Shown: in pieces, positions 1 through 64,000 of the stretch | How the letters are laid out: the number at the start of each line of letters is the position of its first letter | How positions within the stretch are numbered: the first letter of the stretch is position 1 | Assembly (NCBI GenBank): GCA_964016885.1 | Contig: OZ024743.1 | Span: forward strand, 271,312,001 to 271,376,000 | Reading direction: 5' to 3' | DNA from: Eledone cirrhosa | Taxonomy: Eukaryota | DNA: 64,000 bases | Program-made: the position numbers and the translations under genes | The notes under the pieces: model-generated | Told to the model about the DNA's origin: nothing | Database searches by the model: none | The model's input: the letters and a program-made list of their open reading frames with translations, nothing else

Positions 1-1019
1 ACGTCCGTTTTCCTGCTGGCAAGAGTTGGCCCTTATATAATCAAAACGTAAGTGCTGTAATTCAAGATAACCCTAGGTCATCAAATATTGAACACGCCTT
101 ATGATCAGACCCTTCAATCATGACCATACTTTTTATACCTCAGACTACACTTAATATTAAGTCTATTTTTTTTTAAACGATAGAATATGATTTCAGATGG
201 ATATTTAGTTACTATTTCTAGCAGGTCGAACGACCAGTAGTGATAGTAGCAGTGTTATAATAGTAATAATGACTATACTAATAATTGATGGATGCCGATA
301 AATACGAGGAACGGCCAATCATTATGTTACTTCTAGAATAGAAAGTGATTGAGAATTAATGTAGGCGGTAGCGGCAGTAGTAGCAGCAATAACAATGGTT
401 TCTATAACATAGGCACAAGGTCACATCTTTGGAGAGGCTACTGTTGGTTATATATATATATACTACCGTTGACTTGACAGGCACTGGGAAACCTGTGTCT
501 CAACGCAAATGATCATAATAACAAATCGCTACAATGTCAGAGAAAATCGGGTTATTTAGTTGATTTTCTATTATTATGGTCATTTACGCTTAAACATTTC
601 ATATTCATCGATTAAACAGCGGTACTTAATGGTATTTAATGTTATCAAACCCAGAAGAGGGCAAAGTCGACCACCAGCGGGACGAACTGAAAAACACTGT
701 AGTTTAACTCAGGTCAGACCTGATAGAACGGACCTATAATCAGCAATGACAATCCAGTTTTTTTTTTCAAGCAGATATAATTTAGTTATTGACTACATTA
801 ATCAAGAGGTCCTTTTTTCTAGAGTGTGGTTTTAGAGAGATTCGGGTATTTCCGAATAACTCGCGTTACTTGACAGTTGTGTTAACACACCCTTCACAGA
901 AAAGAAACGAAATCAGCTGAATTCGAACTCAAATTATAAAAGGGGCATAACAAATGACAGGCAGTTCATTTCATAAATGATAATAGTAAGAACATAAAAC
1001 ATAATACTGGGTGTGTGTA

Positions 1020-1069
<50 letters not shown>

Positions 1070-1122
1070 CACACATACGCGTGTGAGCTGAGAAACAATG
1101 GAAATTTCAAGCAAAACAACAG

Positions 1123-1166
<44 letters not shown>

Positions 1167-1198
1167 TAATATAATATAATATATAGTATATAACTTAC

Positions 1199-1274
1199 CA
1201 CTAAATACCATTGCTGATGTGGCACCCATTACACCAAAAAACGGCGCATAAATTGGAGCATCGTCGGTAGACAT
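1199..1274 (-). CDS. ATP6V0C: V-type H+-ATPase 16 kDa proteolipid subunit c, coding exon 1 (gene continues left of the window)
   Basis: Minus strand from ATG at 1274 reads MSTDDAPIYAPFFGVMGATSAMVFS+G, then a GTAAGT donor (phase 1). This matches the subunit c N-terminus (PxYAxFFxVMGAxxAMVFSALGAAYG). Not in the ORF track in this frame. Confidence 0.9.
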
Positions 1275-1888
1275 GATGTTATATTTAGTGAGTAATTAAG
1301 GGGTTATATATATATATATGGATTCAATGAATAGAGACAGAGATAACTATATATATATAAATATATAGTAACGGAGAGAGAGATAAAAATAATGTGAGAG
1401 ATTAAAGAGGTCTAAAGTGTTGGCAGGCAAGTTCTCAAATACCAAGCACTAAATGGGAAACTATCAAGCACACGGGAAAATGGCGCAGTAGTCATATGAT
1501 TGTGTTGGCTGGCATGAATTACAAAAGATAAACGATTCTCATTAGTCGGCTATATCGAGGCTGACCAATCAGAATTAGGCTTTTCTGAAATATTTACATA
1601 CACATCCGTTTCCGCTTTTCTTTTTACAATTTTTCCTTTTCTTTTTTTTAAACATAAGAAAGAAAGAAGTAAATAAAATAATTCAGAAAAGTAAATAAAT
1701 AAATAAAAATTCATTTTCCCTCATGCCACCACATGGCTAAATGTTGAGGTTTCAATTCTGAAGTTGTTTATTTGAAAATCAATTATATTTTGTAATAATA
1801 TTAATAACAATAATATATATATGTATATATAAATATATATAAAACATTTGTCTTTCTTTCTTCATCATACCATACAAAATTTCTTACG
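1275..1888. promoter_or_regulatory. Putative bidirectional promoter and 5' UTRs between ATP6V0C and PWP2
   Basis: 614 bp between divergent ATGs. Contains YY1-like AAAATGGCG (1477-1485), palindromic TCATATGA (1492-1499) and NF-Y-like GACCAATCAG (1563-1572). Confidence 0.6.
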
Positions 1889-1906
1889 ATGAAGTTTTCC
1901 TTTCAG
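1889..1906 (+). CDS. PWP2: PWP2 (UTP1, WD40 SSU processome factor) coding exon 1, MKFSFQ
   Basis: ATGAAGTTTTCCTTTCAG followed by a GTAAGT donor. Phase 0 join to FSNLLG at 52561 gives the conserved PWP2 start MKFx(Y/F)xFSNLLG. Confidence 0.8.
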
Positions 1907-2508
1907 GTAAGTTTTTTTTATTGTTAATTTAAAAATATATCTATATATATATATTCTTAAATTTTTATTTTCTATATTCTATAGTTTTAAACATGATTTT
2001 GTCTCGTGTTTCTTCTGTTTACAGATATTAAAAGAAATGTTTTCCATGCTTTCTCTAAGTTTGTAATTAACACTAATTAATCTTTTAACTGCATATAATG
2101 TTTATTAATTAATATTTACAGTTCATAATATTGGGAAAACAAGTTTTGGTTATACAACTTTACAAATTGAAAACCAATATATATATACACATATATAAAC
2201 AAGTATATCGTTGGAAAAATCAACTTCTATAATTTAAAAAGCCATATTTATTTCCATATGTATTATTTGGTTAGTAAATATATATTTATTTATATAATCA
2301 AATTAAGAATCATCAAATTAAAAAGAAATAGAAATTAATTTAAGATATCAACATTTCATTTAGCAACATTTATTTCATGTATAGGTTGTCTTTCGTCTGG
2401 TTTCGTATGAGGTTTATCGTAGTAACTTAGCTGTTATATAAATTATATTTATGTTGTCTTCGCCGAACTTCATACCGAAACTAACACGTGGAAGTTAACC
2501 ATCTAAGT

Positions 2509-2676
2509 CAGGCATGTCAAACATGCGGCCCGCACACAGGTTTTTACAGTGCGAGCATGTTTTATCTTTGTAATATAAAATTTAAAAAAATTAGTTGTAA
2601 TGTGCGCAATTAGTTGTGTGTGGCCCTCAGGCAACACATATGTGGTCCTCGAGGAACCCTCAGTTTGACATGCCTG
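2509..2676. mobile_element. hAT-type (Charlie-like) MITE
   Basis: TIRs CAGGCATGTCAAAC / GTTTGACATGCCTG; 8-bp TSD ATCTAAGT / ATCTAAAT. Confidence 0.85.
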
Positions 2677-3289
2677 ATCTAAATACAACTAAACCGTATC
2701 TTATCATTCTTCGATATTAATTTTTAAAGGCTTCTCGACAGGTTAAATGATTTCCATATTAATTTCTGAGTGTACACATATGGCTTGGTTGTTCAGCAAG
2801 AATTTATAGAAACCACCGGATAGGTGATGATGGAATGGACCTTCGTCAGTTTCTACGATGAGTGTTCCAGTTCGATCAGTAGGCTTGTAGAGACACGTGC
2901 ACTTAAAATGTAATTCTCTGGAAGCTTAAGCTTGACACAGTATGCGGCAAGATTGGCTGTTTGAATTATAGGTACCCTTCATACAAGGCTTATGTCGACC
3001 CGAGGCTATGGTAAATAACACGTTGAAGACACCACGCACTGGCATCAAATCCAAGACCTTATGATTCAGCCATGCTGCATCTACGAAGACGGTACTGTAA
3101 ACACAAAACATTAAATACCCGGGAGGAAAAAAATCGAATGAGTCTTTACACAACTATGTATTTATGAAGAGGAATGTAGGGGCTTAGTTCACACCAGGAT
3201 CGTGTAACGCATTTTATTCGTCAGATTCATTATGTATGTACACATTAGGGTTTAGGGCTCGCTTGTTTGTGTGTGTTATGAGTGAAGCA

Positions 3290-3720
3290 TGTGAAATGAA
3301 TCAAGTGAATGCGATAAGATACCCCGCTGGGTTAAGATCATCACCTGAAGACATTATCTGAACCGAGGGGACGGTAAAACACTAGGTGACATGACAATCT
3401 TCCCATCCCACGGAGGAAAGCACCATGTTGCGGAAACCTGGTGCGTTCGGCTACCAGCCCTGGCTTCGCTTCTCGCCAGACCGAAGAGGGTAAGCTGTCC
3501 AAGTATCGGCCGCTCTTTGATAAGTCTGTGGCTATGGTGACTTCCGGCGTTCTTGGTCCCCGGGTCACATACGTACTCACAGCTATCGGGGCGGAGTTGG
3601 TCACTCGCAAGCGGAAGCCCCGCGAGGTGGAGAGGCTGTTCCAGTGCGTCTCCCTCATCATCCTTAGAGGCAATGTCTTCTCCATCCTGTCGACTGGGAC
3701 CCTGAACAGTGATTGGTAAA
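3290..3720 (+). mobile_element. Decayed 3' fragment of a CRE-like non-LTR retrotransposon (restriction-like endonuclease region)
   Basis: Frameshifted DGKTLGDMTIFP...EEGKLSKY...VAMVTSGVLGP...LFQCVSLIILRGN resembles the DGKRPDG..K..KY..ETxGxxG..QRISxxxxRGN pattern of CRE-type RLE domains. Locally GC-rich. Confidence 0.65.
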
Positions 3721-4510
3721 TACAGATCACACACATTCAGAGTAACTCTTATTTTGCTGACATGATATCATATTGTGTTGTATTTTAAAATGTCATAATA
3801 ATAAATTAGTTATATTACTATAACAATCTTATATTTGTAATTAGTCAGTGCAATTTAAGGATGGGGTGAGGTACAAAGAGTATAGGAAAACTAGCGATGA
3901 TCTTAGTGAGAAGAAAAAAATCAAGGCAATATTCAGTAATAAAGTTTGGAAAGATTAATAGATCATCTAATCCACTTTTACTTAATTTTTTATAGAACCC
4001 CATGCCCATTATCCAAAGTGCATTTTTATTTTATTTTAAAGATTTACTTTCTTGTCTTCAGGAGTACTTAATTCGATTTTCTCAACTATTACTTATAGTG
4101 ATAGCCTATTATGGTCATTTGCATTGGGGCGCACACATTTCAAATTTTCCTTATGTCAATCACTTTGAAATATTTGTATTTTAACTACTGAAGAATTTGC
4201 GAAATATTTACTAAAATTCCAATTAAAACAAACTTTGTAACAAAAGAAACTGTTCATGTATAAAATAATGTTGGAAAGTATTAATTTAAGAATCACGTAA
4301 ATCGGGTGGTTTTGTTTCATAGAGACAAAGACGATTTTCGGTGGATTGGTATCAAAAGGGTTAACCTTTTCATTACAATATTTCTAATGAAAGACTCTAT
4401 GGTTTGGAAAATAATCAACAATATGGAGGGATTTAGTAATATAATTACAGAGCTTCCGTTCCAGTTTTGGGATGGAGGTATATATACTGTACATGTGTAT
4501 TATTATTATT

Positions 4511-4702
4511 AGCGGTGGATTGGCAGTATCGGTAGAGGGTCTGACGCCATGCTTTCCAGCATAGTTACGTCCCTTTACGATCTGAGTTCAAATCCCGCCG
4601 AGGTTGACTTTGCCTTTCATCCTTACGGGGTCGATAAAATAAAGTACCAGTAATGTACTGAGTAATTGCTGGCCTTGTGCCTAAAGTAGAAACAATTATT
4701 AG
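4511..4702 (+). mobile_element. tRNA-related SINE family 2 (other copies about 48459-48651, 10640-10790, 23215-23400, 53780-53990, 58140-58300, 61100-61320, 63500-63640)
   Basis: A-box-like TGGCAG..GG, B-box GAGTTCAAATCC, central GCCTTTCATCCTT.CGGGGTCGATAAAATAAAGTACCAG and an (ATT)n end, recurring many times in the window. Confidence 0.75.
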
Positions 4703-6109
4703 CTCACACTTTTTTATCACCAATACACGACTAAGAAAGAAATTGAAAATATGATCATACTAACATATTTAGAGTCAATAGACAATCAGTGTAGTAAAAA
4801 CCAAAGCACAAGTATATTGAAACAAATTACTGGAGGAGCTTAAGCCCCTTAGCACCGGAAGGCTCAAACTAACATTCTCATTATTAAATAAGGTTCTTAT
4901 ATAGAATTGTGATGGAAGCTTTTTAGATGAACAACATTATAACATAAAATTGAGGCAGTTTCAGGCAGTTTGGTATCAAAAGTCAAAGAAATATACCCAT
5001 ACTTAAAGTAATCTTTTTTCAGTTCCTGAACTGTTGTTTTCTCCTACAAAATTGTGTCTTCTGATTGGGGAAGGACCTCTGTAATGTAGAGTGGCTGATG
5101 CAGTTGATGTTGTTGGCTGTTCTCCACAGCAATATCTTCATTTTGTCTGCAGGGCACAGCTGAGATATGCTACCTAGACTGGGTTGTAGAGCTTGCTGGT
5201 CCCTCTCCTTTGCCCTTACTTTCGCTATTAAATTTTGTCCTCTTTTTTTTTTTTATATACAAACATTATAAAATCCCTTGGCCCTCAACCTCAAACCATC
5301 ACTTTCTTCCCTGCGAGACACTTAAGTCATTCATCATTCACATTTTGCCACTTCTCTGTGTTAGCTCTCTCCTACTGTAATACATCTCTATTGCTTAACC
5401 TACCTAACTTATAGCTATCTAGCTATCTCTCCTACCATCCTATAACTCTGTTTTCCCCCACAGTTAACATCTTGGCCATCATCTTCCTTCAAATTGTGGG
5501 CACATTTAACTTGATTAAGGGAGAGGACCCATTAGCCCATAATAAAATGCACCCAGTACATTCTGTAAAGTGATTGCCAATCAAATGGAGACAATGTAAA
5601 CTACAGGGAACTCTTTGGTTTTGTTGAGTACATGACAACCTCTCTAGAATTGGTTCAATAATAAAACACATCCAGTACATTTTGTCAAGTGATTGGTGTT
5701 AGGAAGGGCTTACAACCATAGCAAACATGCCAATAATTGGAACATACAACCTAAATGTGGTCATCTAACCTGTCTAGGGGGACTGTAACTCCAAACTGAC
5801 TCTTACAGTAATCACCTGTTCCCAATCATTGAAACATACAAGCTGGATGTGGTCCTTTCACCTGTCTAGGAAGACTAACTCCAACCTAACTTGGACTATA
5901 ACAACCTATCCAACTCATGCCAGAATGGGAAGTAGACATGATGATGATGATGATCAACATTTCATCACATGTACGATAACATCAGATTTCAGTAAAAAGC
6001 AATTAAGTTATTTTTCAAACCCAGGGCATGATATGCACATTTTATAATTAAATTCTTCTAAATTCTTGATTTATTTAGAAAATTAATTAAAATGTATTGA
6101 CAATATATT

Positions 6110-6645
6110 CATCATCATCATCATCATCGTTTAACGTCCATCTTCCACGCTTGCATGGGTTTGGACGGGAGTTTTCTCACTTGAGGCAAGATTTGTTGTC
6201 CTGCTCGTATAAGACTGTCTGACGGGTTTTCTACGACTGGATGCCCTTCCTAACACCAACCACGTTTACAGTGAGGTTTTTACCGTGTTACTTATACGGC
6301 CACATTACAGCGTGGACTGTGTGTTTTTTTTGTCGTGACACCTACACGACCTCCTTTGTTTCGGACTGGATGTTGTGGTCCCAACATAACTTCACATTTA
6401 AGGGGGTGGGGGGTAGTGGGACGGGGGTGTATTTTGTTAGAGGTGCCTACTGACTGTAGGTTTCGCTTTGTACTTAGGCAAGGCGGGTTTTCTGTATGAC
6501 TGTGTAGCGCCAAAGATCTCGGTCCAGTGACATTGTCTTGGAGAGGTGTAAGTGTGTGAGGTCAGAATTTATCAAGTCGTCCCAGGTTTTTCTGGGTCTG
6601 CCTACTCCGTGGCTACCGTCTATTTTTATTGCCCTGCACTTTTTT
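6110..6645 (-). mobile_element. 5'-truncated RTE LINE 3' end
   Basis: KCRAIKIDGSHGVGRPRKTW...KTRLA, 3' UTR and (GAT)n tail homologous to the copies at 23867-28248 and 43921-45468. Confidence 0.9.
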
Positions 6646-6828
6646 CTTGTTAGATATATGACTGCCAAATTATTAACAATAGAAAAAGGTTGTTTATAGC
6701 TAAAATACTCTAGCTAAGCAATTGCCTTGCAACTACTGTTTTCTATTTCACTTCATCTAAATTACATAATTGTCTCTATTTTCATAGAATAGTTGATTGT
6801 TTATCCTTTCACTGGTTTCAGTCATTAA

Positions 6829-7034
6829 CCCTTTAGCATTTAAACTGGCTGTATTCGGCCAGAATTCTCTCATCTTTTCCTGTTTAAACTGGCCATAACT
6901 GGTCACTTATACTGGTGTTAAGGTATTGTTCTCAAAATAAATAATATCAAAATCTCATAAGATTCGATATGTGAGATAATGCCTTTACCACGAAAATACA
7001 ACAGTATATATAGAGTAATGTAAATGCTGAGGGG
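6829..7034. mobile_element. piggyBac-type MITE family 1 (also 7583-7812, 20753-20950, 29279-29489, 29663-29791, 34459-34664, about 49664-49867, 55760-55962, 59264-59470, partial 30870-30984)
   Basis: Family termini CCCTTTAGCATTTA...TAAATGCTAAAGGG, usually flanked by TTAA. Shared internal sequence of about 200 bp, in both orientations. This copy interrupts an older repeat. Confidence 0.85.
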
Positions 7035-9654
7035 TTAAACTGCAGTTAAGCTGGGGCACAAGCTTGATTTAGTTGATCATATAGACATCAGGACTTGTTT
7101 TATCAAGTTTGTAACTTATTTTGTTGCATAATTATGTTGCAGGACATAAACACAGATACAGACAAGGTGGTTCTGTCTACATTTTCCTGTCTCATGGTGT
7201 TATATCCCTAATTTATTCAAATATTTTTTAGTTAAAATCATATGTGGTAACTTTGCAAAAAGCAAAACACTTTCCAGTTATATATATATAAACTCAATAT
7301 GTCTTGCTTGTCATCCTTTATGGTCTTGAACATGTGAACAGAACTTCATGTCAGCCACTTTACAGGCTATTTTATTGTGATTCCAGCACTACCACATTAG
7401 CAGGTGGACTGGATACTTTTGAGGGTGGCATTTGAGTGCTCTGTGTGCCTGTCTGGGGAGGTGTTGATCGGATTGGGGTGGTGGTATAAAAAAACAAAAT
7501 TGAAAGTGGGGCTGGCTATGTTGCTTGTCTGAGGAGGTGGGAGTTTATAAAATTAAAATTTTAGCTCCTACTGCAGGTTTAACCCTTTAGCATTTACATT
7601 ACTATAGTATTTTACATTTACTATAGTATTTTCACAGTGAAGGCTTTATCTTACATGATTATCTCACATAATATTAAATCTACGAGATTTTGATATTATT
7701 TATTTTGAGAACAATTACCTTAACATCAGTATGAGTAGACAGTTATGGCTGATTTGAACAGAAAGAGGTGAGAAAATTCTGGCTGGATATGGTCAGTTTA
7801 AATGCTAAAGGGTTAACTGACCTCCTACAAGGTTTCATCTCATAGAGGTTTCTTGGCTGTTAAGCATATTCCTTCAAAACAAAATATGCTGCCAGATTCA
7901 TGAATTGAACTTACAACCTTATGATTGTAAGTTCAACATACTAACCACGAGACCACATGATTTCACCAGTGACGGGGATAATTTTGACACAAAAAATAGC
8001 AACAGATTCACATGACTCAAACCATGTGACTATTGATCACCAGGTGACAATTGTTACTGATCAGGTTACAAGTCACCTAATATTTCCTTCATTTAAATTC
8101 TCTGCTATTTCAACTACTATTTTATTTTCATATTGATGGGTGGTTTCAGTTGGTTTGGTTTGAAAAGGGTTAAATGATCTCTCACTGTCTTTTTAACAAG
8201 ATAACAGCAGTAATGTTGTGGTTGGTAGTTTTCTTTTGTTGATAGTTGGAATGTTTTTTTTTTGTCATGACCCTGGATGACTTTATAATATCTATAGTCC
8301 TCAAAGCTACAACCTCAGCCCACAACAACCACCCTCCTTCAGGTTTTTGTTATTTACTGCTCTTATTTACCAATCTAATGGTTAATTATTGACACTCTCT
8401 CATCAGATATTTCAACAGCTTGCTATTGTTGTCATAATGGGGGTAAAGGCGGTCCATTCTTCCTCCCAGATGTTCTATTTCCATCTAGTCAATGCTGGCT
8501 TTTCCAAAATGTTCTCACTGCTTCTCTTTGAGAGAAAATTCACACTACATTTTTTGAAAATGTCTTATACCTTATCTACTTAAGCTGGAGACTCTCATTC
8601 TCCTTATCCCCCCTCCCCCCTCCCCTTGTATCTATATATTATAAAATCCTCCGTCTCTTTCTTTGTCACTATTAAATGTTACATAACTGAATATAAAAGT
8701 GTTTACTTATCTATGGAACTTTGTATATTTATGTTATGAATCTAACGCACACGCACACACACACACACCATATCATCATGATGAGATATATGTATATATA
8801 TATCTTATGATAACGATATGTATATATGTAAATGATCATGTGTTTAGAAGATAGTTGTGGAATTTCAAACATTGAATTGATTAGTAGTTTTCACTGTATT
8901 TTTTTACTACAGAAAATAGTCTAAGGCATATGAACCCCCAGAATGGAAAACGCGCATCAGCATGCATGGGAATCGAACGCACACCTTATTTTCACACTGT
9001 AAACGTGGTTGGTGTTAGGAAGGGCATCCAGCTGTAGAAAACCTACCAGACAGTCCTATACGAGCGAGACATGGTCATCCGACCAATCTTGCCTCAAGTA
9101 GGACAATTCCCGTCTAAACCCATGCTAGCGTGGAAGACGTTAACCGATGATGATGAGTGTAGCCAATTATACTAAGTTACAACTTTGTAGGAGCCCAGTT
9201 AAACTAGGTGTGACCTGTAACAAGGAGGCCAGCTAAACATGATAGGATTAGGGCCCCTTTCATTAAAACAAAAAAAGACCTTTTACAAGATAGAACCTTG
9301 TATGAGGCTAGCTAAACATATTTATTTATTCAATTTAAACGTCTGTATAGAGCTAGTAAGCCATGACAGACTCCTGGGAAGCATCAAGTACTCTTTACAG
9401 TTGGTAATCAAAAAGAGCTAGTGAGACAATGAAAAGAGAAAAGAAAAATAAAAAAAAAGGAGAAAAAAGGTGTGAGCTGTCAATTTCATTTCATTTGTCC
9501 TTTTTACCCATTGATGGATAGTTCTGTCCCACAAAGGTCAACCTGTTGATTTTATTTATTGTATTGGGGCATGAAATTTATAAATATTCATTCACAACGC
9601 ATGCATTTCTTTATCACTCTGTCTATTTCTCTATCTTTCTTTTATCTATTTTTC

Positions 9655-9693
<39 letters not shown>

Positions 9694-10574
9694 CGAGGTG
9701 TGTCAGAAAAGTTCCAGGACTGATGTCACAAAATATTTATTTCAAACCCAAACTTCACACTAAGAGTTTTCTCCTTCAAAGTAATCCCCCTGGAGTATTT
9801 AACTAATCTTAGCTCTCTGCAGCGATCAAACTTTTTTCTTCATAATTTTATATACATGTCCTCTGTTTCAGGTCGTCAAGCAATGAGCACAGAGCAACGA
9901 ACAAACTTGAAAACTCCGTCAGAAGCACTGGGATTGCTGCAGCAAGTGTATGGAGATGAGACGATGTCACGCTCATGCGTTTTTGAGTGGTGCAAGAGGT
10001 TTAAAGAAGGACGCGAGGACGTGGAAGATGACCCCAGGAGCGGAAGGTCCTCAACAACCAGGACTGAGGTCAACGTTGAGCGCATCAGGCAGATGGTGTG
10101 TAGCGGTTGTCGGCTGATGGCAATTGAGCTGGGCATGAATTGGGACAGCGTTTGGAAGATTCTCACTGAAGATTTGGACATGCGGAAAGTCTGTGTGAAG
10201 ATGGTGCCAAAACTGCTGAACGATGACCAGAAGGGTCGACGCATGCAAGTGTGCCAGGACATCCTCGAGCGTCTTGAAACCGAACCAGATTTGCTAGGGA
10301 CAGTTACCACCGGTGATGAGTCATGGATCTTCGAGTACGACCCGGAGGGGACCCATTTTGAAGACGTGGACGATATCAAAAAGGCCGTGACGACGGAACT
10401 GCGGAGGGTCCCAGAAGAATCCTTCCAGGAGTGCATGCAAGCGTGGCAGAAAAGGATGGAAAAGTGTATTAGACTCCAGGGGGATTACTTTGAAGGAGAA
10501 AAATCTTAGTGTGAAGTTTGGGTTTGAAATAAATCTTTTGTGACATCAGTCCTGGAACTTTTCTGACCCACCTC

Positions 10575-10575
<1 letters not shown>
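9694..10575 (+). mobile_element. Internally deleted Tc1/mariner element (882 bp) with 103-bp TIRs
   Basis: TA flanks; TIRs 9694-9796 and 10473-10575. ORF has HTH region, MVPKLL (WVPHEL equivalent), TGDESW and C-terminal GDYFEG. Confidence 0.93.
9883..10509 (+). pseudogene. Mariner transposase derivative: DNA-binding region largely kept, most of the DD34D catalytic domain deleted in frame
   Basis: Open frame jumps from YDPE directly to GTHFEDVDDIK; the HDNA and YSPDLAP motifs are missing. Confidence 0.8.
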
Positions 10576-10610
<35 letters not shown>

Positions 10611-10989
10611 CTTTATATTAACATCTCTTATATAGCTATCTAGGTGGTGAACTGGCAGAGTCATTAGAAGTCGGATAGAATTCTTTGTAGTATTCGTTCC
10701 GGCTCTCTGCACTCAAATACCATCCAGGTCAATTTTGCCTTTCATCTTTTCACGATGATAAAAAGTACCAGTTCAATATTGGAGTCATTTCTTTCTCTAT
10801 ATCTCTTTCTCACTTTTACTCTCTATCACCCTCTCTCCTTGTCTGGATGAAATAGGCTGTGTTCAGACTCTGAGAGAGGATGGGCTCAGCTAGGTTTAAA
10901 AGCTGCCCAAGAAATGCTGTATGACACTATGGCACCCCTGTGACTACACCAGGAGTGTACATGTACATAGATATGTGCATGTGTAAATG

Positions 10990-11305
10990 TGTGCATATCT
11001 GTATGTGTTTGCGTCTATATATGTATGCTTGTGTCTATATATGTATGTTTGTGTCTATATATGTATGTGTCTATATATGTATGTTTGTGTCTATATATCT
11101 GTATGTGTTTGTGTCTATATATCTGTATGTGTTTGTGTCTATATATCTGTATGTGTTTGTGTCTATATATCTGTATGTGTTTGTGTCTATATATATGTAT
11201 GTGTTTGTGTCTATATATATATGTATGTGTTTGTGTCTATATAATCTGTATGTGTTTGTGTTTGTGTCTATATGTATGTGTTTGTGTATATATGTATATG
11301 TATGT
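10990..11305. repeat. 24-bp minisatellite (GTATGTGTTTGTGTCTATATATCT)n with degenerate flanks
   Basis: Direct reading; explains the VFVSIYLY-repeat ORFs. Confidence 0.9.
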
Positions 11306-14169
11306 AGGTTCATGTTTGTGTTTATAAGACTTCTTTGTAAATGGTGTTGGTGCTGTAGATTCCAGCAGCTGTTTGGTGCATGACTATCTTTGTAGTGGAA
11401 TGTCCTTCATTTTCAAGAATGTGATCATGTGTCTTTCTTTATTGTACATTGTCTTTAGCATTAATGAGACTTCTTTGAGAACAAAAGGTGTTAATGGTTA
11501 CTATATGGTCTCTCAATCATGTCAAAGGGCTGCTGGTAGTGGTTTTGGTGATGATGGTGGCAGAGGTGTTGGTTGTGGTGGAATCTGCAGAGCAGTGCAC
11601 AAAAAGACTTGTGGAATTTGTCCCTTTATATTCTGAGTTCAAATCCTGCCTTGGGTTTACTTTGCTTTGTCATCCATCTGAAGCTGATGTAGAGTTGACA
11701 CTTTTGATGACAAACAGTCCTAGTTCTATGGTACAGATCAGTTTGTTTTAAACCAACCCAACCAAAACTGACTCTGGTTCTATGAAACAACCACCCATTT
11801 TAAAAGGGTTCCTCTTTAAATTAAAATTTAACATAATTTTATTTAAATCATATGTTATTACCTTAGTAATGAAATAATTTTAGTAAATCCCTTAAACTTC
11901 ATTAATTAACTTCATTAGAAATGCACTCGCAAAAGAGTTCAAATGTTTATATTTATTTTAAAATCTTGATTTCTTTATATCTAACTGCCTGAAACCATTT
12001 CTATTTTTATGGTAACATTTTAAAATGTTAATCTAAAGACCTTCCAACATAATTTTATGTAATAACCTTTGTTAAATTATTCTCAAAACACTAGATAAAT
12101 AATGAGAAGATTGGTTATTTTACTAAATCCCTCCAAATTCTTGATTGTTTTCGAAATTATTTGAAAACCACAGGTAGTGATATTTGTTAGAAATATGGTA
12201 ACAAAAGGGTTAAATCATCATTCTATGCCAGAACCTTTATGTTCCAGACACCAGCTTGATAATGAATAAGTTAGTTATATAACTAAATTGTTCTTAATTT
12301 TTGATTATTTTAGTAGAAATATAGTAATGAATGGGTTAATAATTAACTATTTTTATGCTTTGTGTTTTAATGAAATTGCATAAAACGAGAGGCTTGTCAA
12401 GTAATTGCTTTTGTATTGTCCATATTAACTTGGCCAGAGTTTTGCCCTTCTAAGTCCATCACATGTTTACAACAAGTCTCATGTGTTGGCTTTTAGATCA
12501 TGAGCTAGTTTGTAAACATTTTGAATAAACAATTGAGAGGTAGAGCATTTGCTTAGTAATAAGATTCATGAAGAACCAAGTGAAATCAAGTCTGTGAAAT
12601 AGAAAAGATTAGACAATGTCTCAGTACCCAGGCTATCAGTCTATGTTGTTCCATATGGTGTGTGAAGGCTTGTAGCCTAATGTTTAAGGTGTTGGGTTTA
12701 CACTCCTAAGGTCATTCTTTTCGATTCCTTATTGGTTTGTCTATCCTTTCATTACAAGCACTGCCATTTAGCTGAAGCAAACATGTGGCCTTTATCTTCT
12801 GTTACATGTTGGAGGGCTGGGAGAGGATCAGGTAAAGAGCAGAGAGTAGCTGCATGGCCTTGTGGTTTGGATGTTTGGTCTCATCATAAAGTCATGGTTT
12901 CAATTTTTGGATTGGGCAGCACTTCGTGTTCTTGAGCAAGGCATTTCATTTCACATTACTTTTTCATGATAAAAATAGGGGCCCCTACCATTAAAACACT
13001 TGTGAAACCTATGCCATATGACTTTGTAAGAGGCTAGCTAATGGTGCATGTGTCAAACACAAAAGGTAAGAAAATGGCTCTGTGCCCAAGCTGCCAGTGT
13101 AAGTTCTTTTATACGGTGTGTATAACTTGACCAACTCTGCTGAACAAACTCCCATCCATGTGTTCTCTTGTGGTACTGGCTCCATGAGATAGGATCAAGT
13201 GTGAAAGCAAAAGTATGACACTATAATTGTTCACCTAAAATCCAGTACACATTTACTCTGGCATACTGCAGCTGCTGGTGGTTTTGACTTATGCATCTGC
13301 AAGTAGCTTTACACCAAGTCTTCATCTCTGAAATTCATTGGAAGTTACAAACCCAGCTCATTCTGTAAAGTGGTTGGAATTAGGAAGAGTATCCAGCCAA
13401 ATATAGGATATGTTAGCAAGAGGAGGTCGCTCTAACGTGATCTGTCACAGACTTTCACAACCTGCCAAACCATGTCATTGTCGAAAGTGGGTATAAAATG
13501 GTGATGATAATGATCAGTCTGGATATTCTCCATCTTCCTTGGCTGGTACTCATGCTGTGATGGTCTAAGAGAAGTGATGTTATGGATGACACTATCCCAA
13601 AGTATGTATGCTTGTGACTTGAGTCTGCATGTGAAAATTACATCTCTAATAAAACTCTGTTATTAACATAAAAATCCATGCACTTTCAGAATCTGTATAT
13701 TGCTAGACTGTCAAGTGTATCTTCTGATGAAGATTGGCAAGCTAATGAGGAAACTTCTGTGCAATTGCTTCACCTACTAAATGCAACAACTAAATGGCTC
13801 TCAAATTCCATGCTACTGTTTTTCAAAAGTTAGGGCACATTGAACAATATGGTTCTTGGTATTACAAAATGTTTGAGGTCTCTATCATTAAAATGCCTGA
13901 GAAACCTCAACGAGATACAACTTTATAGGGGTCAGTTAAACCTGCATAGGTGTGAGCTGTAAATTTCATTTTTTCTTCTTTTTTGTCTATATAAAATGAC
14001 ATGATCATAACCCAAACTTGGGTACTGATCTGGGTGCTAACCAACTACGGCATAGTTTATTTAGTACTTCATATTTTGTCACAGGTATTAGTACTTACTG
14101 GGTTATAAATAAGAGCTATAGCTCTACTACATGGCAGTCATCAATTGTAATGCATTTAAAAATTGTGCT

Positions 14170-14485
14170 AGCTCTCTTACTGACTATCACTACTTCACCA
14201 TATCTCTTACTGACCTACACCACTACCCCCCTCAACCCACTGACCAACTACTAATGCCACTACCACCATCACCCCATTTCCCACTGACCAACTACTAATG
14301 TCACTATCACCATCTCCCCTGCACCTCCCACCGCTTCCCACTGACCAACACTACCACAACCACCACCTCTTACTGATCTACTACTAACGCTACTACCACC
14401 ATCACTCCACTGCCTGTCACCACTTCTCACTGACCAACTACTAACACTACTACCACCATCTCACATTGACCAATGTCTCTTTCAC
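14170..14485. repeat. Degenerate tandem repeat with core CTGACCAACTACTAA..CACTACCACCATC
   Basis: About 7 imperfect units of roughly 40-50 bp. Confidence 0.7.
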
Positions 14486-14604
14486 TGATCAACAGTCATG
14501 ATACAAAATCACACAACATATGGAATTATTCAACATTGTTAGCTCCAGTTTGGATTGATCCAAGTGGTTCAAGCCTTGATCATCATAACTTTATTAAGGA
14601 ATAT

Positions 14605-15270
14605 TATAACTAAGATGACATTATTCCGTTGATCATCTCATCTTATGGTATAGTATAACTAGGATTACACCATCTAGTTGATCATCTCATCTTAAGGTAT
14701 AATATAACTAGGATTACATTATCTAGTTGATCATCTCATCTTAAGGTATAATATAACTAGGATTACACCATCTAGTTGATCATCTCATCTTAAGGTATAA
14801 TATAACTAGGATTATACCATCTAGTTGATCATCTCATCTTAAGGTATAATATAACTAGGATTACACCATCTAGTTGATCATCTCATCTTAAGGTATAGTA
14901 TAACTAGGATTACACCATCTAGTTGATCATCTCATCTTAAGGTATAATATAACTAGGATTACACCATCTAGTTGATCATCTCATCTTAAGGTATAATATA
15001 ACTAGGATTATACCATCTAGTTGATCATCTCATCTTAAGGTATAATATAACTAGGATTACACCATCTAGTTGATCATCTCATCTTAAGGTATAGTATAAC
15101 TAGGATTACACCATCTAGTTGATCATCTCATCTTAAGGTATAATATAACTAGGATTACATTATCTAGTTGATCATCTCATCTTAAGTTATAATATAACTA
15201 GGATTATACCATCTAGTTGATCATCTCATCTTAAAGGTATAATATAACTAGGATTACACCATCTAGTTGA
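14605..15270. repeat. 49-bp minisatellite, about 13 copies
   Basis: Unit TCTAGTTGATCATCTCATCTTAAGGTATAATATAACTAGGATTACACCA; a diverged solo copy lies at about 15422-15470. Confidence 0.97.
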
Positions 15271-16459
15271 ATTACAGGTAAATCACATTTATGTCAGCTG
15301 AGTGGTCTGGAGGAATGTGAAATAAACAATATGCCACCTGGCTGAGGAATCAAACACAAGCTTGCTATCATGAGCTAAACACCCTAACCACTAAGCCTCA
15401 CACATTTGAATTGCTTGATTCAGTTGATCATCTCATCTTGCTTAAGGTATGGTGTAACTAGGATTACATGATTCAGTGTCTCCTTCATTTTAAAAACATA
15501 TCCAGAAACAATCATACCCCTCACACCTAAACTATCTAGTGTTGACCACCATTAGTCCTTTCATTGCCATATTTCTAATGAAAAGCATTGTGTCATTTTC
15601 AAATATTAATGAAAATAAAAAGAATTTGGAGGAATTTTGTAATATAACTTTCTCATTATTAAGCTAACTTAAAGTTTCTTACATAAAACTATAATGAAAA
15701 GTTTTTAAATAACTGTTTTCTATCATAAAATCAGGGGTAGCTTTTGAAATCAAAAGGGTTAATGCAGCGACCAAATATCTTTATCACTGTTAGAATAGAA
15801 AACACTTGCTATTAAATTCTAAGCCTTAGATGTTATGAAAAGGCCAAGTGACCACTGGTCTAATGAACTACGGGGATTCCAGAGGTTCAAAAGGAAAGCA
15901 ACAACTGGACATATTGGTTAGTGTAAGGGACTGAGGGTGGGTGTGGACAGAAGACAGAGTACTGAGAGAGATAATGGAATCAGGAGTGTTGAGTGGGTGT
16001 AGATGAAACCAGATGGTGTCAGGAGTGGAGGTGGAATGAGACCGGATGGAGTCAGGAGTGTCTGAGTGGAGGTGATATGAGACTAATATACATATACACA
16101 ATCATTTCTGTACACTAATTTTGCATATGAAAATACTCATGACTTTTACTCACACTCATACAGTCACAATCACCTGACTCTGCACCTGATCAGAGAATCA
16201 CAACAGACACACACACACTCAAATACACTTGCATACATATTCACAATCAAAAGTATACTTGTTCTCAAACACACACACAAAATACACCTGTACACACAAT
16301 CTCTATCAAGTACAGACACCTGTTTTGCATGTGAAATAGTCACAATATACATTTTTATACACACTTTTAAATACAGTATGACACACTCATGAACAAAGAC
16401 ACTCCCATGCACTCAATCATGTGGATAGTTAGTTGGTGTATATTTAATATGATTCATAC

Positions 16460-16506
<47 letters not shown>

Positions 16507-16949
16507 GGCACGTGGCTTAGTGGTTAGAGCATTGGGCTTGCAATCGAAAGGTTATAAGTTCAATTCTCGGACCGGGTGATGTGTTGTTTCCTTGAGCAAG
16601 ACACTTTATTTCACATTGCTCCAGTTTACTCAGCTGTAGGAATGAGATGATAGGACTGGGGCCCCTATCATTCCACTGCAAAGTGGTTGTGGAGGTGCCA
16701 TGGCAAAAAAAAAAAGCACCCAGCCCACATTGTAAAGTGGACGTGTAGGCGCCATGGAAAAAAAAGCACCCATCACTCACTGTAAATGAGGTTGGTGTTA
16801 GGAAGGGTATCCAGCTGTAGAAATCAAGCCAGAATCAGTTCCCGTATGAGCAAGGCAAGGTTAGCTGACTGGACACTGCCCACAACAGGACAACCCGTCT
16901 AACCCATGCTAGCGTGGAAGAACGGACGTAAAACGGTGATGATGATGAT
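16507..16949 (+). mobile_element. tRNA-headed SINE family 1 with RTE-type 3' tail (partial antisense copy about 54945-55200)
   Basis: A box TGGCTTAGTGG, anticodon-like loop CTTGCAA, B box GTTCAATTC. 3' part shared with the RTE 3' UTR, ending GGACGTAAAA..(GAT)n. Confidence 0.85.
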
Positions 16950-18489
16950 ATATTCATTCATTTATGGGTTCAAAAATGGATAGAACTGGTCATTCTATAT
17001 AGTTAACCATGATGTAATAGGAAAAGCATTCTATATTATGCAACTCATCCATTGTTGATGTTGAATCGTGAAGCTGGTGCAGGAACGGAATTAAATATTA
17101 ATTTGATTAAAAGGAGGCCAGACTGGGGATATACTTTTAAAGTTTTATTGCTGCAAAAACATATATATTTCAATGGCCTGCTTACATAAATCCTGGCGAC
17201 ATCATCAAGTACAGATTGCATAATCACTTGATCAATATATATATATATATATATGAATATATAATCATCATTGCTCTTCAATGTCTATTCCATGCTTGCA
17301 TGGGGTAGATGGGTTGTCATGTTATGAGACAATTCAGGTCAGCTGATCATGTCTTGCTCATGCGGATTTGTATTTTGCTTTGGTTTCTATGACTGGATGC
17401 CCTTCTTACTCCAACCCCGTTACAGAGTGGACTGGGCGCTTTTCATCATGGCATCAAAATGACCATCTAACAGGATGAACTGGCTGCTTTTTTATCGGTT
17501 TACCAGCATGACCACCATACAGGGTGCACTAGGTAGTTTGTTGTGATAGTACAGGATCACCATACAGAGTGGGCATTTTTTTTTTTTTTTTGTGGTTTGG
17601 CAGGAGAAGTTTATCAGCGATAAGGAGTGGGGTTTGACATAGGTGAGGTGTGTGTGTTATTTAGCTGGTGAGGGGGGATGGAAGCTATTAAGATCGGGGA
17701 GGAGTAAAGAGTAGTTTGCAGCAATAGTAACTCCTTGAACTTTTTCCATCCCATTCTCATTCTGGCTACTTTCGGAACACCCACCTCCACTACTAATTTG
17801 GTAGAATCTTCTTGTAGGAAAGACAAACAGAATTTGTGTCACACTTCTAGAACTTTGTGAAGAATTTGGTCTTTATATTGTCAACATTCACTTTACATAC
17901 AAAGGTGATCACACAACATGTATGTATTTGAGGTCTGTAATATCAAATCCTTTCATCGTTCAGGTTGTTGGACAGACCATAGTTTTGTGTAAGCAAAGTT
18001 CCAGATTGTAATTAGGGTGCAAGAAAAAAAGGGAGAGTTAGGATTCCTTGATACCTGAATGTCTGCAAGATATATGATCCTGCAGTGAGGAAGGATCCTC
18101 AGAATCATTCATCCAGCATCAAAGATATGACAATATTGGAATAGTTTTGATGATGATAAGGTCCAGAAATCTGTCTGTAAAGTGTAATGCCCACAATGTA
18201 GGGCTATCAGTTTGGGCAGTGGAATCCAGTGCTTATTCATTATAAGAATATAAAATCTTAACTGTAACACGTGTCTTGTTCATCATATTCAACTACAACA
18301 ATAAAACAAATGCATACCTAATGGTAGAATCTTGCTTGTCACATTCAAGCTGCTACTGATGCTAATGCTAACAGCAGCTTTGTCATTTCAAGAGGCAGGC
18401 TTATGGACCTCTCTCTGTTGCATCTCTAATAAATTTTGTTATTTACTCATCGCAACAGATCCAAAGATTGGAAAGAAATAAAGCTTCCA

Positions 18490-19490
18490 TACTTCGATGG
18501 AAGTAATGTACATGAATGGCAAATCATAAATGAATTAAGAGGAAAACTGGGCATAAGAGGGATCAGATGCAATGTGGAGGAGAGGAGAATGTGTTGGTAT
18601 GGACATGTGATGCATATGAAGAATGGCAGCTATATAAAAAGGTGCAGGGTGCTCAAAGTTGATAGAAGCTATGGTTTAGGAAGATTTGGGATGAGGTGAT
18701 GAAAGCTGACTTTGCACAATTTCACCTCTTGAAGGTAATGACATAGGATTGAGATCTCTGACATTATGCAGTCATACAGAATACCAGCCTTCGTATGTGC
18801 ATGGGTTGAAACATACATCTAGTGTGCACTATCTTACCCTCCCCCTTGCACTTCCCACATCATACCACCTCTCATCCATGTTCCTACACCCCTACAGATA
18901 AGTGCCCACTCTAGATCAACCTGACTTCACCAATCTTCATGTACCTCCCCCAACCCAGCACCCAGTCCACACTGTAAAGTGGTTGTGTAGGTGTCACAAC
19001 AAAAAGTGCCTAGCCCTCACTGTAAAGTGTAGGTGTCATGTCAAAAGCACCCAGTCCACACTAAATGGGGTTGGTGTATGAGCAAGACATGGTTGTCTAA
19101 TCTAGCTTGTCTCACAGCAGGACACGTGTGTGTTACTCTATAAGGGGATCATGCTGGCGACAACAGAAGCCTCTTCCCTTTGTAAGTGGTTGTGCTGGTA
19201 ACATTACAAAAAGACACCCTGTCCACTCTGTAAGGTGGTCGTGCTAGTGATACGACAAAAAAGCACCCATTTTACCCTGTAAGGTGGTTGAGTTGGTGAC
19301 ATGAGAAAAAGCACGCAGCTGACCCTGTATAGTAAGCGTATTGGTGACACGACAAAAAGTACCCAGTTCACCCTGTCAGATGGTTGTTTTAGGGTCACAA
19401 TAAAGAGCAACCAGTCTATGCTGCAATGTGGTTGGTGTTAGGAAGGGCATCTAGCTGTAGAAACCAAGCCAGAAACAGTTCTGTATGAGC
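18490..19490 (+). mobile_element. Old RTE 3' fragment whose 3' UTR expanded into about 45-bp tandem subrepeats
   Basis: INELRGKLGIRGIRC..WYGHVM peptide, followed by repeated CACCCAGTCCACACTGTAAAGTGGTTG units. Confidence 0.75.
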
Positions 19491-20101
19491 ACTACTACTT
19501 TACACACTGGGTGCATATTGTATTGTTGACAGACATACATACATCTGTTGTACCACAGTGCTCTATAATATCAATTGGGTCAACAATCTCTTTCACGTTT
19601 TAGTAACTGAGTAAGTTAGTTTACTGCCACTCCAGATCACATGCCACACATCACATCACACCATGCCACACATTACATCACACCATGCCACACATTACAT
19701 CACACCATGCCACACATTACATCATACCTTATCACACCACTACCACATCTACATCCATGTTTATTGGTCTGCTAATGAAACTAGTAGATATTCTTTCTGC
19801 TCTTTCAGGTTTGGAATCTCTTGTTTCAGTTTTGTTATTTTATTATGGCTATGTGGATGAGAAGTTTACTTTGCAACCACATGGTTTTGGGTTCATTCCT
19901 GCTGCAGAGCACCAGTTTCTATTGTAGCCTTAGCCTGACCATTACATCATCTATCTTTCTATTCTTTTCTGATGAAGGATTAATGTCAGAAACGTTGACT
20001 TTTTTCCTACTGTATCAAGCGTTCAATTAGTATCTATCTTCATTGTACTGTACTGTTTTTTCTGTGTTGTTTATCCATTTACTTTTCACATACCTACATA
20101 C

Positions 20102-20137
<36 letters not shown>

Positions 20138-22616
20138 CATCATCATCATCATTTAATATTCATTTTTCCACATTTGCATGGGTTTGATGGTTTATGTTAT
20201 GAAACAAGTCAGATTAGGTGACCATGTCTTGCTCATGCAGATCTGTATTTTGGCTTGGTCATATGGCTGGATGCTCTTCACAACACCAACCACGTTACAG
20301 TTAGGACTGGGTGTTTTTCATTGTGTATTCAGCATGACCATTTTACAGAGTGGACTGGACGTTTTTTTCAAATTCATAGTCGTTTTGGTGCCATGTCAAA
20401 AAAGCACCTAGTCGACACTATAAAGTGGTTGTGTTGGTGACACGAGAAAAAGCACCAGTCCACACTGTAAAGTGATTGGATAGGTATCGACAAAAAGCGC
20501 CCAGCCCACACTATGAAGTGATTGCTTTGGTGCCATGTTAAAAAGTACCCAGTACACACTCTAAATGTGGTTGGCATTAGGAAGGACATCCAGTTGTAGA
20601 AACGAAACCAAAATCAGTTCTGTATGTAGAAGACGCTGTCATCTGATCTGGCTTGTCTCACAACAGGACAACTTGTCTAATCCATGCTAGCATGGAAAAA
20701 AATGGACATTAAATGGTGATGATGATATTACTGTTTTGGACTAAAGGATTAACGCTTTAGCATTTACATTACTCTATATTTAATATTATATCTTCATGGT
20801 AAAGGCTTTACCTCACATAGTATCAAATCTATGAGATTTTGATATTATTTATTTTGAGATCAATACCTTAACATCAACATGAGCGGCCGGTTACAGCCAG
20901 TTTGAACAAAAAGAGGTGAGAGAATTATGGCCGGTTAAAATGCTAAAGGGTTAAACCATCTCTTTCCTATGAGTTATTAGAGGCTTCATGTAATGGCGGT
21001 GGATTGGCAGAATCCTTTGAGCGTCAGACAAAATGCAAATAAATAAGGCAAAGTGGGTGTAGGGTTGGTAGGTGTTGTAACAATATTGCATTTCCCCAAC
21101 AGCATTAATCTGATACGAAATTACCTGAAATTGCCCTTCATTCTATGAAAAAGCTGTTTATTGTGAATTAAAAGCCTTCCATCATAATTTCATGTAAGCA
21201 CCTTTATGTTCCAAACACAACTTAATAATGAAAAAGTTAATTATATTACTAAATCCATTGAAAATTATATGTAGTACCTTCATTAGAAAAATGGTAACGA
21301 AAGGATGTGTATGATTTTTTTTTTTTACTTTTTCTTGTGCATGGGTGTGAGGAGTAGGGTTGATTGGAAGTTTGTGGATTGCAGTGGTTTGAATTTGTGA
21401 ATAGGTTTGGTTTGTAGATTTATTTACATCAGTCTTAGTTACATATATTTATATAAAACATTCCTTTGTAATTTTATGTAAGAATGTTTGTTCCAAACAC
21501 CAACTTAATGAGCAAATTATAATAGTAAATCCATTAAAATTCTTGATTATTTTCAAAATTAATTGAAAATTATAGGCAGTGCCTTTCATTAGAAAGAGTT
21601 AGTATTTCTATTTATCTAAAAACATTCCATTGTAATTTTGTAGAAGAACCTTTGATAAGTTATGTTCCAAATACCAACTTAATAATGAGAAAGTTAGATA
21701 TATTATAAAATCCATTCAAATTCTTCATTTAAAAAGAAAAAAATTAATTGAAAATTATTGGCAGTGTCTTTCATTAAAAATATAGTAAGGAAAGGGTTAA
21801 TGGTGATGAAATGCTATCAGGTGGTTGTGTTGATTGTCCTACAGTCTTGACATCTTGCTTCTATGGGCCTTGTCAATACTCTTTGGAAATGTTAGTTGTG
21901 ATTATGTAGGAAGAACAGCTGCTAGCTTTAGCAGTGTGAATCACCACAGTGTGTTGATCTAGTAGTGGTAGTGGTCACAGCAGCAGTAGTAGTAACAGCA
22001 TCTGTGATTACTATAGTATTACAAATGGTGGTTGAAGTGGTAGTGGTAACAGCAGCAGCAACTGTAGTAGTAATAGTAGCAGTAGCAGCAACTGTAGTAG
22101 TAATAGTAGCAGTAGCAGCAGCAGCATTTATTTTAGATAGCTATAGGAGCAGTTCTTTTTTGTAGTGGTGGTAGTAGTAACATCTGTGATTATTATAGCA
22201 TCAGAAGCAGTGTGCTGGTGGTAGTAGTAGTAGTAATCATTGTTCATGTTGCTACTAATCATTGCAGCACAGTTGTGAATTGTTTGTGTGTGTTTAGTGT
22301 GTACAATTCTGCCACACGCACACGCACACGCACACACACACACACACAATTGTGTGAAGTGGATCTGTTCAACTCATCCTCCCTCTCATATCCTCACTGT
22401 CACTCTCTTCCTCTCTCTCAATACAACAACAACAACTACTACTACTACTACACTTGTGGGAGTCTTATGAATGAATGAATTTACTAAATAAGAAACAAGA
22501 TTAATATAAATAAATAAATGAATAAATAGATATTTGGTTGAAGGAACCATTCTCTTTTATTCCATCTTTTGGTTTATATCATATCATCTTTCATTTTGTT
22601 TTCCATTGTTTGTGTG

Positions 22617-22661
<45 letters not shown>

Positions 22662-22962
22662 GAAAATAGAGAAATTAATGTAAGCAAGAAGCCAACAGTA
22701 ATTCAGATATATAAATAAATGATCGGAGGCCATATCCAGTTGATTCAGGTTTATTTAAGACTCCGTTATACATATTTCACTGAGCACTATCAGTTATGAT
22801 AGCCTGAGCTCTTCAGATGATAAAACCTAAACTAAACATTGAAAGTTCCTAAGAAACCTTTAAATTTGGAAAAATCCAATAATTTCCCCCCCAAAAGATT
22901 TTTTTTTAATGATACAGAGGGACAGCCGAATGCGTGGTGTTGTTTCTTCAACGGCTGGCTCC

Positions 22963-22998
<36 letters not shown>

Positions 22999-23015
22999 TA
23001 TATATATAGGCACAC

Positions 23016-23046
<31 letters not shown>

Positions 23047-23051
23047 GGCAC

Positions 23052-23082
<31 letters not shown>

Positions 23083-23087
23083 GGCAC

Positions 23088-23118
<31 letters not shown>

Positions 23119-23119
23119 G

Positions 23120-23186
<67 letters not shown>

Positions 23187-23866
23187 TGAGAGAGAGAAAA
23201 ATATACATATAAAGGATGAATTGACAGATTTGTTAGAACATTGGATAGAATGTTTTGTGGTATTCATTTCAGCCCTCTGCACCTGAGTTCAAATTTTGCC
23301 AATGTTAACTTTGCCATTCATCCTTTTGGGGTTGCTTAAAAAAAAGTATCAGTCTAGTACTGGGGTCGATGCTTCGTCTGTCTCACTTCTCCTCTATCAC
23401 TTGTTTTTCTGGAAGAAATCAACTGGTCACTGCCAGGTTTAAAATACCTGAGAAATGCATATGCCATGGTGCCCTTATGGGTCCACCAGGAGTTACGAGT
23501 CTGTATACTTACATATATATGTATGCAAAATGTAAACGGAAACAACAAAACAAAGAACACAGTACAATGAAGAAATATATTAGTTTAACACTTGATATAG
23601 TAGGAAAAGTGTTTTTAACTCTTTGGATACCGGTCATTCATCAAAAGATTGAATGAGAAATAAAAGATGAAATAGAAAGATAGTGAGATTCATTTTTGTA
23701 TTTGTTTTGCAAGATTCTTGTTGTGAAGTTGTTTGGTTGTTTGTTGAAACATACTTTGAGAGTGTCATGCTGCCATGACCCTCTCAAAGTATAATGATGT
23801 GTGTTATTTACTGGTTTCAGTCATTAGACTTAGGTCATGCTGGGGCACTGCATTGATTTAGTTGAT

Positions 23867-26800
23867 CAAATCTTGCATTTTTGCTTTTTGTTAATCGCTT
23901 GTTAAACAATCATAACCTTCCAGCTAGCTACCCAATTCCTCAATTCCTTAATTCTATCGTATTCTCAAAACAAAACAATCCTTCCCATTCTGCTTCTTAT
24001 AAATTCCTTTAAATATATATATTATGCTACTTCGAAAGTCAAAAATCCCGCTTCTACACCCAGGCACCCAGGCACCCTCCATCTACTTCACGAGGGACTG
24101 CGGTCAGCCACTCACTCTCTCTCTCACCCTCCCCCTCTCTCTCTCTCTCTCTCTCTTAGCTACATATATATATATATATATATAACATAAACTCCCCTTC
24201 ATGTTTAATCACTTTTCGCCAATTCATTGGTGTTTCAATTCAGTGCTGTTTCCTACTACGGTGTACCTCATGTAATCGTAATGTACACATTTTTCTATCT
24301 ACTCCACGCTTCAATTTCGTACCTAGTCCAAACATCCAATCTTGCAAAATCCGAAATCTGTATTTTCTTTTGTTATTTATGTTAAATACGGTAGTTTTTG
24401 TCGTATTGAACAGAACAAATCTTGCATTTTTGCTTTTTGTTAATCGCTTGTTAAACAATCATAACCTTCCAGCTAGCTACCCCACACCCCTCCCACCCGC
24501 CCCCACACACCACCATTCTTAATACGTGGACCAATCATAAGCCAGAGCCCCCCCCCCCCCACGCATCACCATTATTATTATTATTACGCGGACCAATCAT
24601 AAGCCAGAGGCCTATACTATCGCTTGCCCGGTTGCCTTCGATATATGATGGATGGATGGATGGACTGCGGAATCCTGGAGAGTGGAAGGGAGAGAAAAAT
24701 CTGGACGCTCAGCGAAAATGCCAAAGTTAAAGTCAAATTCACCTCGTGGACGAGAATGCGAGCACTCCTCTTTGTTTCGTCCGCGGATGGCTAACATAAC
24801 CCCATCTCTCCCCCGCCCCCCACCGCCCCCACCCTCCAAACGCAATCCAAAACTTCAGAGTTGGTACTATAAATGTAGGCACCCTAAAGGGTCGCGCTAA
24901 CGAGGTTGTAGAAATGCTTGAACGTAAGGAGGTCGATGTATGTTGTATTCAAGAGACCAGGTGGAGGGGTGGGTCTGCTAGATTCATTGAGGGTAAAAAA
25001 CGATGTTATAAGTTTTTCTGGGTGGGAAACGACGATGGGCTGGGTGGAGTAGGAATCATGGTAGCAGAAAAGTGGGCAGATAAGATAATAGACGTAAATA
25101 GAGTGAACGTCAGAATAATTAAAATACGACTTGTCCTCAATAGAACTACGGTGACAGTAATATCTGCGTACGCACCCCAATCCGGACTGCCCGGCACTAT
25201 AAAAGACAGATTCTATGAGACACTGATGCTAACTACCTCCCAAATATCCGACAGTGACTATATAATTATTGCAGGCGACCTAAATGGTCACGTTGGACAA
25301 CATTGTGACGGCTACGACGAAATCCATGGAGGCTATGGGTTTGGTACTAGAAATGAGGAAGGCTCCAGAATCCTGGATTTCTGTGATGCAAATAACCTAA
25401 CTATCTGTAACACTAACTTCAAAAAACGTGACAATCACCTGATCACCTATAGATCCGGGGAACACACAAGTCAGGTAGATTATATCCTTACCAGAAGACG
25501 TGACAGAGTGTCTGTCGTAAACACTAAATCCCTCCCCCATGAAGAATGCACCTCCCAACATAGACTGATAATTAGCGACCTCATAGTCAGGACGAGACGT
25601 ACTCGACAGCAGAAGAGGACTATCCTCAGGAGAAAAATATGGAAGCTAAAGGACCCCACAGCCAGAAATAAATTTCAAAGCATATTACTTGATGCTTTCG
25701 ACAGTAAGGAAGAACATTTACAGTCGGACAATATAGAGGGACAGTGGGAATTTCTGAAAGCAAACCTGCTGATGGCGGCAGACGAAGTCTGTGGCTGGAG
25801 CAGGCCTGTAGGCAGGAGGAGAGTAACATGGTGGTGGAACAGTAAAGTGGAGGGGTCAATTAAGGCCAAAAAGCAGGCTTGGAAAGTATGGCGGGATGGG
25901 GGAAGTAGAGAAGACTATCAAGTGGCCAGGAGGGAAGCTAGGAGACAAGTGTACTTAGCAAGAAGGGAAGCAGAGGAAAGAAAGTTCAAGCATGTTCTAC
26001 AACGCGAGGACCAAAAACGTGAGGTGTTCAGGATTGCTAGGCAATGCGTCAAGGAAAACCGTGATATTGTCGGGGAGAAGTGTGTACTAAACGATGATGG
26101 CACACTTGCCATCACCGACGCTGATAAGAAGGTAGCTTGGAAGTGTCACTATGAAAGGCTACTAAATGAGGAGAATAAATGGGAGAAAGACAGTCTCCCC
26201 CATATCGACCCAATAGAGGGACCAGCAGTGTTAGTCGAGGGGAGTATAATAAGTAAGGCAATCAAGGATATGAAGACGGGTAAGGCGGCTGGGCCTTCGG
26301 AAATAGTTGCTGAGATGCTGAAGGCATCTGGCACGGTGGGACACACCATGGTCACCCGCATAGTTAACCAAGTCGTACAGAATGGGGTTGTTCCGAAGGA
26401 CTGGCATAGCAGCATCATCGTTAACTGTTATAAGGGTAAAGGAGACGCCCTAGATAGGAGTAAATATAGAGGCATTAAATTAATCGACCAGGTCATGAAG
26501 GTCACGGAAAAAGTAATAGCGCAACTAATCAGAGAGAGAATTGACCTAGATGAAATGCAGTTCGGGTTTGTGTCAGGCAAAAGTACCACAGACGCTCTTT
26601 TCATAGTACGACAACTACAGGAGAAGTACCTAGCTAAAGGTAAACCCCTCTACTTAGCTTTTGTCGACTTGGAGAAAGCCTTCGACAGAGTCCCCCGCTC
26701 CATTATCTGGTGGGCTCTTAGAAAACTAGGCGTTGACGAATGGCTTGTGAGGGCTATACAAGCCATGTATAAAGAAACAGTCAGCAAGGTTAGAATTAAC

Positions 26801-28248
26801 AACGAATATAGTGAAGAGTTTAGCGTAAAAGTTGGCGTCCATCAGGGCTCTGTTCTCAGCCCCCTACTATTTATTATTGCCCTTCAGGCTATAACAGAGG
26901 AGTTCAAGACCGGCTGCCCATGGGAACTCCTATACGCAGATGACCTGACACTCATAGCGGAATCAATGGCCGAGCTAGAGAAGAAATTCCAAACATGGAA
27001 GCACGGCCTAGAGTCAAAAGGACTTAAAATTAACCTGGCTAAGACTAAAGTTCTAGTTTGTAGTTAAGAAAACAAGGCGGCGGTCCCTTCTGGGAAATGG
27101 TCGTGCTCGGTGTGTAGGAAAGGCGTAGGTAGAAACTCCATTTTATGTCCTAAATGCAAAGTATGGGTGCATAAAAGATGTAGTGGGATCACAGGTAAGC
27201 TAACTAAGAACATAGATTTTACATGTGGCCGGTGTTCTGGTGCAATAAGTAGCAGCAAGTGCCCACAAAATACTAGCTCTTTCAATTGCGCAGAGGGTTC
27301 TATAGAAATAGTGGACAGCTTCTGTTACCTGGGCGATAAAATCAGCAGTGGGGGAGGGTGCTCTGAAAGTACAGTAGCTAGAGTCAGAACTGGTTGGAAA
27401 AAGTTCAGAGAGCTTATACCACTATTAGCTGCTAAAGGGTTCTCCCTAAAAATGAAAGGCAGGTTGTACGATGCCTGCATACGAACAGCAATGTTGCATG
27501 GCAGTGAGACCTGGGCATTGTGTGCAGAGGATATACGCAGACTAGAGAGGAACGAAGCTTGCATGCTCCGCTGGATGTGTAACAGTAATATACGTGAACG
27601 GCAAAGCATAAACGAACTAAGGAAAAAATTAGAAATAAGAGGGATCAGATGTTGTTTACTCGAGAGAAGGCTACGTTGGTATGGACACGTGATGCGCATG
27701 AAAGTCGATAGCTGTATAACAAAGTGCAGGGCAATAAAGATAGACGGTAGCCACGGAATAGGCAGACCTAGAAAAACCTGGGACGAGCTGATAAACTCCG
27801 ACCTCACACACTTACACCTCTCCAAGACAATGTCACTGGACCGAGACCTTTGGCGGTACTCAGTAACAGAGAAGACCCGCCTTGCCAGTAGGCATCTCTA
27901 ACAAAATACACCCCGTCCCGCCACCCCCACCCCATCCACACCACCTCGTTCTATGTAAAGTTATGTTGGTGCCGCGCCATCCAGGCCGAAACAAATGAGA
28001 TCGTGTAGGTGTCACGACAAAAAAACACACAGTCCACGCTGTAATGTGGCCGTGTAGGCAACACGGTAAAAACCTCCCAGACCCACACTGTAAATGTGGT
28101 TGGTGTTAGGAAGGGCATCCAACTGTAGAAAACCTGCCAGACAGTCCTATGCGAGCAAGACAATCACTCTTGCCTCAAGTGGGACTACCCCCGTCCAAAC
28201 CCATGCAAGCGTGGAACACGGACGTTAAACGTTGATGATGATGATGAT
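23867..28248 (+). mobile_element. Full-length RTE-clade LINE, copy A (APE-RT with PHD-like finger)
   Basis: APE motifs (CIQETRW, SAYAPQ, AGDLNGH, SQVDYIL) and RT motifs (DLEKAFD, HQGSVLSP, YADD). About 1 kb 5' region, (GAT)n tail. Inserted into an older repeat with no clear TSD. Confidence 0.95.
24800..27901 (+). pseudogene. RTE ORF2 of copy A, interrupted by one premature stop at 27065-27067
   Basis: ORFs 24914-27067 and 27110-27901 are in the same frame; TGTAGTTAA here versus TGTAGGAAA in sister copies. The frame is open from 24800 without an ATG until 24914. Confidence 0.9.
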
Positions 28249-31071
28249 TGACCCAAATATTTATTAAAACATTCTGGTACTTATTTGTTGAACCTCTAGG
28301 ATACAGAACATAAACCCACATAGTTTCACACACACACACACACATGTTTGTATATATATCATCATCCTCATCATTTAATGTCAGTTTTTCCTGCTATCAA
28401 GAATTGGATGGGTCATCAAAGACCAGTCAGTACTTAAGCAGAGCTATTGTCTTCTCGAATAGGCTGGATGCCGGCATCTCACTTACATATGATCCTATGC
28501 TCTACTGAGTGCATTTTATTGTGGCACCAGCACTAGGAAGATTGTCATGTCATTGACATGGCTGAATATATAGACTCCAATCTTCCCTGTAAAGGTGGTA
28601 GTGCTGGGGCCAGATGAAATGCACCCAGTACACACTGTAAAGTGGTTGGCATTAGGAAGGTCATCCAGCTGTAGAAACCATGCTCCCAGCACAGATTGAA
28701 AAGTGTTTGGCATTAGGAAGGTAATCCAGCCATAGAAACCATACTCCTAGTACCCTGTAAAGTGGTTGGCATTAGAAAGGTCTTCCAGTCATGAAAACCA
28801 TACTCTCAGTTATCACTGTGAAGTGGTTGGCATTAAGAAGGTTATCCAGCCATAGAAACCAAGATAAAGACAAGCAAGATGTAGTCACCTGTCTGGTCAT
28901 GCCTCAGTACATGGCCGCCCTTACAACCATGGGAAATAGACACTTGATGATGATGGTGATATTTCACTTCATAAGCGGTTAAGGATGATAGAGAAGGAAA
29001 TGAAAATCAGTGGGGAGAGATGTAGAGGATAAAGCAAAATTGAGAAGCTTGTAATAGCCACCACCCTCTCCTGTTCTGCAAGGTTAGCCCCTTGCTTTAG
29101 CAAGACAGATGATCTTAAAATGTTTGTTGTTCTTGTATATATCTGTAGTCTGAAATTTTGTAAAATATTTCAGATGTATTCCCACATCCCATTCACTATT
29201 TCTGTAACTTTATGTTTAGCCAATGAAGGAACTTGAGCCATGGGGCAAGTGGTAGTGTCTATGACCTGTGATAATTAACCCTTCAGCATTTACATTACTC
29301 TATATTTACTATTATATTTTCACTGTAAATGCTTTACTTCATATAATTATCTCATATTATCTATGAGATTTTGATATTTATTTTGAGAACAACACCTTAA
29401 CATCAGTATGAGTGGCCAGTTACAGCTGGTTTGAACAGAAAGAGGTAAAAAAATTCTGGCCAGATATGGCCGGTTTAAATGCTAAAGGGTTAACAGCTAA
29501 ATCTCCTCCAAATCTCACCCTCCTGTCTCTATCTTAATGTCTATATGTCTGTCTGTGTAGTTCTTACATTTTATCTGTTTGGTTAACTTGAACTTTTTAA
29601 TATTATTTATCTGAAGATACTATTGGCTATGATTTTAAAAATAATAAAAAGAATATTTTTAACCCTTTAGCATTTAAACCGGCCATATCCGGCCAGAATT
29701 TTCTCACCTCTTTTTGTGAAATAACTATGTGAGGTAAAGCCTTTACCGTGAAAATTTGATAGTAATATAGAGTAATGTAAATGCTAAAGGGTTAAAATGA
29801 GAAACTGAATGACTGTTGGATGGCCTGTATCTGAAATTCAATGAGCCAACCTCATCATCCATGCACTCAAACGCATGCATGTACACACACATATACACAC
29901 CCACTCTGATTCTGCTTGTGGATCATGTTAAACTACAAGTGCCTGTGGAATACTCAGCCACTTGTACTACTCGTAATAACAAGAAGTAAAAAAATTGAAA
30001 GCTTGTTGAACTCTATTTGAAATTCTATGAGCCAACCTTATCATACACATACACACCTACACCTCTTGATTCTGCCTGTAGATCATACATTAAGGCTACA
30101 CATGTGTGTGTGTGGAATACTCAACCGCTTACTCTACAATGCAATCAATAGGCTGTTCAGAGAGACCCATTATAACTAACCTGCTTCACTGTGTCATATT
30201 TCATCAGTAAGTACATTTTACTATGAATTAAATGTTTCTGATGCTGCTGCTGCTGCTGCTGCTACTACTACTACTACTGCTGCTGCTATTGCTACTGTTG
30301 CTGTTGTTGCTTTCGATGCATCGTAACTACTTGTGTGTTCATGAGTGTGCACTCTATGTATGTGTATTACAGTGATTGGATAGGTACATTTTTGTGTGTG
30401 AAAGTGCTGAACTGATTTGTGTGTGTGTTAAATGTGTTGTATTTATTTAGCCTATATAATTATTTTGACTTCTGTATATGTTTATTGATGTGTAAGTATG
30501 TATGTGTATGTGTGTATGCATAAAACAAAACCGAACTTATAACATGTATAAAGGTATGTGTCAAATAAATATATTGATATGTGGGTGAATATAAAACCAA
30601 TAGGTAACATGTGTATGTATGCATGTATGTGTACATGTAAAATCAACACGTGTATTGTGTGTGGGTGTGGGTGACAAATGTGCTGTATGGATCTAGTCAG
30701 CTGTATATATATAGCTATATGCATGTATGTGGAATATGAAATATACAGCTCATATCTATTTAGGTTTAACTGGTCTCCTATGAGGAGGAGGTTTATTGCT
30801 TGTCTTAATAATAGGGTTCCCAGACCTATCATGAATATGTGTAAAATGACAGGAGGCCAAATATGTTGAATTTCTTTAATATCAAAATATCTTAGATTCG
30901 ATATTATATGAAATAATTTTGTGAAATAAAGTGTTTACCCTGAAAATACAATAGTAAATATAGAGTAATGTAAATGCTAAAGGCTTAATCACTAGGAATG
31001 TGCCATGGATGTATCATCATCATCATTACCATATGTCTGTTTATATGTATATGAAACAAATGTTTGTATAT

Positions 31072-32780
31072 ATAATAATAATAATGAAATATTGTGTACA
31101 GTGCTCAGGTGCACTACAACTCATCAAAAAGTGTATGTATAGTACATAGGGTAATGTACAAACGTCAGGAAAATGAACAATGCATGAGTCATGATATACA
31201 CATGTGTGCATGTGTATGGAAGGGGTACATCAGGTGTAGTTTTAGCGTATTTCGGGAAGCATGAGGGTTTTAAAAGATGCAGTGTCTCGGCAGCTAACAA
31301 CTGACGCAGGCAGTTTGTTCCATGCTTCAGCAACTCTGAGCGTGGAAAAATGTCTATGAAAGTCATGGGAGCTGTGCTGTTTTCTGATTTTGTAGGCATG
31401 TCCACGTGTGTTAGACACATGGAGATCAAAAAGGTGCTCAGGGTTGTTGTTGGCGAGATGGTTAACTTTGTGGGTGTTTACCAAGTCCATTGCCAGAGGT
31501 CAGAGCTTCAATGAATCCATGCCCAGGGAAGCAAGGCGTTCAGAGTATGGTAGGTGTCTGATGGAGGGTATGCGCTTGGTTGCATGTCTCTGAATAGTTT
31601 CCAGGAGGTCAATGTTTTGAGCAAGATAGGGGTTCCAGACTGATGATGCGAATTCCAAGTGTGGTTGTACCATAGCTGTATACAGCTTTAAATAGATGGC
31701 TGGAGAGCGGCTAACAAAGGTCTTGATGAGTGATGCCAAGACACCCTCGGCCTTCTTGACAATCTTTGTCCAACACAAATCGTTGCTGATAGTAATGCCC
31801 AGGTCACGTTCACAAGAGGACTTCTTGATATCAGTGTTGTGGAGGGAGTATGTGGACGCTGGATTTTTCCTCCCAAAATGCATGGTGGTACACTTGTCCA
31901 CAGCCAGCTTCAGTTGCCAGTCTGTGATCCATTGCTGCATTGTGTCCAGGTCTGATTGTAGGAAAGAGTTGTAGATTTCAGGATCAGTCCTTTTGACTTC
32001 AAGGTACAGCTTGATGTCATCTGCATATTTCAGTACCGTGGCATTCTTTAAGTTGGCATCTATGTCATTAATATATGCCACAAACAAAAGGGGACCAAGA
32101 ACAGATCCCTGTGGTACACCAGATGACATATGGTGAATAATGCTGTCCTAGAACCGTGACTACCTATTTCGGCTGAGAATAAAGGATTTCAACCAGTTAA
32201 AAAGATCATCCCTCACACCCATTGCAGAGAGTTTTGCCATAAGTCTTTTGTGTGGCACAGAATTAAAAGTCAAGGTAAACAACATCCACCCATGAGCCGC
32301 TGTTAGTGATCCGGGTAATGTCTTCAAGGAACTCGATAAGCTGGTCACAGCAGCTGGAGTTAGGGATAAATCCAAACTGCGAGGGCCAGATGAGGCTGTG
32401 AGAGCTCTAGAAGTTCCAAAGTATTTCTCTGACACAGGATTCCATCAGTTTGGCATACAGCTAGTAAGACTGACTGGACGATAGTTGACAGGTGACATGC
32501 GGTTGCCCTTTTTGAACAGGGGAATGACACTGGCAGTTTTCCACTGCTCCGGAGTAGCACCATTGTTGAGACAGTATTGAAAGAAGAAAGAAAGCTGGTG
32601 CAAAAGGAAGTACCTGCCACGTTTGAGAAGCAGGTATGTAACACCATCAAGACCAGGGGAGGCATAGTTGCGCTTATTCTTAAGGTGACGTCGCAACATT
32701 GCAGGTGTAAATTCCATAGTTGTTATGGAATTTGATGTTAGAGATGTTGGAGATGGTACATTCTGGTTTTCAACAGTAAA
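31072..32780 (-). mobile_element. 5'-truncated, frameshifted CR1-group LINE
   Basis: NYRPVSLTS, GVPQGSVLGPLLF, KYADDIKLY, RDLG, PHLEFASSVWNP and WNKLP motifs across several frames; (ATT)n tail. Confidence 0.88.
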
Positions 32781-33152
32781 CATATATATATATAGAATTC
32801 TATATGTGTATATCATGGCACATATGCTATGTGTGAATGCATGGCAAACAAGTGGTGTATTAAGACTGTTTAATTGATATGTGTATGTGTTTATATATAC
32901 AGGTGTGTGTCTGAGTGTGTGTGTGGCCAACAAGTGCGAAATTAAGTCTTGTGTAATTGTGTAAGAGATGCTCGCCTGACTGCCTGCCTGCTGTATGTCT
33001 GCCTGTCTGTCAAACAATTACTGTATTAATCTTTTCTAATTGAATAATATATCAATATCTGTTTGTGTGTGTGTGTCCATACATTTGTATATGTGTGTAT
33101 GTGTTTGTGTAATTTACTAACAATTGGTGTATTAAGTCCTGCTAATTGTATA

Positions 33153-33190
<38 letters not shown>

Positions 33191-34125
33191 GGTGTGTGAG
33201 AAAGAGAGGGATAGAGAGAGAGCAAGAAGGATCAACAAGTTCTCTATTTATCTTCTCTAATTTAATGTTATTAACAGATTGATTTTTCTCTGTAGCCTTA
33301 TTTCTTGTTATATTCACTTTCTTGGCCTCGTTTTATTTTTGCTCCAATCCACTGCTATGTATACTATTTTGATTATCTCCCCTTGATGTTATGTGTGTCC
33401 CAGTTTTTAGTATAGGTACACCAGATCCCTTTATTTCATAGGATGCAACTGAGAGGGTTGGTTTTAGAAAGCATCCAGCTGTAAAACATTGTCTTGAAAC
33501 ATCCCACCAAACCTATGCTGGTATGGTAAAGTGGATGTAAAGATAATTATGATATCTCTTTGACTGTAACTTTTATCATATACATCAGCAATTTCATTTT
33601 ACAAAATGCTCGCAGCCGACACTGTAAGGTGGTAGTGCTGATTCTATAACGAAAAGCAACCAGTCCACTCTGTGAAGTGGTAGTGTTGGTACTACGATGA
33701 AAAGCACCCAGTCCACCCCTTAAGGTGGTAATATTGGAGTCTTGCCAAAATGATCCCAGTACATGCTGTAAAGTGGTTGGAAGGGCATTCAGCTATAGAA
33801 ACCAAGACAAAAACAGAACATATGAGTGAAACATTGTCACCTGACCAGTCTATCCTCACAACATAACAACCCATCAAACCCATGAAAGCATGGAAAATAC
33901 ATTAAGCGATGATGATAATGATACATGCATATATACATATTTTTTTTTATTCTATTACCGGTTTCTGTCATGATTGTTGTCATGCTGAGGCACCACTTTA
34001 AAGAGATTTAGTCGATTATATCGACCCCAATTACATGATGAGATCTCTCAGACTGTGACAACCCATCGAACCCCTGCCAGTATTGAAGGTAGACGTAGAA
34101 TGATATCTATCTATCTGTCTGTCAA

Positions 34126-34216
34126 CAGGCTGTCCCAAAAGAAGTATATACACTTCAACAGCATTTTAATAAATATTGCCTAAATCAGTGTGTATACATT
34201 TTTTGGGGACATCCTA
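34126..34216. mobile_element. Small Tc1/mariner-type MITE remnant
   Basis: Imperfect inverted ends CAGGCTGTCCCAAAAGAAGTATATACACT / AGTGTGTATACATTTTTTGGGGACATCCTA. Confidence 0.55.
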
Positions 34217-34779
34217 TATGTGTGTGTGTGTATTTATACCATGTAACTTAGTTGTTCAACAACAAAAGGTGTGTGTGTGTGTGGGGGGGGGGGTGTGATA
34301 AAATAAGTGGAATTCTACTGTGCAAAGTGGTAATTCCTGTAACAGGGGACACATACGATTTGGTAGGTACTTTGTTATGTAGGTACTTGGTAGGTACTTT
34401 TCTTACCAAACTAGCCAAAACCAGCTTTGGTTCTATGGAATAAAACAATCTATTTTAGCCCTTTAGCATTTAAACCGGCCGTATCTGGCTAGAATTTCCT
34501 CACCTCTTTCTGTTCAAACTGGCAATAACTGGCCACTCATACTGATGTTAAAGTATTGTTCTCAAAATAAATAATATCCAAATCTCAGATTCGATATTAT
34601 GTGAGGTAAAGCCTTTACCATGAAAATATAATAGTAAATATAGTGCAAAGTAAATGCTAAAGGGTTAGTGAATGGTGTGCATCCTTGTGGCTTTAATTCC
34701 TGGAGAGGGCAATGTGTTGTGTCCTTTAGCAAGTTGCTCCATTTCACATTGCTTTTCATGATAGGATTGGGACCCCTAT

Positions 34780-35168
34780 CATTTCTCTCCGGACAACAAC
34801 TCATTCCCTTCTTTAGGTACCACTTTAGAAGGAGAATCAGAGTGGAAAGAGAGGCACTGCACCCCAGTAAATTTACTGAAAGGTGGGTGAATGTGGAAAA
34901 AATGGCCCGAGTGATTGGGCCTTCTCTGTATATAAACCTATAGGTTAAAGAAGAGAGCAAAAGGAGCACTTGCACAACACACTCCTGACGTTGAGGGCTG
35001 GTCTATCTACGGGGTATTAAACAACCCATTTGTGGCGCCTCCCCCTATTGGGGATTTTGATTGTTATATTTGTTTGTTTCATATTTTTACACGATTGTAT
35101 GTAAAATTCCCGGCATGTGTCCTTGTTTTGTCCCCTTTTCTTGTGCGCCCTTGTGGCTAATAAAGAAA
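34780..35168 (+). mobile_element. Probable L1/Tx1-like LINE 3' terminus
   Basis: Peptide FFRYHFRRRIRVERE..F.ERW ending at 34943, then a T-rich UTR ending GCCCTTGTGGCTAATAAAGAAA. A related end lies at about 54610-54710. Clade assignment is from memory. Confidence 0.5.
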
Positions 35169-36254
35169 TATATCATTAAAACACCTACTATGAGATGCAA
35201 CCTCTTAGTAGATTGGCTAAACCTGCTTAGGTGTGAACTGTAATTTTCATTTTTCTTTAAAATAAATTTTCATTTTATAGGGTTCCTATTTAAATTAAAA
35301 TCTTTCACCATAATTTTATGTAAGAACCATATTTTGTCACTATCTTAATAATGAAATAATGAATACTTTTAGCAAATCCCTAAAAAAATTCTTCATTAAT
35401 TAAAATGCTATGTTTCTATTTAAATTAAAATAAATCTATTAATATTCTTTTTATACAAAATTATATTAAGTTAGTAATGAATAATTTTAGTAAATCCCTC
35501 AAAAAGTTTAATCATATAATTAAAATAGACTATTTCATTAGAAATGTGGTCAAGAAAATTGCACATGTAGAGTTGTGTGTCCTTGGTTCTAGTTGGCAAA
35601 TGACCTTGACCTCTGGAAAAACCATATGGTTTGGGGAAACTTTTTTTTTAAAGAGTGTTATTTGGGTTTAGGGTGTATGGATAATAGTGGAAATAGGACC
35701 CCCATCCTCTCAGGTGTGTCCCCACATTCACGTGCAGCTAATTTGAAAGACAAGAAAACAACAATGTCAAGGACAAACACGTTATCACACACATACATAC
35801 ATGCATATATCCACACATACATGCAGGTCACTTCCTCCTTGCTTCATCTAAACAAGGGTAATGGTATGAGGACAGTTGCAACAGCAGATGACCAGGGTGG
35901 GGTGGAGATGCTTCAGACATTTGGTCAAGGCTATTTTTTAAAAAATATATTTCGGTCAAGGCTATACATATACATATATTTTTTATTAGATTTTAGATGA
36001 AGTTTTGCATAAGATATGACCTACACTGAACCCATTTGACCTCGTTTGATCTCTTGTCTTACATTTATAGGTACTATAAACACCCCACCATCATCACCAT
36101 AATCATGACTACAGCTCCCACTATTATTATTATTATTATCATTACTATAGCTGCAACTACAGCCACCATTATTCTTGGTGTTACTACTACTACCACCACC
36201 ATCATTACCACAGTAGTAGTAATAGTAGTACCATCACCTCTACTACTACTACTT

Positions 36255-36297
<43 letters not shown>

Positions 36298-36495
36298 CTG
36301 AATCTTAGATGTTTTTAATGGAGAATTCAGACCGGTTCTCTGGTCTGAGGATATGTTTTCATCTTGTCCTTACAAGTCATTGAGGTACTGGAAAGATTCC
36401 AGGATACAGCCTTTGAAAATGTAGGTTTAGTTGGCTTTCTACTTTCTAGGAGGTTTACCAGGTGTTTTAATAATAGGCACTACAGTCTTGATATC

Positions 36496-36528
<33 letters not shown>

Positions 36529-36696
36529 GCACGCGCACGCACACGCACACGCACACGCACACGCACACGCACACACTATTATGTGTTGCAGCCAACAGTT
36601 CACACCTATGCAAGTTTAGTTGGCCTCATATGGGGTATTTCAGGAAGTTACTCAGATGTTTCAATGATAGGGGATCTGGTTCTATTATGAACACAC

Positions 36697-39600
36697 CCGC
36701 TTGTTAAATACGAGGACCTCATTCAATCCTTACCTTCTCGCTAACCCAACCTTAATTCCTTAATTCTATCGTATTTTCAAAGCAAAACAAAATCCTTTTT
36801 CTTCTTATAAATTCTTTTAAATATATTTGTTACTTCGAAAACTCTAAACTCCCGCTTCTACTATCTTCTCCCCCTCCCCTACTTCATGGGGGTTCGCGGT
36901 CAGCCACCCCAATATCTACATCATGCGGCCAAACCTATCCCCCCCCCCCATCTCTCTCTCTCTCTCTCTCTCCCTCTCTATCTATATATATACAAGATAA
37001 ACCCTTCAAGTAAATCACATTCGCCAAATTCATCGCTGCTTTCTTCACGGTATATCATGTAACGTAATGTACACATTTTTCTACCATTTCCACACTCCAT
37101 CGTATCCAGTTCAACCCTCCAACAATTCTATAGCATTTTCTCTTCCCCGAATCCAATCTTGCCAAATCCTACTGTAGTTTGTCGTATTTCCCAAAACAAA
37201 TCTGTATTTTTTGTTATTGCTTGTTAAATACGAGGGTTTTTGTTGTATTAAACAAAACAAATCTTGTATTTTTGTTATCGCTTGTTAAATACGAGGACCT
37301 CATTCAATCCTTACCTTCTCGCTAACTACCCAACACCCCTCCCTCCCGCCCCCACGCACCACCATTATTATTACGTGGACCAATCATAAGCCAGAGGCCT
37401 ATACTATCGCTTACCTGGTCGCCTTTCGATATATGATGGATGGATGGACTACGGAATTCTGGAGAGTGGAAGAGAGAAAAATCTGGACGCTCAGCGACAA
37501 TGCCAAAGATAAAGACAAATTCACCTCGTGGACGAGAATGCGAGCACTACTCTTTGTTTCGGCCGCGGATGGCTAACATAACCCCATCTCCCCCCGCTCC
37601 CACCCTCCAAACGCAATCCAAAACTTCAGAGTTGGTACCATGAATGTAGGCACCTTAAAGGGTCGCTCTAACGAGGTTGTAGAAATGCTCGAGCGTAAGG
37701 AGGTTGATGTTTGTTGTATTCAAGAGACCAGGTGGAGGGGTGGGTCTGCTAGATTCATTGAGGGTAAAAAACGACACTATAAGCTTTTCTGGGTGGGAAA
37801 TAACGATGGGCTGGGTGGAGTAGGAATCATGGTAGCAGAAAAGTGGGCAGATAACATAATAGACGTAAATAGAGTGAACGACAGAATAATTAAAATAAGA
37901 CTACGGTGACAGTAATATCTGCGTACGCACCCCAATCCGGACTGCCTGGCACTATAAAAGACAGATTCTATGAGACACTGATGCTCACTACCTCCCAAAT
38001 AACCGACAGTGACTATATAATTATTGCAGGCGACCTAAATAGTCACGTTAGACAACATTGTGACGGCTACGACGAAATCCATGGAGGCTATGGGTTTGGT
38101 ACTAGAAATGAGGAAGGCTCCAGAATCCTGGATTTCTGTGACGTAAATAACCTAACTATCTGTAACACTAACTTCAAAAAACGTGACAATCACCTGATCA
38201 CCTATAGATCCGGGGAACACACAAGCCAGGTAGATTATATCCTTACCAGAAGACGTGACAGAGTGTCTGTTGTAAACACTAAATCCCTCCCCCATGAAGA
38301 ATGCACCTCCCAACATAGACTGATAATTAGCGACCTAATAGTCAGGACGAGACGTACTAGACAACAGAAGAGGACTATCCTCAGGAGAAAAATATGGAAG
38401 CTAAAGGACCCCACAGCCAGAAATAAATTTAAAAGCATACTACTTGATGCTTTCGACAGTAAGGAAGAGCAATTAGAGTCGTACAATATAGAGGAGCAGT
38501 GGGAATTCCTGAAGGCAAACCTGCTGATGGCGGCAGACGAAGTCTGTGGCTGGAGCAGGCTTGTAGGCAGGAGGAGAGTAACATGGTGGTGGAACAGTAA
38601 GGTGGAGGGGTCAATTAAGGCCAAAAAGCAGGCTTGGAAAGTATGGCAGGATGGGGGAAGTAGAGAAGACTATCAAGTGGCCAGGAGGGAAGCTAGGAGA
38701 CAAGTGTACTTCGCAAGAAGGGAAGCAGAGGAAAGAAAGTTCAAGCATGTTCTACAACGCGAGGACCAAAAACGTGAGGTGTTCAGGATTGCTAGGCAAT
38801 GTGTCAAAGAAAACCGTGATATTGTCAGGGAGAAGTGTGTACTTAATGATGACGGCGTACTTGCCATCACCGACGCTGATAAGAAGGTAGCTTGGAAGTG
38901 TCACTATGAAAGGCTACTAAATGAGGAGAATAAATGGGAGAAAGACAGTCTCCCCCACATCGACCCAATAGAGGGACCAGCAGTGTTAGTCGAGGGTAGT
39001 ACAATAAGTAAGGCAATCAAGGATATGAAGACGGGTAAGGCAGCTGGGCCTTCGGAAATAGTTGCTGAGATGCTGAAGGCATCTGGCACGGTGGGACACA
39101 CGATGGTCACCCGGATAGTTAACCAAGTCGTACAGAATGGGGTTGTTCCGAAGGACTGGCGTAGCAGCATCATCGTTAACTGTTATAAGGGTAAAGGAGA
39201 TGCCCTAGATAGGAGTAACTATAGAGGCATTAAATTAATCGACCAGGCCATGAAGGTCACGGAAAAAGTAATAGCGCAACTAATCAGAGAGAGAATTGAC
39301 CTAGATGAAATGCAGTTCGGGTTTGTGTCGGGCAAAAGTACCACAGACGCTCTTTTCATTGTACGACAACTACAGGAGAAGTACCTAGTTAAAAGTAAAC
39401 CCCTATACTTAGCTTTTGTCGACTTGGAGAAAGCCTTCGACAGAGTCCCCTGTTCCATTATCTGGTGGGCTCTTAGAAAACTAGGTGTCGACGAATGGCC
39501 TGTGAGAGCTATACAAGCCATGTATAAAGAAACAGTCAGCAAGGTTAGAATTAACAACGAATATAGTGAAGAGTTTAGCGTAAAAGTTGGCGTCCATCAG

Positions 39601-41031
39601 GGCTCTGTTCTCAGCCCCCTACTATTTATTATTGCCCTTCAGGCTATAACAGAGGAGTTCAAGACCGGCTGCCCATGGGAACTCCTATACGCAGACGACC
39701 TAACACTCATAGCTGAATCAATGGCCGAGCTAGAGAAGAAATTCCAAACATGGAAGCACGGCCTAGAGTCAAAAGGCCTTAAAATTAACCTGGCTAAGAC
39801 CAAAGTTCTAGTTTGTAGGAAAGAAAATAAGGCAGCGGTCCCTTCCGGGAAGTGGCCATGCTCAGTGTGTAGGAAAGGCGTAGGTAGAAACTCCATTTTG
39901 TGTCAGAAATGCAAAGTATGGGTGCATAAAAGATGTAGTGGGATTACAGGTAAGCTAACTAAGAACATAGATTTCACATGTGGCCGGTGCTCTGGTGCAA
40001 TAAGTAGCAGCAAGTGCCCACAAATACTAGCTCTTTCAACTGCGCAGAGGGCTCTATAGAAATAGTGGACAGCTTCCGTTACCTGGGTGACAAAATCAGC
40101 AGTGGGGGAGGGTGCTCTGAAAGTACAGTAGCTAGAGTTAGAACTGGATGGAAAAAGTTCAGAGAGCTTATACCACTATTAGCCGCTAAAGGGTTCTCCC
40201 TAAAAATGAAAGGCAGGTTGTATGATGCCTGCATACGAACAGCAATGTTGCATGGCAGTGAGACCTGGGCATTGTGTGCAGAGGATATACGCAGACTAGA
40301 GAGGAACGAAGCTTGCATGCTCCGCTGGATGTGTAATAGTAATATACGTGAACGGCAAAGCATAAACGAACTAAGGAAAAAATTAGAAATAAGAGGGATC
40401 AGATGTTGTTTACTCGAGAGAAGGCTACGTTGGTATGGACACGTGATGTGCATGAAAGTCGATAGCTGTATAACAAAGTGCAGGGCAATAAAGATAGATG
40501 GTAGCCACGGAATAGGCAGACCTAGAAAAACCTGGGACGAGCTGATAAACTCCGACCTCACACACTTACACCTCTCCAAGACAATGTCACTGGACCGAGA
40601 CCTTTGGCGGTACTCAGTAATAGAGAAGACCCGCCTTACCTAAATACATAGTAAAACCTACTACAGTCACATAGGCATCTCTAACAAAATACACCCCCCG
40701 TCCCACCACCCCCACCCGATCCACACCGCCCCCTTCTATGTAAAGTTATGTTGGTGCCACACCATCCAGGCCGAAACAAATGAGATCGTGTAGGTGTCAC
40801 GACAAAAAAACACACAGTCCACGCTGTAATGTGGCCGTGTAGGCAACACGGTAAAAACCTCCCAGACCCACACTGTAAACGTGGTTGGTGTTAGGAAGGG
40901 CATCCAACTGTAGAAAACCTGCCAGACAGTCCTATGCGAGCAAGACAATCACTCTTGCTTCAAGTGGGAAAACCCCCGTCCAAACCCATGCAAGCGTGGA
41001 ACACGGACGTTAAACCTTGATGATGATGATG
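36697..41031 (+). mobile_element. Full-length RTE LINE, copy B (two frameshifts)
   Basis: Collinear with copy A. About 16-nt deletion near 37900 and 1-nt deletion near 40023; (GAT)n tail; possible TSD ACACAC (36691-36696 / 41032-41037). Confidence 0.95.
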
Positions 41032-41171
41032 ACACACATATATACTGACATATATTTTATTACTATTCCCATCTATGTATGCTTAACTGGCCTCATAGGT
41101 TTCTCAAGAGTTTTAGTGACAGGGGCTGTCTTTAGTCCTAACATGAAAAGCAACATGATGTGAAGTGTCTT

Positions 41172-41868
41172 GACATCTTCTTTATTTTAGTTCCCGTCTG
41201 CGATGGGAATGAAGGTGGCTGTGGAGGCCGATCCTTGACTTGCAGGACCAGGGAGAACGACTTGCGCATCCAGGCCGCCTACATGTGGGTTTGAGACTGG
41301 CAACTGGTTACCTCCATCTGTTACCTCTGCCTCTCACCCATCGGCGCAGGGCTTTGGGAGTGCACGCTAAAGGTTTATAGTGGGAGGGCCAGTGCACAGT
41401 GACGGTCCCACTCACTCGGCCGCAGAATCCGGTGGTACGGAGGACCGTCACGACCAGGGACTTCCTTGGCTGCAGTGGATGGCCACGACGTCTGTAGTGC
41501 CTAGCTGTGCCCTAGCGCTCCACACCGCTTGCTTTCGCCGCCCTCGTGACTGTTGGGACGATGTTGTCCTCCTCCACTCACTCCGCCAGGTTCAGTCTTC
41601 GCATGGAGGGGCAGGCATCCCCTATCTAACTCACCGGGGGGGGGGGGGGGGGGGGGGTTTCAGACCGGTCCGCCTACCCTCAAACTGGTTCGGCCCGCCA
41701 GCCAAGGCGGTTTACCAGGGTGTGGCTGCTGTCGCATGCTACAGCTTCTTGGGGCCACATGTGAGAGCTGAGTGTCAGGTGGGACCCAATGCAGGGCGAG
41801 CTGTCCTGAAAAGGCACGGCTAGCCCCCCCCCCCCCCAGAGGTACATGCCCCTCCCTAACACCCCAGG
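41172..41868 (-). mobile_element. Bipartite non-autonomous RTE derivative (GC-rich 5' UTR joined to ORF2 3' tip), distinct from copies A-E
   Basis: Minus 41244-41182 encodes CKSRIGLHSHLHSHRRRELK*, resembling the C-terminal C2H2 motif of RTE ORF2. The preceding 620 bp are GC-rich and resemble AviRTE/BovB-group 5' UTRs (recalled). Confidence 0.65.
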
Positions 41869-42121
41869 CATATACATACACAAACATATATACATGTGTA
41901 TATACATATTTACACATTTTTGGATGGCCGTTGACTCTTATCATTTCTTCCGCCCTTTGTCAGGTTTTGTTTTTTGTCCTGCAGGGTGTCCAAAATTACC
42001 CTCCTCACCAAGTAAACTTGGTGGGGTTGCCTCGCCGACGACCCGACCATGCGACAGGTTGTACTAGTTTACATGTTACCAGTAGCACTCAAGACATATA
42101 TATATATACATATATACACAA

Positions 42122-43785
42122 GAGAAGTACCTAGCTAAAGGTAAACCCCTCTACTTAGCTTTTGTCGACTTGGAGAAAGCCTTCGACAGAGTCCCCCGCT
42201 CCATTATCTGGTGGGCTCTTAGAAAACTAGGCGTTGACGAATGGCTTGTGAGGGCTATACAAGCCATGTATAAAGAAACAGTCAGCAAGGTTAGAATTAA
42301 CAACGAATATAGTGAAGAGTTTAGCGTAAAAGTCGGCGTCCATCAGGGCTCTGTTCTCAGTCCACTACTATTTATTATTGCCCTTCAGGCCATAACAGAG
42401 GAGTTCAAGACAGGCTGCCCATGGGAACTCCTATACGCAGACGACCTGACACTCATAGCGGAATCAATGGCCGAGCTAGAGAAGAAATTCCAAACATGGA
42501 AGCACGGCCTAGAGTCAAAAGGACTTAAAATTAACCTGGCTAAGACCAAAGTACTAGTTTGTAGGAAAGAAAACAAGGCGGCGGTCCCTTCTGGGAAATG
42601 GTCGTGCTCGGTGTGTAGGAAAGGCGTAGGTAGAAACTCCATTTTATGTCCTAAATGCAAAGTATGGGTGCATAAAAGATGTAGTGGGATCACAGGTAGG
42701 CTAACTAAGAACATAGATTTTACATGTGGCCGGTGCTCTGGTGCAATAAGTAGCAGCAAGTGCCCACAAACTACTAGCTCTTTCAATTGCGCAGAGGGTT
42801 CTATAGAAATAGTGGACAGCTTCCGTTACCTGGGCGATAAAATCAGCAGTGGGGGAGGGTGCTCTGAAAGTACTGTAGCTAGAGTCAGAACTGGTTGGAA
42901 AAAGTTCAGAGAGCTTATACCACTATTAGCTGCTAAAGGGTTCTCACTAAAAATGAAAGGCAGGTTGTACGATGCCTGCATACGAACAGCAATGCTGCAT
43001 GGCAGTGAGACCTGGGCATTGTGTGCAGAGGATATACGCAGACTAGAGAGGAACGAAGCTTGCATGCTCCGCTGGATGTGTAACAGTAATATACGTGAAC
43101 GGCAAAGCATAAACGAACTAAGGAATAAATTAGAGATAAGAGGGATCAGATGTTGTTTACTCGAGAGAAGGCTACGTTGGTATGGACACGTGATGCGCAT
43201 GAAAGTCGATAGCTGTATAACAAAGTGCAGGGCAATAAAGATAGACGGTAGTCACGGAATAGGCAGACCTAGAAAAACCTGGGACGAGCTGATAAACTCC
43301 GACATCACACACTTACACCTCTCCAAGACAATGTCACTGGACCGAGACCTTTGGCGGTACTCAGTAACAGAGAAGACCCGCCTTACCTAAATATATAGTA
43401 AAACCTACTCCAGCCAGTAGGCATCTCTAACAAATACACCCCGTCCCACCACCCCCACCCGATCCACACCACCCCGTTCTATGTAAAGTTATGTTGGTGC
43501 CGCGCCATCGAGGCCGAAACAAATGAGATCATGTAGGTGTCACGACAAAAAAACACACAGTCCACGCTGTAATGTGGCCGTGTAGGCAACACGGTAAAAA
43601 CCTCCCAGACCCACACTGTAAATGTGGTTGGTGTTAGGAAGGGCATCCAACTGTAGAAAACCTGCCAGACAGTCCTATGCGAGCAAGACAATCACTCTTG
43701 CCTCAAGTGGGACTACCCCCGTCCAAACCCATGCAAGCGTGGAACACGGACGTTAAACGTTGATGATGATGATGATGATGATGAT
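42122..43785 (+). mobile_element. 5'-truncated RTE LINE, copy C (remaining frame intact; closest to copy A)
   Basis: 406-aa open frame from mid-RT to the native stop; long (GAT)n tail. Confidence 0.95.
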
Positions 43786-43920
43786 ACAGACATACATACA
43801 TATATAGACATACATACACATATACACACATACATACACATGTACATATATATATACATACACATATACACACATACATACACATTCATATACATACATA
43901 TACATAAACAAATACATACA

Positions 43921-45468
43921 CTGGTCCCATCTGGGAAATAGCCATGCTCAGTGTGTAGGAAAGGAGTAGGCAGAAACTTCATTTTATGTCCCAAAATCAA
44001 AGTATGGGTGCATAAAAGATGTAGTGGGATCACAAGTAAGCTAACTAAGAATATAGATTTTATATGTGGAGGCACATGGCTTAGTGGTTAGAGCATTGGC
44101 CTTGCAATCGAAAGGTTGTGAGTTCAATTCTCAGACTGGGTGATGTGTTGTTTCCTTGAGCAAGGCACTTTATTTCACATTGCTCCAGTTTACTCAGCTG
44201 TAGAAATGAGATGATAGGGACTGGGGTCCCTATCATTCCACTGCAAAGTGGTCGTGGAGGTGCCACGGCAAAAAAGCACCCAGCACTCACTGTAAATGAG
44301 GTTGGTGTTAGGAAGGGCATCCAGCTGTAGAAATCAAGCCAGAATCAGTTCCCGTCCCACCCTTGCAAGCAGGGAAAAGTGGACGTAAAAATGAAATGAT
44401 GATGAATGATGATGTGGCTGGTGCTCAGGTGTAATAAGTAGCAGCAAGTGCCCACAGAATACTAGCTCATTCCATTGCACAGATGGTTCTATGGAAATAG
44501 TGGGCAGCTTCCGTTACCTGGGTGACAAAATCAGCAGTGGTGGAGGGTGCTCTGAAAGTACAGTAGCTACAGTCAGAACGGGATGGAAAAAGTTCAGAGA
44601 GCTTATACCACTATTGGCTGCTAAACGTTTCTCTCTAAAAATGAAAGGCAGGCTGTATGGTGCCTGCATACGAACAGCAATGTTGCATGGCAGTGAGACT
44701 TGGGCATTGTGTGCAGAGGATCTACGCAGACTGGAGAGGAACGAAGCTTGCATGCTCGGTTGGATGTGTAATAGTAATATACGTGAACGGCAAAGCATAA
44801 ATGAACTAAGTGAGAAATTAGGAATAAGAGGGATCAGATGCTGTTTACTCGAGAGAAGACTACGTTGGTATGGTCAGGTGATGCGCATGAAAGACGACAG
44901 CTGTATAAAAAAGTGCAGGGCGATCAAAATAGACGTTAGCCACGGAGTAGGCAGACCTAGAAAAACCTGGGACGACTTGATAAATTCCAAACTCACACAC
45001 TTACACCTCTCCAAGACAATGTCACTGGACCGAGATCTTTGGCGCTACACAGTAATACAGAAGACCCGCTTTGCCTAAGTGCAAAGCAAAACCTGCAGTC
45101 AGTAGACACCTCTTACCAAAATACACCCCCGTCCCACTACCCCCGTCCCATCCACACCACCCCCTTTCGATGTTGAGTCAAGTTATGTTGGTACCACAAC
45201 ATCCAGTCCTAAATAAATGAGGTCGTGTAGGTGTCACGACAAAAAAAAACACACAGTCCACGCTGTAATGTGGCCGTGTAGGTAACACGGTAAAAACCTC
45301 CCAGTCCACACTGTAAACGTGGTTGGTGTTAGGCAGGGCATCCAGCCGTAGAAAAGCCGCCAGACAGTCCTATACGAGCAAGACAACCAATCTTGCCTCA
45401 AGTGGTAAAATTACCGTCCAAACCCATGCTAGCGTGAAAGATGGACGTTAAATGATGATGATGATGAT
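43921..45468 (+). mobile_element. 5'-truncated RTE LINE, copy D, interrupted by a SINE
   Basis: Starts just before the PHD-like region, resumes at about 44412 after the SINE; (GAT)n tail. Confidence 0.92.
44070..44411 (+). mobile_element. SINE family 1, short-tail variant, nested in RTE copy D
   Basis: TSD-like ATGTGG (44064-44069 / 44412-44417); near-identical to 61888-62232. Confidence 0.9.
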
Positions 45469-45847
45469 ACACACACATATATACAAATACATACTTATAT
45501 ACATGCATTCAATGAAGTACATTATACATATTGTAAAAGCAGATAGGTAAGAGGTACTTACATAACCATAGTACCGTGAGGTGGGTTGAGATGGGGGTAG
45601 GGGTAGGGTGGAATGGAGGTGGAGGGGATATTATGTTGAGTGGGATTTTTTAAAAATAATTTTTTAGCCATCTGTCATCAACACTGGCTTAAGATATTTG
45701 AAAGTTGCAAAGTTTTTGTACATGCAATTCGGGCAGTGTTCAGAGAGTTTGTTCAGTGTTAGGCCCTTGGCAAATAGTATTTCGTGGCTCTCTGCTTTGT
45801 ATTGAGTAGCTTACTTACTGTGGTTACCCCCGATTGAACTCGGGATA

Positions 45848-45881
<34 letters not shown>

Positions 45882-46051
45882 TCGTTTAATGTTCATTTTC
45901 CATGCTAGTATGGCTTAGACGGGTTGTCTCATTTGAGGAAGTTGGGTCACGTGACTGTGTTTTGCTCTTATAGAACTGTTTCTGGCTTGGTTTCTATGGC
46001 TGGATGCTCTTCCTAATGCCAACCACATTTACAGTGTGGACTGAGCACTTT

Positions 46052-46095
<44 letters not shown>

Positions 46096-46098
46096 AAA

Positions 46099-46130
<32 letters not shown>

Positions 46131-47271
46131 CCCATATGTACATATTTATATGTGTGTATGTGTACGTATGCATACTTACATTTATGTATCAGCTGTGCTA
46201 GGGTGAGATATAAAATTCTAAGTTCCTCACGCCTCCCCCTGTCTATTGTGTTGGTTTCCTGACAAATAGTGTTCCACTTGTTTGAACAATAGAACTGCCT
46301 GCTTGTGAAATTGTGATTCAGCATTCTGCAAGCATGTGCACCCATAACATAACTCTCAAGAATACAATGTTTCCAGAAGACACTGTAAAGTGGTTAGTGT
46401 TAGGAAGGACATTCAGCTCTAGAAGCCATGCTCCCAGTATATGCTATAAAGTGGTTGGTGTTAGAAAGAACATTCAGCTGTAGAAACCATGCTCCCAGTA
46501 TACACTGTAAAGTGGTTAATGTTAGGGACACCCAGCCATTAAAACTATGCCAAAAACAAGCAAGATGTAACCTGCCTGGTCATACCTCAGTATATGGCAG
46601 CCTATCTAACCCATGCATGGAAAATAAACATTAGATAATGATGGTGATATGTTACTTCATAAATGGTTAAAGATGATAGAGAAGGAAATGGAAGTCAGTG
46701 AGGTGGGAAGCAGAGGATAAGAAAAAATTGAGAAGCTTGTCATGGGCCCCTCTCCCATCCCACATAGTTAACTCTTCACTTTGGCAGGGCAGATGGCCTT
46801 AAAATGTAGAAACCAACCCAAAATTGGAATGTATGAGCAAGTCATGGTGATCTGGCTTGTCTAGTTTCAGAAAATGATAACTCTTCTAAGCCGTGCAAGC
46901 ATGGTAAATAGACATTAAACAGAGATGACACAGTGTGTGACAAAGCTGGTCCACATGAATTACTGGAACAACTCATTTCCCCCCACCTGAATAGACTACT
47001 GGAGCAACATAAAATAAAGTGCCTTGTTCAAAGATACAACACACAATACCCTTACCTCTCTTTTTACTCACATACCTAATGTATCTTTGTGTATGTTTAC
47101 ACACACACCCGCACACACACGTATATTTAGTATTGTATATGTGCATCCTTATGGCAAGTAAAAAAATAGGATTGTTATTGTTATAATATAATGTTATGTC
47201 ACATCTGTTAATTGTGTTTTATAATTAATCTTCTAGTTAATATCACTACCTACGTTTATTTTTTTATATAA

Positions 47272-47908
47272 CTACCAGTGGTACCCGGCGTTGCACGGGA
47301 TAAGGTATTTTGGAATACGGGCAGCCAACAGACCTAATCGTGGAAAAACTGCATGCCTGGATAATATGTAAAGAAAATAAACCGAATACTCTGATGGCTG
47401 GATAATCTTTAAGATTTTCCTCGATGAAGCAGGAAAATGCAGGTTTTCACCTAATGTGGGCCCTAGGGGATCAAGAAAATGAATTTTTTTATGTGCATAA
47501 TATGCCTTGAAATTTCGGGAAAATCGGCTAGACATGCCTCAAAAAAACCCTAAATAGCTGAAAAAATGAAGTTTTTCACGTAATGCGGGCCCTAGGCCAT
47601 AAAAAAGTTGGATTTTCTTTACTCACGGTATGAAGAAGAGACAGACTAATACATAGTTACAATTTCAAGGAGATCGGTCTGACATAAAGCTTCAAAAAAC
47701 CCCTAAAAAGCTGAAGAAACGCAGTTTTTCATCTAATGCGGGCCCTAGGAAATCAAAAAGTTGAATTTTATGTGCATAACACTCCCTGAAACATAAGTAA
47801 TACACATGTAAAGTTTGAAAAAATCGATTGGGTACTTTTTGAGTTTTAGGGATTCAAACTCACAGACACACACACACAGACAGATATCCTCAGTTTTATA
47901 TATATAGA
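47272..47908 (-). mobile_element. Non-autonomous Helitron
   Basis: Minus strand: A|TCTATATATATAAAA start with a (CTGT/GT)n tract, subterminal hairpin CCCGTGCAACGCCGGG, end GTAG|T (CTAG variant), no TSD. Three internal subrepeats containing TAATG(C/T)GGGCCCTAGG. Confidence 0.8.
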
Positions 47909-49350
47909 TTACAATACATGTCCATCCCCACATGTATTGTAATTTCTGTGTTTATAATATACAAGATCTATTATTATTATTGCAAAAGAAGTTGTGTGGT
48001 GGACACATTTGAAAGGGTTGAAAACAGGCACTGTCCTCTTTGATGAAGCCCTAATTAACTTCTTCAGGTTTCACTTGAAGAGGAAATCAGGGTGGAGAAG
48101 GAAGTACTGCCTTCCAACCAGTTTGTTGAAAGATGGGTAAGAATGGCAAGCAGGGCATAATTGAATGGGCCCCGCTCTGGGTTTATATACCTGTAGACTT
48201 GAGGGGGCACTTGGTCCAGTAGTCAAGGAGATCATGGCTTTTTGTGGGCTTACTCCATGAGTGACCCTCGAAAATACCACACACACTCACACATTAGGGA
48301 TTTTTTGATTGATTTTTAAATGTTTATTTTTTCTTTAGTTTTTTAATATTATTTTTTACACACACAGACCCACATTGGCAATTCCCCCTCCCCCCCACCC
48401 CCCACAAAAAATGCAGGCATTGTACTTAAATTAGAAACCATTATTATTATTACTATGTGGGCGGTGGATTGGCAGTATCAGTAGAGGGTCGGACGCCATG
48501 CTTTGACGTATAGAGTTACGGCCCTTGCCATTCTGAGTTCAAATCCCGCCGAGGTTAACCTTGCTTATCATCCTTATGGGGTCGATAAAGTACCAGTAAT
48601 ACACTGGGATAATTGCTGGCCTTGTGCCTAAAATAGAAACAATTATTATTACTATGCTCTGTTCATTGATTAAATTCAATACTTGCCATAAAACGTGAAG
48701 CAAGTGAATAAGTTATGTTACACAGATTATTCCTGTAAGAAACAAGTACATAGAAAAAAAAAGTGACACACACATTTATTGTTGTTGTTGTTATTATTGT
48801 TAATGTTATTAGTAGTAGTAATAGATAAATTAGTAGCAATAGTAGTTATTTCAGTAAAAATAGTATATAGTATATTGGTAATCGATAAGTGATAATAGAG
48901 ACTGCCTCCCTTCATCGTCGTCACCAACAGTAAGGCCATCACTATACTGACTACCAACATGATCAATACCACCCGACCATTCACCAATACCATGCTCTTA
49001 CTACACTTAGCTATCAGTATTACCACCACCCACACTCATCCCATCCCACAAACCTCTATGTGGTCTATAAATAGCTGTCAATCACACCCTACCTACTGTC
49101 TTTAACACCTTGGGATAATACATCCTGAGTTTTCTGCACATAAAAAAAAAGTGTGGTCACTGCTGTTATGCCTTTTATTATAAGGTCTGCTTGATCAAGG
49201 ATGACCTGGGGTTAAACAGCAGTAACCGCACCTTCTCTCATTATATGCATTGCCAACTCTATCCTTGCTATACCCATCTCTAATTTCTATCAACACTACA
49301 CTAATAGATGTATTTCCTATTCAGGGTTCTTTAAGTCCCTTGCAACTTAA

Positions 49351-49600
49351 CCCTTTCATTACTATATTTCTAATGAAAGACACTGCCTATGATTTTCAAA
49401 TAATTTTGAAAATAATCATGAATTTGGAGGAATTTAGTAACTTTCTCATTATTCAGATGGTGTTTGGAGAATAACTTAACAAAGGCTATCACATAAAAGT
49501 GTGATGGAAGTTTTTTTTAAGATAAATATAAATGCTTTACAACAAACAGCTTGTACCCTAGAGCCAGGGTAGGGTTTCAGCTAATTTAGTACTAAAAGGG
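49351..49600. mobile_element. piggyBac-type MITE family 2 (degenerate copies about 11950-12213, 15555-15762, 21550-21800, 61390-61581)
   Basis: TTAA-CCCTTTCATTAC.ATATTTCTAATGAAA ... AAAAGGG-TT(A/G)A termini recur through the window. Confidence 0.6.
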
Positions 49601-49930
49601 TTGAGCTGGTGTTTGGAACATTATTAAGCTGATATTTAATCCACTTTAAAGTGTTCATAGCATTTAACATTTAAACCAACTGTATCCAGCCGGAATTCTC
49701 TCACCTCTTTCTGTTAAAACTGGCCATAACTGGCCACTCATACTGATATTAAGGTATTTTTCTTGAAATAAATAATACCAAAATCTCATAGATTCAATAT
49801 TATGTGAGATAAAGCCTTTACCATGAAAATACTATAGTATATATAAAGTAATGTAAATGCTAAAGAGTTAGATAGAAACCTACTGTCATAATTTCAAGTA
49901 AGATTGTTTTTTAAGAATTATGTTCAGTCT

Positions 49931-51940
49931 CATCATCATCATCATCATCAGGTTTAGCGTCCGTGTTCCACGCTTGCATGGGTTTGGACGGGGGTTTTCC
50001 CACTTGAGGCAAGAGTGGTTGTCTTGCTCGCATAGGACTGTCTGGCGGGTTTTCTACAGTTGGATGCCCTTCCTAACACCAACCACATTTACAGTGTGGG
50101 GCTGGGAGGTTTTTACCGTGTTGCCTACACGGCCACATTACAGCGTGGACTGTCTGGCGGGTTTTCTACAGCTGGATGCCCTTCCTAACACCAACCACAT
50201 TTACAGTGTGGGGCTGGGAGGTTTTTACCGTGTTGCCTACACGGCCACATTTACAGCGTGGACTGTGTGTTTTTTGTCGTGACACCTACACGATCTCATT
50301 TGTTTCGGCCTGGATGTTGTGGGACCAACATAACTTTACATTGAAAGGGGCGGTGTGGGTGGGGTGGAGGTGGTGGGACGGGGGTGTGTTTTGATAGAGA
50401 TGCCTACTGACTGTAGTAGGTTTTTACTTTGTATTTAGGTAAGGCGGGTCTTCTCTATTACTGAGTACCGCCAAAGGTCTCGGTCCAGTGACATTGTCTT
50501 GGAGAGGTGTAAGCGTGTGAGGTCGGAATTTATCAGCTCGTCCCATGTTTTTCTGGGTCTGCCTACTCCGTGGCTACCGTCTATCTTTATTGCCCTGCAC
50601 TTTGTTATACAGCTGTCGTCTTTCATGCGCATCACGTGACCGTACCAACGTAGCCTTCTCTCGAGTAAACAACATCTGATCCCTCTTATTTCTAATTTTT
50701 TCCTTAGTTCGTTTATGCTTTGCCGTTCACGTATATTACTATTGCACATCCAGCGGAGCATGCAAGCTTCGTTCCTCTCTAGTCTGCGTATATCCTCTGC
50801 ACACAATGCCCAGGTCTCACTGCCATGCAGCATTGCTGTTCGTATGCAGGCATCGTATAACCTGCCTTTCATTTTTAGGGAGAACCCTCTAGCGGCTAAT
50901 AGTGGTATAAGCTCTCTGAACTTTTTCCATCCAGTTCTGACTCTAGCTACTGTACTTTCAGAGCACCCTCCCCCACTGCTGATTTTGTCACCCAGATAAC
51001 GGAAGCTGTCCACTATTTCTATAGAACCCTCTGCGCAGTTGAAGGAGCTAGTATTTGTGGGCACTTGCTGCTACTTATTGCACCAGAGCACCGGCCACAT
51101 GTAAAATCTATGTTCTTAGTTAGCTTACCTGTGATCCCACTACATCTTTTATGCACCCATACTTTGCATTTGGGACATAAAATGGAGTTTCTACCTACGC
51201 CTTTCCTACACACTGAGCATGGCCATTTCCCAGATGGGACCGCCGCCTTATTTTCTTTCCTACAAACTAGAACTTTAGTCTTAGCCAGGTTAATTTTAAG
51301 GCCTTTTGATTCTAGGCCGTGCTTCCATGTTTGGAATTTCTTCTCTAGTTCGGTCATTGATTCAGCTATGAGCGTTAGATCATCTGCGTATAGGAGTTCT
51401 CATGGGCAGCCGGTCTTGAACTCCTCTGTTATAGCCTGAAGGGCAATAATAAATAGTAGGGGGCTAAGAACAGAGCCCTGATGGTCACCAACTTTTACGC
51501 TAAACTCTTCACTATATTCGTTGTTAATTCTAACCTTACTGACTGTTTCTTTATACATGGCTTGTATAGCTCTCACAAGCCATTCGTCAACACCTAGTTT
51601 TCTAAGAGACCACCAGATAATGGAACGGGGGACTCTGTCGAAGGCTTTCTCCAAGTCGACGAAAGCTAAGTATAGGGGTTTACTTTTAGCTAGGTACTTC
51701 TCCTGTAGTTGTCGTACAATGAAAAGAGCGTCTGTGGTACTTTTGCCTGACACAAACCCGAACTGCATTTCATCTAGATCAATTCTCTCTCTGATTAGTT
51801 GCGCTATTACTTTTTCCGTGACCTTCATGACCTGGTCGATTAATTTAATGCCTCTATAGTTACTCCTATCTAGGGCATCTCCTTTTCCCTTATAGCAGTT
51901 AACGATGATGCTGCTACTCCATTCCTTCGGAACAACCCCA
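49931..51940 (-). mobile_element. 5'-truncated RTE LINE, copy E (antisense to PWP2)
   Basis: RT to C-terminus homologous to copies A-D; stop TGA in place of TGG near 51400; 1-nt deletion near 51055; 112-bp duplication in the 3' UTR. Confidence 0.95.
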
Positions 51941-52560
51941 ATCTCCACTTTAATAATAGGTCTTAACATAAGCATAAGGCCAGACATTTTGATGTTGGTG
52001 ATCAACCCCGGAAGGATCAAAGGCAAAGTTGACTTCTGCAGTATTTCAACTCAGAACAGAACTACTAACTAGCACTATGTATCTTCCACTCACATGCCTA
52101 TATTTTGTGTTAATCTGCCTACCAGTACACACTGTAAAGTGGTCGTGTAGGTGTCGCAACAAAAAGCACCCAGTACACAATGTAAATGTGGTTGGTGTTA
52201 GGAAGGGCATCCAGCTGTAGAAACCAAGCCAAAATCAGTTCTGTGTGAGCGAAGCAAGGTCCTTCGACCTGATCTCTCAGAAAGGGACAACCTGTCCTAC
52301 CCATGCTAGCATGGAACATGGACATTAAACAATCATGATGAATTCCACAGGATATTTTTTCTGAATTCCTATGCTGGGGATAATTATACCTGTCAGTCTT
52401 TCATAGTCAATAAAAAAAGGTACCAGTCATATTTAGGTTCAACATACACTGAGGTTCAATTCAATCAACTATATCCCACTTCGTTGTAAGTTGGGTGGCT
52501 TTTTGCCAAAAATATGAGAAATATTTCTTTATCTATCATTTGTTTTTCTTTCTTATTCAG

Positions 52561-52673
52561 TTCTCAAATCTATTGGGGTCTGTGTATCGCCGTGGCAACC
52601 TTGCGTTTACCCCTGATGGTGGTTGTGTGATCAGTCCTGTTGGTAACCGCATCACTATATATGATTTAAAAAA
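52561..52673 (+). CDS. PWP2: PWP2 coding exon 2 (FSNLLGSVYRRGNLAFTPDGGCVISPVGNRITIYDLK)
   Basis: Polypyrimidine tract plus TTCAG acceptor, GTAAGT donor; 113 nt, ends phase 2. Hallmark PWP2 motif ISPVGNR. Confidence 0.95.
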
Positions 52674-54728
52674 GTAAGTACTTTGTCACTTCTCTCTCTC
52701 TCTTTCTCCTTTCTCTTCTTTTCACCTATCCCTTTTTCCCCCCCACCCTGTCATATTTTGTCCTGTTTTTTCTCTCATTTTTTTCTATGCGTGTGCGTAC
52801 ACTCACACATGTACACACACTTGCTTCCACCCAATCTCTTTCTCTTTCAAACACCCACCCACACACCCTCTTTCATACACACACACACACACACAAATCT
52901 CTCTTCCACACACGCACATTCTCTCTCTCTCACCTGCACACACTTTTTATCTCGCTCTCTCTCTCCCCCATCCACATGTGCACACACACTCTCCCCCTCT
53001 CTCTTCCATTCATACACACATGCACACAGCCCCTCTCTCCCCCACTCCATTCACACACACACACACACACACACACATCTCTCCTTTCAACAGACCATGT
53101 GTTTTTGTCTCTCTCTTCCATCAATGTAATTTCATAATTTCATGTGGAACAGATTTTCACCATTCTGAACTCTATAGTAAAGACCACTAAATAGAAATTA
53201 ATGTGACTGTGTGTATATGTATGAAATATGTATGGTGTGTGTGTGTGTGTGTATGAAGTAAGTGTGATGTGTGTGTGTGTGGGAGTATGAAGTAAGCGTG
53301 ATGTGTGTATGATGTATGCATGATGTGTGTATGTATGAAGTATGCCCGATATGTATTGTGTATGAAGTATGCTTGTGTGTGTGTATGAAGTATGCCTGTG
53401 TGTGTGTATGAAGTATGCCTGTGTGTGTGTGTATGAAGTATGCTTGGTGTGTGTGAGAGAGATGCATGTTGTTATTACTGTTTATCCCAGGTCACTACCT
53501 AAAATTATTTTCAAACCCAGTATCTAGGATTACATTAGTCAATATCTCCTTTCATATTTGTGTGACAAATCAGATCAAGTGACCACATCTTGCTCATATA
53601 GATGCCTTTCCTAATACCAACCACCACATACCAGCATGGACTGGGTGTTTTTTATCGTGCCACCAACACTCCCACCTTACAGGGTGGGCAGCCAAGCACT
53701 AGGGTTGATTAAATCAACTTTCTCTTCACCCAAAATTACTGGCATTGTACCTATGTTAAAAATCATCATCATCATGAGTTAAAATCCCCCCAAGGTTAAC
53801 TTTGCCTTTAATCCTTACGGGGTCGATAAAATAAAGTACCAGTAATGTACTGAGTAATTGCTGGCCTTGAGGCCAAAAGTAGAAACAATTATTATTTATT
53901 CAGGGTGGTGGAGTGGCAGGAACATTAGAGTATCAAACAAAATGCTTTGTAGCATTACATTCTGAGTTCAAATCCCACCGAAGTTGACATCCAGAGCTTT
54001 TAAATGATATAGAAACTGTCCACAGAAAAAATGTATTTTGACATGAAAATGATTAAACAAAAAGTGGATTTTGTGTGGTCAAACTGCTTATCCTCCTTCT
54101 ATGGGGCTCTACCAATTTTAGCTTGGTTTCTATGGCTGGGTACTCTTCCTAACACTGACCACATTACACTGTGGACTGGGTGCTTTTTTATCATGACACC
54201 AAAATGACCATAACAAGGTGGACTGGGTGGCTTTTGTTGTCACCTGTATGATCACCTTACAGGTGGACTTGGATGGGATCTTTTCTGTTGTTCCACCAGC
54301 ACAACCACCTTACTGGGTGAACTGAGTACTTTTTGTTGTCACCAGCACAACCACTATTACAAGATGGACTGGGCACTTTATCGTGTCACTAAAACGACCA
54401 CCTTACAGAGTGTACTGAATGCTTTTTTTTTTTTTTTTTTTTTTCGTGTCGCAAGCAGCGGCCTCTATATAGAGTGGACTGCACTACTATCTTAGGGTGC
54501 ATTTGTAGCTGCCTCATTTCATGTTATCAGTACAACCACCTTACAAGATGGACTAGGTGTTTTGTTGCTGTGGATACAAATAGGATATACAGACAATACA
54601 TACCTAATTTAGCCGTTTTTTTTCTTCTCATTTCTATGTAAACCTCCCCCTTCATGTTGTAACTTGTCTTTGTATTGTCTCCTTCATCCGATGCCCTTGT
54701 GGCAAATTATTATTATTCTCTTTCTTAG

Positions 54729-54823
54729 TAACAAAGCAGAGACACTACCTATTGAGAGCAGTCGGAATATTACACATATTGCAGCGTCTCCTGATGGCTA
54801 CACAATTATTTTGGTCAATGAGG
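54729..54823 (+). CDS. PWP2: PWP2 coding exon 3 (NKAETLPIESSRNITHIAASPDGYTIILVNE)
   Basis: TTCTTAG acceptor, GTGAGT donor; 95 nt, phases 2 and 1 fit the neighbouring exons. Confidence 0.92.
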
Positions 54824-57800
54824 GTGAGTACATTATTAGTAAGGGACTTCATCATCATTTAACGTCCATTTTCCATGCTAGCATGGGTATTTAATTAATT
54901 ATTAACCCTTTTATTACCATATTTCTAAATAAAAAACACTGTCTCATCATCATCATCATCATCATCACTGTTTTATGTCTGTTCTTCCACGCTAGCATGG
55001 GTTAGACGGGTTGTCTTGTTGTGGGCAGTGTCCAGTCAGCTGACCTTGTCTTGCTCATACGGCAACTGATTCTGGCTTGATTTCTGCAGCTTGATGCCCT
55101 TCCTAACAACAACCTCATTTACAGTGAGTGCTGGGTGCTTTTTTTTCCATGGCGCCTACATGTCCACTTTACAGTGTGGGCTAGGTGCCTTTTTGCAGTG
55201 GGAGGGGGTGGGGGCATATTGTCTATATGATTCAGCTTCGGCTTGTACCCGTGGGAAGTCGGGTCTTCTGTATTACTGTGTGATGCCAGAGTTCACGGTC
55301 GTGTGTCATCGCCCTTGATAGGGGCAATTGGGTAAGGTCGGCTTTTATCACCTATGGTTTTCAAATAATTTTGAAAACGATCCAGAATTTGTAGAGATTT
55401 AGTTATGTAACTAATTTTCTCATTATTAATTCTTAATGTCCTTTACTACATAAAACTGCATTAGCAAGACATTGAAAAGTTCAAAATCAGCATTGTGACT
55501 GCATTACATTAAAAAGTAAAGTTATTACTCAAACATTAAAAAGTAATGTCTCTGATACTGCAAATTTTCACAATGATCTGTCAACTAGTAAAGATATGTA
55601 AACACTTGAATTACCAAACTCATTTTTAGATACATTCTGCTCAATCATTACAAAATGTTAAGAGTTAAATTGGTGTTTGAGACAAAACAAAAGTTCTTAC
55701 ATAAAATGATGGAAGATTTTTAGATAAATATATGTAACTAAGATGGTTAATTACCGTAACCCTTTAGCATTTAAACCGACCATATCCAGCCAGAATCCTC
55801 TCACCTCTTTCTGTTCAAACCAGCTGTAACCGGCATACTGATGTTAAGGTATTGTTCTCAAAATAAATAATATCAAAATCTCATAGATTCGATATTGTGT
55901 GAGATAAAGCCTTTACCATGAAAATACAATAGTAAATGTAGAGTGATGTAAATGTTAAAGGGTTAATCTAAAACAAACAAAAGCTATTCACAAACAGTGA
56001 CTTGAGTTAAGGAACAGAAAGAATGTTAAAGAGGGTTGTTTTGTTTGACAGTCAGTTGGGTAACAACAAACCTTTTAAGGTCATTTTCCCTGCTAAAGCA
56101 AGGCTTAGCCTACAGGCTCACATGACAAGCTTCTCTATTTTGCTCTATCTTCTATATCCCTTCTGCATTTGCCCCAAATGTTTTATCCCTCCTTCCCCCA
56201 TTTATAGTGTGAGCAATCAAACAGAGACAATACAGGGTTTGAAAAGATCCTTAAGTCTGGATAACAACCTTTCTAGAGTGGTTATGCCAGTGCCACCAAA
56301 AATGCACCCAGTTCATGTTGTAAGGTGGTTGGTATTAAGAAGGGCATCCAGTCATAGGAACTGTGCCAAATATGGAACGTATTAGCAAGATGGGATCACT
56401 CCAATCCGTCTGGTATTGGACAGTGATAACCTATTCAATTAACACCATGCCAGCTTAGAAAGCAGATGTAAAATGGTGAATATTATCATCACCCACAACA
56501 TGTCTTTCTTGGTTTTTTTCCTTCTGTTTCCTTCCATATTCATTTTATTTTTTATCCCTAAATCAGTTCTATTCTAGTATTATTAAAACACCAGAAGAAA
56601 TACAAATATTTGATGACACAAACATCCAACACTCCCTATGGCTCAGTAATTCAGTAATGGCAATTTCAATTGATTTGTTTGGGTTTATTTTATTTTATTT
56701 TATTTTTTTCTCTTTTAGCTTTAAATTTCAAATTGATAAAACACAGTGGAATTTATAAATTGAAATTAAGTTGGCATACTAGATTGATGGAACAAACTTT
56801 TTTTTTAAAAGAATAATTGAAATTCAATAAAAACTGAAAATTTGAATTTGAATTGATTAAAAAAAATATTCCAATAATCACCATCTTCATTGTTTTATGT
56901 AAGCTTTCAAAGCTGGTATATGTTGGACAGGTTGTCACACAGAGTGATCTCATGGTTTTTATGGCTAGATACCCTTCTTAATGCTAATCATCTTACAGGC
57001 TGCATGTTTTTTTCTGATTTTTTTTTTTTTTTTTTTTTTTTTCCATGGTTTAAATTTCAATATCAGACATTCTCTTCTTTTACTCCAAATGAATTCAAAC
57101 CAAAGAGGAAGCTTCTGTGTGCTTACTTGACCTGCTAGAAAAAGAAATCAAATCTTCTTCATATAACATTCTTCTGTCTTAAAAAAGGAAGGATATAGGG
57201 AATATTGTAGGTATGAATACATAATGCCTTGAAAATAATTAAATAAAAAGGAAGGGCATCCAGCCATAGAAAGCTTTCCAAACTGGGTTGGGCGTCCGGT
57301 TGTGTCACAGATATGACAAACTCCCTAGTGCTGGTGATCTCTGCAATAAATACACCCAGTAAAGTGGTTGGTGATAGGGAGGACATTCTGTCATAGAAGT
57401 CCTGCTAAACCAATTGTCAGCAGGACTCTTCAGTTGTGTCAAAGACATACCAGCCTTTGTAGGGCTAATGCCACAATAAAATGCACTCTGTGGAGTGTGG
57501 GAATGTATGTGAGATACATGGCCTGGACCCATCTGAAATATCAGCACCTCCACTTTAGTACTTCTTCTTCACCCTTTTATTCCTGAGAGGTTCATGGGAG
57601 CAGAGTCCTCAAATACTCCTTTAGCTGGTCCTGTCAGAAGCAACTGCCTCCAACTGATCTGGCTAGATCCCCAAATGTGACCAGCCAAGGTCATTGATGT
57701 TATCCAACTATCTTGCTCAGGGTCTACCCCTAGGTCTCTTGCCAGTTGGTTTTGAACACTTGAAAACAACAAATTTTGGATGGATTTAGTAATATAACTT

Positions 57801-58499
57801 TCTGATTACTAAGCTGGTGTTTAACAGTGTTCTTACATAAGAGTGCTCTTGTTATTAAGCTGGTGTTTAACAGAGGGTTCTTCCAATACATTATGATGGA
57901 AAGCTTTTAAATAAAAATATAAGGATTTTAAAACAAGCAGTATTATATTGTAGAAACAGACTGGTTTCAAGTGATTTGATATCAAATCGGTTATTAAAAA
58001 TCATGGTCAGTGTTTCATTGAAAGTATGTTAACAAAAGGGTTAAAAAATGACAGACTCTACTTCTCTTCTGTATAATGTATATAGAAATGCATGAATAAG
58101 TGCATGTACATATGATTAGTTATAAGTCTAATATAACTTAGGTGTGGTGAATTGGCAGAGTTGTTAAAATGTCAGATAGAATGTTTTGCAGTATGCGCTC
58201 TAGTTCTCTGTGCTCTCTGAGTTCAAATCTCACCGAGGTCAATGTTGCCTTTCATCCTTTCAAGGTCAATAAAAAAAAGTATACCAGTCCAGTACTGGGG
58301 TCCAATATTTCTCTATTTTTTTTCCCCCACCCTGCTACTCTTTTCTCTCATACACATACGGGCACACACATTCACAGAAGAATTTGGCTGTGTTTAGACC
58401 AAGATATGCTAATGCCACTACTGTGCCCCTATGACTCCATCAGGTTTTAAGGACTCCATACATACAATATACCTTATATACTGATTTCTTTTATTTCAG

Positions 58500-58599
58500 A
58501 GGGAGAAGCACTGTTGTGCAGCCTCATTAGTCGCACTGTATTGCACCGATTCCACTTCCACAGTCCAGTGCACTGCATCAAATTCAGTCCTGATGGCAG
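58500..58599 (+). CDS. PWP2: PWP2 coding exon 4 (EGEALLCSLISRTVLHRFHFHSPVHCIKFSPDG)
   Basis: TTTCAG acceptor, GTGAGT donor; 100 nt, WD40 FSPDG motif, frame continuous. Absent from the ORF track. Confidence 0.93.
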
Positions 58600-58655
58600 G
58601 TGAGTACTCATGATTCCTTTTCATTATACCAAATCTACCATTGACAGCGGCCCCC

Positions 58656-58975
58656 GTATACCAATCTAACATCCACTCACCCTCCCTCGTATACCAATCT
58701 AACATCCACTCACCCTCCATCGTATACCAATCTAACATCCACTCACCCTCCCTTTGTATACTAATCTGATATAGCTGCAGCACACCCCATCCTTTCCTCT
58801 GCTGTATACCAATTCAACATTGATAACAGCACTCCTCCCATTTCCCCAGTATACCAATCTAACATTGGCGCCCCCCCCCCCCCCCCCCCCTCCTCTTTCC
58901 TGGTATACCAGTCTAACGTTGACTGAAGCCCCCCCCCCCCTCCTCTCATCTACTCTGGTAAACAAATCTGGCATT
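58656..58975. repeat. 33-bp tandem repeat (GTATACCAATCTAACATCCACTCACCCTCCCTC) x3 plus degenerate copies
   Basis: Direct reading; starts about 57 nt after the exon 4 donor. Confidence 0.85.
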
Positions 58976-60398
58976 AGCCATGCCTCACCTAAATATATTA
59001 AATATATTATTGTCTCACTCACTACAAGCTAATGAGAGCCAATTTAATCACTCAACCTGCAAGATATAGTAGTCATATCTCCCTCTAATCATGTTATGAA
59101 ATATTGCATCTGAAATATTAACTGTCTTCATACCAATTCACAAAAAAATTCCTGATTTTCTGATACAAAGTTGCTTATTTTAAAATGTTTATATCATCAT
59201 AATAGTATATATATAGTGTAAAGCATCATCATCATCATCAAAGCGGACGTAAAATGATGATGATTTACACTATATATATACTATTATATTTTCATGGTAA
59301 AGGCTTTACTTCACATAATTATCTCACATAATATCGAATCTATGAGATTTTGATGTTATTTATTTTGAGAACAATGCCTTAACATCAGTATGAGTGGCCG
59401 GTTACAGCTGGTTTGAACAGAAAGAGATGAGAGAATTCTGGCTGGATACAGCCAGTTTAAATGCTAAAAGATTAATGTCTATTTTCTCTGCTTGCATTGG
59501 TTATGTTATGCAGCTAGACAGATCAGGTGACCATGTCTTGTTCATACATTTGCCTTGCTTTCTATGGCTGGGTGCCATTTTGAATGCTAACCAATTTAAA
59601 GTGTGTACTAGGATCATTTTATAGTGACTCCAGCACTCCCATCTTATAGGGTGGACTGGGTACTTTTTATAGAGGCATTAGAGTGACTGGGTGTCTTTTG
59701 GCATGGTACTAGTTATTCAAATAGCACAAGCAGGATTGAAACATCTATCACTGGTTTTGTAAGTACATGCCACTACTCAACAATGCTTACACTATGCTTT
59801 CAAATGTCACCCCTATCTTCTTACTCCTCTGTTAAATCAGACCACACTTGATATACATTCATAAATTCATACTTATCTTCTTTCTCCTCATGCTCCCAAC
59901 CCAAAAGAGCAGAGAGGCCTGTAGAAACCATGCCTAAAAGGTTGAGAGGACCCTTCAGTTGTTTCAACAGCGCAACAACCTCTCTAGTGTTAGTACATGC
60001 TGTAAAGTGGTTTGGTCATAGGAAGGACATCCAGGCTTAGAAAGCTTGCCAAAGAAAATGGGAGAATCTTTCAGTTATGTCAGGACATGACAGCCTCCCT
60101 AGTGTTAGTGATCTACTTGATAAATGCATCTAGTGATCTACTTGATAAATGCATCTAGTGTACGCTGTAGAAGCTTGCTAAACAAAAGGTTGGGAAGGCC
60201 CTTAACTTGTATAATCTTTTGTGCTGGTGCTACGATAACATGCACTCTGTAGAATGTGAGACTGCATCTAAGCGAGATGCGGGACCCCTGGCCTGTCTGG
60301 GAGGTCAGTAGCTCCACTTTAGTACTTACTCGGTCTGTGAAAATCCATCCAACCAGTGAAAGCAGACGTTAAAGGATGATGATATATATATATAAAAA

Positions 60399-60555
60399 AA
60401 GGAAAAGAATGGCTTCACTTTTAATTTGATAAATATTATGATTTTACAATTTAGTTTTGTAGATCTAGTTTTTTTTTTTTAAACCAAATTGTAAAATCAT
60501 ATTATAAAATTAAATCAAATTGTTTAGAACTACAAGTGAAGTCATTCTTTTCCTT
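60399..60555. repeat. Fold-back (MITE-like) element
   Basis: Outer IR AAGGAAAAGAATGGCTTCACTT / AAGTGAAGTCATTCTTTTCCTT and inner IR TATGATTTTACAATTT / AAATTGTAAAATCATA. Confidence 0.7.
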
Positions 60556-60907
60556 GTTTTAAATATACCTAAGTGTACCAAGGATTTCACACATTTTCCA
60601 ATATATATCATCATCATCATCCTCGTTTAACGTCCACTTTCCACGCTAGCATGGGTTAGACATGATGATGCGCGTGCGTGTTATTATACGTCCATATGAA
60701 GCTAAGAGTATATGTAAGTAAAAAAGTGTGTGTTTGTAAGTACGAAGCTGTGAGCAAAAGTATGTGTATATACTGTTGTGTGTGTACAGTACAGAGCTGT
60801 GAAGGTAGATGTAGAGGTGTGTGCGTTTTTTTTGTTGGTCTGTAGCAGCTGAAACAGTGTATGTTTCTGGCCATAATTATATACATATTTTTATTTTTAT
60901 TTTCCAG

Positions 60908-61051
60908 GAAGTTTGCTGTTGCTAAAGGAAACAAAGTGCTTTTATATAGTGCTCCTTGCAGACGAATGAATTTCAACCCCTTCAAGCTACTAAGAACTAT
61001 GTATGGGGCATATGATGACAATGTTTGTATTGATTGGAGTTCAGACTCACG
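60908..61051 (+). CDS. PWP2: PWP2 coding exon 5 (KFAVAKGNKVLLY...YGAYDDNVCIDWSSDS)
   Basis: TTTCCAG acceptor, GTTAGT donor; 144 nt, conserved CIDWSxDSR motif. Confidence 0.93.
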
Positions 61052-61887
61052 GTTAGTGATGTATTTATTGCTTTGTTGTTGTTATTTTATAATCTTGAGG
61101 ATGGTGAGATGGCAGATTCATTAAAGTTTTTGTCGGTTAAATTGTATTTTGGCACTTATTCTGGCTTTTTATGTTATAAGTTCAAATACTGCTGAGGTCA
61201 ACTTTGCCTTTCATCCTTTCAAGGTTGATAAAATAAAATACCAGTCAAGTACTGGGGTAATATAATTGACTTTCCCTTCTTAAAATTGCTAGCCTTGCGC
61301 CAAAATTAGAAATCGTTATTTTACAATATTTAGTATTTAGTCCCACCCTTGCAAGCAGGGAAAAGCGGACGTAAAATGATGATGATGATTTAACCTTTTT
61401 GATACCAACATGCCCTAAACCACTTCAGGTTTTATGATACAAAACTTGTTTTAAAAGGTTTCTATTTAAGTTAAAATCTTCCAACATAATTTGACATAAC
61501 TTTAATAAATCCATCCAAATTCTTCATTAATTGATTCAAATACAGTCTATTTCTTTATAAATATGGAAATGAATGGGTTAATTTGAGTAAATGTTGGGAA
61601 AGGACAAGAAATGTGCTGAGTGCTATCATATGACTTTGAAGTATCAACTTTGAAGTATCAACTTTGAAATAAGGCTGGCTACAGATGAATTGAGAAAGTG
61701 GTCAGGTGTCAACAGTACTGGATAATTCTGTATACAATTGGTGCAAGCATTGCTGTGTGGTTAAGGAATTTGCTTCGAAACCATGTGATTCTGAGTTTAG
61801 TTTCGCTTCATGCCACCTTGAGCAAGTGTCTTCTACTATAGCCATGGTTTGAGCAACATGCTTCATTTCATATTGTTTTTCATATAT

Positions 61888-62232
61888 GGAGGCACATGGC
61901 TTATTGGTTAGAGCATTGGCCTTGCAATCGAAAGGTTGTGAGTTCAATTCTCAGACCGGGTGATGTGTTGTTTCCTTGAGCAAGACACTTTATTTCACAT
62001 TGCTCCAGTTTACTCAGCTGTAGAAATGAGATGATAGGGACTGCGGTCTCTATCATTCCACTGCAAAGTGGTCATGGAGGTGCCATGGCAAAAAAGCACC
62101 CAGCACTCACTGTAAATGAGGTTGGTGTTAGGAAGGGCATCCAGCTGTAGAAATCAAGCCAGAATCAGTTCCCGTCCCACCCTTGCAAGCAGGGAAAAAG
62201 CGGACGTAAAATGAAATGAAATGAAATGATGA
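61888..62232 (+). mobile_element. SINE family 1, short-tail variant, in PWP2 intron 5
   Basis: Near-identical to 44070-44411; tail (ATGAA)n then GAT units. Confidence 0.9.
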
Positions 62233-62686
62233 CTAGGGTTCACATTATTAAAACATCCAAGAGACCTATGAAATGTAGCCATAAGAAGGCTAGTTAAACT
62301 AACATAGGTGTGATCTGTAAATTTCATTTTAAACCATATCACAATTTCACATAAATTCTGCCTGAGAATTATGTTTAGATTACATATGTCTGTGGAATAC
62401 AGAGGCTTGTGTCCTTATAATGTGTCTACAGGAGGTAACAATATATTTCAATTCATACTGTGTTTTCATAGATATTATATTTGGGTCTCATGATGAGTAA
62501 AATAACTGGGAATATAGCCAGGGATTAATTTGTTGTGAAGAGAAAGGGAATAAGATGGTTGTGTCATGACTTGAGAAAAGTTGAAAGGGACACACATTGT
62601 TACAATTTTCAGTCTGCTTTGTTTTGAATAAAAGTTCCTTTTTTTTTTTTTTAACCCTTAAAAACAAATGTTGTTTTTCTTTCTAG

Positions 62687-62822
62687 TGTCTTATGTGTTG
62701 GTTCCAAAGATATGTCAACCCGTGTTTATGGTGCTATCCGATATAAGAATCTCATTATTTATACTATTGGAGGTCATTCTGACTGTATAATTGGTGCCTT
62801 CTTTGAAAAAGATTCTATGAAT
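62687..62822 (+). CDS. PWP2: PWP2 coding exon 6 (VLCVGSKDMSTRVYG...GGHSDCIIGAFFEKDSMN); gene continues beyond the window
   Basis: TTTCTAG acceptor; 136 nt with GSKDM and GGH motifs. Followed by GTATCCTTT (U12-type donor) at phase 0. Confidence 0.92.
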
Positions 62823-62831
62823 GTATCCTTT
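62823..62831 (+). other. U12-type (minor spliceosome) 5' splice site
   Basis: GTATCCTTT matches the RTATCCTTT consensus at the point where PWP2 similarity stops. Confidence 0.8.
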
Positions 62832-64000
62832 TTTTAAAAAATATTTTTATCTTTCTTATCATCATTGTTATCATCATCTTTATCATCACTGTCCACTCTC
62901 CCTGCCAACAAATGTTGAATTAGTTGCCAGCAGACCTGGTCAGCACCAAAGTAGAGCTATTGACTCTTCAGATAGGCCAGGAGCTTCCATCCTGCTTATA
63001 TAGGCTCCATTCATTTACAGAGTGTTCTGATGGACTGGGGACCTGCAACATTCTTATATACAATCCAATACTCTACTGAGTGCGTTATATCATGACAACT
63101 GCACTGGGTTGGGTACCATGTCTTTGTATGTATATAGATATAAATGCTCCTACATACACCTGGTGTGAAGAGATGTAGACAATCGTGAAAAGTGTAGAAG
63201 CTTGTGATGGGGCCCACCTTGCTAACCTCTTAAAACACTTGTTGTCTGCTTGGATTAAAATGATGGGTTTAAAAACTGGGCATCATTATCACGACCACCA
63301 TTATCGTCATCATTATCATTGTAGTTTTTATGTCCAGTCTTCCATGTTGGCATTGTGGTTAGGGTGTTTAGTTCATGATTGTAAGGTTGTGAGTTTGATT
63401 CTTGGTGACATGTGTCCCAGAGCATATACTTTATTCCATGTTGCTCCAGTTCACTTGGTTGGCAAAAATGAGTTGTACATGTTATTCAAAGGGCCAACCT
63501 TGTCTGAGTTCTTAGAATGCCGAATAAAATGTTTTGTGGTATTTGCTCCGACTCTGTTTTAGGTTCAAAACCTACTGAGGTAAATTCTGCCTTTCATTCT
63601 TTCAGGGCTGATAAAATACCAGTCCAGTACTGTGGTCAATTTTTCTATATTTCTTTCTCTCATTCTCTGGAAGGACAGAGAGAATGAAAGAGAGGAAATG
63701 TTCACACCTAAAAAGGGGAGGGGCTCCACCAAGTTATAAAATGCTCAAGACAGCACCCTTACAACTCCATTAGGAGTTATGGGCCCATACATACATATTT
63801 CCAGGCTGGCATGGGTTGGATGGGATTTTTTGAAACAGTATTTTACAACTGAATGCCCTTTCTGACACCCGACACTTTTAGTCACCTCTTAGAAACACAC
63901 AGTGGTAGAGTGTACATGTTATACAGAATTAGGATGTACCTTGTAAGATGCAAAAGGACAATATGTAGAGAAATGTAAAATTTTGTTTCAAAAATTGGTT

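What the first reader, a model, noticed from the sequence alone, without database searches (positions are those of the whole stretch)
23867..24482. Full-length RTE LINEs begin with a 550-580 bp module bounded by a copy-specific perfect direct repeat
Seen: copy A starts with 67 bp (23867-23933) repeated identically at 24416-24482 (period 549). Copy B starts with 48 bp (36698-36745) repeated identically at 37279-37326 (period 581). The repeats occupy the homologous position but differ between copies after CGCTTGTTAAA (A: CAATCATAACCTTCCAGCTAGCTACCC; B: TACGAGGACCTCATTCAATCCTTACCTTCTCGCTAAC). The whole module is visibly more diverged than the ORFs, and both 5' ends fall in the same short segment. 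Inference: the repeat is homogenised within each lineage. It could be a tandem monomer promoter (as in mouse L1) or an R-U-R end rebuilt by template jumping. I do not know this arrangement for RTE elements.
Basis: partly seen in the sequence, partly recalled or inferred. Interest (0 to 1): 0.75.

Follow-up and report, generated by a model that had tools for sequence, protein, structure and literature searches.

The report
RTE LINE head: regrowing monomer array
The two perfect repeats are the shortest form of a variable chain of roughly 500-700-base units (from a fragment of one to over 30) at the front of a young jumping-gene family, which likely regrows in place from a single unit and likely serves as a renewable promoter, as in mouse LINE-1.

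Summary
Both repeats are exact at the stated coordinates. They are not a fixed R-U-R end. They are the shortest state of a tandem monomer array on a single-ORF, RTE-like LINE.

Of 100 copies not chosen for 5' structure, 53 have no upstream monomer, 33 have one junction (upstream piece 13-485 bp) and 14 have two or more. One array has at least 31 monomers.

The repeats are lineage-specific, not copy-specific: A's 67-mer recurs exactly in 6 of 29 relatives. Homogenisation is strong: lineage variants sit in both monomers in 186 of 196 cases. Three of four tested variants occur at one locus only, yet in every monomer reaching the site. Periodically shared SNPs point to block duplication in place. 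An older subfamily has the same layout with an unalignable ~380-bp unit.

Promoter function is untested; no RNA data. It works like the mouse/rat L1 monomer-plus-tether head; my ten paper searches found no RTE case. The scan found this design before, in this and other genomes.

The parts
23867..23933 (+). Copy A: 5'-truncated upstream monomer (last 67 bp of a unit)
   Evidence: Exact repeat of 24416-24482; the same junction occurs in other copies
23934..24482 (+). Copy A: one complete 549-bp monomer with nested short sub-repeats, a TATA-like TATAAAT and CT/TA microsatellites
   Evidence: Unit boundaries from tandem arrays in relatives; motifs read from sequence
24483..24620 (+). Copy A: C-rich tether. 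A four-C-tract motif at 24480-24504 (G-quadruplex-like on the minus strand, GC-box-like) and two RRCCAATSR boxes near 24529 and 24591
   Evidence: Motif scan; tether motifs also visible in the older subfamily whose monomer does not align; function untested
24800..27901 (+). Copy A: single APE-endonuclease + RT + PHD reading frame, split by one stop at 27065-27067
   Evidence: an intact relative gives a 1122-aa stop-to-stop frame with the same domains
28227..28247 (+). Copy A: 3' end with (GAT)n tail
36698..36745 (+). Copy B: 5'-truncated upstream monomer (48 bp)
   Evidence: Exact repeat of 37279-37326
36746..37326 (+). Copy B: one complete 581-bp monomer of an older sub-lineage
37327..37420 (+). 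Copy B: C-rich tether with four C-tracts and one RRCCAATSR box
37421..41032 (+). Copy B: LINE body (5' UTR, broken ORF, (GAT)n tail), 94.5% identical to A

Best explanation
The two repeats are the minimal form (a 5' fragment plus one whole unit) of a variable tandem array of ~500-900-bp monomers joined by a C-rich tether to an RTE-like LINE; the array likely acts as a renewable promoter and likely regrows in place from one monomer after insertion. Shown: the array, its size range, the inherited junctions and the homogenisation. Inferred cycle: (1) Transcription starts in an upstream monomer, so the RNA carries one or more junctions. (2) Target-primed reverse transcription usually stops early and joins the target at AT-rich microhomology, so most copies get less than one monomer, or a fragment plus one monomer as in this window. 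(3) The fragment and its downstream twin seed unequal exchange or replication slippage, which amplifies that single monomer, with any private mutation, into 2 to over 30 copies. (4) Expanded copies are likely the stronger source elements. Repeated passage through one monomer keeps units within a copy nearly identical while lineages diverge. Old arrays may also collapse back to the fragment-plus-one state.
For: Array: 60 exact junction matches, 9 in one locus, control 0; 14 of 100 unselected copies with >=2 junctions; >=31 units in L321 and >=22 in L318, L320 and L323. Homogenisation: 38 shared variants are in both monomers 186 times, upstream only 6, proximal only 4 (44 copies); within-copy divergence 1.0% against 1.18% for twice the terminal ORF branch (38 copies). 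One-monomer bottleneck: variants found at a single locus genome-wide are in 31, 10 and 5 tandem units, and no within-array substitution is shared between sister copies (14 arrays). Growth in place: SNPs recur every 4-5 units in L318, 6-7 in L312 and 2 in L320; non-adjacent monomer pairs share variants in L145/146; L321's ORF is identical to a sister's yet carries a ~16-kb array. Multi-monomer RNA: junctions inside 5'-inverted segments of L147, L152 and L323/L370 (twin-priming reading recalled). Age of the design: an older subfamily (~85% identical) has the fragment-plus-one layout in 13 of 30 loci with a ~370-420-bp unit that does not align to A or B. Precedent: mouse L1 monomers are promoters and expand by unequal crossing-over or second-strand priming (PMC9022269, PMC6454616).
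Against: No transcript or start-site data. 5' ends show no sharp cluster of the kind that marks mouse L1 start sites. In the unselected sample, monomer number did not track a crude age proxy (77 copies; Spearman -0.05, p=0.65; Fisher p=0.16). The negative trend (rho -0.39) comes from a set selected for long arrays. Neighbour correlation of unit length was significant in only 1 of 10 arrays (L323, p=0.0016). In L324 the private variant is also in the distal fragment, which simple growth in place does not explain. One of four tested variants was not private (74 matches, 16 loci). A source absent from this assembly could also explain private variants. Long identical arrays and block duplications rest on one assembly.
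Confidence: 0.68

Rival explanations
1. The reverse transcriptase rebuilds the array during insertion. The RNA has a short terminal redundancy, and the enzyme repeatedly jumps from the RNA 5' end back to the monomer end (or slips during second-strand synthesis at the tether's G-quadruplex), copying one monomer many times.
For: 14 junction types all have their 3' breakpoint within -15..+9 bp of one landmark at the monomer/tether border, while unit lengths run from 198 to 772 bp. Mini-arrays of 26, 167 and 247 bp end at the same place. L321 has no SNP in 29 units. L324's private variant reaches the distal fragment. Variants only 13-47 bp from the junction are concordant.
Against: Junctions are inherited by clade. 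No pile-up of 5' ends at a start site. Periodic shared SNPs need copying of already mutated blocks. The breakpoint clustering is partly ascertained, because the sample was anchored on that end, and is also expected where homology between paired monomers ends. A 16-kb array would need about 30 successful jumps.
Confidence: 0.2
2. The array has no promoter role. It is a satellite-prone stretch carried along in read-through transcripts, which expands and collapses neutrally.
For: No start-site cluster. Monomer sequence turns over fast and is unalignable between subfamilies, while the CCAAT and GC-box-like motifs lie in the tether. Units as short as 26 bp amplify at the same site.
Against: The layout persists in three subfamilies with different units. 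47 of 100 copies reaching the monomer end retain a junction, which needs transcripts to start upstream of it routinely. Without an upstream start signal the array would erode by truncation.
Confidence: 0.1
3. The repeats and arrays are assembly artefacts.
For: Single assembly; homopolymer noise inside some arrays; one array abuts an N gap.
Against: The same junctions recur at dozens of independent loci and follow the ORF tree. Arrays carry locus-private and periodic variants. Exact array lengths may still be wrong.
Confidence: 0.02

Closest known systems
Mouse L1Md (A, Tf, Gf; ~200-bp monomers) and rat L1 (~600-650-bp monomers) 5' UTR: tandem monomers plus tether. PMC9022269 (passages, section 5), PMC6454616 (passages, Discussion), PMC5381506 (passages, section 9)
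   Same: Tandem monomers, then a non-repeated tether, then the ORF. Variable number per copy with a truncated 5'-most monomer. Old subfamilies mostly start in monomer 2 (71.6% of A_III). Rare very long arrays are attributed to unequal crossing-over. The monomer is replaced between lineages.
   Different: Different LINE type (one ORF with APE, RT and PHD; (GAT)n tail). AT-rich monomer with microsatellites rather than a CpG island. No clustered 5' ends. A heavier tail: 5 of 100 copies with >=10 junctions, against 7 of 5765 mouse loci with >10 monomers. No position-specific monomer variants detected, whereas mouse subtypes show position preference. Promoter activity is shown for mouse and untested here.
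RTE-2_OV of Octopus vulgaris (PMC9115989, passages)
   Same: RTE-clade LINE with one ~1109-aa ORF (endonuclease, RT, zinc finger), a microsatellite 3' end and a ~600-nt 5' UTR.
   Different: The word 'tandem' does not occur in that text, and no monomer array appeared in the passages seen. No sequence comparison was possible, and the host of this window was not identified by any search.
Dictyostelium TRE5-A A-module (PMC3159450, passages)
   Same: A discrete 5' module of a non-LTR element with promoter activity.
   Different: 200 bp and a two-ORF element. That A-modules occur in tandem is my recollection and was not in the passages seen.
LTR R-U-R ends and Drosophila TART non-terminal repeats (recalled; PMC1636488 search listing only)
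   Same: Repeats kept identical within an element by re-copying.
   Different: Here there is no copy of the module at the 3' end, and the repeat length is not fixed.

Membership tests
RTE-clade LINE | Single ORF with APE endonuclease and RT, no separate ORF1 | tested here: met
   1122-aa stop-to-stop frame with Exo_endo_phos, RVT_1 and PHD; no long ORF upstream
RTE-clade LINE | Short tandem-repeat 3' tail | tested here: met
   (GAT)n tail in the window copies and in relatives
RTE-clade LINE | RT phylogeny groups with named RTE elements | not tested
   285 homologues (best 52-56% identity) carry no clade names; no labelled reference was available
RTE-clade LINE | HDV-like self-cleaving ribozyme in the 5' UTR (recalled for some RTEs) | tested here: inconclusive
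   Rfam gave only chance-level hits; my own unvalidated descriptor gave 0 hits
Rodent-L1-type monomer promoter | Head-to-tail monomers, variable number, truncated 5'-most unit | tested here: met
Rodent-L1-type monomer promoter | Non-repeated tether between array and ORF | tested here: met
Rodent-L1-type monomer promoter | 5' ends clustered at a monomer position (start site) | tested here: not met
   Ends spread over 13-485 bp in 31 one-junction copies; 62 of 85 next to (TA)n
Rodent-L1-type monomer promoter | Younger subfamilies carry more monomers | tested here: inconclusive
   Long arrays lie mostly on near-identical young copies (selected set); none with >=2 junctions in 30 B-type and 30 older loci; not significant within the unselected sample
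Rodent-L1-type monomer promoter | Additive promoter activity of monomers | not testable with these tools
   Needs reporter or CAGE data
Rodent-L1-type monomer promoter | Element is an L1 (ORF1 + ORF2, poly-A tail) | tested here: not met
   One ORF and a (GAT)n tail: an analogue, not a member
LTR-like R-U-R end | Fixed-length R and a matching repeat at the 3' end | tested here: not met
   Upstream piece of 13-485 bp or many whole units; no 3' copy

The most novel reading that the evidence does not exclude
The element's own reverse transcriptase regenerates its promoter at insertion by repeatedly re-entering the template at a fixed site at the monomer/tether border (marked by a G-quadruplex-like tract), so one monomer is copied up to 30 times in a single event. 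This would be an LTR-like strand-transfer solution to promoter loss in a LINE, and a direct retrotransposon route to macrosatellites.
Probability: 0.2. Interest if true: 0.8.

Novelty: new variant of a known kind. Interest (0 to 1): 0.5.

Why it matters
LINEs lose their 5' ends when they move, and how mouse L1 restores and homogenises its monomer promoter is stated as unresolved (PMC6454616). Here a non-L1 LINE appears to have reached the same design independently. It has hundreds of datable copies, arrays from 0.1 to over 30 units, and locus-private variants fixed across whole arrays. That makes the two proposed mechanisms (copying during insertion versus unequal exchange afterwards) separable with population long reads or a marked-monomer assay. 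It also shows LINE heads growing into 10-16 kb macrosatellites.

Tried and rejected
RNA: no RNA holder listed. Logan contigs of three runs from one sample, of unrecorded kind, were laid on 23800-24950. The junction bins had depth, but no listed piece bridged the junction, so this says nothing either way.

Ribozymes: Rfam gave only chance hits. My HDV descriptor and a hammerhead-core scan gave none.

Target-site duplication as the origin of the repeat: rejected, because the repeat recurs at the same element position at many loci. True TSDs could mostly not be called because flanks are TA-rich.

A start site just upstream of the junction: only 6 of 45 monomer-start matches end within 25 bp of it, so no support.

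My first junction pattern missed the youngest lineages and understated array size; the unselected sample corrected this. One search crashed and was replaced. The 5'-end classes were curated by hand; 31 of 33 one-junction copies had a measurable end. One search left out six atypical loci (L125, L139, L140, L145, L147, L154) and upstream pieces under 80 bp. One search trimmed diverged 5' columns, which lowers its within-copy divergence, untrimmed, showed spurious recurrent differences from three misaligned ends.

Ten paper searches listed no paper describing monomer arrays on RTE elements. The library lacks most subscription journals and Repbase Reports, and no supplements were opened.

Full report
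Observation. Exact extension confirms both repeats: 67 bp at 23867-23933 and 24416-24482, and 48 bp at 36698-36745 and 37279-37326. Shuffles give at most 10 bp. Both head the same LINE, which has one frame with APE endonuclease, RT and a PHD finger, and a (GAT)n tail. Copy A has a stop in the frame and copy B is broken; an intact relative gives 1122 aa stop to stop. A and B are 94.5% identical in the body, and four-fold sites differ by 8.1%. The modules differ at 12-16% of aligned columns plus many indels. The genome is 3.0 Gb. No call names the host. RTE membership rests on structure, not on a tree.

What the module is. Among 30 loci found with A's body start, 8 (the window copy included) had an upstream repeat of 42-318 bp, always ending at the same point. 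Among 30 B-type loci, 6 did. An exact junction pattern matched 60 times genome-wide (control 0), 9 times in a row at one locus. So the unit is a monomer (23934-24482 in A) and the 'R' is the remnant of the next one upstream. For an unselected sample I took the first 100 of 293 exact matches to the monomer/tether border. Junction counts were 0 in 53 copies, 1 in 33, 2-6 in 8, 8 in one, and 10 or more in 5 (one of the five is built of 247-bp sub-units). Extending the longest arrays gave 32 landmarks in L321 (~16 kb), at least 25 in L318, at least 24 in L320 and 23 in L323. In 31 one-junction copies the upstream piece was 13-485 bp (median 145; 7 of 31 at 65 bp or less). That is shorter than the monomer part of the 53 copies without a junction (median 292; p=0.0003). 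62 of 85 5' ends lie next to (TA)n. An older subfamily, about 85% identical, shows fragment-plus-one in 13 of 30 loci (two of them duplicates). Its ~370-420-bp unit does not align to A or B, while the C-rich, CCAAT-bearing tether is recognisable. No B-type or older locus showed two junctions within 1.5 kb.

Homogenisation. The repeat is lineage-specific. A's 67-mer is exact in 6 of 29 relatives and B's 48-mer in 3 of 29. Over 42 copies the upstream piece is 1.35% from its own proximal monomer and 1.37% from the best other copy, and self was strictly best in 16. Junction sequences follow the ORF tree, with one new junction amplified three times in L165. In 44 copies, 38 variants seen in two or more copies were in both monomers 186 times, upstream only 6 and proximal only 4. 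Of 36 single-copy variants, 12 were in both. Within-copy divergence (1.0%) is close to twice the terminal ORF branch (1.18%), though the two do not correlate per copy (rho 0.20, p=0.24). Among 14 very young arrays, sisters differ by changes fixed across all units of a copy, and no within-array substitution is shared between sisters. Of four such changes tested genome-wide, three occur at one locus only, in 5, 31 and 10 tandem units; the fourth marks a sub-lineage of 16 loci. Arrays therefore pass through a single monomer at about every transposition, unless the sources are missing from this assembly.

Mechanism. For growth in place: SNPs repeat every 4-5 units in L318, every 6-7 in L312 and at two units in L320. 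Non-adjacent pairs share variants in L145/146. Unit lengths run in blocks in L323 (p=0.0016; the other nine arrays were not significant). In L325 the distal fragment is too short to reach the private site, and L321 has 31 matches for 32 landmarks, as expected if a fragment-plus-one insertion was the seed. L324 does not fit, because its fragment carries the variant. For multi-monomer RNA: three copies have 5' inversions with junctions in the inverted part, read as twin priming (recalled). For re-copying by the reverse transcriptase: 14 junction types end within -15..+9 bp of one landmark while unit length varies from 198 to 772 bp. Mini-arrays of 26, 167 and 247 bp end there too, just before a four-C-tract motif. 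This clustering is partly ascertained and is also expected where homology between mispaired monomers ends. I favour growth in place (0.68 with the promoter step) over re-copying at insertion (0.2). The two can coexist. The shorter fragments in one-junction copies fit either a broad start region or preferential collapse of long fragments; I could not separate these.

Promoter role. This is inferred from position, persistence across three subfamilies and analogy. TATA-like, GC-box-like and CCAAT motifs are present, but motif matches are not function, and the CCAAT and GC-box-like motifs lie in the tether. 5' ends do not cluster as they do in mouse L1. The age trend known from mouse was not significant in the unselected sample.

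Comparison. Mouse and rat L1 have monomers plus a tether. Young mouse subfamilies average 3-4 monomers, old ones mostly start in monomer 2, and 7 of 5765 loci exceed ten (PMC9022269, section 5 and passages). Expansion is attributed to second-strand priming or unequal crossing-over and is called unresolved (PMC6454616, Discussion and passages). The lizard, frog and fish L1 5' UTRs discussed there are not described as monomer arrays (PMC5381506, section 9). This element works like that design but is not an L1. Passages on an octopus RTE (PMC9115989), an octopus repeat annotation (PMC13282606), TRE5-A (PMC3159450) and a review (PMC2881922) describe no such array. Ten searches listed no RTE case, within a library that lacks most subscription journals and Repbase. 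Earlier notes of this scan report the same design in this genome and others. I consulted them after forming my reading; they are unchecked and not counted as support.

Verdict. A real feature, correctly seen and half-correctly read. It is a new variant of a known kind, with unusually clean evidence for single-monomer bottlenecks and an untested promoter role. Interest 0.5.

Noticed in passing
window 9666-10609: A Tc1/mariner-like element: 110-bp inverted repeats (9687-9796 / 10473-10582, 97%) around a frame with Mos1-type HTH matches; appears internally deleted.
   Followed up: partly
window 14594-15270: Tandem array with a 98-bp period, about 7 copies, 95% alike.
   Followed up: no
window 42118-43776, 43923-45495, 51944-49909, 6645-6111: Further 5'-truncated copies of the same or related LINEs; the one at 51944-49909 has a ~123-bp duplication near its 3' end.
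   Followed up: no
L121-L175 and L211-L310 flanks: Insertions are mostly flanked by (TA)n, often with the same locus-specific TA-rich unit expanded on both sides; 62 of 85 5' ends abut (TA)n. This suggests a target preference, or growth of microsatellites from target duplications.
   Followed up: partly
L154, L312, L317, L326, L327, L368: Sub-monomer arrays (26, 144, 167, 198, 247, 416 bp) inside or instead of monomers, some as higher-order repeats.
   Followed up: partly
L314, L315, L323 (body alignment columns 156-296): Nine substitutions clustered in about 140 bp of the 5' UTR mark one young lineage, likely a recombination patch from another subfamily.
   Followed up: no
L143:3365-4129: A 71%-identical fragment of an older LINE 3' region lies in reverse inside the proximal monomer (period 1442).
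   Followed up: no
L146, L171: Second LINE copies lie head to head with the element; in L146 a long (TA)n stretch lies directly upstream of the array.
   Followed up: no
window 27068-27235: A PHD finger follows the RT domain in the single ORF and is common among the homologues found.
   Followed up: no
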